Below are positions 1-64,000 of a DNA stretch of 64,000 bases, piece by piece. Made by a program: the position numbers and the translations under genes. The notes under the pieces were generated by a model, which was given only the letters and a program-made list of their open reading frames with translations, was not told where the DNA came from and did no database searches. The stretch covers positions 80,831 to 144,830 of the forward strand of contig JAVJRP010000014.1 in NCBI GenBank assembly GCA_040218355.1. Direction: 5' to 3'. Each line of letters begins with the position of its first letter. Within the stretch, counting starts at the first letter, position 1. Source of the DNA: Devosia sp. Its GTDB lineage: Bacteria > Pseudomonadota > Alphaproteobacteria > Rhizobiales > Devosiaceae.

Positions 1-572
1 GTGATGTAATAGGGGCCCATGTCGAGCATGGGGCCACCGCCCAGGTCATAGTAGAAGGCCGGGTCGGGGTGCCAGCTTTCGTGGCCGGGGCATTGCATGA
101 AGGCGGTGCCGCCGACCAATTGCCCCAGCACGCCGCTATCGACCACGGCGCGGGCCTGTTGATGGGCGCCGCCGAGGAATGTATCTGGCGCCGAGCCGAT
201 GCGCAGGCCCGCCGCATTGGCGGCGTCGAGCAGCTTCCGGCCTTCGGCGAAGGTGATGCCGAGCGGCTTTTCGGAATAGACATGCTTGCCGGCGGCCAGG
301 CATTTGAGGCCGACATCCACATGGGCGCGCGGAATGGTCAGGTTGACCACCAGATCGATGCCGGGATCGGCGAGCATGTCGTCGACACTCATCGCCTTGA
401 GGCCGAACTCATCGGCGCGGGCCTGGGCGGCTTCGGGCCGCATGTCCGAGAGTGCCTTGACGTCGAGCACGCCGAAGCCCGGCAAACCGTCCTTGCCCAG
501 AATGGCCTTCAGATAGGCCGACGAAATATTGCCGGTACCGATAAAGCCGATACCGAGGCGCCTGGCGCTCAT
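1..572 (-). CDS. Gfo/Idh/MocA family oxidoreductase (runs off window start)
   Basis: Manual translation from ATG 572: MSARRLGIGFIGTGNIS... ending PGHESWHPDPAFYYDLGGGPMLDMGPYYI; GGAGGAG RBS upstream. Confidence 0.85.
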   Translation of the reverse strand, partial: MSARRLGIGFIGTGNISSAYLKAILGKDGLPGFGVLDVKALSDMRPEAAQARADEFGLKAMSVDDMLADPGIDLVVNLTIPRAHVDVGLKCLAAGKHVYSEKPLGITFAEGRKLLDAANAAGLRIGSAPDTFLGGAHQQARAVVDSGVLGQLVGGTAFMQCPGHESWHPDPAFYYDLGGGPMLDMGPYYI

Positions 573-777
573 CTGCGCACTCCTCCCAAAGCATGTCAGC
601 GTTTCAAGGAAACGCCGCGCTTGCTTCCCGTTGTTGATTTGTCGCGTTTTCTGGCCACTGAACCGTGGCGGAACGCTCCGGATGTACGTGCATCAGCCTA
701 GACCGGGCAGGGCGGAGTCGGGAAGTGGGGGCAGTGAAATTGTGAAATTTTTCTTCTGCGCGGGTCCTCGGGCGATT

Positions 778-2418
778 TTACCCCACTAGCACAGAGCGAT
801 CGCAGCGCACGCCATAGACGCGCACATCGGCTTCGCCCAGGCCCAGACCCAGGGCGGAGAGCGTGGCGTTGAGCGTGCTGTCGAGCAGGGGCGCCAGCGG
901 CGCGAGCAGGCTGCGCACCGTCTGGGCGATGAGGTGGGGCGGTGACAGGCCCAGCCCCAGCACGTTGACGGTGAGATCGAGCCCATCCAACAGGGAACCG
1001 GCGAGGGACGCCACCAGCGTTTCGGTGCGCGCCGTCCGCATGGTGCCTGCGGCAATGTCGGCTGAGGAAAAATCGAGCTGGACCGGGCTGGTCTGGGCCA
1101 GTTCGACCATGGCTGCGCCGGTGACGCGCAGCAGCAGGATATCGATCAGGCGCACCGGGGCGGCCGAAGGGGGCACGCCGAAATCGGCAAGGCTCGCATC
1201 GCTCATCTCCCCGATGCTCAAGCGCAGCACGCCGGGGCGCGTGGCGATGGTGGCGCTGCCATGTGGCGCACCGATGGTGGGACAGGTCGCCGCTTCTGCC
1301 CGTGCCTCGGCGGGCGCCAGATCGAGCCAGAGCGGGAGCTTGACGCCGGCGCCGAGCAAGGCCGGTCCGCCCAGCAATTCGGCCCTGAGGCGCAAGCGGG
1401 TCTGTGCGGTGCGCACGATGGTGCCCAATGGCCCGAGGGTGAACCAGCCGCCGCCCTGGGGTGGTTCGCCAATGGCCAGATCAAGTTGCAGCGACACCAG
1501 CCCCGGCACCGCAGCCCCGAGATTGAGCGAGACCTGGTTGTCGCCATCGCTGAGCACGGCGGCCGCCGAAAGCAGTTCGAGCACGGACAGGGACAGATCA
1601 GCCGCCCCGGCGCTGCCCAGATCCAGGCCACCCAGCCGGCCCAGATCGATCAGCTTGCCCAGTTCCACGTCGGCGCCGGTGCCGGCGGTGGAGAGCAGCA
1701 TCAGGGCGGATTGCGCGGTGCCATTGGTGAGCGCCGCCAGCGCGGCGGCAATATCCCCTGCCCCGGCCCTGGTGGCGAGCAGATCGTCATAGCTTCCAGC
1801 GGTGACGCCCAGTTCGGTAGCCAGGGCGTCGAGAAAATCCAGCGCACCGACACGGGCTGCGGCGAGCGCGGTGTAGTCGAGCACAGAGAGGGACAGTGTG
1901 GTGCCGAGCAGGCCCGACAGGATGGCATTGGCGAGGCCATTATTGAGGCTGGCGAGGCGCGAGCCGACCGAGAAGGACACTTCGGGGGTTGCCGCCGCAA
2001 TGCCGGATGCCTGGAGGGTGGGAACGGCGGCAAAGCTGGCCGCGAAATAAAGCCTGCCGGGCCGGTTGAGGGTGACCGAAACGGCATTATGCGGCGTCTG
2101 GTCGGGGGTGAAGCGATCGGCAATGTCCGGCTCGGTCGGGTCATAGCGGCCCGGAAGGACGGTCAGCCCATCCGTGCTGGCGGGGGCAAGGAGCCGCGCC
2201 TCCGCCAGCACGGATTGGGCGATCTCGGTGGCGCGGGAGGGATCGGCCGCCGCCGAGATGGCCGCCAGATCGACCCCGGCCTGCAGGACGCGACGCTCGT
2301 GATAGAGCGAGGCCGCATCCACCGCCAAGGCCGACACCATGGCGGAAACAGCAAAGCCGAAGGCGAAGAGCACGGCCATATTGCCACGCTCATCACGGCG
2401 GAACTGAGACCCGGTCAC
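778..2418 (-). CDS. TadG-like Flp pilus assembly protein
   Basis: N-terminal DERGNMAVLFA pseudopilin-like segment, ERRVLQAGVDLAA motif, 546 aa; 4-nt overlap with TadE gene. Confidence 0.75.
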   Translation of the reverse strand: MTGSQFRRDERGNMAVLFAFGFAVSAMVSALAVDAASLYHERRVLQAGVDLAAISAAADPSRATEIAQSVLAEARLLAPASTDGLTVLPGRYDPTEPDIADRFTPDQTPHNAVSVTLNRPGRLYFAASFAAVPTLQASGIAAATPEVSFSVGSRLASLNNGLANAILSGLLGTTLSLSVLDYTALAAARVGALDFLDALATELGVTAGSYDDLLATRAGAGDIAAALAALTNGTAQSALMLLSTAGTGADVELGKLIDLGRLGGLDLGSAGAADLSLSVLELLSAAAVLSDGDNQVSLNLGAAVPGLVSLQLDLAIGEPPQGGGWFTLGPLGTIVRTAQTRLRLRAELLGGPALLGAGVKLPLWLDLAPAEARAEAATCPTIGAPHGSATIATRPGVLRLSIGEMSDASLADFGVPPSAAPVRLIDILLLRVTGAAMVELAQTSPVQLDFSSADIAAGTMRTARTETLVASLAGSLLDGLDLTVNVLGLGLSPPHLIAQTVRSLLAPLAPLLDSTLNATLSALGLGLGEADVRVYGVRCDRSVLVG

Positions 2419-2843
2419 AAGCCACCCCGCCGGATGGTCGCGCCATGGGCAATGGTCTTGCCTGGCAGCGGCAGGGGTGGATAGAGATTCCAGATCGGCA
2501 GATCGGTCGCGTCATAGCTCAGACGCACGACATATTGGGCAGGATCGGCAGGACTGTCGCCGATGGTGTGCGTGAGGCGGGCCGGATTGAGCAGCGGATA
2601 ATCGCCCGCATTCTGCGCCAGATAGGTAGCAACCAGGCTGTTGCGCTCGGCCTGGCTGAGGCCGGCAATGGCGGTGCGCGCCGCATCGGCGGCCAATTGC
2701 TGGACGGAATGGGCGGCACCGAAATAGATGCCATAGGCCAGCATGCCGGTGAGCAGCAGCAGGAACACCGGCGTGAGTATGGCAAATTCGATGGCGGCCG
2801 TGCCACACCGATCATTGAGCAGACTTGCGCCGGGCCTTCGCAT
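2415..2843 (-). CDS. TadE/TadG family pilus assembly protein
   Basis: GTAAIEFAILTPVFLLLL TadE motif. Confidence 0.85.
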   Translation of the reverse strand: MRRPGASLLNDRCGTAAIEFAILTPVFLLLLTGMLAYGIYFGAAHSVQQLAADAARTAIAGLSQAERNSLVATYLAQNAGDYPLLNPARLTHTIGDSPADPAQYVVRLSYDATDLPIWNLYPPLPLPGKTIAHGATIRRGGL

Positions 2844-2992
2844 TCGTGCCTCCCAAGGCGAATGAGCGGGTTGGCAACAGCATGGACCGGACCGCCACAG
2901 GGGGCGGTAAAGCGCGGTATTGGTAGAATTGCGGGCCGAGTAGGTGACTTTCCTTGTCCGAATGAACCGGCTAGGAGAGAACCGATTTCAGG

Positions 2993-3820
2993 ATGCCGCA
3001 CTTGACCAGCCGCAATTACCTTTTTGCCCAGAATGCAGACGATGTTGCGTTGACGCGGTTCATCGCCCTGGCGGGGTCGGCGACGGGCTTTCTCAAGGGG
3101 GCGCCGGGCGGGCCCTTGCCGGGGTGGCATAGTCCGGGCCAGGACAACAGGGCGTTCCTGGAGGGGCTGTATGAACGGCTGGCAGTGAGCTATCCGGAGG
3201 CCGGGCAACCGTTTCACGCGGTGCGGCTGTGGACCAATCTGATGTGGCAGCCGGCATACCTCTCGGTCATCGCGGTGCATCTGCATGGCGCCCTGCCGGC
3301 GGTGACGACGCTGGCGCAGGCGCGGCAGAATCTCGACGTCAATGGCTATCGCCTGGCCGCGGGACCGCAGATGGAGGGCAGTACGGAAGAATTGATCGCC
3401 AGGGCGGGCCGCGATCTGCGCGCGATGGGGGATAGCGTGCTGGACGAAATCAATGCGGTGACCAAGCTCAAGCAGACCCCGGCGCTGCGCCTGTTGGCCG
3501 ACCGGATGCTGGGGCTGATGGTGCGGCTGAAACACTTCCGGCCCGAAATCAGCATGGCGGAGCAATATCGCCATTGCGATCTGTGGCTATCGGCGATGGG
3601 GCTGGAGGGACAGGGCGGGCTGGAAACGCTCGATCTGCCCAATGGGCAGCAGGTTGCCATCATGGCGCGCAAGGGGTGTTGCCTCGACTATCTGGCCTTT
3701 CCCGAGCGCTACTGCGCCTCGTGCCCCAAGCTCAGTTATGATGAGCGGCGCAATCGCGAGCGCACCAATATCATGGCTGAGCTTGCGGTTCAGGCTCAGT
3801 CGAACGTCTCGTCGGCATAG
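2993..3820 (+). CDS. FhuF-like siderophore ferric iron reductase (2Fe-2S)
   Basis: C-terminal CC-x10-C-x2-C (CCLDYLAFPERYCASC). Confidence 0.75.
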   Translation: MPHLTSRNYLFAQNADDVALTRFIALAGSATGFLKGAPGGPLPGWHSPGQDNRAFLEGLYERLAVSYPEAGQPFHAVRLWTNLMWQPAYLSVIAVHLHGALPAVTTLAQARQNLDVNGYRLAAGPQMEGSTEELIARAGRDLRAMGDSVLDEINAVTKLKQTPALRLLADRMLGLMVRLKHFRPEISMAEQYRHCDLWLSAMGLEGQGGLETLDLPNGQQVAIMARKGCCLDYLAFPERYCASCPKLSYDERRNRERTNIMAELAVQAQSNVSSA

Positions 3821-4350
3821 ACACCCCAGAGCTCGGCCTGCTGCACCCAGCCCGAATAGGCCTGACGCTCGCCCGGCTGGCCGGCTGAAACATTGCACCA
3901 GGTGCCATCGCATTCGCTGATCGAGACCCGGACGCCAGGGGCGAGACGGGCCCGCACCGCTGCATCGGCGGATTGGCCGGTATGCATCTGCACCTCGCCA
4001 TTGGCCAGCAGAGGCGTGGCGTAGCCGGCGCGATTGCCAGACAGCAGGCTCTGATGCACCCAGCCCTCGTCGCCTTCGACATCGCGGATCTTACGCCAGG
4101 TATCAAATTCCTGGATAATCTCCACCGGCACGCCGGAGACGGTGTAGTTCCAGGCGATTTCATAGCGCGTGCCGGGGCCGACACGGACATTGATCGGATG
4201 CGAGCGGGTCGTGACGAAACGCGGCAGCGGCAGGCCGCTGGGATTGTCCTGCGCCTGGGTGGCAGGCGTGGCGATGGCAGCGGCGCACAGAGCCACGAGA
4301 ATGGCGAATACAGTGCGCAGGCGGGCCGGCAGAGCTGGCAAGAACAACAT
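3796..4350 (-). CDS. Secreted tandem bacterial SH3-domain protein
   Basis: Signal peptide, SGLPLPRFV...NVRVGPG...WRKIRD.EGDEGWVHQSLLSG; start approximate. Confidence 0.85.
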   Translation of the reverse strand: MLFLPALPARLRTVFAILVALCAAAIATPATQAQDNPSGLPLPRFVTTRSHPINVRVGPGTRYEIAWNYTVSGVPVEIIQEFDTWRKIRDVEGDEGWVHQSLLSGNRAGYATPLLANGEVQMHTGQSADAAVRARLAPGVRVSISECDGTWCNVSAGQPGERQAYSGWVQQAELWGVYADETFD

Positions 4351-4455
4351 CACTTTGCAGACGGGTTTGATTTGCCCTATCACTAGCGCGATATCCTTAA
4401 TGGTCGCTGAAGGCGACATTTGCGCCGGTGACCAACCGGCCCCTCATTGGTGCGC

Positions 4456-5475
4456 ATGACATCGAGCAAACCCAAGATCCTGGTGACCAGACGGCTGCCC
4501 GCGAGCATTGAAGCGCGCATGGCGACCCTGTTCGAAACCGATGTCAATGACGCCGATCTGGCCCTGAGCGGAGACGACATCCTGGCCGGACTCGCGGGCA
4601 AGGATGTGCTGGTCTCGACCATTACCGACCATATCGACGCGGCGCTGATTGGCCGGTTGCCGCCCAGCGTGCGGCTGATCGCCCAGTTCGGCAATGGGGT
4701 GGACAATATCGACCTCGACGCGGCCTGGGCCGCCGGCCTGACCGTGACCAATACCCCTTCGGTGTTGACCGAGGACACCGCCGACATGGCCACGGCGCTG
4801 ATGCTGGCGCTGCCGCGCCGGCTGGTGGAGGGCACGCAGATGCTGTTGCGGGACCGGGCCTGGGCGGGATGGTCGCCCACCTCGATGCTGGGGCACCGGC
4901 TGCGCGGCAAGGCGCTGGGCATTGTGGGCATGGGCCGGATTGGCACGGCGGTGGCGAGCCGCGCCCGGGCCTTTGGCCTCAATATCCACTACTACTCGCG
5001 CAATCGCCGCCCACCGGCCATCGAGCAACCGCTCGAGGCGCGCTATTGGGACGATCTGGACGCCATGCTGGCCGAAGTGGATATCGTTTCGCTGCATACC
5101 CCGCTGACCCGCGACACGCATCATATCCTGTCTGCTGCGCGGCTCGACCGGATGAGGCCGGGCGCTTATCTGATCAATGTCAGCCGCCCCGAACTGCTCG
5201 AAGAGACCGCTCTGATCGAGCGGCTGGAAAGCGGGCATCTGTCTGGCGCGGCGCTCGATGTGTTCGAGAACCGCCCCGGCATCAATCCGCGCCTCTTGGC
5301 TCTGGCCGAGACGAACCGGGTGGTGCTGACCGCCCATATGGCGTCGGCAACGCTGGAAGCGCGGGTCGAGATGGGGGAGGCGGTGATTGTCAATATCCGC
5401 ACCTTCATGGACGGGCACCAGCCACCGCACCGGCTGTTGCCCGAAGGCCCCCTGCCCCGCGCCGCGCGCGGCTGA
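4456..5475 (+). CDS. D-2-hydroxyacid dehydrogenase (glyoxylate reductase/D-glycerate dehydrogenase type)
   Basis: GNGVDNID, NTPSVLTEDTAD, GIVGMGRIG, AALDVFE motifs. Confidence 0.9.
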   Translation: MTSSKPKILVTRRLPASIEARMATLFETDVNDADLALSGDDILAGLAGKDVLVSTITDHIDAALIGRLPPSVRLIAQFGNGVDNIDLDAAWAAGLTVTNTPSVLTEDTADMATALMLALPRRLVEGTQMLLRDRAWAGWSPTSMLGHRLRGKALGIVGMGRIGTAVASRARAFGLNIHYYSRNRRPPAIEQPLEARYWDDLDAMLAEVDIVSLHTPLTRDTHHILSAARLDRMRPGAYLINVSRPELLEETALIERLESGHLSGAALDVFENRPGINPRLLALAETNRVVLTAHMASATLEARVEMGEAVIVNIRTFMDGHQPPHRLLPEGPLPRAARG

Positions 5476-5626
5476 GTGTTGCAGCATTTCCCCAATCGGC
5501 CGACCAACTGGACCGCGATCCTGTCGCGCGCTTGCGTGGCGGCGCCCTGCCCCCTAATCGTCACATTGTCGGGGGCGTGGGGCGCGTCCGGGCGACGAGC
5601 GTTTTTCCGGGTGTCAGGAGTGGCCC

Positions 5627-6286
5627 GTGCCTTGGACGAATAAAGCGGCAATTCTGGCGGCTGGCCTGATGATGCTTCCTGCCCCGGTGCTGGCGCAGAG
5701 TGCGCTGCCCTTCACGCAGGACGAGGGACGCCTGGTGCTCGATGTGCTGGGGCAGCGCCTGACCATGCCGCCGCCGGACTGGGTGGCTGCGGACGCTGAT
5801 CTGTCGGCCATATCCGAGCGGGTTTCGACCCGGTTCTTCGAAGATGGCGGACAGGCGCAGCTCACGATCTACAAGCGCGGCGAGGGCGAGGCCTTCTGGT
5901 CCAGCCTTTATGGCGCCCGCATCAGCACTGAGACCGAAATGGACCTGGCCGAGTTCCGGTCGCGGGTGGTCAATGTCTATGCCCAATCCTGCGATCCGGA
6001 CACGGTGGCGCTGTTCCAGCTCGAGCCCGATGCGGAGGATGCGCTGCCGCCGCTGGGCTATGTGTGCGGCGCCTATCTCGATGCCTTCACCGATTTTGCC
6101 GGACAGGGCGAAGTGATGGTGATGGGGTTCTACAAATCCGAGGCGGGGCTGGGCCTGGTGTTTCAGGAATGGCGCGGCGAAGCATTCGACGCCGGCACGC
6201 CGGCAAGCTGGCCGGTGCCCGCCGAAACGGTGGAAGCGCGCATGGCCCAGTTCAAGTCCGAGGTCTCGCTGACGCTTCTGGATTGA
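5627..6286 (+). CDS. Hypothetical secreted protein
   Basis: AGGAG RBS before GTG, signal peptide ending VLA-Q, acidic 219 aa with two Cys. Confidence 0.65.
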   Translation: MPWTNKAAILAAGLMMLPAPVLAQSALPFTQDEGRLVLDVLGQRLTMPPPDWVAADADLSAISERVSTRFFEDGGQAQLTIYKRGEGEAFWSSLYGARISTETEMDLAEFRSRVVNVYAQSCDPDTVALFQLEPDAEDALPPLGYVCGAYLDAFTDFAGQGEVMVMGFYKSEAGLGLVFQEWRGEAFDAGTPASWPVPAETVEARMAQFKSEVSLTLLD

Positions 6287-6319
6287 CGGCGCCCCTGGGA
6301 GAGCCTAAGCCGCTTGCCC

Positions 6320-6733
6320 ATGAAAAAAGACCAAAAACCCGCTGGCCCGAGCCAGCGCATGCTGCGCGTCGGGGAACTGGTGCGCCATGCCCTGGCCGGG
6401 CTGTTTGCCCGCGGCGATATCGAGGACGAGGCCCTTGCCGGCGCGGTCGTGACCGTGCCCGAAGTGCGCATGACGCCGGATCTCAAGATCGCCAATGCCT
6501 ATGTGATGCCGCTGGGCGGCACGCATGCCGAGGAGATCGTGGCGGCGCTCAACCGGCACCGCAAGTTCATCCGTGGCCGGGTGGCCCCGCAGATCGACCT
6601 CAAATATGCCCCGGAAATCCGTTTCTTCGTGGACGAAACCTTCGAGGAAGCCGGCCGGATCGATGCGCTGCTGCGCTCGGACCGGGTCAAGCGCGACCTC
6701 GACGACGATAGCGACGACAGCCAAGAAGACTGA
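6320..6733 (+). CDS. rbfA: 30S ribosome-binding factor RbfA
   Basis: [32 protein letters not shown]. Confidence 0.95.
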
Positions 6734-6735
6734 GT

Positions 6736-7644
6736 TTGAACCAGCCAAAGTCCAAGAAGCGCGCCATCTCAGGATGGGTCGTGCTCAACAAGCCACATGA
6801 CGTCACCTCCACCCAGGCGGTGGGCAAGGTGCGCTGGCTGCTGAACGCCGCCAAGGCGGGCCATGCCGGCACGCTCGACCCGCTGGCCACCGGCATATTG
6901 CCCATCGCCCTGGGCGAAGCCACCAAGGCGGTGCCGCAGGTGCAGGACGGGATCAAGATCTATCGGTTCACCATCGGCTGGGGCAAAGCCACCAGCACCG
7001 ACGACACCGAGGGGGAGGTGATCGCCACCTCCGACGTACGACCCGAACAGGGGGCGCTTGAGGCGGTGCTGCCGCGCTTTATTGGCACTATTCTGCAGCG
7101 GCCACCGGCCTTTTCGGCGATCAAGGTGGATGGCGAGCGCGCCTATGATCTGGCGCGGGCCGGCGAAAAAGTGGAACTGGCCGAACGGCCAATCGATATC
7201 GACGCGATCGAGCTGGTTTCGCATGGGCCTGAGGAAACCGTGCTGGAGGTGACCTGTGGCAAGGGCACCTATGTACGGGCGCTGGCGCGCGATATTGCCG
7301 AGGCGCTGGGGACGGTGGGGCATGTGACCAAGCTGCACCGCGCCGCGGTCGGTCCGTTCACCGATGAAGACGCGGTGAGCATTGAAGAGCTTGAAGCCGC
7401 CGAAGCCGGGGCGGCGCGCGATGGCCTGCTGCTGCCGGTTTCGGCCGGCCTTGAGGATATCGCGGAAATCCGGCTCGATGCCGGGCAGGCCAAGGCGGTG
7501 GGGCACGGCAATCCGGTGCTGCTGACCGGGGCCAGTGCACCGGTGTCGATGGACGAGTGCTGGGTGAGCTTCAAGGGCAAGGTGCTGGCCACCGGCCATG
7601 TGGAATTCGGCCAGTTCAAGCCGGGCCGGGTGTTCAATCTTTAG
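6736..7644 (+). CDS. truB: tRNA pseudouridine(55) synthase TruB
   Basis: KAGHAGTLDPLATG, FSAIKVDGERAYDLAR, CGKGTYVR; TTG start. Confidence 0.95.
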   Translation: MNQPKSKKRAISGWVVLNKPHDVTSTQAVGKVRWLLNAAKAGHAGTLDPLATGILPIALGEATKAVPQVQDGIKIYRFTIGWGKATSTDDTEGEVIATSDVRPEQGALEAVLPRFIGTILQRPPAFSAIKVDGERAYDLARAGEKVELAERPIDIDAIELVSHGPEETVLEVTCGKGTYVRALARDIAEALGTVGHVTKLHRAAVGPFTDEDAVSIEELEAAEAGAARDGLLLPVSAGLEDIAEIRLDAGQAKAVGHGNPVLLTGASAPVSMDECWVSFKGKVLATGHVEFGQFKPGRVFNL

Positions 7645-8767
7645 GGCGTAGCCGCCCGGCCATGGCAAAGGTCAGCACGAGCAAGGGTATGAGCATGGCG
7701 AAGGCCATGCGCACGCCAAAGCCCTGGGCGACACTGCCGATGAGGACCGGGGCGCCCAGATTGACCAGCTGGAAGATCAGGGTCGTTGCCGCCACGTTCT
7801 GGCTGGCAGGTCGATCGCCCAACCGCGCGGCTGCAGACAGCGTGAGCGGAAAGAGCACGCAGATGCCGATGCCCACGGCCAGGAAGCCGGCCAAGGCCAG
7901 ATAGGCATTGGGAGCCAGGACGATGGCCAGCATGCCCAGTACGGCCAAGGCAGAAAGGCTGCGCGCCACGCGTACCGGCCCGAAGCGGTCGATGATGCGG
8001 TCGGCGACAAGACGTCCGCCGGCCATGGCAAAGAGCAGGGCCGGCAGGGCGAGCGACTCGACAAAGGGCGCCACATCGAATGTGTCGCGCAGATAAATGA
8101 TTGACCAGGCGCGCGAGGCTCCTTCGGTCAGCCCGGCGCCCAGACCGAAGGCCACCAGACCCATGGTGGCCCAGGTCGGCCAGGCCAGCTTTTTCACCGT
8201 GCCGCCGGCATGGGGACGTGGCGGCATGTTGGGCATGGGCAGGACGACAAAGACGATCAGCCCGATCAGCAGCGGCACCAGCGCCCAGAGATGAATGGCC
8301 GGCGTGACATCCAGGCCGCGCAGCGCGGCGCCAAGCAGGGAGGTGAGCAGGAAGCCGACGCTCCAGGCGCCATGACAGGTATTCATTACCCGGGCGGAGG
8401 TGGCCGCCTCGACCCGATCGGCCTCGACATTCATGGCAATATTGGTGAGCGAAAAGCCGACGCCGTTGAGCGCGAGCAGCACGAACAGGGCAATCGGGTT
8501 GAGCAGCACTGTGGCCAGAGCGGCGGTGATGACCACGCTTGGCAGCAGCCAGAGGATCATGCGGCGCGGCCCGAAGCGCTCGACGATGGCGCTGGAAAAC
8601 AGGAACATCGAAAGCGCGCCCAACGGCTGGCCGATCAGCACGAGGCCGAGCTGGCCTTCGCTGAGGCCGATCAACTCCTGCAGGTCCGGAATGCGGGTGT
8701 GGATGGCGCCGGCGGCCAGGGCATGGGTGAAGAACAGCGCGATAATGCGCCAATGGGTGGAAAGCAT
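7634..8767 (-). CDS. MFS transporter
   Basis: About 12 hydrophobic segments, DRIIDRFGP motif A. Confidence 0.85.
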   Translation of the reverse strand: MLSTHWRIIALFFTHALAAGAIHTRIPDLQELIGLSEGQLGLVLIGQPLGALSMFLFSSAIVERFGPRRMILWLLPSVVITAALATVLLNPIALFVLLALNGVGFSLTNIAMNVEADRVEAATSARVMNTCHGAWSVGFLLTSLLGAALRGLDVTPAIHLWALVPLLIGLIVFVVLPMPNMPPRPHAGGTVKKLAWPTWATMGLVAFGLGAGLTEGASRAWSIIYLRDTFDVAPFVESLALPALLFAMAGGRLVADRIIDRFGPVRVARSLSALAVLGMLAIVLAPNAYLALAGFLAVGIGICVLFPLTLSAAARLGDRPASQNVAATTLIFQLVNLGAPVLIGSVAQGFGVRMAFAMLIPLLVLTFAMAGRLRPKD

Positions 8768-8805
8768 TGTGCGTCAATACTTTGGAATGGCGTTGAAGGG
8801 AAGGC

Positions 8806-9270
8806 TCAGGCGGTGGGGCCAGGGTCCATCAAGGCGTGGATACGGTCGGCGCCCATGCGGGCGAGCTTGAGCATGAGCGCCTTGCGGCGGGCGGGGGCGA
8901 GTGGGGTGTCGGGACTGTCGCGCAGGATGGCGCCATCATGGCCATCGGCGACGATCAGCCCTTCCGTATCGGGGAAAATTTCGCCGTCCAGCTCGGGCGG
9001 CTTGGCGAAAAAGAAGCGGTCGGAAAATTCGCGATATTCTGGCCATTTGCGGTCGACCTGGAAGTCGATGAGGCTGGACTTGATCTCGATGATCCAGATC
9101 TCCCCCTTGGGGCCGACGGCCAGCACATCGGCGCGGCGGCCATTGGCCAGCGGCACTTCGGCGTAGCAGGCCATGTCGTGCCGCTCGCGCAGCATGCGCA
9201 TGACCCCGCGCTGGACGCGCAGCGCGGTCGCCGATTGGCGCAGGTCAACGATTGGCGGCAGATCAGCCAT
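8806..9270 (-). CDS. mmcB: MmcB family DNA-repair endonuclease
   Basis: EVPLANGRRAD...IIEIKSS..DF..DRKW.EY PD-(D/E)xK pattern. Confidence 0.85.
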   Translation of the reverse strand: MADLPPIVDLRQSATALRVQRGVMRMLRERHDMACYAEVPLANGRRADVLAVGPKGEIWIIEIKSSLIDFQVDRKWPEYREFSDRFFFAKPPELDGEIFPDTEGLIVADGHDGAILRDSPDTPLAPARRKALMLKLARMGADRIHALMDPGPTA

Positions 9271-10456
9271 TGGGTCCGAGCGGTTCGGGCGGCATGCCCA
9301 AGGGAGTTTCCACCTTTTTGGTGCCCAGCGCAAAGCTGGAGGCCCAAAGCCCGGCCAGCAGCAAGGGCAGGCAGACCAGATAGGAGGCGCGGATATTGAC
9401 CAACTCGGCCACGAAGCCGAGGAGGGGCGGCGCCAGGAAAAACACCACGACGCTGACCTGACCAATGGCCGCGACATTGACGGCGGCCGGTCGATCCGTG
9501 CGCTGCGCCGCGGCCGAGACGGCCAATGGATAAACCGCCGAACAGCCCGCGCCCATCAGCGCGAATCCGGCCAGCGCCAGTTCGGGCCCCGGCGCGATGC
9601 CGACCAACAGGGCGCCCAGGCTGGCGGAGCCGAGCATGATCATGGCGACATTGCGCGGCCCGAAGCGGGTCACAAACGGATCGGCGGTCAATCGCAGCAG
9701 GGCCATGAAGAAAGCGAACAGGGTCAGGCTCATGCCCCCGACAATGGGTTCGACGGCAAAGACATCGCGCATATAGATGGCCGACCAGTCGATGCCGGCC
9801 CCTTCCACCAGAAAAGCGGCAAAGCCGATCAGGCAGAGCGGCAGCAGGCCCAGATTGGGGAAGGCAAACCGATGACCGGCCGCTTCGGTCTGGCTGCGGG
9901 CCGTTTTGGGGGTGTTGGTCGCGCCGTAGATCAGATAGCCGCCGACCAGCACGATAATGGTTGCGACGAGCGCCAGATGCAGCCCCGCCGACAGGCCCGA
10001 CTGGCGGATCACGGCGCCGAACAGAGCGGTGAAGAAGAAGCCGACACTCCAGAAGCCATGTGCGCGGTTCATGTAGCGCTTGCCGGTCAACGTCTCGAGC
10101 CGGTCGATTTCCACATTGAGATTGATCTCGAGCGCACCGGCCAGCAGGCCGACCACGAGCAGAACCACAAAAACCGCCGGCGCGGTCGGCAACCAGGGGA
10201 TGATGGCAAACAGAATGGCTGGGCCAAGAGTGCTGAAAAAGGCGGTGGTGCGGAAACCCAGCTTTTCGACAAGCGGGGCGCCGGCCGTCAGGGAGATCAG
10301 CGAACCGATGGCCATGCCGATCATGGTCAGGCCCAACTGGCCCTCGCTGACACCGAGATGGGTCTGCAGTTCGGGCAGGCGGGACATCAGCGCGCCGGTG
10401 GCGACGGCGAAGAAGAAAAAGCAGGCGTAGATGCGGTGCTGGGGGGCAATGGTCAC
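9263..10456 (-). CDS. MFS transporter
   Basis: Paralogue of neighbours (EGAGIDWSAIYMR); GTG start overlapping upstream stop. Confidence 0.85.
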   Translation of the reverse strand: MTIAPQHRIYACFFFFAVATGALMSRLPELQTHLGVSEGQLGLTMIGMAIGSLISLTAGAPLVEKLGFRTTAFFSTLGPAILFAIIPWLPTAPAVFVVLLVVGLLAGALEINLNVEIDRLETLTGKRYMNRAHGFWSVGFFFTALFGAVIRQSGLSAGLHLALVATIIVLVGGYLIYGATNTPKTARSQTEAAGHRFAFPNLGLLPLCLIGFAAFLVEGAGIDWSAIYMRDVFAVEPIVGGMSLTLFAFFMALLRLTADPFVTRFGPRNVAMIMLGSASLGALLVGIAPGPELALAGFALMGAGCSAVYPLAVSAAAQRTDRPAAVNVAAIGQVSVVVFFLAPPLLGFVAELVNIRASYLVCLPLLLAGLWASSFALGTKKVETPLGMPPEPLGPNG

Positions 10457-11625
10457 GGTGTCACCGTCTTGATGACCGGACGCGGCGCCAGCACATGAGC
10501 GGTGAACAGACCCACCAGCACCAGCGGGAAGCCGACGCCGAAGGTCCATTGAATGCCGAAATGCTCGGCGATGAAGCCCAAAAGTGGCGGACCGAGCAGG
10601 AAGGCGGTGAAGGAAAACTGGGCCAATGCGGCGACATTGATGGCGGCGGGGCGGTCGGTTTGCTGCGCGGCAGCGGACATGGCCAACGGGAACAGGGCGC
10701 TGGAGCCGAAACCGATCATGGCGAAGCCGCAATAGGCGAGCAGCGCCGAGGGGGCCAGAAAGGCCAGCACCACACCGCCGCCCAGAATGGTCAGCAGGAC
10801 CCGTGCCACGGTAACCGGGCCGAAACGATCAACGAAGCCATCGGCAAAGAAGCGGGCAAAGGCCTGCGAACCGGCCACCACGGCAACGGCGATGCCGGCC
10901 CAGAACGGGGTCGCATCGAAGATGTTGCGCATATAGATGGCCGACCAGTCGATACCGGCGCCTTCCATCAGCATGGCGGAGAGACAGACGGCCACCAGCG
11001 CCATGATGGTGGCGGTGGGCCGGGCCAGGCGCGGGGTTTCATCGGTGCTGGAGCCCGTGCGATGCGCGGCGGGCTGGAACTGGCCCAGCACGATGAGCGT
11101 TGCCAGCAGCACCACAGGGATCATGATCATCAGATGCCATTGCGGCGCCAGGCCGGTGCGGGCGATGAAGGAGCCGACGATGCCGGCCGAAAAGAAGCCC
11201 AGGCTCCAAAAGGCATGGGCGCGGCTCATGATGCGGCGGCCAATGGCGTGTTCGACCCGGTCAGCCTCGATATTGATGATGATTTCGATGCAGCCAATGG
11301 TCAGCCCCACCGGCACCAGCAGCAGGAAGAAGGCCAGCGGATTGGCAGCCCAGACAGCAGCGGCAAACAGTACGGCGAGCAGCGGAATGGCGACGAGCAG
11401 AATGCGCCGATAGCCCAGAGCCTCGATGAAGCGGCCGGCAAAGGTCAGCGAAATCAGCGTGCCGACGGCCGAGCCGATCAGCGCCAGGCCAAGCTGGCCT
11501 TCGCCTACGCCCATGGCTTCCTGGATTTCAGGCAGGCGCGGAAACATGGCGCCCATGCAGAACGAATAAATGAAGAAGGCCCCGAAGACCTTGATCTGGG
11601 GCGGCAAGACAAGGCCGAATCGCAT
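10453..11625 (-). CDS. MFS transporter
   Basis: Hydrophobic 390 aa, EGAGIDWSAIYMR, DGFVDRFGP. Confidence 0.85.
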   Translation of the reverse strand: MRFGLVLPPQIKVFGAFFIYSFCMGAMFPRLPEIQEAMGVGEGQLGLALIGSAVGTLISLTFAGRFIEALGYRRILLVAIPLLAVLFAAAVWAANPLAFFLLLVPVGLTIGCIEIIINIEADRVEHAIGRRIMSRAHAFWSLGFFSAGIVGSFIARTGLAPQWHLMIMIPVVLLATLIVLGQFQPAAHRTGSSTDETPRLARPTATIMALVAVCLSAMLMEGAGIDWSAIYMRNIFDATPFWAGIAVAVVAGSQAFARFFADGFVDRFGPVTVARVLLTILGGGVVLAFLAPSALLAYCGFAMIGFGSSALFPLAMSAAAQQTDRPAAINVAALAQFSFTAFLLGPPLLGFIAEHFGIQWTFGVGFPLVLVGLFTAHVLAPRPVIKTVTP

Positions 11626-11738
11626 TTTGATAAAGTGCTCAAGGAAGGTCGATGGCCGGCACGCTAGGCCATTTCCCGGCAGGTGAGAATAGGGCGGGAA
11701 GACCGCTGGGGAGGTTTATTGCAACGTTTGCATTCCGG

Positions 11739-12296
11739 TCACACCGGCTCGGGCGCGAAATGATCGTCGCGCACCACATTGATGCCGCTGACCAGGTTGC
11801 GGACAATTTCGAGGCGGCGGAACTGACCCGAGCCGCGGCTGTTGCCGTGCCCCTGTTCGATGCCGGGACGGCCGCGCCGGTCGGGACCGAAATAGCGGGG
11901 CGTTTCGTAATAGACGAGGCTCTGCCCGACCTGCCGCGTGATCCGCTCGAGCACCCGCTTGCGCGTGAAGGGCATGGTGATGACGTCGTCAAAACCCATA
12001 TTGATGCAGCCGCTGATGGCCTCGACCGAGGGACTTTCGGAAAAATAGATCAGCGGGGAAAAGCGCAGGCGCCTCGTGGTGCTGAAGCGCACCGCCTCGG
12101 CGATGCCGCGCAGGCTTTCGAGATGTTCGGTGGCGGCGAACAGAAAAAAGCAGATCGGCGTGGTCTGGGTCTGCTGTTCGGCCTGGGCCATGGTCGAAAA
12201 CGGGCTGACCCCGGCAAAGCCCAGCCCCCGCGCCAGATCGAGAAGGGCCGTACCCGGACCATTTTCAGGGCCGACAACATAGGCGTATGCGCGCAT
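11739..12296 (-). CDS. Atypical receiver-like protein with YFGPDRR motif (Cle-like)
   Basis: Degenerate REC-like region (GFDDVITMPF) followed by YFGPDRR arginine-rich segment. Confidence 0.6.
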   Translation of the reverse strand: MRAYAYVVGPENGPGTALLDLARGLGFAGVSPFSTMAQAEQQTQTTPICFFLFAATEHLESLRGIAEAVRFSTTRRLRFSPLIYFSESPSVEAISGCINMGFDDVITMPFTRKRVLERITRQVGQSLVYYETPRYFGPDRRGRPGIEQGHGNSRGSGQFRRLEIVRNLVSGINVVRDDHFAPEPV

Positions 12297-12386
12297 GGCA
12301 TCGCTCTCAATTATTTCCTGCGTCCGGCGCGAATACTAAGACAAAGCTGCTAACACACCGCTAATGCGCGATATTTTCTCAATGCT

Positions 12387-13256
12387 TTAGCCAGCAATGC
12401 GCTCACCGCGAAACAGGGGGCCCTGCTCGCGCATCAGGGCGGCGATGCGCTCGGTGACGGTGCGCACCGCCGGGGTATGGCGCTCTTCATGGTGGCAGAC
12501 CAGCCATTGCTCGGTTTCGAGCTCGGGGATGGTGCCGGCCATGCGCGACAGGCGCGGATCGGCATCGCCGACAAAGCAGGGAAAGACCGACATGCCGGCT
12601 CCCGCCGCGACCAGTTCGAGCACGCTCATGGCGTCATTGCCGCGGGTGGCGATGCGGTCGCCATGGCGGGCATGCAGCCAGCGGGCCGAATGGGTCTGGC
12701 TGCTGTCTCCAGCCACGCCGACGAAGTAACCGGCAGCAACGCCACTGATCAGTTCGGGGCGGGCATAGAGCCCATAGGCCACCTTGCCGACCAACCGTCC
12801 GGCCAGCCATTGCTCGGTCGGCCGCTGGTTGCGAATGCCGATATCGGCGTGGCGGCGGCCGATATCGACCTTGTGGCTGGCAGTGACCAGTTCGACGCCG
12901 AAGCGGTCCGCCGCAGTCCAGATCTGGCCGATATGGCGGGCGATGAAGGCCGAGGTCCAGGGCCCGGCGGAGACGCGCACCACGCGCTCGCCGATGGATC
13001 CGTCCTTCCAGCGTCGGAGCGAGAGCATGGCGGCCTCGACCTCCTCGGCGCGCAACAGCAATTCCTCACCCGCCGGGGTCAGGGCGTAGCCAGTCTGGCT
13101 GCGCAAAAACAGGGCCTCGCCGATCTGATGCTCAAGGGCGGTGACGCGGCGGCCCAGCGTGGCGGCGGAGAGGCCCGTGGTCTTGGTGGCAGCGCTGAGG
13201 CCACCGAGCCGGGCGACGTCGAGAAACAGCCGCAGATCGTCCCAGGAGAAATCCAT
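12387..13256 (-). CDS. LysR family transcriptional regulator
   Basis: WDDLRLFLDVARLGGLSAA HTH, 289 aa. Confidence 0.92.
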   Translation of the reverse strand: MDFSWDDLRLFLDVARLGGLSAATKTTGLSAATLGRRVTALEHQIGEALFLRSQTGYALTPAGEELLLRAEEVEAAMLSLRRWKDGSIGERVVRVSAGPWTSAFIARHIGQIWTAADRFGVELVTASHKVDIGRRHADIGIRNQRPTEQWLAGRLVGKVAYGLYARPELISGVAAGYFVGVAGDSSQTHSARWLHARHGDRIATRGNDAMSVLELVAAGAGMSVFPCFVGDADPRLSRMAGTIPELETEQWLVCHHEERHTPAVRTVTERIAALMREQGPLFRGERIAG

Positions 13257-13438
13257 TTTTCATTCCTGCAAAGCACGTTTCGACATCTAGCGTAGCGTAC
13301 AGACCAACATTTGCGCAATATTTGTCTCGCCGCCTCGCAGGATGAGGTGAAGTTAATCGCCTGTAGCACCACGAATGCAACGCCGGATTCAGAGTCTGGC
13401 GACCGGTGGCTGCATGGCCATTTCGAGGAGACGAGACG

Positions 13439-13603
13439 ATGTTCGAACCCATCAGACGCCGGCTGCATGCCTGGCATATGCGCAACTATACCCGCCGCCG
13501 CCTCGCCATGCTGGATAGCCGGATATTGGCCGATCTGGGCATTGAGCGCGACCAGATCGATGACGTGATCGCCCGCATTGACATTGAGGGAGACCGCAAA
13601 TGA
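13439..13603 (+). CDS. DUF1127 small protein
   Basis: TRRRLAMLDSRILADLGIERDQI; GAGGAG RBS. Confidence 0.85.
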   Translation: MFEPIRRRLHAWHMRNYTRRRLAMLDSRILADLGIERDQIDDVIARIDIEGDRK

Positions 13604-14595
13604 TGGCGCAACGAGAGTTTGGGCGCACCGGCCGCATGGCCGGTGCCATTGGCCTGGGCTGCTGGGCGATTGGCGGGCATTTTACCCTGGATGGCCGCAA
13701 TGATGGCTGGGGCGATGTAGATGATGCCCAATCGATCCGCGCCTTGCAGATTGCGCTCGATCTGGGCGCCAACCTGTTCGACAGCGCCGATGCCTATGGC
13801 ACCGGCCATAGCGAGCGGGTGCTGGGCGCCGCGCTCAAGAGCCGCCGGGACGAAGCCGTCATCGCCACCAAATTCGGCTTTACCTATGACGAGGCCAAGC
13901 GCGCCTTGCTCTCGATCGATGTGAGCCCCAGCTACATCGACTGGGCCAATGCGCAATCGCTCAAGCGGTTGGGGGTCGAGCAGATCGATCTCTACCAGAT
14001 CCATCCGGGCGAGCTGACCGAGGATCAGGCCGATGCGACCGCCGAGGCGCTGGAGAAACTGGCCCAGGCCGGACGGATCAGGGCCTGGGGCTGGAGCACC
14101 GACAATGCACAGGCCGCGCGGCGGATGCTGGAATATCCGCATTTCGCGGCGGTACAGCAGGAGCTCAACGTGCTGCATGACGGGCCGGAGATGCTGGCCT
14201 TGTGTGCCGAAATGGGGCTGGCCAGCCTTAATCGTTCGCCATTGGCGATGGGCCTGCTCTCGGGCAAGTTCAGTGCCGCGAGCCGCCTGCCGGGCAGCGA
14301 TGTGCGCGGCGCCGGCCATTCATGGGTCAAGCATTTCAAGGATGGCACACCGACGCCGGAAGCACTGGCCCGGCTCGAGGCCTTGCGTGACCTCTTGACC
14401 AGCGGCGGACGGACGCCGGCGCAGGGCGCGCTGGGGTGGATCCTGGCGCGCTCGGCCCACACCTTCCCCATTCCCGGCTTCAAGACCGAGGCCCAGGTGC
14501 GCGACAATCTCGGCGCTTTGGAAAAAGGCCCGCTGCCGGCCGCAGTGATGGCGGAAATTGATGCAGTTCTGCACGCAGAGATGACGGAGGCTTGA
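13600..14595 (+). CDS. Aldo/keto reductase
   Basis: IGLGCWAIGG, FDSADAYG.GHSE, IDLYQIH. Confidence 0.9.
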   Translation: MMAQREFGRTGRMAGAIGLGCWAIGGHFTLDGRNDGWGDVDDAQSIRALQIALDLGANLFDSADAYGTGHSERVLGAALKSRRDEAVIATKFGFTYDEAKRALLSIDVSPSYIDWANAQSLKRLGVEQIDLYQIHPGELTEDQADATAEALEKLAQAGRIRAWGWSTDNAQAARRMLEYPHFAAVQQELNVLHDGPEMLALCAEMGLASLNRSPLAMGLLSGKFSAASRLPGSDVRGAGHSWVKHFKDGTPTPEALARLEALRDLLTSGGRTPAQGALGWILARSAHTFPIPGFKTEAQVRDNLGALEKGPLPAAVMAEIDAVLHAEMTEA

Positions 14596-14597
14596 GA

Positions 14598-15563
14598 ATG
14601 AAAAATGCGCAATTGGGACGCTTTGGAGCGGTGAGCCGACTGACATTGGGTGGCGGCGGGATCGGGCAGGTCTGGGGCCCGACGTCCGAGGATGAGGCGG
14701 TGGCCACCTTGCGGGCGGCGGTCGATGCCGGGATCACGCTGCTCGACGCCGCGCCGGGTTACATGATCTGCGAAGCGATGATCGGACGGGCTTTCGAGGG
14801 CAAACTGCCCGACGGTGTCCGGGTGACTACAAAATGCGGCCTGGGCACGGTGGCGCCGGACCAAGCCTATGCGCGGCTCAGGGCGTCGCTGGAGAAAAGT
14901 CTTTCCGCCATGCGGATCGAGCGGGTCGACATGATGCTGCTACATTCGGAAATCCGGCCCGATGATTTCGAGTATCCGCCGGGCCAGCCGCCAAAGGATG
15001 AGCGTTCGACCGCGCTGACCTTTTATCGTGAGGCGGTACGTCCGGCCTTTGCGCAGCTGGTCAGAGACGGGCTGATTGGCGATTGGGGCATTACCGGGAT
15101 CAACCATGCCGCAGCCACCATTGACGCGCTGTCCGAAGACCCTCTCCCCGCCGCCGTGCAGGCGATTGCCAATCTGCTCGACAGTCCCGGCGCGATGAAT
15201 GGCACCGGGCTGGCGCCGCGCCCTCGCGACGTCATTGCCGCTGCCGGCGCAGCCGGCGTGGGGGTGATGGGGGTCCGCGCGGTGCAGGCCGGCGCCCTGA
15301 CCGAGAGCTTTGACCGGCCGGACACGCATGGACCCGACCGCGATGACCATGCCCGTGCCAAACCTTACCGCGCGCTGTGCCGGCAATGGGGCGCGTCTCC
15401 GGCGCTGATCGCGCACCGCTATGCGCTGGGCATTGCCGGGGTCGATACGCTGGTGCTGGGGGTGAAGAACCGGGCCGAACTCGATGAGGCGGTGGCGGCC
15501 GAGACCCTGGGCCCGCTGGAGGCCGAACAGGTCGCGGCCATCGAGGCGCTGGGGCTGCGCTGA
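14598..15563 (+). CDS. Aldo/keto reductase
   Basis: LTLGGGG, LLDAAPGY, TTKCG, LVLGVKN. Confidence 0.85.
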   Translation: MKNAQLGRFGAVSRLTLGGGGIGQVWGPTSEDEAVATLRAAVDAGITLLDAAPGYMICEAMIGRAFEGKLPDGVRVTTKCGLGTVAPDQAYARLRASLEKSLSAMRIERVDMMLLHSEIRPDDFEYPPGQPPKDERSTALTFYREAVRPAFAQLVRDGLIGDWGITGINHAAATIDALSEDPLPAAVQAIANLLDSPGAMNGTGLAPRPRDVIAAAGAAGVGVMGVRAVQAGALTESFDRPDTHGPDRDDHARAKPYRALCRQWGASPALIAHRYALGIAGVDTLVLGVKNRAELDEAVAAETLGPLEAEQVAAIEALGLR

Positions 15564-15566
15564 GAC

Positions 15567-15597
15567 AAAAAAGGGCCGCCCCGAAGGCGGCCCTTTT
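15567..15597. terminator. Bidirectional intrinsic terminator
   Basis: AAAAGGGCCGCC-CCGAA-GGCGGCCCTTTT between convergent genes. Confidence 0.85.
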
Positions 15598-15621
15598 CAT
15601 CCCGGAAGACGGGTGAATATC

Positions 15622-15978
15622 TTAGCGCTGCGCGATGCAGACAGAGGTGACGCCCTTGTTCTGGAAACCCAGAGCTGCGGCGGCCCCCTTGGAGAGGTCG
15701 ATGATGCGCTTGCCCACGAAGGGGCCGCGATCGTTGATGGTGACTTCCACGGACTTGCCGGTGGACTGGTCGGTCACCTCGACCTTGGTGCCGAAGGGCA
15801 GGGTGCGATGGGCGGCGGTCATGGCGTTCTGGTCGAACACCTGGCCGGAGGCGGACGTCTTGCCGTGAAATCCCGGGCCATACCAGGAGGCGCCGCCGCA
15901 CTGGGCATAGGCTGCAGAAGAAGAGATGATGAGGAGGGCGGCGGCCGAAGCGGCGGCGATTGCGGTACGCTTAGTCAA
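15622..15978 (-). CDS. rlpA: RlpA family lytic transglycosylase (DPBB domain)
   Basis: ASWYG...TASG...[11 protein letters not shown]...INDRGPF...IIDLS. Confidence 0.9.
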
Positions 15979-16371
15979 TGGTCTTGGGGCTCACTGAAGT
16001 TTTCGATGCCGCTTCAATAGAGGCAGCGCCCGCCCGAATCTGGGCCGTTTGGGTTCCCTGCGACGTCCCGCCCCAGTTTGTGGCCGCTCTGCCGCAGGTT
16101 TCCAAAGCCTTGCCGCAGCGGCCGCAGCGCAAGATTGCGTAAACCTTAGAAACTGAATCCACAGATTTGCGCGCTTCGCGTCATGTCGCGGCCCAAATGG
16201 GGGTGTGGGAGGTATCGATTTGCCCGGTGTGGCCATGCGGCAACGGTTCCGGCAAACCAGACATCAGGGCCCGATTTGATGGCGGCACTGACAGGCATTT
16301 GGGGCTGGCCGCATCCCTGCCGGGCGCGAATGGGGCATCAATGTGGCCGGTACAGCGGCTTTGAGACAAAG

Positions 16372-16399
16372 AAAAAGGCGATGGCCGGAAGCCATCGCC
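16372..16399 (-). terminator. Intrinsic terminator after peroxiredoxin
   Basis: GGCGATGGC-TTCCG-GCCATCGCC-TTTTT on minus strand. Confidence 0.7.
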
Positions 16400-16436
16400 C
16401 AGTTGGTCAGGGAGAGAAACGAAGAATGTGGTGCGA

Positions 16437-17072
16437 TCAGCCTTGGGGCTGGGGCACGATGCGCAGATAAGGCTTGAGCTCTTTCCAGCCGCCCGGGAAC
16501 TTGTCCTTGGCCGCTTCATTGGAGACCGCCGGGACGATGATCACGTCTTCGCCATTCTTCCAGTTCACCGGCGTGGCGACCTGATGCCTGGCGGTCAATT
16601 GCAGGCTGTCGATGACGCGCAGGATCTCATCGAAATTGCGGCCAGTGGAGGCAGGGTATTCGATCTTGAGCTTGACCTTCTTGTCCGGCCCGATGACGAA
16701 GAGCGAGCGGACAGTCAGCGTATTGTCGGCATTGGGGTGGATCATCTCGTACTTGCGCGCGACTTCGCCCTGCGTATCGGCGAGGAGCGGGAAATTGAGG
16801 GCCGAGCCCTGAGTTTCCTCGATGTCCTTGGCCCAGCCGGCGTGATCTTCGAGCTTGTCGACGGACAGGCCGAGTACCTTGACGCCGCGCTTGGCGAATT
16901 CGTCCTTGAGCTTGGCGGTGTAGCCCAATTCGGTGGTGCAGACCGGGGTGAAGTTCTTGGGGTGGCTGAACAGCACCGCCCAGGAGCCTTCGATGAAATC
17001 GTGGAAGTGAATGGTGCCCTCGGTGGATTCGAGGGTGAAGTCCGGGGCGGTATCGCCAATCAGGATTGCCAT
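16437..17072 (-). CDS. 1-Cys peroxiredoxin (Prx6 type)
   Basis: FSHPKNFTPVCTTELG, YPASTGRNFDEILRVIDSLQLT. Confidence 0.92.
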   Translation of the reverse strand: MAILIGDTAPDFTLESTEGTIHFHDFIEGSWAVLFSHPKNFTPVCTTELGYTAKLKDEFAKRGVKVLGLSVDKLEDHAGWAKDIEETQGSALNFPLLADTQGEVARKYEMIHPNADNTLTVRSLFVIGPDKKVKLKIEYPASTGRNFDEILRVIDSLQLTARHQVATPVNWKNGEDVIIVPAVSNEAAKDKFPGGWKELKPYLRIVPQPQG

Positions 17073-17242
17073 GGTCGTCTTCCTCTGCCCGCGCTGTCGC
17101 AGGTCTGCTGTCTGTTGTGATGAGTAGAATATCGTGCTGATGCCCCCCGATTGAAGCGGAGGCAAGCGGAATGGTTTTGCCTTGTTCAGGCCCATTCAGG
17201 CAAGCCGTTGCCGTTGCGATCTGTGGATCGAAATGGGGCCTG

Positions 17243-17446
17243 TCAGCCCAACAGGGCGATGAGGCGGTTCGGCACGGCCGGATTTTGCAGCAGCAGGATC
17301 GCGCCAAAGGGGATGGCGGCGAAGACTATGGCCGCAGACGGGCTGGCCTTGAGCAGCCGGGCGATCATATAGATCGAAAGGCCGAAGGTGGCATTGAGCA
17401 GCAGATCGGCCGCATTATCAGACAGATAGGCGAGCAAACCCGACAT
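17243..17446 (-). CDS. Small hypothetical membrane protein
   Basis: GGGAGG RBS, two hydrophobic segments, 67 aa. Confidence 0.5.
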   Translation of the reverse strand: MSGLLAYLSDNAADLLLNATFGLSIYMIARLLKASPSAAIVFAAIPFGAILLLQNPAVPNRLIALLG

Positions 17447-17546
17447 GAACCCCTCCCGGGACATCGACTGCACGAGAAGCTTGGCACCGACTCGTTGCGC
17501 GGTCGTGGCGGGTTTGACGGTGTTTTAATTCAAACTGTATCGAGTG

Positions 17547-18074
17547 CTACTGCACCAGGACCGAGCCTTCGACGGCCGGTTCCGGCGTGGGCGCGCCATT
17601 TTCCCAAGTCACATCGAGCCCGTTGAGAGGCACTACGGACAGGCTCATCTTGCCCGAGCCCTGCTGGATCTGGCGGGCATGGGCCAGATAGACCAGCGCG
17701 TTGTTGGCCGCGTCATAGATGCGGGTGACGCGCAGCGACTTCCAGATCAGCGAGCGGCCTTCGCGGAAGATCTCTTCGCCGGCGCCGCGGGTGGCAATGT
17801 CGCCCACCGTGATCGGGCCGACCGCCGAGCAATCGAGTGCCGAATAGGAGGGGTCTTCGAACCAGTTGCCCTGGCTCAGCCGATCGATGAAGGAGCGATT
17901 GAAGAAGGAGAGGTGACACACCACGCCTTCGATATCGGGATCGGCCAGCGCCTCGATCGAAATGTCATTGCCAGTCCAGTCGACCCCGACATTGCCCACT
18001 TCGTTGCGATTGCCACAGGCGGCAAGGGAAATGGCCGCGACGGCGACGATGGCAAGGCGGGCGATGGGATGCAT
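17547..18074 (-). CDS. creA: CreA family lipoprotein
   Basis: Lipobox LAAC, DPDIEGVVCH, FEDPS, RIYDAANNALVYL. Confidence 0.8.
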   Translation of the reverse strand: MHPIARLAIVAVAAISLAACGNRNEVGNVGVDWTGNDISIEALADPDIEGVVCHLSFFNRSFIDRLSQGNWFEDPSYSALDCSAVGPITVGDIATRGAGEEIFREGRSLIWKSLRVTRIYDAANNALVYLAHARQIQQGSGKMSLSVVPLNGLDVTWENGAPTPEPAVEGSVLVQ

Positions 18075-18143
18075 GGGGGTCCTCCGGCTGACCGGATCAA
18101 GATGGTGGGTCGCGGCGCCCGGTGCAAGATGACCGCGCAAATC

Positions 18144-18962
18144 CTAACGCACGACCCGTCCGTCCATAACCTTTTCCAGCCAGCGCACCAGCAAGGAAAG
18201 CGAGATGGTCATGGTGAGGTAGAGGAAGGCGACGACATTGTAGGTCTCGAAGAACAGGAAGCTCGAACTGGCCGAGAGCTTGCCCAATTGGGTGATGTCC
18301 TGCACGCCGAGCGCCGAGACAAGGGCGCTGTCCTTGACCATGGAGACGAAATCATTGCCCAGCGGGGGCAGAATAGTGCGCAGGGCCTGGGGGAAGATGA
18401 TGTGGCGGAAGCAATGCCAGCGGGAAAGGCCCAGCGAGCGGGCCGCCTCGATCTGGCCGCGCCCCACCGCCTCAATGCCGGCGCGGAAGATTTCGGCAAT
18501 GAAGGCGGAATAGCACACGGTCAGCGCGAAAATGGCGCGCCAGACAAAATCGAAACCGCGCACGGTGGCCGGGGCCACAAGGCCCCAATCAATCAGCGGG
18601 GCGAAGACCCAGTTGAAACCGGCCACCATGGCCGGCGCCGCAACAAAGGCGATGTAGAACAGAAACACCAGAATGGGGATGCCGCGAATGATCTCGACAT
18701 AAAAGGTCGCGATCTCGCGCAGCACCCGATTGCCCGAAGTGCGTGCCAGGGCGATCAGCAGACCCAGCGCGGTGGCGGCGACAAAGGCCAGGATGGTGAC
18801 CCAGAGCGTTGTCAGCACACCGCCCGAGAGGGTGCGGAAGATCGAAGCATAGGTGCCGTTGGTGGTGATGGCCCACAGGCCCAGCACGAAAAGCAGGCCG
18901 ATGGCCAGCAGCCACCAGGGCATGCGCGAGAGGATGGAGGGACGGCGGGGCTGGTAGGTCAT
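18144..18962 (-). CDS. Polar amino-acid ABC transporter permease
   Basis: YVEIIRGIP, AEIFRAGIEAVGRGQIEAARSLG. Confidence 0.9.
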   Translation of the reverse strand: MTYQPRRPSILSRMPWWLLAIGLLFVLGLWAITTNGTYASIFRTLSGGVLTTLWVTILAFVAATALGLLIALARTSGNRVLREIATFYVEIIRGIPILVFLFYIAFVAAPAMVAGFNWVFAPLIDWGLVAPATVRGFDFVWRAIFALTVCYSAFIAEIFRAGIEAVGRGQIEAARSLGLSRWHCFRHIIFPQALRTILPPLGNDFVSMVKDSALVSALGVQDITQLGKLSASSSFLFFETYNVVAFLYLTMTISLSLLVRWLEKVMDGRVVR

Positions 18963-19047
18963 GGGCCGGATGTTGTCACAAACGCGATGCGACACCTCCC
19001 CCTAGACGGGGGAGCGTGTCAACCGAGCGCTCGACAAGGTCTGCGGG

Positions 19048-19836
19048 TTACTCAGCCGCGTATTCGAAGAACCAGTAATTGATGCGTTCGTCGAGCCAGC
19101 CTTCGTCGCGAAGCTGGGCGAGGGCCGCGTTGACGGGTTCGACCAGGTCCGAGCCGGGGGTAAGGATGAAGCCGAAGGGGTCGGACTTGATGGCTTCGCC
19201 CGCCTGTTTGAACGATCCCGGATCGGCACCGATATAGCCCGCAGAAGCGGCCTGGTCGGCGATTACCGCGTCGACATCACCCGATTTGACGGCCTGTACG
19301 GCGGCGCCGAAGCTGTCGAAGGTCTTGACCCGCGGATTGGCCTCGTCGCCATCGAGCACATCATAAATGGCGGTGTAGAACGAGGACGTGCCGGCCTGAG
19401 CGCCGAACAGCAGATCGGTGTTGTCGGCAAAGCTTTGCGGCCCCGTGATGCGCGCCTCGTCCGCACGCACCAGGAAATATTGCTCGACGGTGATGAAGGG
19501 ATCGGTGAAGTCGATCTGTTCTTCACGCTCCTCGGTGATGGTGATGCCATCAGCGCCGATGTCGAACTGGCCGGTGCGCACGCTTTCGATCATCACGTCC
19601 CAGGCGGTCAGATCCCATTCGACCTCTGCGTTGAGGCGCTTGGCGACCTCGTTGATGACGTCATATTCAAGCCCGATACCCTCTCCGTCAGGACCGGCGA
19701 AGTTGAGCGGGTAATAGGCGTTTTCGGTGACCGCATGGATGACCCGGCCTTCGAGGTCGGGCAAGTCCTGGGCGGCGGCCGGCAGGGCAAAGGCAGCCAG
19801 CGCGGCGCCGGCGAGCAGAAGTGAAGTGATACGCAT
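19048..19836 (-). CDS. Polar amino-acid ABC substrate-binding protein
   Basis: Signal peptide, GITITEEREEQIDFTDPF (SBP family 3). Confidence 0.9.
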   Translation of the reverse strand: MRITSLLLAGAALAAFALPAAAQDLPDLEGRVIHAVTENAYYPLNFAGPDGEGIGLEYDVINEVAKRLNAEVEWDLTAWDVMIESVRTGQFDIGADGITITEEREEQIDFTDPFITVEQYFLVRADEARITGPQSFADNTDLLFGAQAGTSSFYTAIYDVLDGDEANPRVKTFDSFGAAVQAVKSGDVDAVIADQAASAGYIGADPGSFKQAGEAIKSDPFGFILTPGSDLVEPVNAALAQLRDEGWLDERINYWFFEYAAE

Positions 19837-19905
19837 GGTGTTGGCGTCTCCCGGACAGGTTTCGCCGGGAGACTAATGCAAGCGGCCCGGCTTTGGGAAT
19901 GGGCG

Positions 19906-20274
19906 TCAGGCCTGGTCGTTGACCTCGGCGCCCGGACCGTTGGTCTTGAGTGAGTCGATGGCGTTCTTGGCCGAAGCCTTGGAGGCGTAGGTTTCGGTGC
20001 GGGCCATGGTCTCGCCATTGGAGGCGACGAAGCGCACGAAATGCTGGCCGTCCTTGGATTCAACGATCTCGAAGCGATAGCCAGAGCCCTCTTCGCCCTT
20101 GGACAGATCGACCGTGATGGCATCGGGCGCGTTCTTCTTGAGCGACTCGATACCGTTCTGGGCGCTGGCCTTCTGCTTGTAGTTCTCCGACCAGAAGATC
20201 TTTTCAGAATTATAGGAAAAGTCGAACTTGAACTGATCGTTGGCGGCAGGGGTGATGTTGAACTTATGTGCCAT
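19906..20274 (-). CDS. yegP: YegP family protein (two DUF1508 repeats)
   Basis: SENYKQKASAQNGIESLK / TETYASKASAKNAIDSLK internal repeat. Confidence 0.8.
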   Translation of the reverse strand: MAHKFNITPAANDQFKFDFSYNSEKIFWSENYKQKASAQNGIESLKKNAPDAITVDLSKGEEGSGYRFEIVESKDGQHFVRFVASNGETMARTETYASKASAKNAIDSLKTNGPGAEVNDQA

Positions 20275-20341
20275 GACGCAGGCCTCCCAAGCTGGCAGTG
20301 ATGGGCAGAGACTAACCTACTGAGAGGAATTGAAAAGCCTT

Positions 20342-20635
20342 TTACTCTGGACGAGCGACCCGATCGAGATGGCCCAGATCGCGGCCCGGATCGATGCGAT
20401 CGCGCACCATCTGCTTGAGCACGCGCGCGTCGGGAAAGCCGCCATCGCGCTTGCGCTCCCAGATCAGCTCGCCATCGAGATGGATCTCGAAGATGCCGCC
20501 CGTGCCGGGCCTGAGGGCGACCTGGCCAAGTTCTGTGCCGAAGGTGGAGAGCAGTTCCTGGGCCATCCAGCCGGAGCGCAACAGCCAATTGCACTGGGTG
20601 CAATAGGCAATGGTGATGGCCGGGCCGCTGCTCAT
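20342..20635 (-). CDS. SelT/SelW/SelH (Rdx) family protein
   Basis: YCTQCNWLLR..WMAQELLSTF, WERK.DGGFP. Confidence 0.9.
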   Translation of the reverse strand: MSSGPAITIAYCTQCNWLLRSGWMAQELLSTFGTELGQVALRPGTGGIFEIHLDGELIWERKRDGGFPDARVLKQMVRDRIDPGRDLGHLDRVARPE

Positions 20636-21090
20636 TTACCGCTTTTGCCGGCCTCGGCCGGATCGACCAGGGTGGAAAGGATCTGATCGACCAGATCGAG
20701 GTCCTGCCGCTTGCCGGCAGCCTGCTGCTGCAGATCCACGAGATAGGAGGTGGTGTAATAGAGCCGCCGCGCCAGCATGGTGGCGATATGCAGGCTCATT
20801 TCCGGCTGTGCCTCGAGAAAGGTCAACGCGTCGGGAATTTCATAGGCGCGCACCTCGGAGAGCGCCTTGACCGTGGCCGAATGGGGCATGTCGAGCAGCA
20901 CCGCCATTTCGCCGAAGATCGAGCCGGGCTCGTCGACATGGGTGACCTGGGTGCGCTCGCGGATGACCTCCACCTGCCCCTCGATCAATACCAGCAGTTT
21001 GCCCAGCCGTTCGCCTTCGGGCAGCATGATCTGGCCGGACTTGAACCGGATTTCTGCAAGCTCACTACAATAGTCGAGAATATCGGCCAT
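20632..21090 (-). CDS. Stand-alone cyclic-nucleotide-binding domain protein
   Basis: PGSIFGEMAVLLDMPHSATV phosphate-binding cassette, no HTH. Confidence 0.85.
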   Translation of the reverse strand: MADILDYCSELAEIRFKSGQIMLPEGERLGKLLVLIEGQVEVIRERTQVTHVDEPGSIFGEMAVLLDMPHSATVKALSEVRAYEIPDALTFLEAQPEMSLHIATMLARRLYYTTSYLVDLQQQAAGKRQDLDLVDQILSTLVDPAEAGKSGK

Positions 21091-21173
21091 TGGCCCCCGC
21101 CTCCAATGTCTGCCGGACCCCGCCGTCCGGTCTGTCATTCGCGGCGAAATCTAAAGCATTGGCCGGACAAAGC

Positions 21174-21203
21174 AAAGCCGCCCGAACAGATGTCCGGGCG
21201 GCC
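21174..21203 (-). terminator. Intrinsic terminator after DUF1236 gene
   Basis: GCCGCCCG stem followed by TTT on minus strand. Confidence 0.55.
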
Positions 21204-21224
21204 AGTGGCTTGCGGTGGTTGGAC

Positions 21225-21857
21225 TTACTGGATCCACACAATGGTGCGCGAGCTGCTGTCGACCAGGGCCGGGCGGCCATCGACATAGACGTAGCCATAA
21301 TAGGGGTCTTCGGGCACGGGGGTGATGGATGCCGTGTCGGGCAGGACATAGCCCACCACCACGTCACCTTCGGCATTGACCGGCTCGACCGGGTTGGCAA
21401 TGGCGAAATCGGCGGCCGACTGGTTCACCACATAGCCGGGCGACTGCACCAGCGTGTTGGTGTTCAGATCCACGATCCAGACGCGGCCATTGGCGTAGAA
21501 ATAGCCATGATCCGGATCACCCTCTACCGGATAGATGGTCACGCCGGCGGGCACGGTGGCGCCGACATCGAGCGAACCTTCGATCATCACCGGCTCAACC
21601 GGATTGGTGCCGGCATATTCGATGGTGGAGGTTTCGATGCCGGCTTCGGCACCGATCACCGCACCGGCAAAACCGCCGACCACCGCGCCGATGGGGCCAC
21701 CGGCCAGAAAGCCCAGCGTTGCACCGCCGGCAGCGCCGCCAGTTGCACCGATGGTGGCACCGGCTTCAGCATCGACAACGCCGGCATCCTGCGCCATGGC
21801 GGGCAGCGACAGGCCAAGCGAAATCACGGCCACGGAGGCCAGAAGGGTCTTTTTCAT
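21225..21857 (-). CDS. Secreted DUF1236-domain protein with glycine zipper
   Basis: Signal peptide, GGPIGAVVGG, two repeats of the VVVG..LP...YGY.YV.GR..LVD...R.IV type. Confidence 0.7.
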   Translation of the reverse strand: MKKTLLASVAVISLGLSLPAMAQDAGVVDAEAGATIGATGGAAGGATLGFLAGGPIGAVVGGFAGAVIGAEAGIETSTIEYAGTNPVEPVMIEGSLDVGATVPAGVTIYPVEGDPDHGYFYANGRVWIVDLNTNTLVQSPGYVVNQSAADFAIANPVEPVNAEGDVVVGYVLPDTASITPVPEDPYYGYVYVDGRPALVDSSSRTIVWIQ

Positions 21858-21951
21858 TTTTGTCATTCCTTTCGTGCAGCGATCCAAGGACCGCCTCTTT
21901 CAAGGGGAGCTGCCTGGGGAAGGCAGGCTCATTTCCGCCCCTTGCCCAACA

Positions 21952-21976
21952 AACGGGAGCACCCTGGATGCGTTCC
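21952..21976 (-). promoter_or_regulatory. EcfG/RpoE2-type general stress sigma promoter
   Basis: GGAAC-N16-CGTT about 95 nt upstream of DUF1236 gene. Confidence 0.7.
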
Positions 21977-22014
21977 GCACGGACAGGAATGTGATGAGGT
22001 GTGTGGCTGATCGG

Positions 22015-22512
22015 CTACAGCAATTTTTCGATGGCCGGGGCGATCTCGGCGGGTTCGGTGGTGGGGGCAAAGCGGTCGACCACCTTGCCGTCCCGGTCGA
22101 GCAGGAATTTGGTGAAGTTCCACTTGATGGCTTCGGTGCCCAGGACGCCCGGGGCGGCGGCGGTCAGCCAATCAAACAGGGGATGGGCGGCGTCGCCATT
22201 GACTTCGACGCGCTCGAACATGGGGAAGCTGACACCGAAATTGAGCGCACAGAATTGCGCGATCTCTTCGCTGCTGCCCGGCTCCTGCGCGCCGAACTGA
22301 TTGCAGGGGAAGCCGAGAATGACCAGGCCCCGACCCTTGAACTGCTGATAGAGCGCTTCGAGCCCCTCATATTGCGGGGTAAAGCCGCATTGGCTGGCCA
22401 CATTGACGATCAGCACCACCTGCCCCGCAAAGGCGGAGAGGTCTTGCGGCGTGCCGTCGAGGCGATTGGCAGAAAAATCGGCAAGGGTCTTATCAGCAAG
22501 GGTCTTGGTCAT
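22015..22512 (-). CDS. Glutathione peroxidase (Cys type)
   Basis: VNVASQCGFTPQY, GFPCNQFG.QEPG, IKWNFTKFL. Confidence 0.93.
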   Translation of the reverse strand: MTKTLADKTLADFSANRLDGTPQDLSAFAGQVVLIVNVASQCGFTPQYEGLEALYQQFKGRGLVILGFPCNQFGAQEPGSSEEIAQFCALNFGVSFPMFERVEVNGDAAHPLFDWLTAAAPGVLGTEAIKWNFTKFLLDRDGKVVDRFAPTTEPAEIAPAIEKLL

Positions 22513-22576
22513 GACAATGGCTCTGGGATGGGATCACCCCAGAGCTATGGTGATCGGACCTTTGGCGCAAGGGTGA

Positions 22577-22978
22577 TCAGCCCTGTGCGGCGAGCCAGGC
22601 CGGATCAGGCTCGATGGGCGTGATGACATCGAGCAAGATGCCATTGGGATCGAGGGCGATGAAATGGCGCTGGCCGAACACCTCGTCGCGCAGCGGCTGG
22701 ACGATGGCAACGCCGGCCTGTTCGAGCCGCGCTGCATCGGCGGCGGCATCTGCCACCTCGAAGCTGAGGATCAGATTGGCAGTGGGATGGCGTCCCTGGG
22801 GCGGGATGGTCTCGTGGTCAAAGGCGATCAGGGCCAGCTCGTGACCCTTGGCGCCACCGCGCAATTGCACATACCAATCGCTTTCAAAGACCGGCTCAAA
22901 GCCGAAATTGTCCTGATAGAAGCGGCTGGTTGCGGACACGTCCCGGACGTGGAGCAGAGGATAAAGCGCGTTAAACAT
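22577..22978 (-). CDS. VOC/glyoxalase family protein
   Basis: [26 protein letters not shown]. Confidence 0.85.
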
Positions 22979-23009
22979 TGAACGTCTCCCTGGATTGGCT
23001 TTAACATTA

Positions 23010-23028
23010 CAAACATGCAGCATGTTTG
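23010..23028. promoter_or_regulatory. Candidate TetR operator
   Basis: Perfect palindrome CAAACATGC-A-GCATGTTTG between divergent VOC and TetR genes. Confidence 0.7.
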
Positions 23029-23054
23029 AATGATAGATGCAGGGTGTATGAAAG

Positions 23055-23639
23055 ATGGATGTCAGAAGACGTCAGCAGGACCGCCGGGCCGCCACACGGC
23101 GGATACTGGTCGCAGCGGCCCGGACCTTGTTCGCGCAAAAGGGTTACGCGGCCACGAGTACGCCGGAAATCGTCAAGGCGGCCGGGGTGACGCGTGGCGC
23201 GCTCTATCATCATTTTGCGGACAAGCAGGCGCTGTTTGCCGCCGTGGTGGAAGAGGAGCATGCGGTTCTGGCGTTGACCATCCACCAGGCGGCCGAGGGC
23301 GGGGAAGATGAGCCCGGCCCGGTCAAGGCGCTGATCCGGGGCGGCGAGGGATTCCTGGCTGCCATGCAGGACGAAGGCCGGCGGCGCATGCTGATCGTGG
23401 ATGCACCGGCGGTGCTGGGGCGCGCGATGGTAGATGAAATTGATGCGCGCCATGGATTGCGTACGCTGGTCGAAGGGGTCGGCGCGGCTATCGAGGCCGG
23501 CGCCATCAAGGACCTGCCGCCCCTGCCTTTGGCGCATCTGCTCAGCGCCATGTTCGACCGGGCGGCGCTGGCGCCAGCTGACGAGATCAATGAGTATCGC
23601 AAGGTGATGAAGGCGCTCATCCGTGGGCTGAAGAAGTGA
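23055..23639 (+). CDS. TetR/AcrR family regulator
   Basis: [11 protein letters not shown]...[15 protein letters not shown]. Confidence 0.92.
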
Positions 23640-23661
23640 CCACCACCCTCATCCGCAAAAG

Positions 23662-23687
23662 AAAAGCGGGGATCGCTCCCCGCTTTT
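23662..23687. terminator. Bidirectional intrinsic terminator
   Basis: AAAAGCGGGGA-TCGC-TCCCCGCTTTT. Confidence 0.8.
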
Positions 23688-23699
23688 TTGGCCTTCCGG

Positions 23700-23774
23700 T
23701 CAGGTGACCAGGAAGATGATGATGATCAGCCAGATCGGCACGCCGAGCAGCCAGAGGGCAAGTCCCTTGAACAT
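23700..23774 (-). CDS. 24-aa single-TM small protein MFKGLALWLLGVPIWLIIIIFLVT
   Basis: Manual translation; GAGGAG RBS; terminator follows; below the ORF-track cutoff. Confidence 0.7.
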   Translation of the reverse strand: MFKGLALWLLGVPIWLIIIIFLVT

Positions 23775-23798
23775 CGCTAGTCTCCTCTTGTTGCGCGC

Positions 23799-24695
23799 CT
23801 AGAACCGACGGAAGACGTCGGCGAAGACGGTGTTGTTGTCGCGGTGATTGCCACCCTTCTGTGCCGCCCAATAGGCGCCGATGGCCGAGACCAGCGAGGA
23901 GGCCGCCAGCAGGAATGCTGCAAGGATGGCCGTGTTGCGCGCCACGCGTGCCGCCTCGGCAGCCTCCTGGCGCGCCACTTCGACATTGGCGATGACGCTG
24001 TCGACACGCGCCTCGGCCTCGGCAGGCGGCAGGCCGGTATTGGCGGCCACGACATTGGCGAGATAGGTGCGGTCCTCGGCGGCAACGGTGCCATCGCCCA
24101 GAGCGGCCTGGGCAAAGATGCGGCCGGCTTCGTCGCGGGCCATGCCCGGATCAACCGGGGTGTCAGCGCGGAACAGGGTGTCGATGAAATAGGCGTTGGG
24201 ATCGAGCCCGTCCGCTGCGCCTTCCGAGACATTGGAAGCGGCCGTCGTGGCGGTGGCAACGGCCGTACCCACGGCACTGCCCACTGCGCCAATGCCGCCA
24301 ACGGCCAGAATGGCGCCGATGATCATGGCGCCGCCCCAGACCAGCAGGCCATGGGCGCCATCACGCATGTCGCTTTCGTCCTCGGTGGCGTCGAAATTAC
24401 GCGCCCGCAGGCGACCGGTGAGATAGCCACCGGCCATGAAGGAGGAGATCTGGACCCAGAGGAACCAGCTCGCCGCGCCAATGCCGATCAGAATGGCCGG
24501 GGCGCCTTCACGGGCATTGAAGTCGATAAAGTTGAGGCCAATGGCCGAACCGAAGCTGATCAGCACCATCGAGATGGCCGAGGCCAGCACGATCCCGGCG
24601 AAGATGGCCGGCCAATCGACATAGCTGTGTTCGGCCTGGTCCCTGGTGATTTCTGTTTCAACGACGGCGACGCCGGGCGGTGTGTCCATGCTCAT
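23799..24695 (-). CDS. Hypothetical multi-pass membrane protein
   Basis: SYVDWPAIFAG, GGYLTGRLR, RDGAHGLLVW, GGNHRD; GGGAGG RBS. Confidence 0.8.
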   Translation of the reverse strand: MSMDTPPGVAVVETEITRDQAEHSYVDWPAIFAGIVLASAISMVLISFGSAIGLNFIDFNAREGAPAILIGIGAASWFLWVQISSFMAGGYLTGRLRARNFDATEDESDMRDGAHGLLVWGGAMIIGAILAVGGIGAVGSAVGTAVATATTAASNVSEGAADGLDPNAYFIDTLFRADTPVDPGMARDEAGRIFAQAALGDGTVAAEDRTYLANVVAANTGLPPAEAEARVDSVIANVEVARQEAAEAARVARNTAILAAFLLAASSLVSAIGAYWAAQKGGNHRDNNTVFADVFRRF

Positions 24696-24717
24696 GTCTG
24701 TGTCCTCCCGTTCCGGC

Positions 24718-24792
24718 TCAAGCCAGGCCGATGAAGGACAGGATAGCCATGACAATCACGACAAGGCCGACGAGATAGATGATGGAGTTCAT
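24718..24792 (-). CDS. 24-aa single-TM small protein MNSIIYLVGLVVIVMAILSFIGLA
   Basis: Manual translation; AAGAGG RBS; first gene after EcfG-type promoter. Confidence 0.7.
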   Translation of the reverse strand: MNSIIYLVGLVVIVMAILSFIGLA

Positions 24793-24832
24793 GGGGGAAG
24801 ACCCTCTTGTTGAGTGACGCGAGTGGTCAAAC

Positions 24833-24858
24833 AACTGTGAGGGGGGTGGTTTTGTTCC
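24833..24858 (-). promoter_or_regulatory. EcfG/RpoE2-type promoter
   Basis: GGAAC-N17-AGTT about 40 nt upstream of ATG 24792. Confidence 0.6.
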
Positions 24859-24926
24859 AGCGGGCCAGCACAGCGAAGCGGGCGAGGGTTGCTCCCCGCC
24901 CGCTCAATTCACTCGGTAAGCATTGC

Positions 24927-25904
24927 TTACTTCAGGGCGTCGGTGACGACGCTGGTATAGGCGCCTTCCGGTTCGGCCGTGATGATTTCCTGGTCGAGCA
25001 GGGCCTGCACCGTGCGCTCATAGGTATCCATGTCGAGGGCCGGGTCGGTGGCATCGACAAGCTTGGAAACCTCGCCGGTCATATAGAGCTGGTGCTCATA
25101 TTCGGCGGCGCCGGTATCGTCCATTTCAACCACGATCTCGGCGGCTTCTTCCGGGTTTTCCAGGGCATAGGCCCAGCCCTTCATCGAGGCCTTCACAAAG
25201 CGCGTATAGGCGTCGACTTTGGCCGGATCGTCCAGCGTATCTTCCATGACATAGAGACCATCTTCGAGCAGGTCATTGCCCATGTCGGTATAGTTGAAGA
25301 TGGTGAGGTTATCCGGGCCGTAACCGGCGTCGAGCGCCTGGCCATATTCGTTATAGGTCATGACCGAGATGCAGTCGGCCTGGCCCTGGATCATAGGCTG
25401 GATATCAAAGCTCTGCTGCAGCACCGTGACGCCGCCTTCCGAGCCATCAGTGGGGATGCCTTCCTTGTTCATCCAGGCAAAGAAGGGATATTCATTGCCG
25501 AAGAACCAGACGCCCAGGGTATGGCCCGGGAAATCGGCGACTTCGGTAATACCGGTTTCCTCAGGGCAGATCATCATCAGGCCCGAACGCTTGAAGGGCT
25601 GGGCGATATTGACCAGGGGCACACCCGATTCACGGGCGGCCATGCCGGCGGCCATCCAGGTGACGATGATATCGGCGCCACCGCCGGCGATCACCTGTTC
25701 GGGGGCGATATTGGGGCCACCGGGCAGGATGGTGACGTCGAGATTTTCTTCGTCATAGAAACCCTTGGATTCAGCGACCAGATAGCCGGCGAACTGAGCC
25801 TGCGTGACCCATTTCAATTGCAGGGTCAGCGCGTCCTGCGCCAAGGCAGTGCTGGCCGAAAGCGCCAAGGCGCCTGCAACGAGACCTCCGATAAGCTTTT
25901 TCAT
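24927..25904 (-). CDS. NMT1/THI5-like ABC substrate-binding protein (pyrimidine uptake)
   Basis: LQLKWVTQAQFAGY, signal peptide, pyrimidine operon context. Confidence 0.9.
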   Translation of the reverse strand: MKKLIGGLVAGALALSASTALAQDALTLQLKWVTQAQFAGYLVAESKGFYDEENLDVTILPGGPNIAPEQVIAGGGADIIVTWMAAGMAARESGVPLVNIAQPFKRSGLMMICPEETGITEVADFPGHTLGVWFFGNEYPFFAWMNKEGIPTDGSEGGVTVLQQSFDIQPMIQGQADCISVMTYNEYGQALDAGYGPDNLTIFNYTDMGNDLLEDGLYVMEDTLDDPAKVDAYTRFVKASMKGWAYALENPEEAAEIVVEMDDTGAAEYEHQLYMTGEVSKLVDATDPALDMDTYERTVQALLDQEIITAEPEGAYTSVVTDALK

Positions 25905-25924
25905 GTTGTCGTTCCCTTTTCCCT

Positions 25925-27037
25925 TTACGCCCGTCCACCACGGACAGACGGATGCCAGAAGGTGACGCCCCTCTCGATGAGGGCGATCACCCCGTAGAAG
26001 GCGGACCCCGCAACCGCCGCAACAGCGATCTCCGCCCAGACCAGGTCGATGGCGAGACGCCCCACCCCGGTCGAAATCCGGAAGCCCATTCCCACAATGG
26101 GCGTTCCGAAGAATTCCGCTACGATTGCGCCGATCAAGGCCAGAGTCGAGTTGATCTTGAGGGCGTTGAATATGAAGGGGCCCGCAGCGGGGAGCCGTAG
26201 CTTCATAAGGGTTTGCCAATAGTTGGCGGCATAGGTGTGCATCAGGTCGCGTTCGATGGCCGAGGCAGCGTTGAGCCCGGCCACGGTATTGACCAGCATG
26301 GGAAAGAAGGTCATGGCGACCACGACCGCGGCCTTACTCTGCCAGTCAAAGCCGAACCACATGACCATGATGGGCGCGATGCCGATAATGGGCAGCGCTG
26401 ACATGAAATTGCCGATGGGCATGACCCCGGCCTTGAGGAAGGGCGAGCGATCCACGGCAATGGCGACGGCCAGCCCCGCCAGGCAGCCCATGGCATAGCC
26501 GGGCAGCACGGACTTAACAAAGGTCTGCACGAAATCGGCCCAGAGCGTGGGCACTTCGGCGGTCATGCGCGCCCAGATCGCCGAGGGCGGCGGCAGCAGC
26601 ACGGGCGGCACATTGGCGCCGCGGGTAATGACTTCCCAGGCGACCAGCAAAGCAAGGCCGAAAATGATCGGGATGACCAGACCCGTGCCGGTTTCGGGCA
26701 ATTGGCCCTGGCGGATGGCGGCCGACAGGCGTTCGACAAACAACCAGGCAAACGCCCAGCTCGCCACCAGCGCCCACCAGAAATGGGCGGGCATGGCCCC
26801 CTCTTCCGGCAACGCCAGGATCAGCGCCACGGCGCCGAACAGCATCAGCGCGCCGTCGAACCAGAGGCTGAACGGCAGCGCCAACCGGACCAGCGACGCT
26901 GCGCCGAGTGCAAAATAGAGGGTGAGCAACTGGGCGGTGCCAAAACTGGCAAGGCCGAACCCCAGGCCCAGCAGCGCGGCGCCGCCGGCCAGGAGGGCCA
27001 GTGCCAATTGCATGGCGGTCAGACCCGTGCTGTTCAT
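25925..27037 (-). CDS. ABC transporter permease (NitT/TauT type)
   Basis: FFPMLVNTVAGL, KLRLPAA.PFIF. Confidence 0.88.
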   Translation of the reverse strand: MNSTGLTAMQLALALLAGGAALLGLGFGLASFGTAQLLTLYFALGAASLVRLALPFSLWFDGALMLFGAVALILALPEEGAMPAHFWWALVASWAFAWLFVERLSAAIRQGQLPETGTGLVIPIIFGLALLVAWEVITRGANVPPVLLPPPSAIWARMTAEVPTLWADFVQTFVKSVLPGYAMGCLAGLAVAIAVDRSPFLKAGVMPIGNFMSALPIIGIAPIMVMWFGFDWQSKAAVVVAMTFFPMLVNTVAGLNAASAIERDLMHTYAANYWQTLMKLRLPAAGPFIFNALKINSTLALIGAIVAEFFGTPIVGMGFRISTGVGRLAIDLVWAEIAVAAVAGSAFYGVIALIERGVTFWHPSVRGGRA

Positions 27038-27900
27038 GCCTTTGCTCCCATGCGCGTATTGACCCATTTTTCAGCCGCGCCGACAATGGCGACCAGGATG
27101 GCCGCCAGGCCCGCCGCGATGAACAGGGCCGCCCAGATCTGCACGGTCTGGCCATTGTAGGAGCCGGTGAGCAGGCGCACGCCGAGGCCTCCGCCCGAAG
27201 CATTGGACAGTTCGGCCACCACTGCGCCGATCAGCGAAATGGCGATGCCCACTTTCATCGAGGCAAAGAGGAAGGGCATGGCGGCGGGCCAGCGCAGTTT
27301 CCAGAACACCTGCCAGCCATTGGCATCATAGGTGCGCATGAGATCAAGCTGGATGGCTTCGGGCGAGCGCAGCCCTTTCACCATGCCCACCACCACCGGG
27401 AAAAAGCTCAGATACATCGAGATCAGCGCCTTGGGCACCAGTCCGGTCAGCCCGACCGAACCCAGCCCCACCACCACCATGGGGGCGATGGCCAGAATGG
27501 GAATGGTCTGGCTGGCGATGATCCAGGGCATCAGCGAGCGGTCGGAGGCGTCATTGTGGATGATGGCCACCGCCAGCGCCACGCCCAGAACTGTGCCGAA
27601 GGCAAAGCCGAGCAGGGTCGCCGAGAGCGTGATCCAGGCGTGGTAGGCGAGCGAGCGGCGCGAGGTGATTTCGAGCGCCACCGTGGCGTTCCAGATTTCG
27701 GAAATCACCTGTTGCGGCGCGGGGAGCACCGGCTTGTCCTGTGCCCAGGTCTGGGCGGCAAACTCGGTAAAGGGCACATCGACCAGGTCCGCGCGCGCAT
27801 TGAGCCGCTCCTGCCAGGGCGCGTTCATCCAGATTGCAGCCGCATACCAGAGGACGATGATGGCGAGCAGAATGGTGAGGACGGGGAGGATGCGGTTCAT
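27034..27900 (-). CDS. ABC transporter permease (NitT/TauT type)
   Basis: SQTIPILAIAP, KLRWPAAMPFLF. Confidence 0.9.
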   Translation of the reverse strand: MNRILPVLTILLAIIVLWYAAAIWMNAPWQERLNARADLVDVPFTEFAAQTWAQDKPVLPAPQQVISEIWNATVALEITSRRSLAYHAWITLSATLLGFAFGTVLGVALAVAIIHNDASDRSLMPWIIASQTIPILAIAPMVVVGLGSVGLTGLVPKALISMYLSFFPVVVGMVKGLRSPEAIQLDLMRTYDANGWQVFWKLRWPAAMPFLFASMKVGIAISLIGAVVAELSNASGGGLGVRLLTGSYNGQTVQIWAALFIAAGLAAILVAIVGAAEKWVNTRMGAKA

Positions 27901-27922
27901 GTCGCCCGTCCCCGGCAGGATG

Positions 27923-28053
27923 CGCCCCCTCTCCCCTGAGGGGAGAGGGTTGGGGTGAGGGGTTCAGCGTTCGAGTGTGGCCCGGTGCGCATCTCCCGCG
28001 CTGAACCCCTCACCCGCCGCTGCGCGGCGACCTCTCCCCTCAGGGGAGAGGTG
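27923..28053. repeat. Composite palindromic repeat (empty element): two hairpin arms in inverted orientation
   Basis: CCCTCTCCCC-TGA-GGGGAGAGGG..GGGTGAGGGGTTCAG / CTGAACCCCTCACCC..CCTCTCCCC-TCA-GGGGAGAGG; arms match 32372-32416 (40/45) and 32285-32337 (50/53). Confidence 0.9.
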
Positions 28054-28084
28054 AAGGTGGCATCGTGTTCAAATGCCTCCATTT

Positions 28085-28873
28085 TCACACCGTCCCCTCG
28101 TCATAGGAATGCCCGGCCCGCAATCCTTCGCGGACCCGCGCGGCGATGGCGAGGAATTCGGGGGTTTCGCGGATATCGAGCGGGCGTTCGCGCGGCAGGG
28201 TGGATTCGATGATGTCGGTGACCCGCCCGGGGCGCGGCGACATGACCACGATGCGGGTGGACAAATAGACCGCCTCGGGGATGGAGTGGGTGACGAAACA
28301 GATGGTCTTTTCGGTGCGGGCCCAGAGCTTGAGCAATTCGGAATTGAGGTGATCGCGGACGATTTCGTCCAGCGCGCCGAAGGGTTCGTCCATCAGCAGG
28401 AGATCAGCGTCAAAGCTCAGCGCCCGGGCGATGGAGGCGCGCTGCTGCATGCCTCCGGAAAGCTGCCAGGGGTATTTTTTCTCGAAACCCGAAAGGTTCA
28501 CCAATTCCATGGTGCGCTTGATGCGCTCGGCCTGTTCCTGTGCCGAATGCCCCATGATTTCGAGCGGCAGGGCGATGTTCTTTTCGATGGTGCGCCAGGG
28601 ATAGAGCGCGGCCGCCTGGAACACATAGCCATAGGCCCGATTGCGCCGCGCTTCCTCCGGCGTCTGGCCATTGACAGTCAGCGTGCCCGAAGTGGGCTTT
28701 TCGAGATCGGCAATGGTGCGCAGGAAGGTGGTCTTGCCGCAGCCCGAAGGGCCAATGAAGGAAACGAAGTCGCCCTTCTCGATGGTGAGATTGACATCGG
28801 ACAGCGCAACGATATCGCCATCGCCGGTGGGGAAGGTGAGGCCGAGGTTCTGGGCGGAGACGACGGTGGTCAT
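28085..28873 (-). CDS. ABC transporter ATP-binding protein
   Basis: GPSGCGKT, LSGGMQQR, LLMDEPF. Confidence 0.95.
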   Translation of the reverse strand: MTTVVSAQNLGLTFPTGDGDIVALSDVNLTIEKGDFVSFIGPSGCGKTTFLRTIADLEKPTSGTLTVNGQTPEEARRNRAYGYVFQAAALYPWRTIEKNIALPLEIMGHSAQEQAERIKRTMELVNLSGFEKKYPWQLSGGMQQRASIARALSFDADLLLMDEPFGALDEIVRDHLNSELLKLWARTEKTICFVTHSIPEAVYLSTRIVVMSPRPGRVTDIIESTLPRERPLDIRETPEFLAIAARVREGLRAGHSYDEGTV

Positions 28874-28874
28874 A

Positions 28875-29048
28875 TTAGTCCTTCACGACAATCGTCACGC
28901 CCAACTCGCGCTCCACGATCTCTTTGACGGCCATGATGCCGCCAGCGCTTTTCTCGATAGCAGAGCGGAGCTTCTGATCGTGGCCCGGAAGGAAGTCCCC
29001 AGACCGAGTCTCTCCTCCGCAGCCGCATAGGCAAGGCTTCGCCGCCAT
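28875..29048 (-). CDS. 57-aa hypothetical protein with CxCxC...PGHD motif
   Basis: MAAKPCLCGCGGETRSGDFLPGHDQKLRS...; fills the hydA-ATPase gap almost exactly. Confidence 0.65.
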   Translation of the reverse strand: MAAKPCLCGCGGETRSGDFLPGHDQKLRSAIEKSAGGIMAVKEIVERELGVTIVVKD

Positions 29049-29050
29049 CC

Positions 29051-30502
29051 TCAAACCCCCGTCGCCGGAATGCCAGTGCGTTCCACCTTGCGGGGGGCGA
29101 CAATGTCCTTCCACTGGCTCAGGGCCCGGTTCACAGGGTTCTTTGCCTCGCGGGCGACGAACTTGCCGTGGCCCGGCTCGGCCTTGACCTCGCTTTCAAC
29201 GATGGAAACCTTGCCGCGGCTCAAAACGAAGCGCGGGAGGCCAGTGACCTCGAAGCCTTCAAAGACATTGTAGTCGATCACCGATTGCTGGTTGCCGGCC
29301 GAAATGGTCTTGCTTCGCTTGGGGTCCCAGACCACGAGATCGGCATCGGCGCCGACCATCACCGCACCCTTTTTGGGGTAGAGGTTGAGGATCTTGGCGA
29401 TATTGGTCGAGGTAACGGCAACGAATTCATTGGGCGTGAGGCGCCCGGTATTGACGCCCTTGGTCCAGAGGACCGGCAGGCGATCTTCGAGGCCGCCCGT
29501 GCCATTGGGGATTTTCGAGAAATTGCCGACGCCGAAACGCTTCTGATCTGTGGTGAAGGCGCAGTGGTCGGTGGCGACGCAGGAGAGCGAGCCCGCCTGC
29601 AGCCCGGCCCAGAGCGAATCCTGATGCTGCTTGTTGCGGAAGGGGGGCGACATGACCCGGCGGGCGGCATGGTCCCAATCGGGGTTGAAATATTCGCTCT
29701 CGTCCAGCGTCAAATGCTGGATCAGCGGCTCGCCATAGACCCGCATGCCCTTTTGCCGGGCGCGACGGATGGCCTCGTGAGCCTGTTCGCAGCTTGTGTG
29801 CACCACATAGAGCGGCACCCCGGCCATGTCGGCCAGCATGATGGCGCGATTGGTGGCTTCGCCTTCGACTTCGGGGGGCCGGGAATAGGCATGGCCTTCG
29901 GGGCCATTATTGCCCTCGGCGAGCAGTTTGGCGGTCATGGCGGCAACGACATCGCCGTTTTCGGCATGGACCAGCGGCAGCGCGCCGAGCGCAGCGCAAC
30001 GCTGGAAACTGGCGAACATCTCGTCGTCGTTGACCATCAACGCGCCCTTATAGGCCATGAAGTGCTTGAACGAGGTGATGCCGCGGTCGACCACCTCGGC
30101 CATTTCATTGAACACCTGCTCGCCCCACCAGGTGATGGCCATGTGGAAGGAATAATCCGTCGAGGCTTTGCCCGACTTGTTGTCCCACATTTTGAGGGCC
30201 TCAAGCAGGCTCTGGTCCGGGTTGGGCAGGCAGAAATCGACCACCATGGTGGTGCCGCCGGCCAGCGCCGCCCGCGTGCCGCTCTCGAAATCATCGGCCG
30301 AATAGGTGCCCATGAAGGGCATTTCGAGATGGGTATGCGGGTCGATGCCGCCGGGCATGATCAGGCAGCCGGTGGCGTCGAGGGTCTCGTCGCCTTTGAG
30401 GTTCTTGCCGATCTCGACAATGGTGTCGCCCTCGATCTTCACATCGGCCTCATAGCTGAGATCGGCTGTGACGATGGTGCCGTTCTTGATGACTGTGCTC
30501 AT
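29051..30502 (-). CDS. hydA: Dihydropyrimidinase
   Basis: PGGIDPHTH, SFKHFMAYKG, VHAENGD, ATDHCAF. Confidence 0.95.
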   Translation of the reverse strand: MSTVIKNGTIVTADLSYEADVKIEGDTIVEIGKNLKGDETLDATGCLIMPGGIDPHTHLEMPFMGTYSADDFESGTRAALAGGTTMVVDFCLPNPDQSLLEALKMWDNKSGKASTDYSFHMAITWWGEQVFNEMAEVVDRGITSFKHFMAYKGALMVNDDEMFASFQRCAALGALPLVHAENGDVVAAMTAKLLAEGNNGPEGHAYSRPPEVEGEATNRAIMLADMAGVPLYVVHTSCEQAHEAIRRARQKGMRVYGEPLIQHLTLDESEYFNPDWDHAARRVMSPPFRNKQHQDSLWAGLQAGSLSCVATDHCAFTTDQKRFGVGNFSKIPNGTGGLEDRLPVLWTKGVNTGRLTPNEFVAVTSTNIAKILNLYPKKGAVMVGADADLVVWDPKRSKTISAGNQQSVIDYNVFEGFEVTGLPRFVLSRGKVSIVESEVKAEPGHGKFVAREAKNPVNRALSQWKDIVAPRKVERTGIPATGV

Positions 30503-30582
30503 AATGCGTTCCCTTGTCTTTTGGTGTCACACCCTGCCTGCGCCTTCTCCTGAGCGCCGTGGCGAGTGTGAAATTCCTGAAA

Positions 30583-31833
30583 CTACTCCACGATCCCCGC
30601 TGTCTCGACCACGGCGTGGAACAGCACGTCGGCTCCTGCGGTCGCCCATTCCTTCGAAATGTCCTCGTCCTCGTTGTGGCTGAGGCCATCGACGCAGGGG
30701 CACATGACCATGGCGGTGGGGTAGAGCCGATTGATCCAGCAGGCGTCGTGCCCGGCGCCCGAGACGATGTTGCGGTGGCTGTAGCCGAGCCGGTCGGCGG
30801 CGTCGCGGACGGCCTTGACGCAGTTTTCGTCGAAGGTGACGGGGTCGAAATGGCCGGTCGGCTCGATGGACAGCCCGAGGCCCAGTTCCTCGGCGATTTT
30901 TGCCGCCTCGGCCTCGATCTGCTCGCGCATCGAGGTGAGCTTGTCCAGTTCTGGCGAGCGGATGTCTATGGTGAACACCGCCTTGCCCGGAATGACATTG
31001 CGCGAATTGGGATAGACATTGGCCTGCCCCACTGCGCCCACGGCATTGGGCTGATGCGCCATGGCGATACGGTGCACTGCCTCGGTCACGCGGGCCATGC
31101 CGAGGCCCGCATTGACGCGCATGTTCATCGGGGTCGAGCCGGTATGGGCGTCCTTGCCGGTCAGCGTCACTTCGAGCCACCACAGGCCCTGGCCGTGGGT
31201 GACGACGCCGATATCCTTGCCCTCGGCCTCAAGGATCGGACCCTGCTCGATGTGCAGCTCGAAAAAGGCGTGCATCTTGCGCGCGCCGACCTGTTCCTCG
31301 CCCTTCCAGCCGATGCGCTCGAGCTCATCGCCGAAACGCAGGCCTTCGGCATCCTTGCGGTCAAAGGCCCAGTCGAGTTCATGCATGCCGGCAAAGACGC
31401 CCGAGGCCAGCATGGCAGGCGCAAAACGGGTGCCCTCCTCATTGGTCCAGTTGGTGACGACAATGGGATGGCGGGTCTTGATACCCAGATCATTGAGCGA
31501 GCGGATGACTTCGAGGCCGCCCAGCACGCCGAGCACCCCATCATATTTGCCGCCGGTGGGCTGGGTATCGAGATGGCTGCCGACATAGACCGGCAGGGCA
31601 TCGGGATCGGTGCCTTCGCGGCGGGCGAACATGGTGCCCATCTGGTCGACGCCCAGGGTCAGCCCGGCCTCGTCGCACCAGCGGGCAAACAGCTCGCGCC
31701 CTTCCTTGTCGGCATCGGTCAGGGTCTGGCGGTTATTGCCGCCGGCCACGCCCGGGCCGATTTTTGCCATCTCCATCAGGCTGTCCCAGAGCCGGTCGCC
31801 ATTGATCCGAAGGTTTTCGCCGGGAGAGGTCAT
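30583..31833 (-). CDS. Zn-dependent N-carbamoyl-beta-alanine amidohydrolase (beta-ureidopropionase, M20)
   Basis: GSHLDTQPTGGKYDG, NEEG.RF, ELHIEQGP, SGAGHDA. Confidence 0.9.
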   Translation of the reverse strand: MTSPGENLRINGDRLWDSLMEMAKIGPGVAGGNNRQTLTDADKEGRELFARWCDEAGLTLGVDQMGTMFARREGTDPDALPVYVGSHLDTQPTGGKYDGVLGVLGGLEVIRSLNDLGIKTRHPIVVTNWTNEEGTRFAPAMLASGVFAGMHELDWAFDRKDAEGLRFGDELERIGWKGEEQVGARKMHAFFELHIEQGPILEAEGKDIGVVTHGQGLWWLEVTLTGKDAHTGSTPMNMRVNAGLGMARVTEAVHRIAMAHQPNAVGAVGQANVYPNSRNVIPGKAVFTIDIRSPELDKLTSMREQIEAEAAKIAEELGLGLSIEPTGHFDPVTFDENCVKAVRDAADRLGYSHRNIVSGAGHDACWINRLYPTAMVMCPCVDGLSHNEDEDISKEWATAGADVLFHAVVETAGIVE

Positions 31834-31838
31834 GATGC

Positions 31839-32438
31839 TTACTCGCTGATAGGGTCGGCGTTGAGCCGATAGCTGCGTTTCTTGGTGGAAGCGGCGCGTG
31901 CGCCGCTGACCCCTCGCCCCTGAGGGGAGAGGGTGGCCGGAGCGAAGCGGAGGTCGGGTGAGGGGTCCATTGCCAGCACACTGGCTATGGCGTCCCGAAC
32001 GGCTCCCGGATGGAGCAGAATGTCCCGGTTCCAGAAGCGAAGTACGGCGTAGCCTTGGGCATTGAGATAGGCCGTGCGCATTTCATCGCGCGCGCTTTCA
32101 GCATGCTGTCCGCCATCGGCTTCGACGATCAGGGCCGTCTCTCGGCAGACAAAGTCGGCGATGTAAGGACCAATACAGAGCTGGCGGACGAACTTGTGGC
32201 CATCCAGCTTACGGCCCCGCAGCAGGCTCCAAAGCTTTGCCTCGGCATCAGTGCTGTTGAGTCGCAGGGCGCGGGCCCGCGATACTGAACCCCTCACCCG
32301 ACGCTTCGCGTCGACCTCTCCCCTCAGGGGAGAGGTGGGGACCGGTGCTCCAGAGGAAGTGCCGGAGCCTTCGCCCCCCCTCCCCTGAGGGGAGAAGGGT
32401 GGAGTGAGAGGTTCAGACTGTCTGTGCCCTCTCACCAT
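31839..32438 (-). CDS. DUF559 (Vsr-like/YcjD) endonuclease-domain protein with repeat-encoded termini
   Basis: RARALR...TDAEAKLW..LR.RKL.G.KF.RQ..IGPYIADF.C....LIVEADGGQH...RD..RTAYL...GY.VLRFWN; true start may be GTG 32297. Confidence 0.85.
   Translation of the reverse strand: MVRGHRQSEPLTPPFSPQGRGGEGSGTSSGAPVPTSPLRGEVDAKRRVRGSVSRARALRLNSTDAEAKLWSLLRGRKLDGHKFVRQLCIGPYIADFVCRETALIVEADGGQHAESARDEMRTAYLNAQGYAVLRFWNRDILLHPGAVRDAIASVLAMDPSPDLRFAPATLSPQGRGVSGARAASTKKRSYRLNADPISE
31911..31966. repeat. Left hairpin arm flanking the DUF559 core
   Basis: CCCTCGCCCC-TGA-GGGGAGAGGG..GCGAAGC..GTCGGGTGAGGGGT; inverted relative to 32289-32335. Confidence 0.85.
32285..32436. repeat. Right hairpin arm (32285-32337) plus an extra left arm (32372-32416) and a truncated partner (32428-32436)
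   Basis: Direct sequence comparison with 27923-28053. Confidence 0.85.
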
Positions 32439-32443
32439 GTTGC

Positions 32444-33940
<1,497 letters not shown>

Positions 33941-34006
33941 CAGGGCTTCCCCTCCAGATTGGGAACGTTCATTCTATATTCTTCTATATAGAATTTTTGT
34001 TCCATT

Positions 34007-35335
34007 CTATTCAAGCGTCTTGAGGATGCCCGACAGGGTCGAGACGATTTCGCCGATCTGGCTCTCCGAGATGATCAGCGGCGGGGAGAGCGCGATGATG
34101 TCACCGGTGGTGCGCACGAGCAGGCCCTGTTCATAGGCCTTGAGGAAGGCCGAGAAGGCGCGCTTGGTGGGCGAACCGGCAATGGGTTCAAGCTCGATGG
34201 CGCCGACCAGGCCGATATTGCGGATATCGATGACGTGCGGCAGGCCCTTGAGGGAGTGCAGTGCATCCTCCCAGACCTTGGCCAGCGCTGCACCGCGCGT
34301 CAGCAGGCCTTCTTCCTTATAGGTGTCGAGCGTGGCCAACGCCGCGGCCGAGGCGACCGGATTGCCCGAATAGGTATAGCCGTGGAAGAACTCGATCAGA
34401 TGTTCGGGGCCCTGCATGAAGGTGTCGTGGATCTCGGCCGAGACCATGACTGCGCCCATCGGGATGACGCCATTGGTCAAGCCCTTGGCGGTGACCATGA
34501 TGTCGGGCGTGACGCCGAAATAGTCGGCCCCGAAGGGGGTGCCCAGGCGCCCATAGCCGGTGATGACCTCGTCAAAGATCAGCAGAATGCCATGCTTTTT
34601 GGTGATCTCGCGGAGGCGCTTGAGATAGCCGGGGGGCGGAATCAGCACGCCGGTGGAGCCGGCTACCGGCTCGACAATGACGGCGGCAATGGTGGAGGCA
34701 TCGTGCAGGGTGACGATGCGTTCGAGCTCGTCGGCGAGATCGGCGCCATGCTCCGGCTCGCCGCGCGAAAAGGCGTTGTTGGCAAGGTTATGGGTATGCG
34801 GCATGTGGTCGACGCCACCAAGCAGCGTGCCGAACATCTTGCGGTTGGTGACGATGCCGCCCACCGAAATACCGCCGAAATTGACGCCGTGATAGGCGCG
34901 TTCGCGCCCGATCAGCCGGGTACGCGACCCTTCGCCTTTTACGCGATGATAGGCCAGCGCGACCTTGAGCGCGGTTTCCACCGATTCGGAGCCCGAATTG
35001 GTGAACAGCACATGATCCAGGCCATCGGGGGCCAGGTCGACCAGGCGATTGGCCAGTTCGAACGCCTTGGGGTGGCCCATCTGGAAGGCGGGGGCATAAT
35101 CGAGCTCGCCGGCCTGCCGGGCAATAGCCTCGACGATTTTCGGGCGCGCATGACCGGCATTGACGCACCACAGGCCCGCCGTACCATCAAGCACCTGGCG
35201 CCCGTCGGAGGTGGTGTAGTGCATGTCCCTGGCGGCCACGAACATGCGTGGTGCCTTCTTGAACTGCCGGTTTGCCGTAAAGGGCATCCAGAACGCGCTG
35301 AGATCGTTTGGCGCAACATTGGACGAAGTGGACAC
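34007..35335 (-). CDS. Class III aminotransferase (beta-alanine--pyruvate type)
   Basis: AFWMPFTANRQF, DGTAGLWC, FDEVITGYGR, TAKGLT; GTG start. Confidence 0.92.
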   Translation of the reverse strand: MSTSSNVAPNDLSAFWMPFTANRQFKKAPRMFVAARDMHYTTSDGRQVLDGTAGLWCVNAGHARPKIVEAIARQAGELDYAPAFQMGHPKAFELANRLVDLAPDGLDHVLFTNSGSESVETALKVALAYHRVKGEGSRTRLIGRERAYHGVNFGGISVGGIVTNRKMFGTLLGGVDHMPHTHNLANNAFSRGEPEHGADLADELERIVTLHDASTIAAVIVEPVAGSTGVLIPPPGYLKRLREITKKHGILLIFDEVITGYGRLGTPFGADYFGVTPDIMVTAKGLTNGVIPMGAVMVSAEIHDTFMQGPEHLIEFFHGYTYSGNPVASAAALATLDTYKEEGLLTRGAALAKVWEDALHSLKGLPHVIDIRNIGLVGAIELEPIAGSPTKRAFSAFLKAYEQGLLVRTTGDIIALSPPLIISESQIGEIVSTLSGILKTLE

Positions 35336-35408
35336 GAACGCTCGCTCCCGTTGAATTTGGCCTGGCCTCGTTTTGGGTCTTGACGCGGCGGTCCGAACCC
35401 CGGAAATT

Positions 35409-35424
35409 TTGACCAGTTGGAAAA
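35409..35424. promoter_or_regulatory. RutR/PydR operator
   Basis: TTGACCAGTTGGAAAA, 12/14 match to TTGACCAnnTGGTCAA, in the divergent promoter region. Confidence 0.75.
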
Positions 35425-35459
35425 ATGTTAGCATCCCTACACATTCCCGCAAGGCGAAA

Positions 35460-36197
35460 ATGTCCGGAAAAAAACTCAAAGCCGTCGAGCACCACCCGGT
35501 CAGCGCCAAGCGCCAGCACAAGGCCGATGCCAAGGCGGCCGCGACCCATCCGCCGCCACGGCAGCGCCCGCTGACCCGCATCCAGAAGGAAAAGCAGAAC
35601 ATCATTCTCGAGGCGGCGCTGGAAGTGTTCTCGGTGCATGGCTTCCGCGGCTCGACCATCGACCAGATCGCGGAAGTGGCCGGGATGAGCAAGCCGAACC
35701 TGCTCTATTATTTCCCGCGCAAGGAAGAGATTCACCGCCGGCTGATCGCCGCGCTGCTCGACACCTGGCTGGCGCCGCTGCGCGACTTTGACGAGCATGG
35801 CGACCCGTTCACCGAAATCCGCTCCTATATAAGGCGCAAGCTGGAAATGGCGCGGGATTTTCCGCGCGAAAGCCGGCTGTTCGCCAATGAAATGCTGCAG
35901 GGCGCGCCGCGCATCAGCGAGATGATCGAGATCGATCTCAAGGCTCTGGTGGATGAAAAGGCCAAGATCTTGTTGACCTGGATGGAGCAGGGACGGCTGG
36001 CCCGCACCGATCCCTATCATTTGATCTTTTCGATCTGGGCGACCACGCAGCATTACGCCGATTTCGACGTGCAGGTGCGGGCCGTTCTGGGCAAGGGCCG
36101 CAATGGTGAAGGGCGTTTCGAGGATGCGGCACGCTATCTCGAACAGCTCTTCATGCACGGTCTGTCGCCCAAGCCGCGCGTGAACGGATCGGCCTAA
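35460..36197 (+). CDS. rutR: RutR/PydR-like TetR regulator of pyrimidine utilisation
   Basis: GMSKPNLLYYF, ESRLFANE, IWATTQHYADF. Confidence 0.88.
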   Translation: MSGKKLKAVEHHPVSAKRQHKADAKAAATHPPPRQRPLTRIQKEKQNIILEAALEVFSVHGFRGSTIDQIAEVAGMSKPNLLYYFPRKEEIHRRLIAALLDTWLAPLRDFDEHGDPFTEIRSYIRRKLEMARDFPRESRLFANEMLQGAPRISEMIEIDLKALVDEKAKILLTWMEQGRLARTDPYHLIFSIWATTQHYADFDVQVRAVLGKGRNGEGRFEDAARYLEQLFMHGLSPKPRVNGSA

Positions 36198-36213
36198 ACG
36201 GCCGCAACGGCAT

Positions 36214-37362
36214 TCAGGCGCTTCTGGCCAGGTGTTCTGGTTTGGGACCATCACCGGCTAGGTCGCCACGCGGCTCGGGCCGGACTTCGCCGGCAAAGCA
36301 GAACGCGCCGCCATCGTGGCGCTTGGCTTCGTAAAGCGCCCTGTCAGCCTGCTTGAGCAAGGCGGTGGCTGGCTGGCCGAGACCATTCTGCACAATGCCC
36401 AGGCTTACACCCACGCTGACATTCCAGCCCACCGAAGCCAGCGGCACGCCAATAGCGGCGATGCAGTCGCGTGCCAGGCGCACAAGATCAGTCCGCTGGT
36501 TGCGATGCACGATGGCAACGAACTCGTCGCCGCCGATCCGGGCCAGAAATTCGCCGGGCAGCAATTGGGCGGTCAGCCGCTGGGCCACCTCGATCAGCGC
36601 CAGGTCGCCGGCATGATGCCCGAACAAATCGTTCACCGGCTTGAACCGGTCGAGATCGAAAGCCAGCACGGAATATGTCCAGTCGCCTGCCGCGAGCCGG
36701 GACAATTCCCCTTCGAGCGCCAGACGATTGGGCAGGCCGGTCAGATGATCACGCAGGGCCTGGCGTTGCGCGGCGATGCGTTGATGTTCGATGCGCCGCA
36801 CATGACCCAGCATGGCCACGAGACAGGCCAGCACGCTACCGATGAGCACCAGCATAAGCGGGACGCGCAGGGGCGCAAAGGTGTTGAACAGGTAGAGCCC
36901 CGGCCGCTCGGCGGTCCAGGTGAGGAAGTGACTGCCCAGCGGGCCGGACAATAGCGGCAGGGATTGCTGAGACTCCCCAATGGCGGCCGCGGGCGACAGC
37001 GCAAGATTGCGCAGGCCGGCCACCTCTCCCAGCCGCTCGATGGCTGGCGTGATCTGATCTTGCGGCAAGGTCACCAGAATATCGGCGATCTGCGCGGCCC
37101 GCGCGCGCTCTTCGGCCATGGAGAGGCTATCGGTGGTCTGCATGACATGCAGGGTCGAGCCGATGAGTACCGCCCCGGCCAGCAGTGCGCCGACAAAAGC
37201 GCCAAACACCAGCCGCCGGATAGGCGCCAGTGCCTTGGCCGGGTCGGAATCCGGCAAAGTCAAGAATTTGTTAATTTTCGCGTCCACCACGCAGACCCTG
37301 CATCCAAGCCCATCCTGACCCGGCAATGGTTGGCAAGTGGTTAGCGCGACATGTCTTTTCAC
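36214..37362 (-). CDS. Membrane-bound GGDEF diguanylate cyclase (true start probably near 37260-37290)
   Basis: DHLTGLPNR, DLDRFKPVND.FGH, ARIGGDEF; two TM segments. Confidence 0.88.
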   Translation of the reverse strand: MKRHVALTTCQPLPGQDGLGCRVCVVDAKINKFLTLPDSDPAKALAPIRRLVFGAFVGALLAGAVLIGSTLHVMQTTDSLSMAEERARAAQIADILVTLPQDQITPAIERLGEVAGLRNLALSPAAAIGESQQSLPLLSGPLGSHFLTWTAERPGLYLFNTFAPLRVPLMLVLIGSVLACLVAMLGHVRRIEHQRIAAQRQALRDHLTGLPNRLALEGELSRLAAGDWTYSVLAFDLDRFKPVNDLFGHHAGDLALIEVAQRLTAQLLPGEFLARIGGDEFVAIVHRNQRTDLVRLARDCIAAIGVPLASVGWNVSVGVSLGIVQNGLGQPATALLKQADRALYEAKRHDGGAFCFAGEVRPEPRGDLAGDGPKPEHLARSA

Positions 37363-37748
37363 ATGTGTGAAGCTTCGGGCCGCACCAGCGCCATCAGGGC
37401 TAGCGGCCGCTGTTCAGGGTCGGCAAAGAACGCCAGCCACTCTTCCGCCCCATCGGCATGGCGGTGCACCACATGCGGCGGCTGAAGGAAGGCGATCCCC
37501 TTGGCCACAAGGTCGGCGTGGGTCGCCCTGATATCGTCGACGCGGAAATAAAGGATCGATTCAGGTCCGGCGTCCGCGCTTTGCTGCAAATAGAGCCTGG
37601 TGCCTCCGGCATCGAAAAACGCCATGCCCTCGGCCTCGATCAGAAGCGGCAGGCCGAGCACGTCGCCGTACCAGGCCTTGGCCGCGGTTATGTCCGTGAC
37701 AGTGCGGGCGATCTGGCCGATGGGGCCCAGAAATGCCGTCTGGGTCAT
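37359..37748 (-). CDS. VOC/glyoxalase family protein
   Basis: GQIARTVTD...WYGDVLGL...WLAFFADPE. Confidence 0.85.
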   Translation of the reverse strand: MTQTAFLGPIGQIARTVTDITAAKAWYGDVLGLPLLIEAEGMAFFDAGGTRLYLQQSADAGPESILYFRVDDIRATHADLVAKGIAFLQPPHVVHRHADGAEEWLAFFADPEQRPLALMALVRPEASHM

Positions 37749-37871
37749 GTCATGCTCCTCCATTTCTGCCACAGTATAGACCGGCTTCGCATTTACGCCG
37801 CAACAAGCCCTGCACACGCCATTAACGCGCGCCGAGCCATGCTCGGCGGCAGGACGCAGAGGGACCTTACC

Positions 37872-39662
37872 ATGCCAGAGCCGAGCACAAGCACACTGGG
37901 CCGCAAGGACTGGTTGTGGCTTGTGGGAATCTGGGTTCTGGTCGCCGCCACCCTATTGTGGCGCAGCGTGAACGGCAGCGCCGGTGTGCCGCTGTTTCTC
38001 GACACCGATGACGCCATGCGCATGGTGGTGGTGCGCGATTTTCTCGACGGACAGGGCTGGTACGATCTGGCCCAGCATCGGCTCAACACGCCGTTCGGCG
38101 CGGAAATCCACTGGTCGCGGCTGGTCGACCTGCCATTGGCCGGACTGGTCTGGCTGGCGCGCCAATTCACAGGCCTGAGACAGGCCGAATGGGTGGCCGG
38201 CATGGTCTGGCCGCTCTTGCTTCTGGGCGTGCTGCTCTGGCTCAGCGCCCGCACGACGCTGGAACTGGTTGGGCGGCCCGGCTTGCTGCCCGGGCTGGTG
38301 CTGCCGATCCTCAGCCCGGCCATTCTCGCCGAATTTTCGCCTGGACGGGTCGACCACCACAACGTGATTATTGTTCTGACCATGGCCACGCTGGTGGCGA
38401 GTCTCTTGGCGCAGCGGCGGTCCGGCGCTGCCTGGATCGCCGGATTATGTGCGGCGCTGGCGCTGTCGATCGCGCTCGAAGCCGTGCCGGTCATGCTGGC
38501 CGCAATCCTGGCCTTTGGACTGAGCTATGTCGCTGACCCGGCCCGCGCCGGCAATCTGATGCGGTTCGGCTTGGGCCTTGGCGGCGGGTTGGTGGGCATG
38601 CTGATGCTGGCCCGGCCGCCCGGCCGTTGGCTGGAGGCGGCCTGCGACATGATCTCGCCGGTTTATGTTCTGGCCGGTGTCTTGGCCGGGCTGGCCTTTG
38701 TGCTGGTGGCGCGCCTGCCCGCGCCGCGCCGGGCCTGGCAGCGGCTGGGGCTGCTGGCCGGGCTCGGGTTTGCCGCAGGCGCTGCGGTCGTCCTGGCCTA
38801 TCCGCAATGCCTGGGCGGGCCCTATGCAGCGCTCGACCCCTGGCTGCGGGACAACTGGATCGGCGCCATTATCGAGGCCAAACCCTGGCATGCCTCGCTG
38901 CCCGAATTGCCGGCCTATGCCATCACCGTGGCTGCGCCGGTCTTTCTGGGGCTGATCGCTGCGGCACTGGCCTTTCGCGCGACACCGGAAAAGCGGCTGG
39001 GCTGGCTGACGCTGCTGGTGTTTCTGGTGCTCACAATGGTGGTCATGCTGGCGCAAATCCGGGGGGCGCGGCTGGCCATCCTGCCCACCATTCCGGCCGC
39101 GGCCTGGCTGATCGCGGTGACGCAGCAGCGCTATCTGGCCCAGCGCAAACTGCTGCCCGGGCTGTCGCTTGCCGGCGCCTGGTTGGTGTTTTCCGGGATG
39201 ATCCTGAGCATGGTGGTGTCCAGCGTGGTCAATCTGCTGCCCGATGGGCGGGCGCAATTGGTCAGTGCAACCCGCGCCAGCAAATTACCCTGCCTTGTCG
39301 GTGACGCCTTTGCCGATCTGCGCGGCTTGCCGCCGGAACGGGTGATGACGCCGATTGATCTGGGCGCGCATCTGCTGCTTGAAACACCGCATGGCGTGGT
39401 CGCTGCGCCCTATCATCGCAACGAAGAGGGCGTGCTGGACGCTTTCCGTTTCTTCAATCAGCCGGTGAGCGAAGCCCGGCAGATCGCCACCAACCGTGGC
39501 CTGGGGCTGCTGGTCACCTGCCCGGCCATGCCCGAAATGCAGGGCACAGGGCTTGGCGAGCCCAACACCGTTTTGAGCCTGCTGGCCGCCGGTACGCCGC
39601 CGGACTGGCTGGAGGACGTCTCGCTTGATGGGCCGCTCAAGATCTATGCAATCCTGCCCTAA
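37872..39662 (+). CDS. Polytopic membrane protein, putative GT-C glycosyltransferase
   Basis: DTDDAMR after TM1, HWSRLVD, GRVDHH, many TMs, periplasmic C-terminus with APYHRN. Confidence 0.65.
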   Translation: MPEPSTSTLGRKDWLWLVGIWVLVAATLLWRSVNGSAGVPLFLDTDDAMRMVVVRDFLDGQGWYDLAQHRLNTPFGAEIHWSRLVDLPLAGLVWLARQFTGLRQAEWVAGMVWPLLLLGVLLWLSARTTLELVGRPGLLPGLVLPILSPAILAEFSPGRVDHHNVIIVLTMATLVASLLAQRRSGAAWIAGLCAALALSIALEAVPVMLAAILAFGLSYVADPARAGNLMRFGLGLGGGLVGMLMLARPPGRWLEAACDMISPVYVLAGVLAGLAFVLVARLPAPRRAWQRLGLLAGLGFAAGAAVVLAYPQCLGGPYAALDPWLRDNWIGAIIEAKPWHASLPELPAYAITVAAPVFLGLIAAALAFRATPEKRLGWLTLLVFLVLTMVVMLAQIRGARLAILPTIPAAAWLIAVTQQRYLAQRKLLPGLSLAGAWLVFSGMILSMVVSSVVNLLPDGRAQLVSATRASKLPCLVGDAFADLRGLPPERVMTPIDLGAHLLLETPHGVVAAPYHRNEEGVLDAFRFFNQPVSEARQIATNRGLGLLVTCPAMPEMQGTGLGEPNTVLSLLAAGTPPDWLEDVSLDGPLKIYAILP

Positions 39663-39670
39663 CAGGCACC

Positions 39671-39700
39671 AAAAAGGCGCCCCGGCAAGCCGGGACGCCC
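39671..39700 (-). terminator. Intrinsic terminator after msrA
   Basis: GGCG-CCCGG hairpin followed by TTTTT on minus strand. Confidence 0.6.
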
Positions 39701-39728
39701 TGTGATAGATCGTGATCGCGGCAACGTG

Positions 39729-40385
39729 CTATTCGGCGGCCACGCCTGTGCCGATGGGGCAGCTCACGCCGGTCCCTGCCAGGCCGCAATAGCCATTGGG
39801 GTTCTTGGCCAGATATTGCTGGTGATAGGTCTCGGCAAAATAGAACGGCCCGGCCGGGGCGATTTCGGTGGTGATCTTTCCGAGTCCACGGGCGTCGAGC
39901 GCCCGCTGATAGGCGGCGCAGCTGTTCGCCACGATGTCCGCCTGTTTGGGCGTAGTTGTGTAGATGGCCGAGCGATATTGGGTGCCCACATCATTGCCCT
40001 GGCGCATGCCCTGGGTCGGGTCATGCTCTTCCCAGAAGCTTTTGAGCAGGGTGTCGAGGCTGATCGCAGTCGGGTCAAAGACCACCTTGACCGCCTCGGT
40101 ATGGCCGGTGCGGCCCGAGCAGACCTCTTCATAGCTCGGATTGGGTGTATGCCCGCCCTGATAGCCCACGGCGGTGACATGGACGCCGGCCAGTTTCCAG
40201 AACAGGCGCTCGGCGCCCCAGAAACAACCAAGGCCAAAATAGATGGTTTCAGCCCCGGCCGGATAAGGCCCCTCGAGCGCCTGGCCATTGACGAAATGGT
40301 CCTGTGTTATGGGCATCACCTCGTCGCGGCCCGGGAGAGCCTCGGCGGGTGTGGGGATCGTGGTCGGCTTTTGACGGAAGAACAT
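39729..40385 (-). CDS. msrA: Peptide-methionine (S)-S-oxide reductase
   Basis: [38 protein letters not shown]. Confidence 0.96.
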
Positions 40386-40440
40386 CAGTTGCTCCTTTCA
40401 GCCCTCTATTCGGTGGCGACCGCAAAACGGTTACGCCGGA

Positions 40441-40764
40441 TCAGATCTGTTCCTGACGCAGGAAGCGTTCGCGGCGCGGGCGACGGCCAGCCAGCGCGAT
40501 GACAATACCGGGCAGGCCGAGAACGGCAAAGGCCGGATAAGTCAGAAGCGCCTGCATGGTCGCATCAAGCAGATCGGCAAAGAAGCGGCTTTCGAAAAAT
40601 CCGCTTACGGCGGCAAGACTTGGCGGGTGCACCTGGGTCCATGCCTCACCCAGACTGGTGAAAACAATCGCATTGGCCGCCAATGACTTGGTGCCATCAA
40701 CGACAAGAAGAACCAGAGCCAGGCCAATCAGCCAGGTGCCCAATATTCTCAAGACAAGCCGCAT
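40441..40764 (-). CDS. Hypothetical membrane protein
   Basis: Two TM segments, 107 aa. Confidence 0.6.
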   Translation of the reverse strand: MRLVLRILGTWLIGLALVLLVVDGTKSLAANAIVFTSLGEAWTQVHPPSLAAVSGFFESRFFADLLDATMQALLTYPAFAVLGLPGIVIALAGRRPRRERFLRQEQI

Positions 40765-40933
40765 CTATATTCCCTGTGCCTGACTTGACCAAGTCGAACC
40801 GGCCCCGGTTCGTTCCGATGCCGGGCACAAACGCCTTGTGCCATGCAGAAGGGCGCGCCACAAGCCGCCGGTTGTTTGGATGATATCGTGATCGGGGTCG
40901 TCAAAAACAATCGGGGACGCGCCAAAGTGATCC

Positions 40934-40962
40934 CTTGCGCCGCAAACGATGATGAGTATATT
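40934..40962 (+). promoter_or_regulatory. Sigma70-type promoter of tRNA-Ser
   Basis: CTTGCG-N17-TATATT about 70 nt upstream of the tRNA. Confidence 0.5.
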
Positions 40963-41032
40963 GCGCCTCGCTCGCAGCGGCCCCCAGGGGACCCGCGATC
41001 CCGGCCTTTCCAGACCGGGCATGAAGCGATGC

Positions 41033-41122
41033 GGAGAGGTGGCCGAGTGGTCGAAGGCGCACGCCTGGAAAGTGTGTAGGCGGGGAACCGTCTCAAGGGT
41101 TCGAATCCCTTTCTCTCCGCCA
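41033..41122 (+). tRNA. tRNA-Ser(GGA)
   Basis: GGAGAG acceptor stem, D-loop GAGTGGTCGAAGG, CT-GGA-AA anticodon loop, long variable arm, GGTTCGAATCC, encoded CCA; 90 nt. Confidence 0.95.
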
Positions 41123-41170
41123 TTTCTAAGTCATTGAAATTGCTATCACCGAGTTCGAATCGCAAGTCGG

Positions 41171-41196
41171 ATCCTGTCACAGCATCCTGTCACAGC
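41171..41196 (+). repeat. Tandem 13-bp direct repeat ATCCTGTCACAGC x2 (possible integrase arm sites)
   Basis: Perfect duplication between tRNA 3' end and integrase remnant. Confidence 0.7.
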
Positions 41197-41214
41197 TGAT
41201 AGGATGTTTGTTCC

Positions 41215-41601
41215 TTGCAAAGTTCCGTCGCATCTTTGGTCCACCGGCGAGGTCCGGTCTTCTGGTTTCGAAAGTCGGTGCCAGTTGACCTGATCGATCG
41301 CCTTGGCAAGTCGGACATTCGACGGTCGCTGCGAACGTGCAACGCCCGGGAGGCCCGACGAAGAGCGTGGACAGTGATTTTGTTCGTCGAGGATGCATTT
41401 GCAGTTTTGCGCGACGCGGGGCTCACGCTCCGAGCGCGCGATGCTTTGAATGTCGTCCTTGACCAGGTCTTTGAGGATTTAGACCGCAATGAAGTTCAGT
41501 GGTCGCAACGCCTGCGATATCGAGCCCTGATGGACACGCTTTTCTCTGGGGAGCGACCGAACGAAGGACCCAAAGCTCTGCCGAAGGGTCGCGCTGAATA
41601 G
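41215..41601 (+). pseudogene. Truncated integrase N-terminus (DUF6538-like)
   Basis: RRGPVFWFRKSVPVDL...GKSDIRRSLRT....EARRRA; no catalytic tyrosine-recombinase domain follows. Confidence 0.7.
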
Positions 41602-41878
41602 CCCCGAGTTTGCGCTGCCCTTCGACACCACGATTCCATCACGTGTCGTGACCTACACTCTGATGGGATGTTCCTCTGGGCTGTGATCCGACGTAACCCA
41701 CACTTGGGAGGCGGCAACTAACGTTGATTCTGGAGACGCTCAGACCGGCTCACGGCCCCTGTTTCACCTTGGCATGTCCGTCTCTCCGCAAGCACTCTAG
41801 TGGTCCGACTCCGACGCTTCGAACCCTCACCAGAGCGATGTTTCGGATGACCGCAATGCGGACAAAACCGACATAGAC

Positions 41879-42691
41879 TCAGCCGCTCATCAGCCTCTTG
41901 ATGCCGCCGATGAAGATTGCGTCATCCTGGCTCTTCCGCTCGTCCAACAGACGCTCAGCATCCGCTCCCGCGCGGAAGCGCAGGCGGTCTCCGGTTTCGT
42001 GAGCGGCATCCCAGATGACCTCGGCCACCGTTTCAGGCGCGGATGGGTTCGATGCCAGTTTGCCGAACAGGCGGCCCATGTCCTCGGCGGTCGGCGCATA
42101 GTCCGAAAGGTTTTCATCCATCGCGAAATCGAAGGAGCTGCCGCCGAAGTTCGTCTTGATCATACCGGGTTCGACAATGCGCACCCGAATGCCAAGCGGT
42201 TCAAGCTCGTAGTGCAGTGCCTCTGACAGGCCTTCGACCGCGAACTTGGTGCCGTGGTACAGCGTGCCAAAGGGGAAGGTGATCTGGCCGCCGATGGAAG
42301 AGATATTGATGATCGTGCCTGATCGATTCTGGCGCATATGGGGCAGAACGGCCTTGGTCACCTCCAGAAGTCCAATCACGTTGGTGTCGAACTGTCGCCG
42401 GATACGGTCCATCGTGAAAGCCTCGAGGGCGCCGTATGCTCCGTAGCCTGCGTTATTGAGAAGCACGTCAATCTTGCCGAATCGGTCGATGCCCGCTGCA
42501 ACTGCTGCCGGGATCGACGCTGCATGCGTCACATCCAGCCGGGTCACGAGCACATTGTCCAGACCGGCAAGCGCGCTGCCTCCGGAGGGGTCGCGCATCG
42601 TGGCGATAACGCTCCAACCGTTTGCCTGAAAGTGCCGGGCCGTCGCTTCGCCGATGCCGGAGGAGGCCCCTGTGATCAGTATGGTCTTCAT
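41879..42691 (-). CDS. SDR family oxidoreductase
   Basis: TGASSGIG, NNAGYG, YHGTK. Confidence 0.92.
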   Translation of the reverse strand: MKTILITGASSGIGEATARHFQANGWSVIATMRDPSGGSALAGLDNVLVTRLDVTHAASIPAAVAAGIDRFGKIDVLLNNAGYGAYGALEAFTMDRIRRQFDTNVIGLLEVTKAVLPHMRQNRSGTIINISSIGGQITFPFGTLYHGTKFAVEGLSEALHYELEPLGIRVRIVEPGMIKTNFGGSSFDFAMDENLSDYAPTAEDMGRLFGKLASNPSAPETVAEVIWDAAHETGDRLRFRAGADAERLLDERKSQDDAIFIGGIKRLMSG

Positions 42692-42701
42692 GTCTGCCTC
42701 C

Positions 42702-43580
42702 TCATGCGTTCAGGTCGAGCATCTGTTCGATGCCGAAGTTGGTCAGGATGTTGCGGGTGACGTCGTGGAGCACCTCGTTGTATCGCTCGATCTCCGTGCC
42801 GACGCCTACATAGTCTACCACCGTCCGAAAGGGCTTTTCCCCAAACGGCATGTCAAGGAGGGCGACGACCGCCTCCGCGATCCGCTCTGGCCGTTGTTCG
42901 GGCGTTGCCTTGAGCATCTCGGCCAGCCCTGCATTGGACATCGCGGGCACAGCAGCGAACTCGCCGTATTCGACCTCGCGCGTTGCGTCGTTCGGGGTCA
43001 CCATTCCATCAAAGAAAGCAGTCGGCATGGCCCCAGGTTCGATGATGCAGGACTCGATACCGAAACTCGAAAGCTCGGTGCGGTAGCATTCGACGATGGC
43101 TTCCAGCGCCCATTTCGATGCCGAGTATGTGCCGTAGAATGGAGTCGCAATTCGCCCGATCAAGCTCGACGTGTAGAGCACGGTTCCTCGAGCTTGCGCC
43201 CGAAGATGCGGAAGTGCTGCCCGCATGACCCGTTGAACGCCCATGACATTCACGTCGAAAACACGCGCCATGTCCTCTGGGGACATCAGCTCCTGGATGC
43301 CGTAGGAGCCAATCCCGGCGTTGTTGAACAAGATGTCGAGCCCGCCGAGTTGCGAGATCGCATCGGCGACACCGCGCTCGGTGCTGGTCGCGTCAGTCAC
43401 ATCCATCTCGACGATTTTTGCGCCTGCGGCTTCAAGCTCGATGACAGTCGCAGCATTTTTTCCGCTGCGGCTACGAACACTACCGGCGACGGAGTAGCCT
43501 TTCTGTAAGAGAGCCAGAGCCGTGGGCTTACCGAAGCCGCCGGCGATGCCGGTAATCAGAACGTTCTTCATCTTTGCCAT
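42702..43580 (-). CDS. SDR family oxidoreductase
   Basis: TGIAGGFG, NNAGIG, YSASK. Confidence 0.92.
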   Translation of the reverse strand: MAKMKNVLITGIAGGFGKPTALALLQKGYSVAGSVRSRSGKNAATVIELEAAGAKIVEMDVTDATSTERGVADAISQLGGLDILFNNAGIGSYGIQELMSPEDMARVFDVNVMGVQRVMRAALPHLRAQARGTVLYTSSLIGRIATPFYGTYSASKWALEAIVECYRTELSSFGIESCIIEPGAMPTAFFDGMVTPNDATREVEYGEFAAVPAMSNAGLAEMLKATPEQRPERIAEAVVALLDMPFGEKPFRTVVDYVGVGTEIERYNEVLHDVTRNILTNFGIEQMLDLNA

Positions 43581-43735
43581 TCCTTCATGTCGATATGGAC
43601 ACGATAATCACACCGGGCATGGCAATCTTTCTGATTCATCCAATTTTCTTGCTCAATTCTCCAGTCTAGGAGAATTTCAGTAATTTTACGTGCACTCCCA
43701 TGCTAATGATCTGCGTCAGAGCAAGGGAGATTGTC

Positions 43736-44626
43736 ATGACACCTGGAACACTGCTGAGCCGCGTGTCATCGATCCTCGACCAATCGGGGCTGAGGGAGGG
43801 GGCGCTGTTTCATGGCGACAGTGGGACACATCTGCTGCGCCACGAGGCCCCCACAGGCCAGAACGCAACCGTCTATCGGCCGCTGCTCTGCCTCATCCTG
43901 CAAGGCGCCAAGAACGTCGGGACAAGTTCAAAGGCGATAACGGTACGCGCCGGGCAATCACTGATCGTCAGCCATGCGCTGCCGGTCCTATCCCGGATTA
44001 CCGAAGCTACGTTCAATACGCCCTACATCGCGCTTGTCTTCCGACTTGACCTGGACCTACTCCGCTCTCTGGCACCCGCTGTATTGCCTTCGTCGGACAG
44101 CAGGCCTGCGGATCCATTCTCGATTCATATGTGTGACACGAATGAAGAGATCGAAGACGCTATGCGGCGCTATTTCAGCCAATGCGAAACGGACGGGGCG
44201 CGGCGTCTGTTGGCCCCGATCACCGCTCGAGAAATCCACGCCCGATTGTTGATGGGGCGCCACGGCGAGACACTTCATAGACTGCTTTGGCACGAAAGCA
44301 CGGCCAGCCGCATTTTTCAGGCCACGCGGGACATACAAACCCATCTCGCCAAGACGATCGCCGTCGGGGAACTGGCACGTAACGTCGGCATGAGCAGCTC
44401 GGCCTTTTTCGAGCAATTCAAAGCTGTGACCGGGACGTCGCCGCTGCAATACCAGAAAGACCTGCGCCTGCTCCATGCGCGCGAAGCCCTCCAAACCTCT
44501 AGCGCGAAAGTGTCAGAGATCGCGTTCGGTGTTGGATACGAAAGCTCGGCGCAGTTTTCGCGGGAATACTCCCGAAAATTCGGTCGATCGCCGAGAAGAG
44601 ACCGGGAACTCGCACCGGCTGAGTGA
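43736..44626 (+). CDS. AraC family regulator
   Basis: LCLILQGAK, SPLQYQKDLRL, VGYESSAQFSREYSRKFG. Confidence 0.9.
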   Translation: MTPGTLLSRVSSILDQSGLREGALFHGDSGTHLLRHEAPTGQNATVYRPLLCLILQGAKNVGTSSKAITVRAGQSLIVSHALPVLSRITEATFNTPYIALVFRLDLDLLRSLAPAVLPSSDSRPADPFSIHMCDTNEEIEDAMRRYFSQCETDGARRLLAPITAREIHARLLMGRHGETLHRLLWHESTASRIFQATRDIQTHLAKTIAVGELARNVGMSSSAFFEQFKAVTGTSPLQYQKDLRLLHAREALQTSSAKVSEIAFGVGYESSAQFSREYSRKFGRSPRRDRELAPAE

Positions 44627-44774
44627 ACCATTTTGTGGTCCCAGGTTTGCTCCGTCTGCCGTCGAAGGCATGTCATCCGAAGTCAGCATGCTGCGACCGC
44701 GTTCTCGCTAGGTATGGGCCAAAGCCGACTTTGACCGCATTCCCTCTGGCCGCCCAAGTCGCGCCGCTCGATAC

Positions 44775-45926
44775 TCAGCCGGGCGCCCCAAGCGCCTGGA
44801 AGCCTCGGTTTCGACTGGCGACGATCGCGTCCGGATCGGCGCGCCAGATAAAGGGCCTTGCCTCGGTCTCGTTGTGCTCGGCCATGAAGCTGTTGATTGC
44901 CGCCTGCAGATCAACGACTGAATGAAAGACGCCGTGCTTCAGGCGTCGGCGCGTGAGCTTGGCAAAGAAACCCTCGACGGCGTTCAGCCATGAACTCGAT
45001 GTCGGCGTGAAGTGGAAGGTCCAGCGCGGGTGACGCACGAGCCAGGCGCGGACTCTCTCGTGCTTGTGGGCGGCGTAGTTGTCGAGAATGACGTAGATGA
45101 CCTTGCCTGCCGGAATGTCTCGCTCAAGGGCGTTGAGGAAGCGGATGAACTCCTGATGCCGGGGCGCTGCATGTTCCGTCCGAAGACCTCGCCGGTCAGG
45201 ACGTTCAACGCCGCGAACAGCGTGGTCGTCCCGTGTCGCTTGTAGTCGTGGGTCATCGTCGCGCCACGGCCCTTCTTCAGCGGCAGTCCCGGTTGGCTGC
45301 GGTCGAGCGCCTGGATCTGGGACTTCTCATCGAAACTGAGCACCACGGCATGGGCAGGCGGTGCAACATACAAGCCCACGATGTCGTGCAGCTTTTCGAC
45401 AAAGGCGGGGTCCTTCGACAGCTTGAAGACGCGCCAGCGATGGGGCTGGGCCCGTTCGCGGCCCAGATGCGCTGCACCGTCGCGACACCGAGCCCCGGGG
45501 CTTCGCCATCGCCCGAGCCGTCCAGTGGGTCGCCTCGTGCGGTGGCGGCGCCTGCGTCCGCCGGACCACCTCGGCGGTCCTGCCGGCAGGGATCGGCGCC
45601 TTGCCCGGCGGTCGGGTCTTGTCGCGCAGCAGGCCCGCGATACCCGCCTCGGCAAACCGTTCCTGCCAGCGCCAAACGGTTGTCTTCGACTTGCCAGAGG
45701 CGGCCATAATGGCCTGCGTACCGAGGTCATCCGCAGTCAGCAGGATGATCCGCGCCCGCCAGACATGCTTCTGGGCCGCGTTCCGATCGGAGACGATCGC
45801 TTCAAACCTTCTGTGGTCCGAGGCCGAAACATTGATGGAAATTCCCGTGCGCATGACACAGATTCGCACAGGGGGAACCAGGCCGGAATCCCAAATCGGA
45901 CTCTTCCGTTTGGGTCAATCCACGAG
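44775..45926 (-). mobile_element. IS630-family element with frameshifted transposase
   Basis: Fragments in successive frames: [25 protein letters not shown]; [31 protein letters not shown]; [18 protein letters not shown]; at least 3 frameshifts. Confidence 0.9.
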
Positions 45927-46406
45927 ATCGCAGCCAGACCGCATACGGCCCCGCTGGAGGCGCTACCTAGGAGACTTGAGCGGCAGGGGGTAGTTCTCCC
46001 GAGGCTGCACGGCGCTGGCTGACAAACCGCTCGCCTTAATCGTTCTCCCCATTGGCCGATATTGCCCAAAGGAGAATGAAAATGGGTATCTCACAATATG
46101 ACCCCGCCAGAGGTCGGCCGGTGCAGTTTGCAGTTTCAGGGCCTGGTGGCTGAAGAGCTGATCGCTGCGGCGTCACATGGGCCGGCCTGACAAAAAATTA
46201 CCGCCAAGATCTTGCCGCCCGGCTCTTCTGTACCAATCTCTTCCTCCGTGACCGGGCCCCTCTGGCGTCGGCGGCATTGTCCGCCACGCGATGTCGGATC
46301 ACCTCGGCAGGGCCTGCGGGCATCTGCGTGTGGTGCCCCATCAATGTCCTGGTCCCCATGCGCACTCCCTCAGCTCCGCCGAGCGGCACCTTGAGAGGAG
46401 ATATGC

Positions 46407-46889
46407 ATGACCAAAGACAAATCCCCCCACCAGAATGATCTGTTCCTGCGCGGCGTTCGCTTGAGGGCTCGGCATGCTGCAGATGCGCGCGAGATGCACC
46501 AGCAGGCTGACCGGGCGACCACAGAGGATTTCTTCCAGGCCCTTGTGGCCGCAGTCGCCGTCATCGCCCATGCGGATGGTCATCTCGCGCTGGCCGAAAG
46601 GCGCAAGCTGATAGAGGCCTTTGTCGCCAGCCCAGCGATGCAGGGATTTTCAGTCACTGAGCTCGCCCAGGAACTTGCTGACTATGGTCGGGCTTATGGC
46701 TACGACCCCCATAGTGCAGACAAGCGCGCATTGGACTGTTTGTCGGCCAGCGTGCTGAGTGCCGAGCAGCGTGAGACTATCCGGCAAACTTGCCATCAGG
46801 TGATTACCGCAGATGGCCTCGTACACCCGGTCGAGCTGGGTGCCTTGCATCGGGTCCAAAGTGCCCTTGGCCTTGTGGGAGACGCTTGA
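46407..46889 (+). CDS. terB: TerB family protein
   Basis: AVIAHADGHLALAERRK, VITADGLVHPVE. Confidence 0.75.
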   Translation: MTKDKSPHQNDLFLRGVRLRARHAADAREMHQQADRATTEDFFQALVAAVAVIAHADGHLALAERRKLIEAFVASPAMQGFSVTELAQELADYGRAYGYDPHSADKRALDCLSASVLSAEQRETIRQTCHQVITADGLVHPVELGALHRVQSALGLVGDA

Positions 46890-46932
46890 TGAGGCGTCCT
46901 CTGATACATCGATGCAACCAGGAGGGCAGCAA

Positions 46933-47904
46933 ATGGACCTCCTGACCAACCTTTTCCTGGGGCAGCCTCTATGGATGTGGCTGGGTTTCCTCGGCCTTGT
47001 GATCGCATTGCTGGCCTTTGACCTGGGCGTGCTGCATCGGGATGGGCACGAGATCGAGGTGCAAGAAAGTCTCTTGCTGTCCGGCTTCTATATCGCGCTT
47101 GGATTGGCCTTTGGCGGCTTTGTCTGGTGGCAGCTGGGTGCCCAGTCTGGTGTCGAATATCTCACCGGTTTCGTGGTCGAAAAGAGCCTGGCCATGGACA
47201 ATGTCTTCGTCATTGCGATGATCTTCGGCTATCTCGCCATTCCCCGCCAGTTACAGCATCGCGTGCTGTTCTGGGGCATATTGGGCGTCATCGTGCTGCG
47301 CGCGATCATGATCGGTCTGGGTGCCACTTTGGTGTCCGAATATGGCTGGATTCTCTACATCTTCGCCGCCTTCCTGATCTTCACCGGTATCCGGATGCTG
47401 ATGATCGGACACGAAGAGACGGACCTCAGCCAAAATCCGGTTTTGCTGTTCATGAAGAAGCGTTTCCGGGTCACCGAGACCCTCCAGGGTGATCGCTTCT
47501 TTGTTCGTCAGGTCGATCCGGCGACAGGACGCATGGAGCGGTACATGACGCCGCTCTTTCTGGCGCTGGTCATGATCGAGATCGCGGACGTTATCTTTGC
47601 CGTGGATTCGGTGCCGGCAATTTTTGCCATCACCACCGATCCTTACATCGTCTATACGTCCAATATCTTTGCCATTCTTGGTCTGCGCGCGCTCTATTTC
47701 GCGCTGGCCGCCATCATTCATCGCTTTGCCTATCTCAAGCAGGCGTTGGCTGTACTGCTGGTGTTCATCGGGTCCAAGATCTTCCTGGCGGACCTGCTGG
47801 GCTGGGATAAATTCCCCGCCGAATGGTCGCTGTCCATCACGGCGATAATCCTGGCAAGCGGGATTGCATACTCGCTCTGGCGAACGGCACCCCCGCAGCA
47901 TTGA
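46933..47904 (+). CDS. terC: TerC/Alx family membrane protein
   Basis: EKSLAMDNVFV, QHRVLFWG, DVIFAVDSVPA, TSNIFAILGLR. Confidence 0.93.
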   Translation: MDLLTNLFLGQPLWMWLGFLGLVIALLAFDLGVLHRDGHEIEVQESLLLSGFYIALGLAFGGFVWWQLGAQSGVEYLTGFVVEKSLAMDNVFVIAMIFGYLAIPRQLQHRVLFWGILGVIVLRAIMIGLGATLVSEYGWILYIFAAFLIFTGIRMLMIGHEETDLSQNPVLLFMKKRFRVTETLQGDRFFVRQVDPATGRMERYMTPLFLALVMIEIADVIFAVDSVPAIFAITTDPYIVYTSNIFAILGLRALYFALAAIIHRFAYLKQALAVLLVFIGSKIFLADLLGWDKFPAEWSLSITAIILASGIAYSLWRTAPPQH

Positions 47905-47981
47905 CAACGACGGGGACGCGGCTGGGCCGCGTCCCCTCTTCCCTTTGGCGCGGTCAGCGCCCATTGGTTGCGGAACGCGGC

Positions 47982-48656
47982 TCAGCTCACGCGGCCATCC
48001 AGTACACGGATCTGCCGGCGGCAGATTTCGGCGATCCTTTCGTCATGGGTCGATATCAGAAAGCTGGTCTCTTCCTGGCGATTGATTTCCCCGATCAGGT
48101 CCATCACCTGTGTGGCCGACTCCCTGTCGAGATTACCGGTTGGCTCATCGGCAAGGACCAGTTCAGGCTGGTTCATCAGGGCACGGGCAATTGCCACCCG
48201 TTGCTTCTGTCCGCCAGACAGCTGGGTGGCCAGAAACTCCATGCGGCTGCCAAGCCCCACCCGGTCCAGCAATTCGCGTCCACGCGCCCGCGCTGCCGCA
48301 GTTTCGCGACCCGCTTTCACCGCGGTTGGGAAGATGACGTTTTCCAGGGCCGTGAAATCGGGCAACAGGTGATGGAACTGGAAGACGAAGCCAATGTGTC
48401 GGTTGCGAAACTCGGTGAGTTCTCGATCATCTGCCGAGGTCAGATCCTGATCCAGCATGAGGTGCTGCCCCGATGTCGGCTTCATAAGCGTGCCCAGAAT
48501 AGTCAGCAGCGTGCTCTTGCCAGAACCTGATGGGCCCAACAAGGCCGCCAATTCACCCGTGTCCAGCGTCAGGTTGAGACCCTTGAGGACAGGGGTTGCC
48601 GTATCGCCTTCGCCATAGGTTTTGACAAGATCTCGGACTTCAACCAGCGTGCTCAT
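47982..48656 (-). CDS. ABC ATP-binding protein (LolD/MacB type)
   Basis: [26 protein letters not shown]. Confidence 0.93.
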   Translation of the reverse strand: MSTLVEVRDLVKTYGEGDTATPVLKGLNLTLDTGELAALLGPSGSGKSTLLTILGTLMKPTSGQHLMLDQDLTSADDRELTEFRNRHIGFVFQFHHLLPDFTALENVIFPTAVKAGRETAAARARGRELLDRVGLGSRMEFLATQLSGGQKQRVAIARALMNQPELVLADEPTGNLDRESATQVMDLIGEINRQEETSFLISTHDERIAEICRRQIRVLDGRVS

Positions 48657-49858
48657 TGGCCGATCACCGAGACCGGGTCGACACGGGCAGCGGCCCGGGC
48701 GGGAAGAATGGATGCCAGAATGGCGCCGATCGTGGTCAGTGTTATGGCCAGGTCATAGGCGCCTTGTCGGACGTCTATGGGCAAACCACCTTGTGGTGCT
48801 ACCTCCGGCAAAGGAAAGGGAGAAAGGGCCGCGTACCCCAAGCCGGCGCCTATAAGTCCGCCAAGCAGACCAATCATGGTGCCTTGGGTCACAAAGACGA
48901 AGATCACAAAGCCTTGGGTGGCCCCCATCGCTCGCATAATGCCAATTTCGGGCCGTCTCCTGTAGGTCGACAGCAGCAGCGCGCTGGCTACGCCGATCAC
49001 GATGGTAATCAGCGCAAAGCCCTTGATGAGATTGCCCGAATTGGCCTGCGCCCTCAGGCCATCCAGTAATTGAGCGTTGCCCTCCGTCCAGGGTTTGGCC
49101 TCAAGGCCGGTATCGGCGGCCAGTTGGCGCGCATAGTTCTCCGCCTGATTGAGGTCGTCGAGCTTGATTTCTATACGTGAGATTCCCTGCGGCGCATCGA
49201 ACAGCGTTCGTGCGACAGAAAGGCTGACAAAGGCTGAGCGACTGTCCAGCGCGTCCAAACCAAGTTCGAATAGGCCGCCAACAACCAGTGGCAGTTCGAG
49301 CCCGTTGGCGGAGCGAAGGCGCACCACCTGCCCGACACGTAACCCCAGGTCCTCAGCCAGACGTGTCCCCAGAAGCACATTGGAACTGTTGAGGTCAGTG
49401 CTGCCTGCCCTGATATTCCTCCCGATATTGGCAATGGCGGAGACTTTGTCGGGCTGCACGCCGGTGACGCCCACGGGCGCTGTTGCCTGACCCCGCACCA
49501 GAAATCCGTTGCCCACGATTTGAGGTGACACTGCCGTCACACCGGGTGTCGTCTCGATCAGAGGGATGAAGGCATCTGCCGTGCGCAACAGTTCGATCTG
49601 TGTGGTGTCACGCTGCCGAACAATAAGCAGGCCCGGAGTCTCGGGCAGCAACGCGCTGGCGTCACGGCTGGGCGCTTCTATGGTCACATGGGCTATGTCG
49701 CCGACGGTGCGTTGCACCAAAAATACCGCAAGCCCTCCGATCAGGGCACTCATAAATATGAAAACGAACACGCCAACCGCGACACCCGTGATGAGCAATC
49801 CAGTTTGTGCCTTGTTTGCCGTCAAATAGCGCGTAGCGATCTTGAGACCATAGAGCAT
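48653..49858 (-). CDS. FtsX/MacB-like ABC permease
   Basis: TM1, large periplasmic domain, RRPEIGIMRAMGA, LPARAAARVDP. Confidence 0.88.
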   Translation of the reverse strand: MLYGLKIATRYLTANKAQTGLLITGVAVGVFVFIFMSALIGGLAVFLVQRTVGDIAHVTIEAPSRDASALLPETPGLLIVRQRDTTQIELLRTADAFIPLIETTPGVTAVSPQIVGNGFLVRGQATAPVGVTGVQPDKVSAIANIGRNIRAGSTDLNSSNVLLGTRLAEDLGLRVGQVVRLRSANGLELPLVVGGLFELGLDALDSRSAFVSLSVARTLFDAPQGISRIEIKLDDLNQAENYARQLAADTGLEAKPWTEGNAQLLDGLRAQANSGNLIKGFALITIVIGVASALLLSTYRRRPEIGIMRAMGATQGFVIFVFVTQGTMIGLLGGLIGAGLGYAALSPFPLPEVAPQGGLPIDVRQGAYDLAITLTTIGAILASILPARAAARVDPVSVIGQ

Positions 49859-49862
49859 GGAT

Positions 49863-50960
49863 CTATTCCGCAACCGCCAGCTGTCCCGGAATAACGTTCG
49901 TAGGATCGAGTACCACGACGTCGCCTGGTTCGATCCCGTCGGTCACCATGACCCGTTCGGCCGGCCAATCCGCGAAATTTATCTCCTGCTCCCGGACTAC
50001 GCCGTCTTCAAGAAGTAATAGATGGCTTTGCGTTCCCGCCGTCACGATTGCTCCCCTCGGCACGGAAATGGCCGAGTCTATCTCAGACACGATGATGTTG
50101 GCGCTGACGGTCAGTCCGACAGGCAGATCGACCGGACTGTCGAAGGCAATTTTAATCGCCCGTCCGCCGGTGGTCGTATCGACAGTGGGGGAGGTAAAGA
50201 CGATTGTTCCTTCTTGAGCCACAGTATTGCCCGCTGGCCTGAGCAGGACGTCGAGGCCGTTGGAAATGCGAGAGGAGTACAACTCGTCGACGTTTGTCTC
50301 GACCAGCAGTTCGCTGAGGTCAGCGACAGTGTAGAGATTGGTCTGTGTATCCACCAATTGGCCGCGATCAATGGACCGATCCAGCACAACCCCGTCGATT
50401 GGGGATTTGATCGTATATTGCTCCAACTGACTTCTGGCCTGGTCGAGCGCGGCTGCAAGGCGCGACACTTCATTGCTGGCCTCAGTCAGCGCAAGTTCAG
50501 CGTCTTCGCGAGTGGAGCGCGGCGTGTTTTCGCCCAGGGCTTGCGCGCGTGCCGCATTAGCCTCGGCCTGTTGCTGGCGCACCAAGCCGGCATCCAGCGC
50601 GGCTTGTGCTTGTTCGAGCAGCGCTCGAGGTTGGGCCGTATCGAGTTGCACTAACACTTCGTCGGCGCTCACGCTTTCTCCCTCGCCTGCTCCGACTGAG
50701 ACAGCCATCCCTGAGACAGCGGAGCGAACCTGGATGGTTTCACGCGCCACAACTCTGCCATTCACCGCCAAAGCCTGTATCAGCTTGTCCTGCTTGGCTA
50801 CTTCGACCTCAACGCGGACAGGTTTCTCCTCCCAGGGCCGTTCGAAATAGGCATAGGCGGAACCGGCAGCGACCAGAAGGAAGCCGGTTATGATCCAACC
50901 GAAGCGCCTCCTGCGGCGCCCGCTGACTTGGGTGCCGGGGGTATTTTGGTTCGATGCCAT
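49863..50960 (-). CDS. Efflux periplasmic adaptor (MFP) subunit
   Basis: N-terminal TM, lipoyl-like halves, coiled coil, IKSPIDGVV. Confidence 0.88.
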   Translation of the reverse strand: MASNQNTPGTQVSGRRRRRFGWIITGFLLVAAGSAYAYFERPWEEKPVRVEVEVAKQDKLIQALAVNGRVVARETIQVRSAVSGMAVSVGAGEGESVSADEVLVQLDTAQPRALLEQAQAALDAGLVRQQQAEANAARAQALGENTPRSTREDAELALTEASNEVSRLAAALDQARSQLEQYTIKSPIDGVVLDRSIDRGQLVDTQTNLYTVADLSELLVETNVDELYSSRISNGLDVLLRPAGNTVAQEGTIVFTSPTVDTTTGGRAIKIAFDSPVDLPVGLTVSANIIVSEIDSAISVPRGAIVTAGTQSHLLLLEDGVVREQEINFADWPAERVMVTDGIEPGDVVVLDPTNVIPGQLAVAE

Positions 50961-51346
50961 AACTTATATCTCGTGATTGCTCTCAATCACTACGGCGTTC
51001 GTGCGCAACCAGATTTGATTGCATCCATCCGGCAAGAAGTTTCCTTCATCCTGGCGCGAGACGCACAAACACCTGTTGTGGTTCGGCCATTTCCTTCGGG
51101 CTTAGCCAATAGACTGTCCCGTGATAGAGATTGAGCATCACTGATTTTTTGGACGGAATCTGATGTGGGGGCGTGCTTTCGCCGCAACAATGCGACCATC
51201 CGGTCGGTGCGGCTACCATTTGAACCGCCGGCTAGTGATCGTTCCATTGGTATCACGTTCTGGAAGTGGTGCTCATCGACTTTAAGCAGCCGGAACACAT
51301 TCGAGATCGCCGACGATGCTATACGTCAGCGCGCGTGAGAAAGGCA

Positions 51347-51967
51347 CTATTCAGACAATAAGGCTTGAACAAATGGCTGGATCGTTTTCACGATAAGGCG
51401 CACGCCCTCGGCATTTGGATGCATGCCATCGGACTGGTTCAACGACGCATCGGTCGCGACACCTTCGAGGAAGAAAGGGTAAAACTCGGCATCATACTGC
51501 TGTGCCAATTCCGGAAATACCGCGTCATAGGCTGTGACATATTCGGTTCCAAGGCTTGGACTGGCGCGCATCCCGGCCAGCAGTACTGGAATGTTTTCCG
51601 CTTCGAACCGCGCCAGAATGGCACTGAGATTTTCGCGCATGGCTTCGACCGGCAGGCCTTGCAGCATGTCGTTCGCTCCCAATTCAAGGATTACCGCGTC
51701 GGGCCGCTCGCCCAAAGACCAGTCGAGGCGCGCGCGCCCATCCGCGGAAGTGTCGCCCGAGACGCTGGCGTTGACGATGGTGACGTCGTCGCCCAGAGCC
51801 CGTTGCAACTGACCAGCGAAGCCGTCTGCTTCGGATAGTCCGAGCCCCGCCATAAGGCTGTCGCCATAGAGCATCAGTGTCTTTTCATCGGCTGCCACTG
51901 GCGCTACCCCGAGCGTCAACAAAGACACCACGATGGCTGCTTCACGAACAATTTTTGCTGTCATCAC
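51347..51967 (-). CDS. tesA: Arylesterase, SGNH/GDSL (TesA-like)
   Basis: GDSLMAG, NASVSGDT, ELGAND, DGMHPN. Confidence 0.88.
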   Translation of the reverse strand: MMTAKIVREAAIVVSLLTLGVAPVAADEKTLMLYGDSLMAGLGLSEADGFAGQLQRALGDDVTIVNASVSGDTSADGRARLDWSLGERPDAVILELGANDMLQGLPVEAMRENLSAILARFEAENIPVLLAGMRASPSLGTEYVTAYDAVFPELAQQYDAEFYPFFLEGVATDASLNQSDGMHPNAEGVRLIVKTIQPFVQALLSE

Positions 51968-52029
51968 TGGTCTTTCTTACTGAACCACATACTTCTCAAA
52001 CACCCGCTTGGACAAAAGGTGCCCCTCGC

Positions 52030-52734
52030 ATGAGCAGCCCCGTCGTTTCGACTGCCGCAATGAACCTGCACCTGCAGTCGGGCAAGACGCCGCTCCACAT
52101 CCTCAAGGACATCGATCTCTCGATCGCGGCCGGAGAGGTGGTGGCCGTGGTCGGGCCATCGGGCAGCGGCAAGACATCACTGCTGATGGTACTGGGCGGC
52201 CTCGAACAGGCAAGCAACGGAAGCGTGACCGTGGCCGGCATGGCAATAAACGGGAAAAGCGAGGACGAACTGGCGATCTTCCGCCGGCAGAACCTGGGCA
52301 TCCTGTTCCAGAACTTTCATCTCATTCCGTCAATGACCGCGCTCGAAAACGTGGCTTTGTCGCTGGAGATCGCCGAGACGGGACAGTCGTTTGCCGAAAT
52401 CAACGCTGCGGCCACCGCGGCGCTGGAGGCGGTTGGGCTGGGTGACCGGCTGGACCATCGGCCCAATGCACTATCGGGCGGCGAACAGCAGCGCGTGGGC
52501 CTGGCGCGGGCCATCGTCAACAAGCCGAAACTGCTGCTGGCCGACGAGCCAACCGGCAATCTTGATCAGGAGACGGGCGCCAGGGTCATCGAGATGATGT
52601 TCGGATTAGCGCGGGACAATGGCACGGCGGTGTTCCTGATTACTCACGACCTGGCATTGGCGCGTCGCGCCGATCGCGTGCTGTCAATGAATCATGGGCG
52701 CCTGACGCCGATGCGCGAGAGCGTTCCTGCATGA
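52030..52734 (+). CDS. ABC ATP-binding protein (YbbA-like)
   Basis: [16 protein letters not shown]; divergent from tesA. Confidence 0.9.
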
Positions 52735-55268
52735 ACCGTTTGCTTGGCTGGATGCGCATTGCGGTGATCGACCTTCGGGGCGATATGCGCCGCTTTGTCA
52801 TTCTCTTGGCTTGTCTAGCGCTAGGGGTTGGCACGATTGCAGCGGTGTCCTCGGTCGGGGCCGCATTGCAGGCGGCAGTGGCGCGCGATGCGCGCGTGAT
52901 CCTGGGCGGCGACATCGAGGTGCGCCAGCGCGGTGGCGATGTGTCCCAAGCCCAGCGCGCTGCTATCGCTGCACTGGGCGAAACGGCTCGCTCGATCGAC
53001 CTCAGCGCCCGAGCGAGTGCCAATGACCAGAGCCTGTTGCTGGATCTTCGCGCGGTCAGCGACAACTATCCCCTCCTGGGAGAGGTGGAGGTGGATCCGC
53101 CAGCGGCGCTCGGCGACATGCTCGCAGTGGCCGATAGGTTGCCCGGTGCGGTGGTCGATCAGGGCGTGCTGGATCGATTGGGCTTGGCCGTGGGTCAGGG
53201 CCTGCGGATCGGCAATGCCGAATTCATGGTTCGTGGCGTGCTGGTCAGCGTGCCGGACCAGGCCGCGCAAGGCTTTCAGCTCGGCCTGCCCGCCATCATT
53301 TCCGACGCCACGCTGGCAGATGCGGGGTTGCAGCAGCAGGGTGTGCTGAGCCGCTTTGGCTATAAGGTGCTACTAGGCGGGACATCGGCGGAAGCCACCA
53401 TTGCTCAGCTCGACCAGGCCTTCCCCGATGCCGATTGGGATCTTCGCCAACCGGAAGATGCGGCCGAAAACCTGCGGCGGTTCTTCGATCTCTTCGCCCG
53501 CTTCCTAACGCTGGTAGGATTGTCGTCCTTGCTGGTGGGCGGGGTCGGGGTCTCCAATGCTGTTGCCGCCTACATTGGCGAGCGGCGCAGTTCAATTGCG
53601 ACCTTGCGCAGCCTGGGCGCTACCAGCGCACGGATCATGGTGCATTTCCTGACCCAGGTCGTGCTGCTCTCGACTGGCGGCGTCTTACTCGGGCTCATCC
53701 TGGGCGCTACCACGAGCCTTGTCGCTCTGCCCATTCTGTCCGGCATGCTCTCGCTGGACCTGGCGCCCAGTGTCGATGCCAGGTCGCTGCTGCTGGCGGC
53801 GGCATTCGGCATGCTGATCGCCGTCGTCTTTGCCCTGCTGCCGTTGCGCGGAGCACAAAAACTCAAGCCAGCGAGCCTGTTCCGCTCTTCGGGAGGCGAC
53901 AACACCCGTCTCGGTTGGCGCGACCTGTTGGCCTGGCGGACGGCAGTGCCGCTTCTGGTGATGCTTGCTGCCATTGCCGGACTGGCGTTGCTGACCACGG
54001 GATCGGCAATGCTGGTCTTCTGGTATGGCGTGGGGGCCTTCGTCGCCTTTGGCTTGCTCCGGGGTGCGGCCTGGCTTTTGCAGGCGGGCTTGCGGCGTCT
54101 GCCGCCTCTGCCGGAGGCCAAGCTTCGGTTGGCGATTCGGGCTATCCATCGGCCCGGATCGGCTGCGCCGGTCGTGGTCCTCTCGCTCGGACTGGGTCTG
54201 GCCCTCTTATTGATGATCACGCTGCTCGACCAGAGCCTCAGGGCGCAGATCGACAGCGCGGTCGCTGAAGATATGCCGGCCTTCGTGCTCCTCGACATGC
54301 CCAAGAGCATGCTTCCCGAGGTGGAAGCCTTTGCTTCGGCAGATCCGGATATCGAGCAGCTCGAAACCATTGCCATGCTCCGGGGGACGATCGAGAGCGT
54401 CAACGGCACCGCCGTCGGCGATCTGGGGCCGCTTCCCGACGACATCGCCGACATGTTTCAAGGCGACACGGCGCTGAGCTGGGCGAGAGCGGTGCCGGAG
54501 GGTTCCAGCGTTGTCGCGGGGGACTGGTGGCCAGCCGACTATGATGGGCCGCCAATGATTTCCCTAAGCACCGAGTTGCGCGACGCGCTGGGCCTGGCCG
54601 TCGGCAACAGCATGCGCATCAGCATTGCCGGCCGGCCGATCGACGTGACGATCGCCAATTTCCGCACCATCGACTGGCGTGAAGGCGGCCTCAGTTTTCG
54701 CCTGCTGTTTTCCCCCGGCGTCGTAGAGGCTGCACCGCAAACGCTGATGGGCAGCATAGAGGTGGTCGATGGTGCAGCGGCCGGCGTCGAGACACGGCTC
54801 GGCCGGGCCTTTCCGACACTAAGTTTCCTGCCGGTGGGGGAGGCGCTCAAGCAGATCGAGGACATTCTCTCAAGTCTTGCCAATGCCGTGGCGCTGGTCG
54901 GGAGCCTGGCTGTCCTGTCCGGTGTGCTGGTCCTGGCTGGCGCCATGACGGTCGGCCGCAAACAGCGGGAGGCCGATGCGGTGGTCATGAAGGTGCTCGG
55001 TGCGACAAGCCGCAATGTCATTGTCAGCTTCCTGGTCGAGTATGGGATGCTTGGCCTGCTCGCCGCGGCGATGGGCGCGGGTCTGGGTATCGCCGCGGCC
55101 TGGGCAATACTGACCTTCGTCATGGATATCGCCTTCGCCCCCAACGTCCTGACGATTGTCCTAGTCGTTCTTGGTGCAGTCGCTGTCACTATCGCGACAG
55201 GCGTGCTCACCACTAGGTCGGCCATGTCGGTTCGCCCAGCCAAGCGGCTGCGGGACGAAGCTGCGTAG
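52731..55268 (+). CDS. Large ABC permease (YbbP-like, duplicated FtsX)
   Basis: 845 aa, ILGGDIE, LRAVSDNYPLLG, IATLRSLGA, MKVLGA. Confidence 0.88.
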   Translation: MNRLLGWMRIAVIDLRGDMRRFVILLACLALGVGTIAAVSSVGAALQAAVARDARVILGGDIEVRQRGGDVSQAQRAAIAALGETARSIDLSARASANDQSLLLDLRAVSDNYPLLGEVEVDPPAALGDMLAVADRLPGAVVDQGVLDRLGLAVGQGLRIGNAEFMVRGVLVSVPDQAAQGFQLGLPAIISDATLADAGLQQQGVLSRFGYKVLLGGTSAEATIAQLDQAFPDADWDLRQPEDAAENLRRFFDLFARFLTLVGLSSLLVGGVGVSNAVAAYIGERRSSIATLRSLGATSARIMVHFLTQVVLLSTGGVLLGLILGATTSLVALPILSGMLSLDLAPSVDARSLLLAAAFGMLIAVVFALLPLRGAQKLKPASLFRSSGGDNTRLGWRDLLAWRTAVPLLVMLAAIAGLALLTTGSAMLVFWYGVGAFVAFGLLRGAAWLLQAGLRRLPPLPEAKLRLAIRAIHRPGSAAPVVVLSLGLGLALLLMITLLDQSLRAQIDSAVAEDMPAFVLLDMPKSMLPEVEAFASADPDIEQLETIAMLRGTIESVNGTAVGDLGPLPDDIADMFQGDTALSWARAVPEGSSVVAGDWWPADYDGPPMISLSTELRDALGLAVGNSMRISIAGRPIDVTIANFRTIDWREGGLSFRLLFSPGVVEAAPQTLMGSIEVVDGAAAGVETRLGRAFPTLSFLPVGEALKQIEDILSSLANAVALVGSLAVLSGVLVLAGAMTVGRKQREADAVVMKVLGATSRNVIVSFLVEYGMLGLLAAAMGAGLGIAAAWAILTFVMDIAFAPNVLTIVLVVLGAVAVTIATGVLTTRSAMSVRPAKRLRDEAA

Positions 55269-55273
55269 CCCTG

Positions 55274-55621
55274 ATGCGGTCAATCTCCACTGCGGAGCGC
55301 CCGGTTCCCAATGTGGCCGCCCTGCGCGATCTGGCGATGTCAGGCGATACCGACGCGATCATGGCCCTTCGGCAGGCCGGCCGGCATATCGGGCAGGCCA
55401 TTACGGGGCTCGTTGTGGGCCTGGCGCCTGCCCTCATCAGCGTGGGCGGTGATGTCGCCCAAATCGGCGATCATGTCATTGTCGGCATCCGGGAAAGCCT
55501 GGCGCAACGCACCCCGCCCGCTATTTCTGCGCAATTGCGGATCTCGGCGACGCGCGATCACAACTTGACCGGGGTCAAGGGCGCATCCGCCCTGGCGTTC
55601 GATCTGCTGTTTCCTGCGTAG
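55274..55621 (+). pseudogene. C-terminal fragment of a ROK family protein
   Basis: GDTDAIMALRQAGRHIGQAITGLV...P..ISVGG...GVKGAS; no N-terminal domains. Confidence 0.6.
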
Positions 55622-55663
55622 GGACTGGCGGTCAAACCCAAGGCCCGAGCAGGCGGCAGGTCC

Positions 55664-56935
55664 TCAGGAAATAGTCGCCACCCGGCGAGACATGGCAGAT
55701 TGCAGACCCAGGTACAGTATCGAGCCGAGGACACAATAGGCTGCGTAGCCGAAGGTCTGGACCGTGATGGGGGCACCGGTGTCAATCAGGTAGCCGGCAA
55801 TGCCCGGACCGAGCGCCGACGCGGCGACCAGGGCCGCCGTCACCAGCGAGCGTACGGCACCGATATGCGCCGTGCCGTAGATTTCGGCCCACAAGGCGCC
55901 GACCACTGGGTTGGTCATCCCCTGCGTCAGCCCGATGCAGACAAAGGCGATCGGCATGGACCATATTGGCGCCAAAGTGCCCAGGATCAGGCTTGCGACG
56001 GCCAGGGGCAGGAGCACGAAGGGCATCAGTCGCCAGGCGCCGAACCGGTCGACGAGGAAACCGGCGAAGATCGAGGATACCGCCACGGACAGCGACAGGA
56101 AGGGGAACATGGCGGTAAAGACCGTCAGGTCCCAGCCTTTTACCTCAGTCAGGTGCGCCTGATGGAAGATATAGAGCGTCCCGATCGCCGGGGGCGCCAT
56201 AATTCCGGGCAGCAGGAAATAGAACAGGGGATCGCGCAGTACGCGCGACCGGGTCCATTGCAGCCCGGTCGGCTCCAGCATGCCCGCGCCGTCGGGATTG
56301 GCGATGACCGGGCGTCCTTTGCGGCCCTCGGGTGGGTCGCGCAACAAGAACCAGATGGCCGGTATGACAAGCCCGACCAGCACGGCTGCTGCACCAGCCC
56401 AGACATTGCGCCATCCAAAGGCCAGGATCGAAACGGTCAGGACAAAGGGCAGGACCGCGTCGCCCAGGGTAAAGCCCAATCCGGCAAAGGACAGGGCCCG
56501 GCCACGGAAGCGGTTGAACCAGCGTGACATGGTGGTCATGGCGACGTGGCTCAGCATCCCCTGGCCGAAAAAGCGCAACATTGCCAGCGCCAGCACCAGA
56601 ATGGCGACATGGCCCGCGCCAGCCATGATCAGGGCCGTGGCGGCAAGGCCGAGCATGCAGATGATGGCGAGACGCCGGGCGGGAAACTTGTCGGCCAGTA
56701 TTCCCGCAAAGACCAGTACGCTGGCACTGGCAAGCGTGGCCAGCGTGTAGAAGCCCCCGAACTGGCCATGGGTAAGCCCGAATTCGGTTCGCAGCGCCGT
56801 GTTGAACTGGGCGATAAAATTGGTCTGCCCAGGCATTGTGGCCAGCGTCATCATGGCGCCACCGGCGATCCACTGCCACTGGCGGCCCGTCAACTCAGAG
56901 AGGGGCGGAGACTTTGGCGGGGCAATAACAGACAC
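55664..56935 (-). CDS. MFS transporter
   Basis: MPGQTNFIAQF, LRFFGQG, GFLVDRFGA; start approximate. Confidence 0.85.
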   Translation of the reverse strand: MSVIAPPKSPPLSELTGRQWQWIAGGAMMTLATMPGQTNFIAQFNTALRTEFGLTHGQFGGFYTLATLASASVLVFAGILADKFPARRLAIICMLGLAATALIMAGAGHVAILVLALAMLRFFGQGMLSHVAMTTMSRWFNRFRGRALSFAGLGFTLGDAVLPFVLTVSILAFGWRNVWAGAAAVLVGLVIPAIWFLLRDPPEGRKGRPVIANPDGAGMLEPTGLQWTRSRVLRDPLFYFLLPGIMAPPAIGTLYIFHQAHLTEVKGWDLTVFTAMFPFLSLSVAVSSIFAGFLVDRFGAWRLMPFVLLPLAVASLILGTLAPIWSMPIAFVCIGLTQGMTNPVVGALWAEIYGTAHIGAVRSLVTAALVAASALGPGIAGYLIDTGAPITVQTFGYAAYCVLGSILYLGLQSAMSRRVATIS

Positions 56936-57041
56936 GGTGGGACTTTCGCGGCAGAGCGCCGGCATGACCGGATGGATATGAAAAGCCGGCCGAGACTTCG
57001 GCCCGAGGCAGGTTGGGTCAGCCTAGCACCGGCTGGTGGGG

Positions 57042-57401
57042 CTACCCAGCATTCCTTTGCGCACAGGCAATGCAGAGAGTAGCGGCCAGGTCGATCTCGA
57101 GACGCTTGAGGGCAATAGGTTCGCCGCAATCCAGGCAGTCGCCGAATTCGCCGGTTTCCAGGCGCCGCAGCGCCATTTCCAGCGCGACCTTCCTGGCCTG
57201 GCGCCGCTGACCGGAGGCCTGGGCCAGCGCCTGGCCCTGCATGGCGTCCATGCGGGACAGGCGGCCGACACTCTGCTGATCGAGCTGCACGGGCGCCCGA
57301 TCGGATGCGGTGCCTTCGGCAAGGCGCTACAGTTCCGCGAGTTCGTCGCGGATGAGAGCATCAAAACGCGGCGCATCCTTCTGCTCGAACTGACTGGGCA
57401 T
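57042..57401 (-). pseudogene. TraR/DksA C4 zinc-finger protein interrupted by in-frame TAG
   Basis: ATG 57401 MPSQFEQKDAPRFDALIRDELAEL*RLAEGT...LDQQSVGRLSRMDAMQ...CLDC...CIAC; TAG at 57329-57327. Confidence 0.75.
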
Positions 57402-57464
57402 GCGGTCCCCCTGGCGACGGAGCAGCTTCGGCACGAAGCTGAGCGTGGCGGCCGGCCGGTCCCC

Positions 57465-58319
57465 TCAGCGGAACAGCATCACGGGACGCTTCACCGAGCG
57501 GACCATTTCGGCTGTGGTGCTGCCGATGATGAAGCTGCGGATGCGCGAATGGCCATAGGCGCCCATCACCAGCAGGTCGATATGGTCGGCCTCGGCATGG
57601 CTGGCGATGATTTTTTCCGGCTCACCTTCCTCGATATGCGTATGGATGGTGTAGCCGGCACCGCGCAGCACATTGGCAGCCGTCTCGAGCTTGCCGCGGC
57701 TTTCCGGGGTATCCTTGCCAACCGTCACCATATGGCCCTCAAGGCCCGGGAACAGCTTGCCGGTGGCGATGTGGTTGATCGCCTTCATCACGCTCGGGCC
57801 GCCATCGAAGGCGACAAGGAAGCGCTTGACCGGCTGGAAGGCGCGCGACGCGACCAGCACCGGCTTGGTGCTGGTCCGCACCACGCGTTCCAGGTTCGAC
57901 CCCAGATGCAGCTTGGCAAAATCGGCCGCTTCGCCGCGCTTGCCGATCAGGATCAGGTCGGCGTCCTTTTCGAGCTCCTGGACGGCCTCGACCACATCGC
58001 CATTGCGCAACTTGCCGACCGCGCTCTCGACACCTGCCTCAAGCAGACGGCTGACGCCGGCATCGACGATCAGCCGCCCGCGCTGCTGGGCCAGCTTGGC
58101 GCGCTGGGCATCGTGCTCGGCCAGTTCGTTGAGCAGGCTCGTCCGGGCGCCCAGTTCCAGGCTGCCCGAAAGATCGGCCGGTGTGCTCGAGAGATCGCGG
58201 CGGCCGATGACGTGCACGACGTCCACGCTGGCGCCAATGGTGGTGGCCACCCAGGCGGCGTGGTCGAGCACGCTCTGGGCATAGGTCGAACCGTCGATAA
58301 AGGCGATGAGTTTTGCCAT
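57465..58319 (-). CDS. Universal stress protein (tandem USP)
   Basis: IDGS, LGSNLERVVR, VMGAYGHSRIR..IIGSTT. Confidence 0.92.
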   Translation of the reverse strand: MAKLIAFIDGSTYAQSVLDHAAWVATTIGASVDVVHVIGRRDLSSTPADLSGSLELGARTSLLNELAEHDAQRAKLAQQRGRLIVDAGVSRLLEAGVESAVGKLRNGDVVEAVQELEKDADLILIGKRGEAADFAKLHLGSNLERVVRTSTKPVLVASRAFQPVKRFLVAFDGGPSVMKAINHIATGKLFPGLEGHMVTVGKDTPESRGKLETAANVLRGAGYTIHTHIEEGEPEKIIASHAEADHIDLLVMGAYGHSRIRSFIIGSTTAEMVRSVKRPVMLFR

Positions 58320-58334
58320 GTGGTCGTTCTCCTC

Positions 58335-59822
58335 CTAGTGCCCCATGAGGCGTTCGAGCGCCCCGGGCTTGTCGTGAATGCCCAGCCTGTCGACAATGGT
58401 CTCGCTGGCTTCGTTCATCCCGATCAGGTTGACCTCGGCCCCCTCGCGGCGGAATTTGAGGACGATCATGTCGAGGGCCTGCACGCTGGAGATGTCCCAG
58501 ATATGGGCGTGGGTGACATCGATTGTGACCTTTTCCAGGCTTTCCTTGAAGTCGAAAGCGGCGTTGAAATCTTCCACCGAAGCGAAGAACACCTGGCCCT
58601 CGACCGTATAGGTCCGCTCGCGGCCGTCGGCCGACAGGTCCGAAGTGATGCGGAAGATCTGCGAAATCTTCCAGGCAAAGAAGATGCCCGAGAGCAGGAC
58701 GCCGATCAGCACGCCGATGGCCAGATTGTGGGTGTAGATCACCGTCACCACCGTGGCGATCATCACGATCGAGGAGCTGCGCGGATGGATGGCCAGGTTC
58801 TTGATCGAGCTCCAGGAGAAGGTACCGATCGAGACCATGATCATGATGGCGACAAGGGCCGGCATAGGAATCTGGCTGACCAGATCGCCCAGCACAAGGA
58901 TCAGGAACAGCAGGAAGATCCCGGCACAAAAGGTCGAAAGCCGTCCGCGGCCGCCCGATTTCACATTGATGATTGACTGGCCGATCATGGCGCAACCGGC
59001 CATGCCGCCAATAAAGCCGGTGGCGGTGTTGGCGATGCCCTGGCCGATGCATTCCTGGTTGCGGTCGCTCTTGGTGTCGGTCAGCTCGTCCACGATCTGC
59101 GCCGTCATCAGCGATTCGAGCAGGCCCACCACGGCCACTGCGGCCGAATAGGGCAGGATGATCATCAGGGTTTCGAGATTGAGCGGGATCTGCGGGATCA
59201 GGAACACCGGCAGCGTATCAGGCAGCGCCCCCATGTCGCCCACGGTGCGGACATCAAGACCAAGCGCCAGCGACAATGCGGTCAACACGACGATGCAGAC
59301 CAGCGGCGAGGGGATGACCTTGGTGAGGCGCGGGAAGAGATAGATAATGGCAAGGCCGCCAGCGACCATTACATAGGTCAGCCAGGTGACATTGGTCAGC
59401 TCGGGAAGCTGAGCCATGAAGATCAGAACGGCGAGCGCATTGACGAAGCCGGTCATCACCGATTTTGAAACGAAGCGCATGACATAGCCGAGCTTGAGAA
59501 AGCCCGCGCCAATCTGCAGCAAACCAGCCAAAACCGTCGCGGCCAGCAGGTATTCAAGGCCATGGTCCCTGACCAGCGTGGTCATCAGCACGGCCGTTGC
59601 TGCCGTCGCCGCCGAGATCATGCCGGGGCGGCCGCCGACAAAGGCGATCAGCACGGCAATCGAGAAGGAGGCGTAGAGCCCGACCTTGGGGTCGACGCCC
59701 GCGATAATGGAAAAGGCAATGGCTTCGGGGATCAGGGCCAGGGCAACGACCAGCCCGGCGAGAATGTCGGCACGGATATTGCCGAACCACTCGGCGCGCA
59801 TGCGGGGAAGAAAATCTTGCAT
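58335..59822 (-). CDS. sulP: SulP/SLC26 anion permease with STAS domain
   Basis: [30 protein letters not shown]. Confidence 0.92.
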
Positions 59823-60297
59823 CTGGGGTCCATCTGTGGAGTGCCGCTGTCAGAAGGCTTCTGGCGGCTGTCGCGACACAGGAATGTCCTGAAGAAAGCG
59901 TGGTCGGCGGCGGCAATGCCCGTTGCGGGCCCTACAAAACGCGGTCGTCTGCGCGTGAAATGGCATGGAAATCAAAGACCATGCCCGAGGCAGTCTGACC
60001 GGCAGCCGAACGCTTCAGGCGCTCCGTTGCATCGATGTTCAAACGATCTGGTAGGTGACCGGGGGATAGGCGCCCGGAGAAGCCACCCGCAGGCGCGGGT
60101 CCGACGACGTTATGTGAATGCCCTAGATGGGCCGGGCGTGCAAGGCATATCAGGCATGCGCCTGGCGCATGTCTTGCAATGCGGCAAGGCGCGCGTCCAG
60201 CGCCATTTCTCCTGATGCGCCCGGGCGGCTTGGCATCGGCGTTCTGGCATGACACATCTTGGGCCGCGATTTGCCATGCCGACCAAGGACAAGAAAC

Positions 60298-60765
60298 GTG
60301 CCCCTGTTGCCCGCGCCGACACTCACGCATTTCTGTACGCTGGAGGTGGCGCTGTCCAAGCCGATGGTGATCGGCGATGTGCACGGGGCCAGCAAGAGGG
60401 TCATTCCCATTCGCGGCGGCACGGTTTCTGGGCCGGAGATTTCCGGCACCATTCTCGATTTCGGCGCCGACTGGCAGCGCGTGTTCGACAATGGGGTGGC
60501 TGCGCTCGATGCGCGCTATGCTTTCGAGACCGATGATGGGGCGCTGATCGAAATCGAAAATTTCGGCTTTCGCCACGGGCCACCCGAAATTCTGGCCAAA
60601 CTGGCCGCCGGCGAGGTCTGCCCGCCCGAGAGCTATTACATGCGCACCGCGGCACGCCTGAGCACAGGCCATCCCAAATACGACTGGATCAACCGGACCA
60701 TGTTCGTGGGCACCGGCGCGCGCCTCGCCAGTGCGGTACAGATTGAGCTTTACGCCGTCGGCTGA
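60298..60765 (+). CDS. DUF3237 family protein
   Basis: RVIPIRGG...GADWQ...LDARY..ETDDGALI...YYMRT...YDWIN. Confidence 0.85.
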   Translation: MPLLPAPTLTHFCTLEVALSKPMVIGDVHGASKRVIPIRGGTVSGPEISGTILDFGADWQRVFDNGVAALDARYAFETDDGALIEIENFGFRHGPPEILAKLAAGEVCPPESYYMRTAARLSTGHPKYDWINRTMFVGTGARLASAVQIELYAVG

Positions 60766-60849
60766 ACGCCGGGCATTGGACAAGCCCGGATTGATTGAAT
60801 AAACCACCCGGCAATGCGCCCAAAAAGGGCACGGCTGGGGGACATCCAT

Positions 60850-62148
60850 ATGACGCAGAATCGGGTGCTGATTGCAGGCGGCGGTATTGGCGGGCTGGCA
60901 TTGGCCCTGACGCTGCACCAGATCGGGGTCCCGTTCACGGTCTATGAATCGGTGCGCCAATTGGCGCCGCTCGGCGTCGGCATCAATATCCAGCCCAATG
61001 CGGTGCGCGAGCTGTTCGATCTCGGCCTCAGCCAGGACGACCTCGACAGCATCGGTGTCCCCTCACGCGAATGGGCCCTGCTCGGACGCAATGGCAATGA
61101 CATCTATGCCGAGCCGCGCGGGCGCGAGGCCGGGTATAACTGGCCGCAATATTCGGTGCATCGCGGGCAATTGCATATGTTGCTCTATCGCACACTGGTG
61201 GCGCGGGCCGGGGCGGATTGCGTCAAGCTTGGCCATGAGGTGACCGGCTATGCCCGGAACGGCGATGGGTCGGTGACGGCGCAAATCCGCCGCGCCGACG
61301 GGGATGTGACGCATGCCTCCGGCCGGCTGCTGATCGGCGCCGATGGCATTCATTCAAACGTGCGTGCCGCCATGCATCCCGACCAGCCGCCCATTCATTG
61401 GGGCGGCGCAGTGATGTGGCGCGGCACCACGCTGGCCAAACCCATTCGCAGCGGCTCGTCCTTTGTGGGCCTGGGCATCCATCGCCACCGCATCGTCTTC
61501 TATCCTATCGGACCGGCCGATCCCGAAACGGGCCTGGCCGTCACCAACTGGATCGCCGAGGTGACGCTGGATAATTCGGAAGGCTGGAAGAATGCCGGCT
61601 GGTTCCGGCGGGTCGAGATTGCCGAGTTTGCCCACCACTTCGCCGACTGGCGCTATGACTGGCTCGATGTGCCTAACATGCTGGCACGGGCCGATATTGC
61701 CTATGAGAACCCAATGATCGACCGCGATCCGGTCTCCACCTGGCAGGATGGTCCGGTGGCACTGATGGGCGATGCGGCCCATGCCATGTATCCCACCGGC
61801 TCGAATGGGGCCAGCCAGGCCATTATCGATGCCCGCATCCTGGGGGCGATGATGATTGCCCATGGGGTCAATGCCGACGCGCTGGCAGCCTATGACGAAA
61901 AGCTCTGCGGCCCGATCTCGGAACTGATCCTGCGCAATCGTGGCGCCGGCCCGTTCGGCCTGCTCAACATGGTGGATGAACGCTGCGGCGGGGTGTTCGA
62001 CGACATCGATGCGGTCATTCCTGCACAGGAACGCGCCGAGTTCATGGCGCGCTACAAGGCGGCGGCAGGTTTTGCCATTGAACAGCTCAATGCGGCCCCG
62101 CCGACGATCGCGTCCGGCGCGCGCGTGATCGAGGCCGTTCCAGCCTAA
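60850..62148 (+). CDS. FAD-dependent monooxygenase (PhzS-like)
   Basis: GGGIGG, LIGADGIHS, MGDAAHAMYP.GSNGASQA. Confidence 0.88.
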   Translation: MTQNRVLIAGGGIGGLALALTLHQIGVPFTVYESVRQLAPLGVGINIQPNAVRELFDLGLSQDDLDSIGVPSREWALLGRNGNDIYAEPRGREAGYNWPQYSVHRGQLHMLLYRTLVARAGADCVKLGHEVTGYARNGDGSVTAQIRRADGDVTHASGRLLIGADGIHSNVRAAMHPDQPPIHWGGAVMWRGTTLAKPIRSGSSFVGLGIHRHRIVFYPIGPADPETGLAVTNWIAEVTLDNSEGWKNAGWFRRVEIAEFAHHFADWRYDWLDVPNMLARADIAYENPMIDRDPVSTWQDGPVALMGDAAHAMYPTGSNGASQAIIDARILGAMMIAHGVNADALAAYDEKLCGPISELILRNRGAGPFGLLNMVDERCGGVFDDIDAVIPAQERAEFMARYKAAAGFAIEQLNAAPPTIASGARVIEAVPA

Positions 62149-62216
62149 GTCTTTCTATTTCCTGATATTTACTCTTCATATCGGCCCAACCGACCAAAGC
62201 TGTTGACTCTTGTGCT

Positions 62217-62242
62217 TAGTGTGCTACATATCTAGCACACTA
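62217..62242. promoter_or_regulatory. YtrA-type GntR operator overlapping promoter
   Basis: Perfect IR TAGTGTGCTA-N6-TAGCACACTA; TTGACT -35 at 62203-62208. Confidence 0.8.
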
Positions 62243-62256
62243 GATAGGCAAGACAC

Positions 62257-62628
62257 ATGGATGATTTTCACGCCAGCCAGCCGATCTTCGTACAGATCCG
62301 GCAGCGGCTGATCGAGATGATCCTCCGGCAACAGGTAGCGGAGGGCGATGCATTGCCCTCGGTGCGCCAGATTGCCGGCGATCTTTCGGTCAATCCGCTG
62401 ACGGTCACCAAGGCCTTCGAGGCCCTGGTCGATATCGGGGTGGTGGAGAAACGCAGGGGACTGGGCATGTTCGTTACCAGCGGCGCGCGGGCGCAATTGC
62501 TCGCTCATGAACGCGAGAAATTCCTCAAGGAAGACTGGCCGCGCATTGCGGCACAGATCAAGGCGCTCGATCTCGATCTCAAGGATCTGATCGCCACAGA
62601 CACCAAGCTCGAAGGGCAGAGCAAATGA
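62257..62628 (+). CDS. GntR regulator, YtrA subfamily
   Basis: PIFVQI, LPSVRQIA, VNPLTV, RRGLGMFV; 123 aa. Confidence 0.92.
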   Translation: MDDFHASQPIFVQIRQRLIEMILRQQVAEGDALPSVRQIAGDLSVNPLTVTKAFEALVDIGVVEKRRGLGMFVTSGARAQLLAHEREKFLKEDWPRIAAQIKALDLDLKDLIATDTKLEGQSK

Positions 62629-63524
62629 CTGAGCTTTCCATTTCCGCCGAACCCATCGTGTCCGCACGCGGGCTTTCCAAATCCTTCGGCCGCAAGAAAA
62701 TCCTGCATGATCTGGATTTCGACATTCCGGCCGGCCGCATCTATGGGCTGATCGGGCATAATGGCGCGGGCAAGACCACCACGCTCAATGCCCTGCTGGG
62801 CCTGACCTCCTATGAGGGCACCATCAGGGTGCTGGGTGAAGATCCCTTCGCCCGCCGCGCCAAGCTGATGGAAAACGTCGCCTTCATCTCCGATGTGGCA
62901 AGCCTGCCGCGCTTCCTGCGGGTGCGTGAGCTGTTTGCGCTGCTCACCAATATCCATCCCAATTTTTCCCCGGACAAGGCGCGGCAATTCCTCGAGGGCA
63001 CCGATATCCGGCCCGAAATGAAGATCCGCACCCTCTCCAAGGGCATGATCGCCCAGCTTCACCTGGCGGTGGTGATGGCGATCGATGCCAAGCTGCTGGT
63101 GCTGGACGAACCCACGCTCGGGCTCGACATCACCTATCGCAAGCGCTTCTACCGGCGGCTGCTGGAAGACTACATGACCGAGGAGCGCACGCTGATCATC
63201 ACCACCCACCAGGTGGACGAGATCGAGTTCATGCTCTCCGACATCATGTTCATCCGTGATGGGGAAATGATCCTCCACATGCAGATGGAAACGGTGAGCG
63301 AGAAATTCACCCAGCTGGTGGTCGACAGCGCTGAAGCGCAGGCCCAGGCCCGCGCACATGGCCCGGTCTATGAGGAAACGCGCTTCGGCCAGACCGTCTT
63401 CATCTACGACGGCGTCGAACGCGAAAAACTCGAACCTTTGGGCCGCATCTCGACACCCACCATTTCCGACCTCTTCGTGGCGCTGATGCAGCGGCCCACA
63501 GCCAATCCGGAGACCGCCCGATGA
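62625..63524 (+). CDS. ABC-2 ATP-binding protein
   Basis: GHNGAGKT, LSKGM, LDEPTLGLD. Confidence 0.93.
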   Translation: MTELSISAEPIVSARGLSKSFGRKKILHDLDFDIPAGRIYGLIGHNGAGKTTTLNALLGLTSYEGTIRVLGEDPFARRAKLMENVAFISDVASLPRFLRVRELFALLTNIHPNFSPDKARQFLEGTDIRPEMKIRTLSKGMIAQLHLAVVMAIDAKLLVLDEPTLGLDITYRKRFYRRLLEDYMTEERTLIITTHQVDEIEFMLSDIMFIRDGEMILHMQMETVSEKFTQLVVDSAEAQAQARAHGPVYEETRFGQTVFIYDGVEREKLEPLGRISTPTISDLFVALMQRPTANPETAR

Positions 63525-64000
63525 AGGCCTTCTTCGCCCTGATCCACCGCGAATTCATCGAGCATCGCGGAGCCTTTTTCATCGCGCCGCTGGTGCTGGT
63601 GGGGGTGGTCTTTGCCCTGACCCTCTTGGCGTTCAGTGTCGACCGGCTCGACACGCGCTTTTCCGGTCAATTGCTGACCGTGGTGCCCACCTGGGTGTTC
63701 GAGGCAGGCTTTGCCGGTCTGTCGGGCGCCTGGCTGGCCTATCTGGGGTTCGTGCTGTTCTTTTATTGCGCCGATGGCTTTGCCGCCGACAAGCGCAACA
63801 ATGCCATGCTGTTCTGGAAGTCGATGCCAGTCACCGACTTCAAGGTCCTGCTCAGCAAGATCACCGCCGCGCTGACCATCCTGCCCGGCGCCGTCTTTGT
63901 GGTGGCGCTGGTCAGCATCATGCTGATGTTTGGCGTCGCCTATGTCACCACCATGATCGCGGGCCTGGGCAATGCCGGGCTGTTCGGCGCCATTGTGGGG
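63521..64000 (+). CDS. ABC-2 permease (runs off window end)
   Basis: MKAFFALIHREFIEHR...DKRNNAMLFWKSMPV. Confidence 0.8.
   Translation, partial: MKAFFALIHREFIEHRGAFFIAPLVLVGVVFALTLLAFSVDRLDTRFSGQLLTVVPTWVFEAGFAGLSGAWLAYLGFVLFFYCADGFAADKRNNAMLFWKSMPVTDFKVLLSKITAALTILPGAVFVVALVSIMLMFGVAYVTTMIAGLGNAGLFGAIVG

Follow-up and report, generated by a model that had tools for sequence, protein, structure and literature searches.

Dispersed repeats of the BoxC/PIT/triplex-motif type have been known since the 1990s, but no function or means of spreading is known for them, and the importance of the mirror block in cells is unproven. In E. coli, an inverted pair is made up of one type-A and one type-B arm with ~16 nt in between, and CCG is the loop of the type-B arm (PMC4666352). 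Holder et al. (2015) saw no footprint of a triplex in E. coli, where guanines were methylated as in duplex DNA, and according to their paper RNA does not form triplexes of the purine motif (PMC4666352). In earlier work, PIT elements had no promoter or terminator effect in E. coli.

The 64,000-nt stretch of Devosia sp. DNA analysed here (the window, to which all plain coordinates refer) contains at 27927–28052 an element that is very probably a member of the BoxC/PIT/TMECO dispersed repeats, in their known inverted-pair form. The published TMECO pattern, CCCTCNCCC-N3-6-GGGNGAGGG-N3-GGGNGAGGG, gave one exact match at 27927–27961 on the plus strand and none in 100 shuffles; the second arm, which carries a mini-hairpin, fits the pattern only if a 16-nt mini-hairpin is accepted as loop 2. 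Like the described repeats, the family is intergenic and multi-copy, varies in number between close relatives, forms inverted pairs of two arm types around a short spacer, and lies in neighbourhoods of unusually variable intergenic DNA. It differs from the E. coli repeats in that one arm has, at the place of the 3-nt CCG loop, a 16-nt linker that forms a covarying G-N-A mini-hairpin. No mobility gene was reported for the repeats of PMC4666352, whereas the arms here also enclose DUF559 genes; and, unlike those repeats, the element in the window sits inside an operon and is translated through.

Three other classes of repeat invite comparison. With REPIN-RAYT systems the family shares inverted doublets of a short palindromic unit, of which many are gene-less and a few enclose a nuclease-fold gene, as well as a long, largely vertical persistence with copy numbers that differ between species. 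In contrast to REPIN-RAYT, the enclosed gene here is a PD-(D/E)XK or Vsr-like DUF559 gene, the unit has a mirror third block and the spacer varies between copies; a search of the genome, which is 88% complete, for the RAYT domain Y1_Tnp (PF01797) returned no match. The resemblance to MITEs lies in a small element with inverted ends whose gene-less form outnumbers the gene-bearing one, although there is no demonstrable target-site duplication and no transposase parent, and the ends are not plain copies of the two ends of the gene-bearing cassette. Rickettsia palindromic elements are palindromic repeats that are open in a reading frame and translated. Here, in contrast, the repeat is read in a short ORF of its own, which overlaps the stop and start of its neighbours, and not as an insertion within a protein.

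Sequence reading and inverted-repeat analysis resolve 27927–28052 as a complete, gene-less paired triplex-motif repeat, with its parts in the order hairpin A, TTG, G-rich third block, 29-nt loop, inverted third block, 15-nt mini-hairpin and hairpin A. In the short-linker arm, hairpin A (27927–27949), identified from inverted repeats and the TMECO pattern match, consists of a pyrimidine block (27927–27936), the loop TGA (27937–27939) and a purine block (27940–27949). It is followed by the 3-nt second loop TTG (27950–27952), at a position equivalent to TTA or CCG in E. coli (PMC4666352, Table 1). The G-rich third block, GGGTGAGGGG followed by TTCAGCG (27953–27969), mirrors the purine block and forms one arm of a 17-bp inner inverted repeat of 100% complementarity, the other arm of which, the complement of the third block, lies at 27999–28015. 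Between these inner arms is a variable central spacer of 29 nt (27970–27998), or 33 nt if measured from TTCAG to CTGAA, which differs between aligned copies and orthologues. The mini-hairpin linker (28015–28029, minus strand), recognised by covariation, has a 6-bp stem and the triloop GCA on the minus strand and occupies the position of the 3-nt loop of the E. coli type-B arm, and hairpin A of the mini-hairpin arm follows at 28030–28052 (inverted-repeat analysis). The canonical strand of this mini copy is the minus strand, on which the order is hairpin A (28052–28030), mini-hairpin (28029–28015), third block (28015–27999, as the complement), spacer, 27969–27953, linker and hairpin A (27949–27927).

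The element lies between two co-directional genes on the minus strand, 34 nt after an ABC transporter ATPase gene (28085–28873; Pfam ABC_tran, E = 2.8e-32) and 28 nt before an ABC transporter permease gene (27034–27900; Pfam BPD_transp_1, E = 5.4e-24). A bridging ORF of 63 codons on the same strand (27897–28088) reads through the whole repeat, from a GTG that overlaps the ATPase stop (GTGTGA) to a TGA that overlaps the permease ATG (ATGA). Watson–Crick folding of the element as single-stranded DNA gives a computed energy of -58 kcal/mol, compared to -28.5 ± 3.3 for shuffles (z = -8.9). In the minimum-energy fold of 27923–28055 the two A hairpins pair with each other, producing a three-way junction from which the mini-hairpin branches off, across from the 5-nt linker. 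This long-range pairing was rejected as the selected fold since, although it is the computed minimum-energy form, it is not maintained in the second subfamily described below, where both sides of the change fall inside one arm.

Our best explanation, to which as a whole we assign a probability of roughly one half, is that of a paired triplex-motif repeat selected for its structure, with a DUF559 partner and a read-through ORF. Two motif arms would face each other with their third blocks on the inside, separated by a free spacer, each arm comprising a pyrimidine block and its paired purine block, then a linker and a G-rich block that mirrors the purine block; one of the arms would have, in place of the 3-nt linker, a 5–6-bp mini-hairpin closed on a G-N-A triloop. 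The selected trait would be the folding of each arm on its own strand into Watson–Crick hairpins, and we lean slightly towards the further step that selection also favours a fold-back in which the mirror block lies against the hairpin and the compact mini-hairpin forms the turn. The element would act at the DNA level, not as coding sequence or RNA, and the family would be a long-lived, vertically persisting, expanding and decaying selfish or structural repeat, which resembles REPINs more closely than MITEs. The Vsr-like DUF559 protein, a putative nuclease, is a tentative candidate for a partner acting in trans, and the insert would be tolerated at the ATPase/permease junction by virtue of the ORF running from the ATPase stop to the permease start.

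The 3.5-Mb genome of the window (G000) holds ~10 full pairs together with solo hairpins, and each full pair has one arm with a 4–5-nt linker and another with the mini-hairpin linker. A covariance model built on 33 pairs, 31 of which combine a short-linker with a mini-hairpin arm, was run on 41 genomes of the genus and gave from 0 to at least 84 matches per genome, which supplies the copy number that the earlier note on this stretch, made from the sequence without database searches, had called for. A pattern for the mini-hairpin arm, in which the stem was left free and complementarity was not required, matched more than 119 contigs, among the matches listed, with Devosia, Kaistia, Bradyrhizobium, Ancylobacter, Methylopila, Afipia, Rhodopseudomonas, Breoghania, Cucumibacter, Lysobacter and Archangium represented in these matches. 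Among the same listed matches, 83 mini-hairpin arms could be classified as members of mini pairs (52), solo or other (27), at a contig edge (3) or preceding a DUF559 gene (1). Copies from Afipia, Rhodopseudomonas, Breoghania and Archangium have identical anatomy, and from Hyphomicrobiales to Lysobacter and Archangium the G-N-A mini-hairpin arm is identical in sequence except within its stem. Every copy examined is intergenic. Two congeners, G008 and G004, show bursts of near-identical copies with common outer flanks; in these (L024–L034 and L038–L043, respectively) the repeat unit exceeds the distance from hairpin to hairpin, with ~25–35 nt on the left and 18–30 nt on the right also conserved.

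Arms and spacer evolve very differently. At up to three mismatches, the 33-nt spacer is absent from the other 100 of 101 genus genomes. In a near-identical strain, represented by a single contig assembled through repeats (run X7), the arms show no differences and ~200 nt of flank show four, as against 13 substitutions and two indels in the 30-nt spacer (27968–27997); going by this comparison, the spacer may be swapped or hypermutable. Between G000 and G008 the arms are ~97% alike while flanks and spacer have diverged to ~70% or less, so the arms must be either strongly constrained or homogenised. An origin of the spacer as a remnant of the ends of a DUF559 gene was considered and rejected, the only resemblance being a weak one (CGCGGG...GC.CACC) to the first codons. 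Two RNA runs with related sequence yielded contigs of ~94%-identical relatives, which end near the junction.

To what extent is structure itself conserved? In an alignment of 33 copies from eight genomes, the four-helix structure is paired in 91.9% of cells, compared to 87.5% in shuffles (none of 500 as high), and sliding the partners drops pairing to 47–59%; 11 pairs show changes on both sides. The mini-hairpin is 97.5% paired in these copies, with pair 29-42 occurring as GC (17), AU (9), CG (2) and GU (1), and pair 32-40 as GC (18) and CG (15). Across the 83 arms, drawn from Alpha- and Gammaproteobacteria and Myxococcota, 77 stems of 12 types are perfectly complementary, whereas shuffles gave 31 on average and 40 at most. 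When the linkers of the genus were counted by eye, ~51 of 61 folded without mismatch and 40 of 45 triloops were G-N-A; C-GNA-G mini-hairpins are exceptionally stable in DNA. These compensatory changes show that selection is keeping the hairpin structure. The earlier note had proposed as much from a single pair of copies, and the covariation for which it looked to a larger alignment is indeed present, with compensatory changes recurring in both the 33-copy alignment and the 83-arm set.

The third block adds a constraint of another kind. In subfamily 2 (19 of 61 copies, in several species), T:A replaces C:G in hairpin A and A replaces G in the third block, a three-way change from C:G·G to T:A·A at the positions of one base triad in a purine-motif fold-back, which amounts to about one subfamily split plus a few rarer states and hence to few independent events. 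The change leaves an A.C mismatch in the inner Watson–Crick stem, as seen in 11 aligned copies. In a blind scan of pyrimidine/purine hairpins in the collected sequences, the asymmetric ones had a mirror-only third block in 290 cases versus a direct-only one in 12, with three matched states of the variable positions. The mirror symmetry of the third block is beyond explanation by hairpin pairing or a symmetric dimer site. At the same time, the inner inverted repeat also shows Watson–Crick compensation, both in the pair GTGAGAGG/CCTCTCAC at 32403–32436 and at some pairs of the 33-copy alignment, and the coexistence of this compensation with the mirror constraint implies two incompatible folds. 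Because the triad change follows the triplex register and breaks Watson–Crick pairing of the inner stem, a constraint at the DNA level, on the mirror, is favoured, and we consider DNA-level selection likely on comparative grounds. Against it stand the duplex-like guanine methylation of the E. coli repeats in vivo (PMC4666352), the small number of independent triad changes and the compensation in the inner stem. The earlier note had placed selection probably at the DNA level; selection on structure is borne out, and the DNA level, to which mirror covariation and G-N-A triloops point, is plausible only. Natural compensatory changes that keep the hairpins and the Hoogsteen-register mirror, even at the cost of a Watson–Crick pair, provide comparative evidence for a selected fold-back potential. 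The 30-nt spacers of subfamily 2 (L039–L043, L048, L057, L060) contain a conserved small hairpin, GCC-GAGA-GGC, near their 3' end.

Much of the hairpin evidence could equally be read at the level of RNA, since compensation within a hairpin suits RNA and DNA alike. The repeat would then be a REP/BIME-type operon element whose hairpins shield the upstream ATPase mRNA against 3' exonucleases or set the ratio of ATPase to permease, with selection acting on the RNA hairpins, a reading that we regard as unlikely. Its setting agrees with such a role, between two same-strand genes, 34 nt after one and 28 nt before the next, and so do cells of the alignment that are compatible with G.U pairing on the canonical strand, for example pair 27-44, which is UG in 10 copies. 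The orientation of neighbouring genes relative to the canonical strand points the same way in the genus sample (14 sense tandem, 3 antisense, 4 convergent and 0 divergent), but the strand bias is lost in the cross-taxon sample (9 sense, 9 antisense, 9 convergent and 3 divergent), and a transcription-strand bias was therefore rejected as a general property of the family. Avoidance of divergent intergenic regions, which hold 3 of 51 copies in both samples together, is the only general orientation property and fits an RNA element. Replication-strand bias was not significant in a rough count of 36 high-scoring copies in the single-contig genome G004 (23 versus 13, assuming the origin at coordinate 0).

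Several observations count against the RNA reading. First, the triad change of subfamily 2 makes an A.C mismatch on the sense strand. Second, RNA hairpins offer no explanation for the mirror symmetry of the third block, purine-motif triplexes being said not to form in RNA (PMC4666352). Third, ribosomes translating the bridging ORF would melt the structure. Lastly, 27700–28300 contains no terminator-like site (GC-rich hairpin with a T run) and no promoter-like site, and 27500–32800 gave only sub-threshold chance matches to miRNA models in Rfam and no RNA family. PIT elements of E. coli, too, were without promoter or terminator effect in earlier work.

Also in the window is a sister cassette (31907–32337, minus strand), which consists of a 5' arm (32285–32337), a DUF559 gene (~31970–32284; Pfam DUF559, E = 1.1e-35) and a 3' arm (31907–31969). 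The 5' arm comprises hairpin A, a GAA mini-hairpin and a third block; the 3' arm has a linker of 22 nt, as against 3 nt in the mini copy, and for this reason aligns at only 62% when no gaps are allowed. The earlier note had described the mini copy as an empty version of this cassette with the same two arms. For the right arm, its count was reproduced, 28001–28053 matching 32285–32337 at 50 of 53 positions (94%). Read from the sequence, two of the three differences are the two sides of one mini-hairpin pair (CGCCGC/GCGGCG versus CGACGC/GCGTCG), and the third is the middle base of the loop, TGC versus TTC (GCA/GAA on the minus strand), again as it had stated. For the left arm, the match of 27923–27967 with 32372–32416 holds at 40 of 45 (89%), but 32372–32416 is not an arm of the nuclease-bearing copy. 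It falls within a third, decayed copy (32372–32436, minus strand; weak covariance-model match at 32374–32465), beyond the right arm of the nuclease-bearing one, with a mismatched hairpin A and a third block in which, as the note had observed, GTGAGAGG pairs with CCTCTCAC across an 11-nt loop. The mini copy is thus rightly called a gene-less relative of the repeat arms around the DUF559 gene, although the 22-nt linker of the cassette 3' arm means that it is not a simple deletion derivative.

DUF559 genes occur in 32 of 41 congeners and are almost always nested between such arms. All 20 examined have hairpin A, a covarying mini-hairpin and a third block directly 5' of the gene, in sense, and the 3' arm, where present, has the conserved 22-nt linker. 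The mini-hairpin of the mini copy is letter-identical to that in the cassette 5' arms of G008, G031 (L074) and Devosia sp. LC5, and the G038 arm (L077) combines the same mini-hairpin with a different third block. At the junction between carbamoylase and hydantoinase genes, G008 (L264, C10:76200–77500) has both the arms and the DUF559 gene, and G000 has neither, the window showing a plain 80-nt spacer with no repeat (30503–30582), so the cassette comes and goes as a unit. The site of the cassette in the window is occupied in several congeners; in the three nearest relatives it is 135–148 nt of spacer that includes a decayed hairpin. Across genomes, the number of DUF559 genes correlates with the number of repeats (rho = 0.52, uncorrected for phylogeny; top repeat counts at least 84), and the three repeat-free genomes have no DUF559. 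The gene is not required for persistence of the repeats, since G048 (99% complete) keeps 58 repeat matches and G009 keeps 29, both without DUF559.

The relation between DUF559 and the repeats is in our judgement a strong association without a known mechanism. The sister-cassette protein has DUF559, the domain of Caulobacter VsrA, a mismatch endonuclease that provokes an SOS response and damages DNA in vivo (PMC12907096). VsrA is functionally tied to a cytosine methyltransferase and no repeat arms are reported for it (PMC12907096), unlike the arm-enclosed DUF559 genes here. The papers examined that mention DUF559, or deal with intrastrand triplexes or BoxC, draw no link between the two, and the association would supply an enzyme candidate for BoxC-type repeats.

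Some further features of the cassettes may be mentioned. Judging from the spacing in many of them (L065, L071, L076 and L083, among others), where the third block lies 4–8 nt before the DUF559 start, this block may double as the ribosome-binding site of the gene. In the cassette of the window there is no ATG after the third block, and the candidate starts are a GTG inside the block or the ATG at 32438, the latter giving a 199-aa protein that reads through three repeat arms. Two other DUF559 genes of G000 (C5:696924–697244 and C17:274231–274548; L002 and L003), one of them broken by a TAG, lie between arms that share this architecture yet differ in sequence, with the third blocks GGGGAGGGGGG and GGGTGGGGGT. 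Judged by their flanks, G046, G034 and G038 also carry a complete DUF559 cassette, both arms included, at the carbamoylase/hydantoinase junction.

Whether the family spreads by insertion can be examined at the ATPase/permease junction, which we compared in 17 species. Four orthologous junctions are empty, with stop and start overlapping and no insert; two are short, with spacers of 46 and 67 nt, one of them resembling a decayed solo hairpin; five hold a repeat of the same family; four hold other triplex-motif families, with arms tail to tail in two; and two are otherwise filled. The G008 junction has near-identical arms around an unrelated spacer. On a tree of the flanking genes these states are patchy, with the nearest relatives of the window lacking the element and G008 lying across the midpoint root. 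The short strings shared at the junction (TGAA, TGTGA) coincide with the required stop/start overlaps. At a second site (C18:123116), a 97%-identical relative has an empty allele whose whole intergenic region is different. Neither at this site nor at the junction in the 17 species could a clean insertion be found or a target duplication, for which the earlier note had proposed such a comparison of occupied and empty alleles, be demonstrated.

These data bear on the origin proposed in the earlier note, in which the mini copy would be a simple MITE that arose from the DUF559 cassette by internal deletion and is mobilised in trans. The close match of its mini-hairpin arm to the cassette 5' arm (50/53), the mini-hairpin shared with the cassettes of G008, G031 and Devosia sp. 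LC5, the excess of gene-less over gene-bearing arms (79, that is 52 in mini pairs and 27 solo, to 1) and the bursts of near-identical copies with shared outer flanks in G008 and G004 are all what such an origin would produce. The second arm, however, is of the other type, with a 4–5-nt linker (CCAAC) against the conserved 22-nt linker of the cassette, and the spacer only weakly resembles the first codons of the gene. Moreover, no target duplication was found, the comparison at C18 points to replacement of the intergenic region and not to a clean insertion, the copy at the junction is common to species on both sides of the flank-tree root although the flanks have diverged, and DUF559 is not a known transposase. 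We consider a MITE origin very unlikely, and the designation 'non-autonomous MITE-like derivative' is not supported for an element with no demonstrable target-site duplication, no transposase and a second arm of another type, whose copies persist in distant congeners.

The reverse order of events would make the mini copy an empty homing site, with the paired repeat coming first and a DUF559 gene of homing type copying itself into the spacer by break repair. A homing nuclease with the Vsr fold exists, I-Bth0305I. In addition, the DUF559 gene always sits exactly at the position of the spacer, and in the near-identical strain the spacer alone is replaced, with arms and flanks kept, as gene conversion primed by the arms would do; the SOS response caused in vivo by Caulobacter VsrA also fits (PMC12907096). 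On the other hand, the 80-nt repeat-free spacer of G000 faces arms plus gene in G008 at the carbamoylase/hydantoinase junction, so that arms and gene move together; we found no case of a junction occupied by a mini pair in one species and by a gene-bearing pair in a second; and the cassette 3' arm is unlike that of the mini pairs. We think this scenario improbable, to about the same degree as the MITE origin. One could also imagine that the arms are kept because of their fold, that the fold of the arms on single-stranded DNA, triplex or three-way junction, serves as a recognition and cutting site for DUF559, and that repair from other copies would homogenise the arms, swap the spacers and occasionally copy the gene. 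We give this mechanism little credence; if true, it would constitute a structure-targeted, homing-like system that explains BoxC repeats.

How can a repeat be accommodated between two genes whose stop and start otherwise overlap? In all 13 non-empty orthologues (L005–L021), one frame links the ATPase stop to the permease, in 12 through an ORF ending on the permease start and in G009 as an in-frame fusion, and the start of the bridging ORF is an ATG or GTG overlapping the ATPase stop, whatever the insert. All 11 non-coding inserts, from at least four repeat families and two short spacers, are 1 mod 3 in length and open in the coupling frame. With a probability of being open of 0.12–0.68 per insert, and a further 1/3 for phase, the joint chance is ~1e-9 for about eight independent inserts. 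The bridging peptides are unrelated between insert families, and versions of 17–24 codons exist; because the peptides are unrelated, translational coupling is what is kept. Other copies of the repeat are not generally bridged and are often closed in all frames. Taken as a comparison of sequences, the junction shows a bridging frame under selection, which would preserve the translational coupling of ATPase and permease.

That the 63-aa protein of the bridging ORF is the functional unit, and the repeat merely its coding sequence, is extremely improbable, for although no non-empty orthologue lacks the open, phased frame, the peptides have no common sequence between insert families and shrink to 17–24 codons, the conserved features are the start overlap, the stop overlap and the phase only, and other repeat copies are often closed in all frames. 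On the reading preferred here, of a repeat selected for its folding and tolerated through its open frame, such repeats can occupy operons by virtue of a phased read-through ORF that relays translational coupling. Two of the orthologous junctions have inserts of other kinds. In G009 (L009), the 374-nt insert has a frame that joins the permease in phase and resembles a small membrane segment; in G002 (L018), a 501-nt ORF with a signal-peptide-like start overlaps both neighbours.

Follow-up and report, generated by a model that had tools for sequence, protein, structure and literature searches.

BoxC repeats, also known as PIT or TM elements, are intrastrand-triplex motifs that have been described since 1992 (Bergler 1992, Bachellier, Hoyne/Maher, as cited in PMC4666352) and are present in E. 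coli and in more than 260 other genomes (Holder et al. 2015, PMC4666352). The published TM consensus reads CCCTCNCCC-N3-6-GGGNGAGGG-N3-GGGNGAGGG (PMC4666352). The same paper ties the motif to genomic instability and does not name an enzyme; the words "endonuclease" and "Vsr" are absent from its text. According to work cited in that paper (PMC4666352), PIT elements behaved neither as promoters nor as terminators in E. coli. Chenal et al. (2025, PMC11893778) described a GIY-YIG nuclease, SsnA, whose gene is flanked by the hairpin repeats that the enzyme cuts. Among DUF559 proteins, Caulobacter VsrA alone has been studied functionally; its links are to cytosine methylation and SOS rather than to repeats (PMC12907096). 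A "DUF559 domain-containing protein" also appears among predicted inversion targets, in one uncommented table row with an OR of 14 (PMC9881135). In the literature we found no paper tying the DUF559 family to the BoxC/PIT/TM repeat.

The locus described here, a DUF559 gene framed by such motifs, belongs to Devosia sp. (genome G000). The window, i.e. the whole stretch of 64,000 nt that was analysed, covers positions 80,831-144,830 of contig JAVJRP010000014.1; other G numbers denote the genomes compared with it. The ATG of the open frame P0001 (32436-32438) is located 5 nt past the stop codon of the aldehyde dehydrogenase gene, and its TAA (31839-31841) is located 5 nt ahead of the ATG of the M20 gene. 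The first-pass annotation of this DNA had described the unit as interrupting an operon, and the 5-nt distance to either neighbour, with all genes on the minus strand, agrees with that description. It had also stated that there was no transposase. Indeed, DUF559 (122 bits, with the gathering cut-off at 20.6) and MTES_1575 were the only Pfam matches in P0001; neither an HUH Y1 transposase nor a transposase domain of any other known class was found there by Pfam. An Rfam scan of positions 27500-33000 produced no RNA or intron family, the hits being sub-threshold microRNA and sRNA look-alikes. At the P0001 locus neither an intron or intein nor an adjacent methyltransferase gene was identified, and no recombinase gene adjoins the cassette.

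Table 1. Features of the P0001 locus and of the related miniature (window coordinates).
Feature	Position	Strand	Remark
P0001, 199-codon open frame	31839..32438	-	occupies the entire gap between both neighbour genes
Aldehyde dehydrogenase gene (mmsA-like), upstream neighbour	32444..33940	-	Pfam Aldedh, E 1e-138
M20 peptidase/amidohydrolase gene, downstream neighbour	30583..31833	-	Pfam Peptidase_M20, E 4e-30
DUF559 (PF04480) Vsr-fold nuclease core, residues 53-155	31974..32282	-	Pfam E 1e-35
Left arm, 3' of gene	31910..31969	+	hairpin, connector, G-box, then TCCA
Left-arm hairpin CCCTCGCCCC-TGA-GGGGAGAGGG	31911-31933	+	
Left-arm connector	31934-31955	+	GCGAAGC at 31942-31948
Left-arm G-box GGGTGAGGGG	31956-31965	+	
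Right arm, 5' of gene	32286..32336	-	motif reads on minus strand
Right arm, TGAA + C-box CCCCTCACCC	C-box 32290-32299		
Right-arm connector hairpin CGACGC-TTC-GCGTCG	32299-32313		GAA loop on minus strand
Right-arm hairpin ACCTCTCCCC-TCA-GGGGAGAGGT	32314-32336		
Third arm, degenerate triplex motif	32374..32416	+	hairpin ~32376-32399, degenerate G-box 32400-32411, then TTCAG
Gene-less miniature, same two arms	27926..28053	.	41 nt between boxes

Each arm is built of a pyrimidine-purine hairpin (CCCTCNCCCC-TNA-GGGGAGAGGG), a connector and a G-rich box (GGGTGAGGGG). The layout of arms and core was as the first-pass annotation had drawn it, with small shifts to the coordinates given in Table 1. The further arm that it had placed at 32372-32416 is real, though degenerate and starting at 32374; its "truncated partner" amounts to just a weak C-box-like run at ~32425-32436. 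The third arm and the right arm together make a box-out palindrome (32285-32416). The repeat search returned the inverted pairs I3 (21 nt, 95%) and I5 (17 nt, 94%), and the third arm took part in pairs I1 and I4. Folded as ssDNA, the right arm formed two adjacent hairpins (z = -4.4), while the fold of the third arm was weak (z = -1.2).

The bracket around the gene was assessed against the whole of G000, a genome with 152 such hairpins in four stem subfamilies. All 3/3 of its DUF559 genes are framed by inverted hairpin pairs. The box-in inverted pairs had either 68-108 bp (~18 gene-less pairs) or 381-416 bp between the hairpins, and the longer class consisted of exactly the three DUF559 loci. 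The flank-against-flank inverted scores of these loci were 23.5 (P0001), 38 and 24. Among 3012 other gene-like ORFs of the genome the best flank score was 16, and 0/3012 reached 17.5. This control ruled out a chance origin of the bracket, and the early observation of a DUF559 nuclease between inverted hairpin arms was borne out by the distance of 23.5 from the maximum of 16. We also observed that every DUF559 paralogue of G000 has arms of one stem subfamily with its own dispersed copies; copies 2 and 3 have arms from a subfamily (CCCTCCCC) other than that of P0001.

The DUF559 gene copies are few relative to the miniatures, in which the inverted pair encloses a loop of only 25-40 nt. About 1/12 of the same-family miniatures are filled, and within G000 the miniature loops are poorly conserved. 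For the miniature that shares both arms with P0001 (Table 1), the 191 bp around it (27898-28088) correspond to 9 bp in G005 and G011. A frame of 63 codons runs through this miniature. In G008 we counted at least 40 miniature copies, with apparent further outer inverted ends (TATGGAGTG...CACTCCATA). The similarity of miniature loops to the ends of the DUF559 core was weak, with 5.5 vs 2.7 for one G008 cassette and none for the others, the copies being non-independent.

Judged by their sequence, the arms flanking P0001 are BoxC/PIT/TM intrastrand-triplex motifs (PMC4666352), not RIME/CIR-class repeats as had been proposed at first, and the box "ACCCCTCACCC" is the third strand of the triplex rather than an arbitrary terminal inverted repeat. 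The hairpin consensus CCCTCNCCC-N3-6-GGGNGAGGG had 15 exact matches in G000, compared to 0 for the reversed control. Among the arms of P0001, the left-arm hairpin alone fits the 9-nt consensus exactly; the right-arm hairpin is an A-for-C variant of it. A purine-motif triplex needs a mirror-image third strand. When the third strand was compared with the asymmetric purine arm across G000, 60 cases were mirror-only and 3 were direct-only. Long connectors form a mini-hairpin whose triloop, read on the G strand, was GNA in 105 cases and TNC in 1, the commonest form being GCGAAGC; as a DNA mini-hairpin, d(GCGAAGC) is exceptionally stable. The mirror box and the strand-biased GNA loops speak for a fold of the DNA itself on one particular strand, and the loop bias lends indirect support to triplex formation by the isolated G strand. 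The connectors of the gene-flanking arms are 22 nt (left) and ~13 nt (right) long, compared to the canonical 3 nt, and that of the miniature's left arm is a canonical 3 nt (TTG). E. coli K-12 has 23 BoxC copies and a single ycjD gene. The published motif no. 9 is located 168 bp downstream of ycjD, and a degenerate hairpin is present at the ycjD 3' end.

The nearest solved structure to P0001 by sequence is PDB 3HRL (E 6e-26). The AlphaFold model, built with 68 homologues, was confident for residues ~49-165 (pLDDT 86-97), while the arm-encoded residues 1-48 and 170-199 had pLDDT of 47-59. A Foldseek search with this model gave TM scores of 0.90 for 3HRL, 0.76 for I-Bth0305I and 0.56 for Vsr. P0001 keeps all of the residues that are invariant across the 68 homologues; these include D95, E106, D108, H112 and R121, the putative catalytic residues, and the identical invariant set was seen in 53 cores from many families. 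The dN/dS of the core against orthologues, taken within each cassette type, was 0.14-0.22 with dS >1 (synonymous sites saturated). These values show that the protein is under purifying selection, the nuclease activity itself being predicted.

Comparison of the mmsA-M20 junction across Devosia revealed a variable site. The junction was empty (12-24 bp, no arms) in seven congeners, was ~70 bp long with a terminator-like hairpin in three, had 161 bp with other hairpins in the three closest relatives (flanks 90-97% identical), and held 313 bp of something else in one. The DUF559 cassette filled it in six genomes, of which G000, G008 and G015 have the box-in type A and G021, G004 and G013 have the box-out type B, in which hairpin plus ACGCAGGAGCC occurs as a direct repeat. 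In alignments, the third arm of P0001 corresponds to the motif at the right end of these type B cassettes. Each of the six filled junctions was a single end-to-end open frame of 178-200 codons. Six congeners had a cassette at the next operon junction (M20-amidohydrolase), where G000 has an 80-bp gap; one of these is a second cassette of G008, with the same type A arms and a stop codon overlapping the next gene's ATG. At both junctions, 12/12 cassettes in 11 Devosia genomes were co-oriented with the operon. Neither a target-site duplication nor exact element ends could be found in comparisons of filled with empty junctions.

The other copies in G000 were variable as well. Copy 1 (P0001) and copy 3 are missing in the three nearest relatives, and the site of copy 3 in G009 has no motif. 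Copy 2 is kept in G011 and G005; G009 does not have copy 2 and has a solo arm. When 24 DUF559 cores, marked with their insertion sites, were placed in a maximum-likelihood tree, 11/21 inner branches stayed open, with the type B cassettes and the copy 2 orthologues as the only monophyletic sets; the resolution of the tree was too poor to tell vertical descent from repeated insertion.

On the other hand, the arms themselves changed little. The left arm of G000 was identical to that of G008 at 58/59 nt and to that of G015 at 55/59 nt, and the right arms of the three genomes were identical at 46-49/51 nt. The differences between the right arms of G000 and G008 were a compensatory pair and a loop base. 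Overall, the arms were 90-98% identical while the synonymous sites of the core were saturated. Both arms of a DUF559 locus in Mesorhizobium ciceri contain, without a mismatch, a 42-nt stretch of the left arm (GGGGAGAGGGTGGCCGGAGCGAAGCGGAGGTCGGGTGAGGGG); the core of that locus has only 58% protein identity. The arms are thus held far more tightly than the adjacent coding sequence, which argues for sequence-specific recognition.

The bracket is not limited to Devosia. We surveyed 150 alphaproteobacterial families with one genome per family and found DUF559 in 46; in 24/28 examined loci from different families the score exceeded that of every shifted control. A second set comprised 80 named loci, drawn from species-representative genomes; 70 of them were scorable. 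With arms defined by a score of at least 17.5, 53/70 loci had arms and 17/70 had no clear arms. The armed loci come from at least six phyla, including Pseudomonadota, Myxococcota, Binatota, Nitrospirota and Chloroflexota; among them are loci of Mesorhizobium, Sphingomonas, Xanthomonas, Neisseria oralis, Coxiellaceae (39% GC), Kofleriaceae, Binataceae, Nitrospirae, SAR202 and Dehalococcoidia. In other classes of Pseudomonadota, arms were seen at some GC-rich loci and even at 42% GC, while several low-GC loci were armless; no arms were found at the low-GC gammaproteobacterial loci L053-L057. At least one such hairpin was present within 170 nt at 56/57 loci. The commonest layout among the 57 loci was box-in on both sides, and both sides were box-out in 3/57. 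The strand of the compared loci was set by similarity to the core, as both strands are stop-free in GC-rich DNA.

In the 150 genomes of the family survey, those with DUF559 were also richer in the hairpin. At least two hairpins were found in 29/39 DUF559-positive vs 10/111 DUF559-negative genomes (OR 29, p 2e-14). After removing two arms per gene, at least three hairpins were found in 22/39 vs 9/111 (OR 15, p 2e-9). The arm-subtracted test restricted to genomes of at least 3 Mb gave 18/28 for DUF559-positive vs 3/32 for DUF559-negative genomes (OR 17, p 9e-6). Leaving out G072, which is DUF559-negative and hairpin-positive, turns 10/111 into 9/110 and 9/111 into 8/110 and alters nothing else. 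GC content and genome size may confound the co-occurrence test. The association has exceptions on both sides: 10/39 DUF559-positive genomes had fewer than two canonical hairpins, and G083, G171, G058 and G084 had 20, 49, 9 and 7 perfect hairpins, respectively, with no DUF559 detected at E<=1. In G171 the hairpins were miniatures and solo copies only.

These surveys cover checks suggested with the first-pass annotation, namely a search for arms at DUF559 flanks and an alignment of the mmsA-amidohydrolase junction across relatives. Enrichment of arms was seen in both locus sets (24/28 and 53/70), and empty junctions were found in seven congeners. It had been allowed that DUF559 homologues might usually lack arms, or that the gene might be syntenic without arms in relatives; instead, most homologues in the two sets were armed, and in Devosia 6/6 filled junctions had arms. 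The proposed REPtron-like system is thus supported in part: the nuclease-plus-palindrome unit is real and general, and it has gene-less miniatures and empty sites, while cutting of the arms and spread of the repeat by DUF559 would be putative further steps. Neither a target-site duplication nor defined ends were found, type B is box-out at the very junction of P0001, and four DUF559-less genomes have 7-49 of the hairpins.

Overall, the DUF559 gene and the motif evolve as a single unit, and the DUF559 nuclease is, as far as comparison of genomes can tell, a strong candidate for the partner enzyme of the BoxC/PIT/TM repeat. We tentatively read the locus, giving this somewhat less than an even chance, as a "nuclease plus triplex-repeat" element, selfish or semi-domesticated, in the form that carries the gene. 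In such an element the nuclease would recognise the arm once folded as single-stranded DNA, the folded strand always being the G-rich one, and would nick at or near the folded arm. Host repair and recombination of the breaks would keep the arms uniform, and the same repair may occasionally copy cassettes and miniatures into new sites. This working mode would resemble that of RAYT with REPINs or of SsnA with SRM hairpins. A nuclease recognising and cutting the folded arm, with host repair doing the rest, would be the most economical mechanism, and RAYT/REPIN and Ssn/SRM (PMC11893778) are its nearest precedents. Since the element is translatable throughout and oriented with the operon, it can occupy tight gene junctions without polar damage. 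It counts against this best explanation that a small PD-(D/E)xK nuclease alone cannot do strand transfer. Empty alleles without any motif, seen for copies 1 and 3 as well as for the miniature, favour movement as a unit, while genomes with the motif and without the gene favour independence of the repeat. A farther-reaching version, which we consider rather unlikely, would make DUF559 proteins structure-specific nucleases and the first known enzymes that read a purine-motif intrastrand triplex on ssDNA, with BoxC/PIT/TM as their REPIN-like partners; the cassette would then be pan-bacterial and free of any classical transposase, built for read-through translation, and living at operon junctions and inside genes.

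The persistence of repeats in DUF559-less genomes could mean that the gene is a passenger, a favoured cargo or neighbour of repeats whose movement or maintenance depends on something else, such as host recombination, replication slippage or another transposase. DUF559 would then act elsewhere, e.g. by nicking T:G mismatches in the manner of Vsr, in association with a cytosine methyltransferase. Such a repair-type role is kept alive by the link of Caulobacter VsrA to cytosine methylation and SOS, this DUF559 protein causing methylation-dependent DNA damage (PMC12907096); the non-uniform orientation of the arms points the same way, and the outer inverted ends of the G008 miniatures might belong to another mobiliser. 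However, the gene-sized box-in pairs of G000 enclose DUF559 only, the pairing recurs in at least six phyla, and the arms of each paralogue are of one subfamily with its own dispersed copies, so that we find an unrelated function doubtful. The inverted pairs could also pre-exist as landing pads, with a free-standing DUF559 endonuclease cutting the empty loop and its gene being copied in via arm homology; the gene would then invade the repeat and not spread it. The arms of filled and empty elements are of identical type, the fold resembles that of the homing endonuclease I-Bth0305I, a solo arm remains at the copy 2 site in G009, and several genomes have repeats without the gene while DUF559 loci are rarely without a nearby hairpin. 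Still, homing appears clearly unlikely, as the empty alleles of copy 1 (seven congeners) and copy 3 (G009) are armless, which indicates that arms and gene arrive or leave together; the small share of filled miniatures (just ~1/12 of the same family) and the poor conservation of their loops in G000 also speak against it.

A role in insulation or regulation was considered quite improbable. In this case the hairpins would end transcription, stabilise the mRNA or block translation, thereby restraining a potentially toxic nuclease gene or adjusting operon expression, and the gene-less copies would be ordinary REP-like regulatory repeats. The arm hairpins are strong, and the cassette is located within an operon, co-oriented in 12/12 cassettes at the two junctions; yet PIT elements lacked promoter and terminator activity in E. 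coli (cited in PMC4666352), the mirrored G-box and the strand bias of the GNA loops indicate folding as DNA rather than as RNA, and insulation leaves the specificity for one gene family across phyla unexplained. The enrichment of DUF559 (OR 14, one table row) among predicted inversion targets (PMC9881135) would fit a programmed switch in which the inverted arms flip the gene relative to an outside promoter. This is hardly credible here, given that the 12/12 cassettes of 11 Devosia genomes share the orientation of the operon and are open throughout, and that no recombinase gene is adjacent; the switch was rejected on the uniform cassette orientation.

First described in 1992 and present in hundreds of genomes, the BoxC/PIT/TM repeats are associated with genomic instability but have no known origin or partner enzyme. 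DUF559, for its part, is a very large family. A specific link, if true, would give both the family and the repeat a testable function. DUF559 would also be the third nuclease superfamily framed by its own repeats, after HUH/RAYT and GIY-YIG/Ssn, and possibly a structure-specific ssDNA nuclease usable as a tool.

Compared with the TM motifs already described (PMC4666352), the arms of P0001 fit the consensus and have the mirror third strand, and inverted box-in pairs are also found at five E. coli sites. The difference is that the P0001 arms frame a nuclease gene and have connectors of ~13-22 nt instead of 3 nt, one of them a GAA-triloop hairpin and the other holding the GCGAAGC mini-hairpin. 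With I-Bth0305I (PMC3239194) and E. coli Vsr the DUF559 protein has the catalytic fold in common (Foldseek TM 0.76 and 0.56), while the framing repeats have no counterpart there. The long and short DUF559 forms with common ends and the insertion polymorphism are reminiscent of MITEs paired with autonomous transposons, from which the cassette differs in having no transposase of a known class and no target-site duplication that we could find. Like the Rickettsia palindromic elements that are read in frame, the DUF559 elements stay open to translation.

The REPtrons (PMC3116915, PMC3333891) are similar in that a palindromic repeat dispersed in the same genome frames the gene in inverted copies, doublets without a gene are spread over intergenic regions, and each gene copy has one repeat subfamily. 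On the other hand, RAYT is an HUH Y1 transposase, while DUF559 belongs to the unrelated PD-(D/E)xK superfamily; the DUF559 gene is multi-copy and its presence varies among closely related species, and its repeat is a triplex motif rather than a simple REP hairpin. The Ssn nucleases with their NTS/SRM repeats (PMC11893778) likewise present a small nuclease gene with a dispersed hairpin repeat on both sides in many phyla. Their fold is GIY-YIG, compared to the Vsr-like fold of DUF559, and the repeat is a different one. Sequence-specific cutting of ssDNA beside the repeat has been demonstrated for Ssn; for DUF559, cutting is predicted. Flanking on both sides was observed at ~76-86% of the DUF559 loci, compared to the 42% reported for Ssn.

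The miniature in the window, a gene-less inverted arm pair with a short loop, is spanned together with short flanks by a 63-codon open frame, in whose peptide the termini that the arms encode in the DUF559 frame recur (TSPLRGEVAAQRRVRGS ... EPLTPTLSPQGRGG). The frame overlaps both neighbours: its GTG shares bases with the upstream gene's stop codon (GTGA), and its TGA with the downstream gene's ATG (ATGA). In two of the three nearest relatives (G005 and G011), the genes flanking the miniature site overlap directly (TAATG). A 92-codon frame is open opposite the DUF559 core; the absence of stops is an unreliable strand criterion in the GC-rich DNA of the window.

This miniature reaches at least 40 copies in another Devosia genome, G008 (loci L176-L195), with a semi-conserved loop of 40 nt. 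In many of these copies, conservation extends into additional flanks that terminate in TATGGAGTG ... CACTCCATA; what was amplified may therefore be a unit of about 230 bp that has its own outer inverted ends. We also observed another kind of doublet in the source genome (G000): in the CCCTCCCC subfamily, about 12 pairs are arranged box-out, with hairpins separated by only 29-34 bp.

Copy 2 of the DUF559 genes in the source genome has a TAG in frame, yet a perfect 38-nt inverted repeat surrounds the gene; its protein is near-identical in G011 and G005. At the M20-amidohydrolase junction, the next one in the operon, six congeners (G008, G001, G021, G003, G019 and G022) carry a second DUF559 cassette. 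The mmsA-M20 junction of G010 (locus L015) holds an unrelated, AT-richer insert of 313 bp.

Coordinates of the additional frames, cassettes, doublets and junctions
Feature	Location	Strand	Remark
63-codon open frame, miniature and short flanks	window 27897-28088	-	
92-codon open frame opposite DUF559 core	window 32010-32288	+	
Junction, M20 stop to amidohydrolase start	window 30503-30582		80-bp gap in window
DUF559 copy 2, G000	C5:696924-697244		= L002:1501-1821
Box-out CCCTCCCC doublets, G000 (examples)	C5:341990-342064; C5:567939-568017; C17:84119-84196		
Second DUF559 cassette, G008	L009:590-1060		
fabI-ycjD spacer, E. coli K-12	L080:1705-1925		

In E. coli K-12, the stretch from published motif no. 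9 to ycjD contains a partial duplicate of the ycjD 3' end followed by a degenerate hairpin. This arrangement points to a cassette in the fabI-ycjD spacer that may have been rearranged or have decayed.
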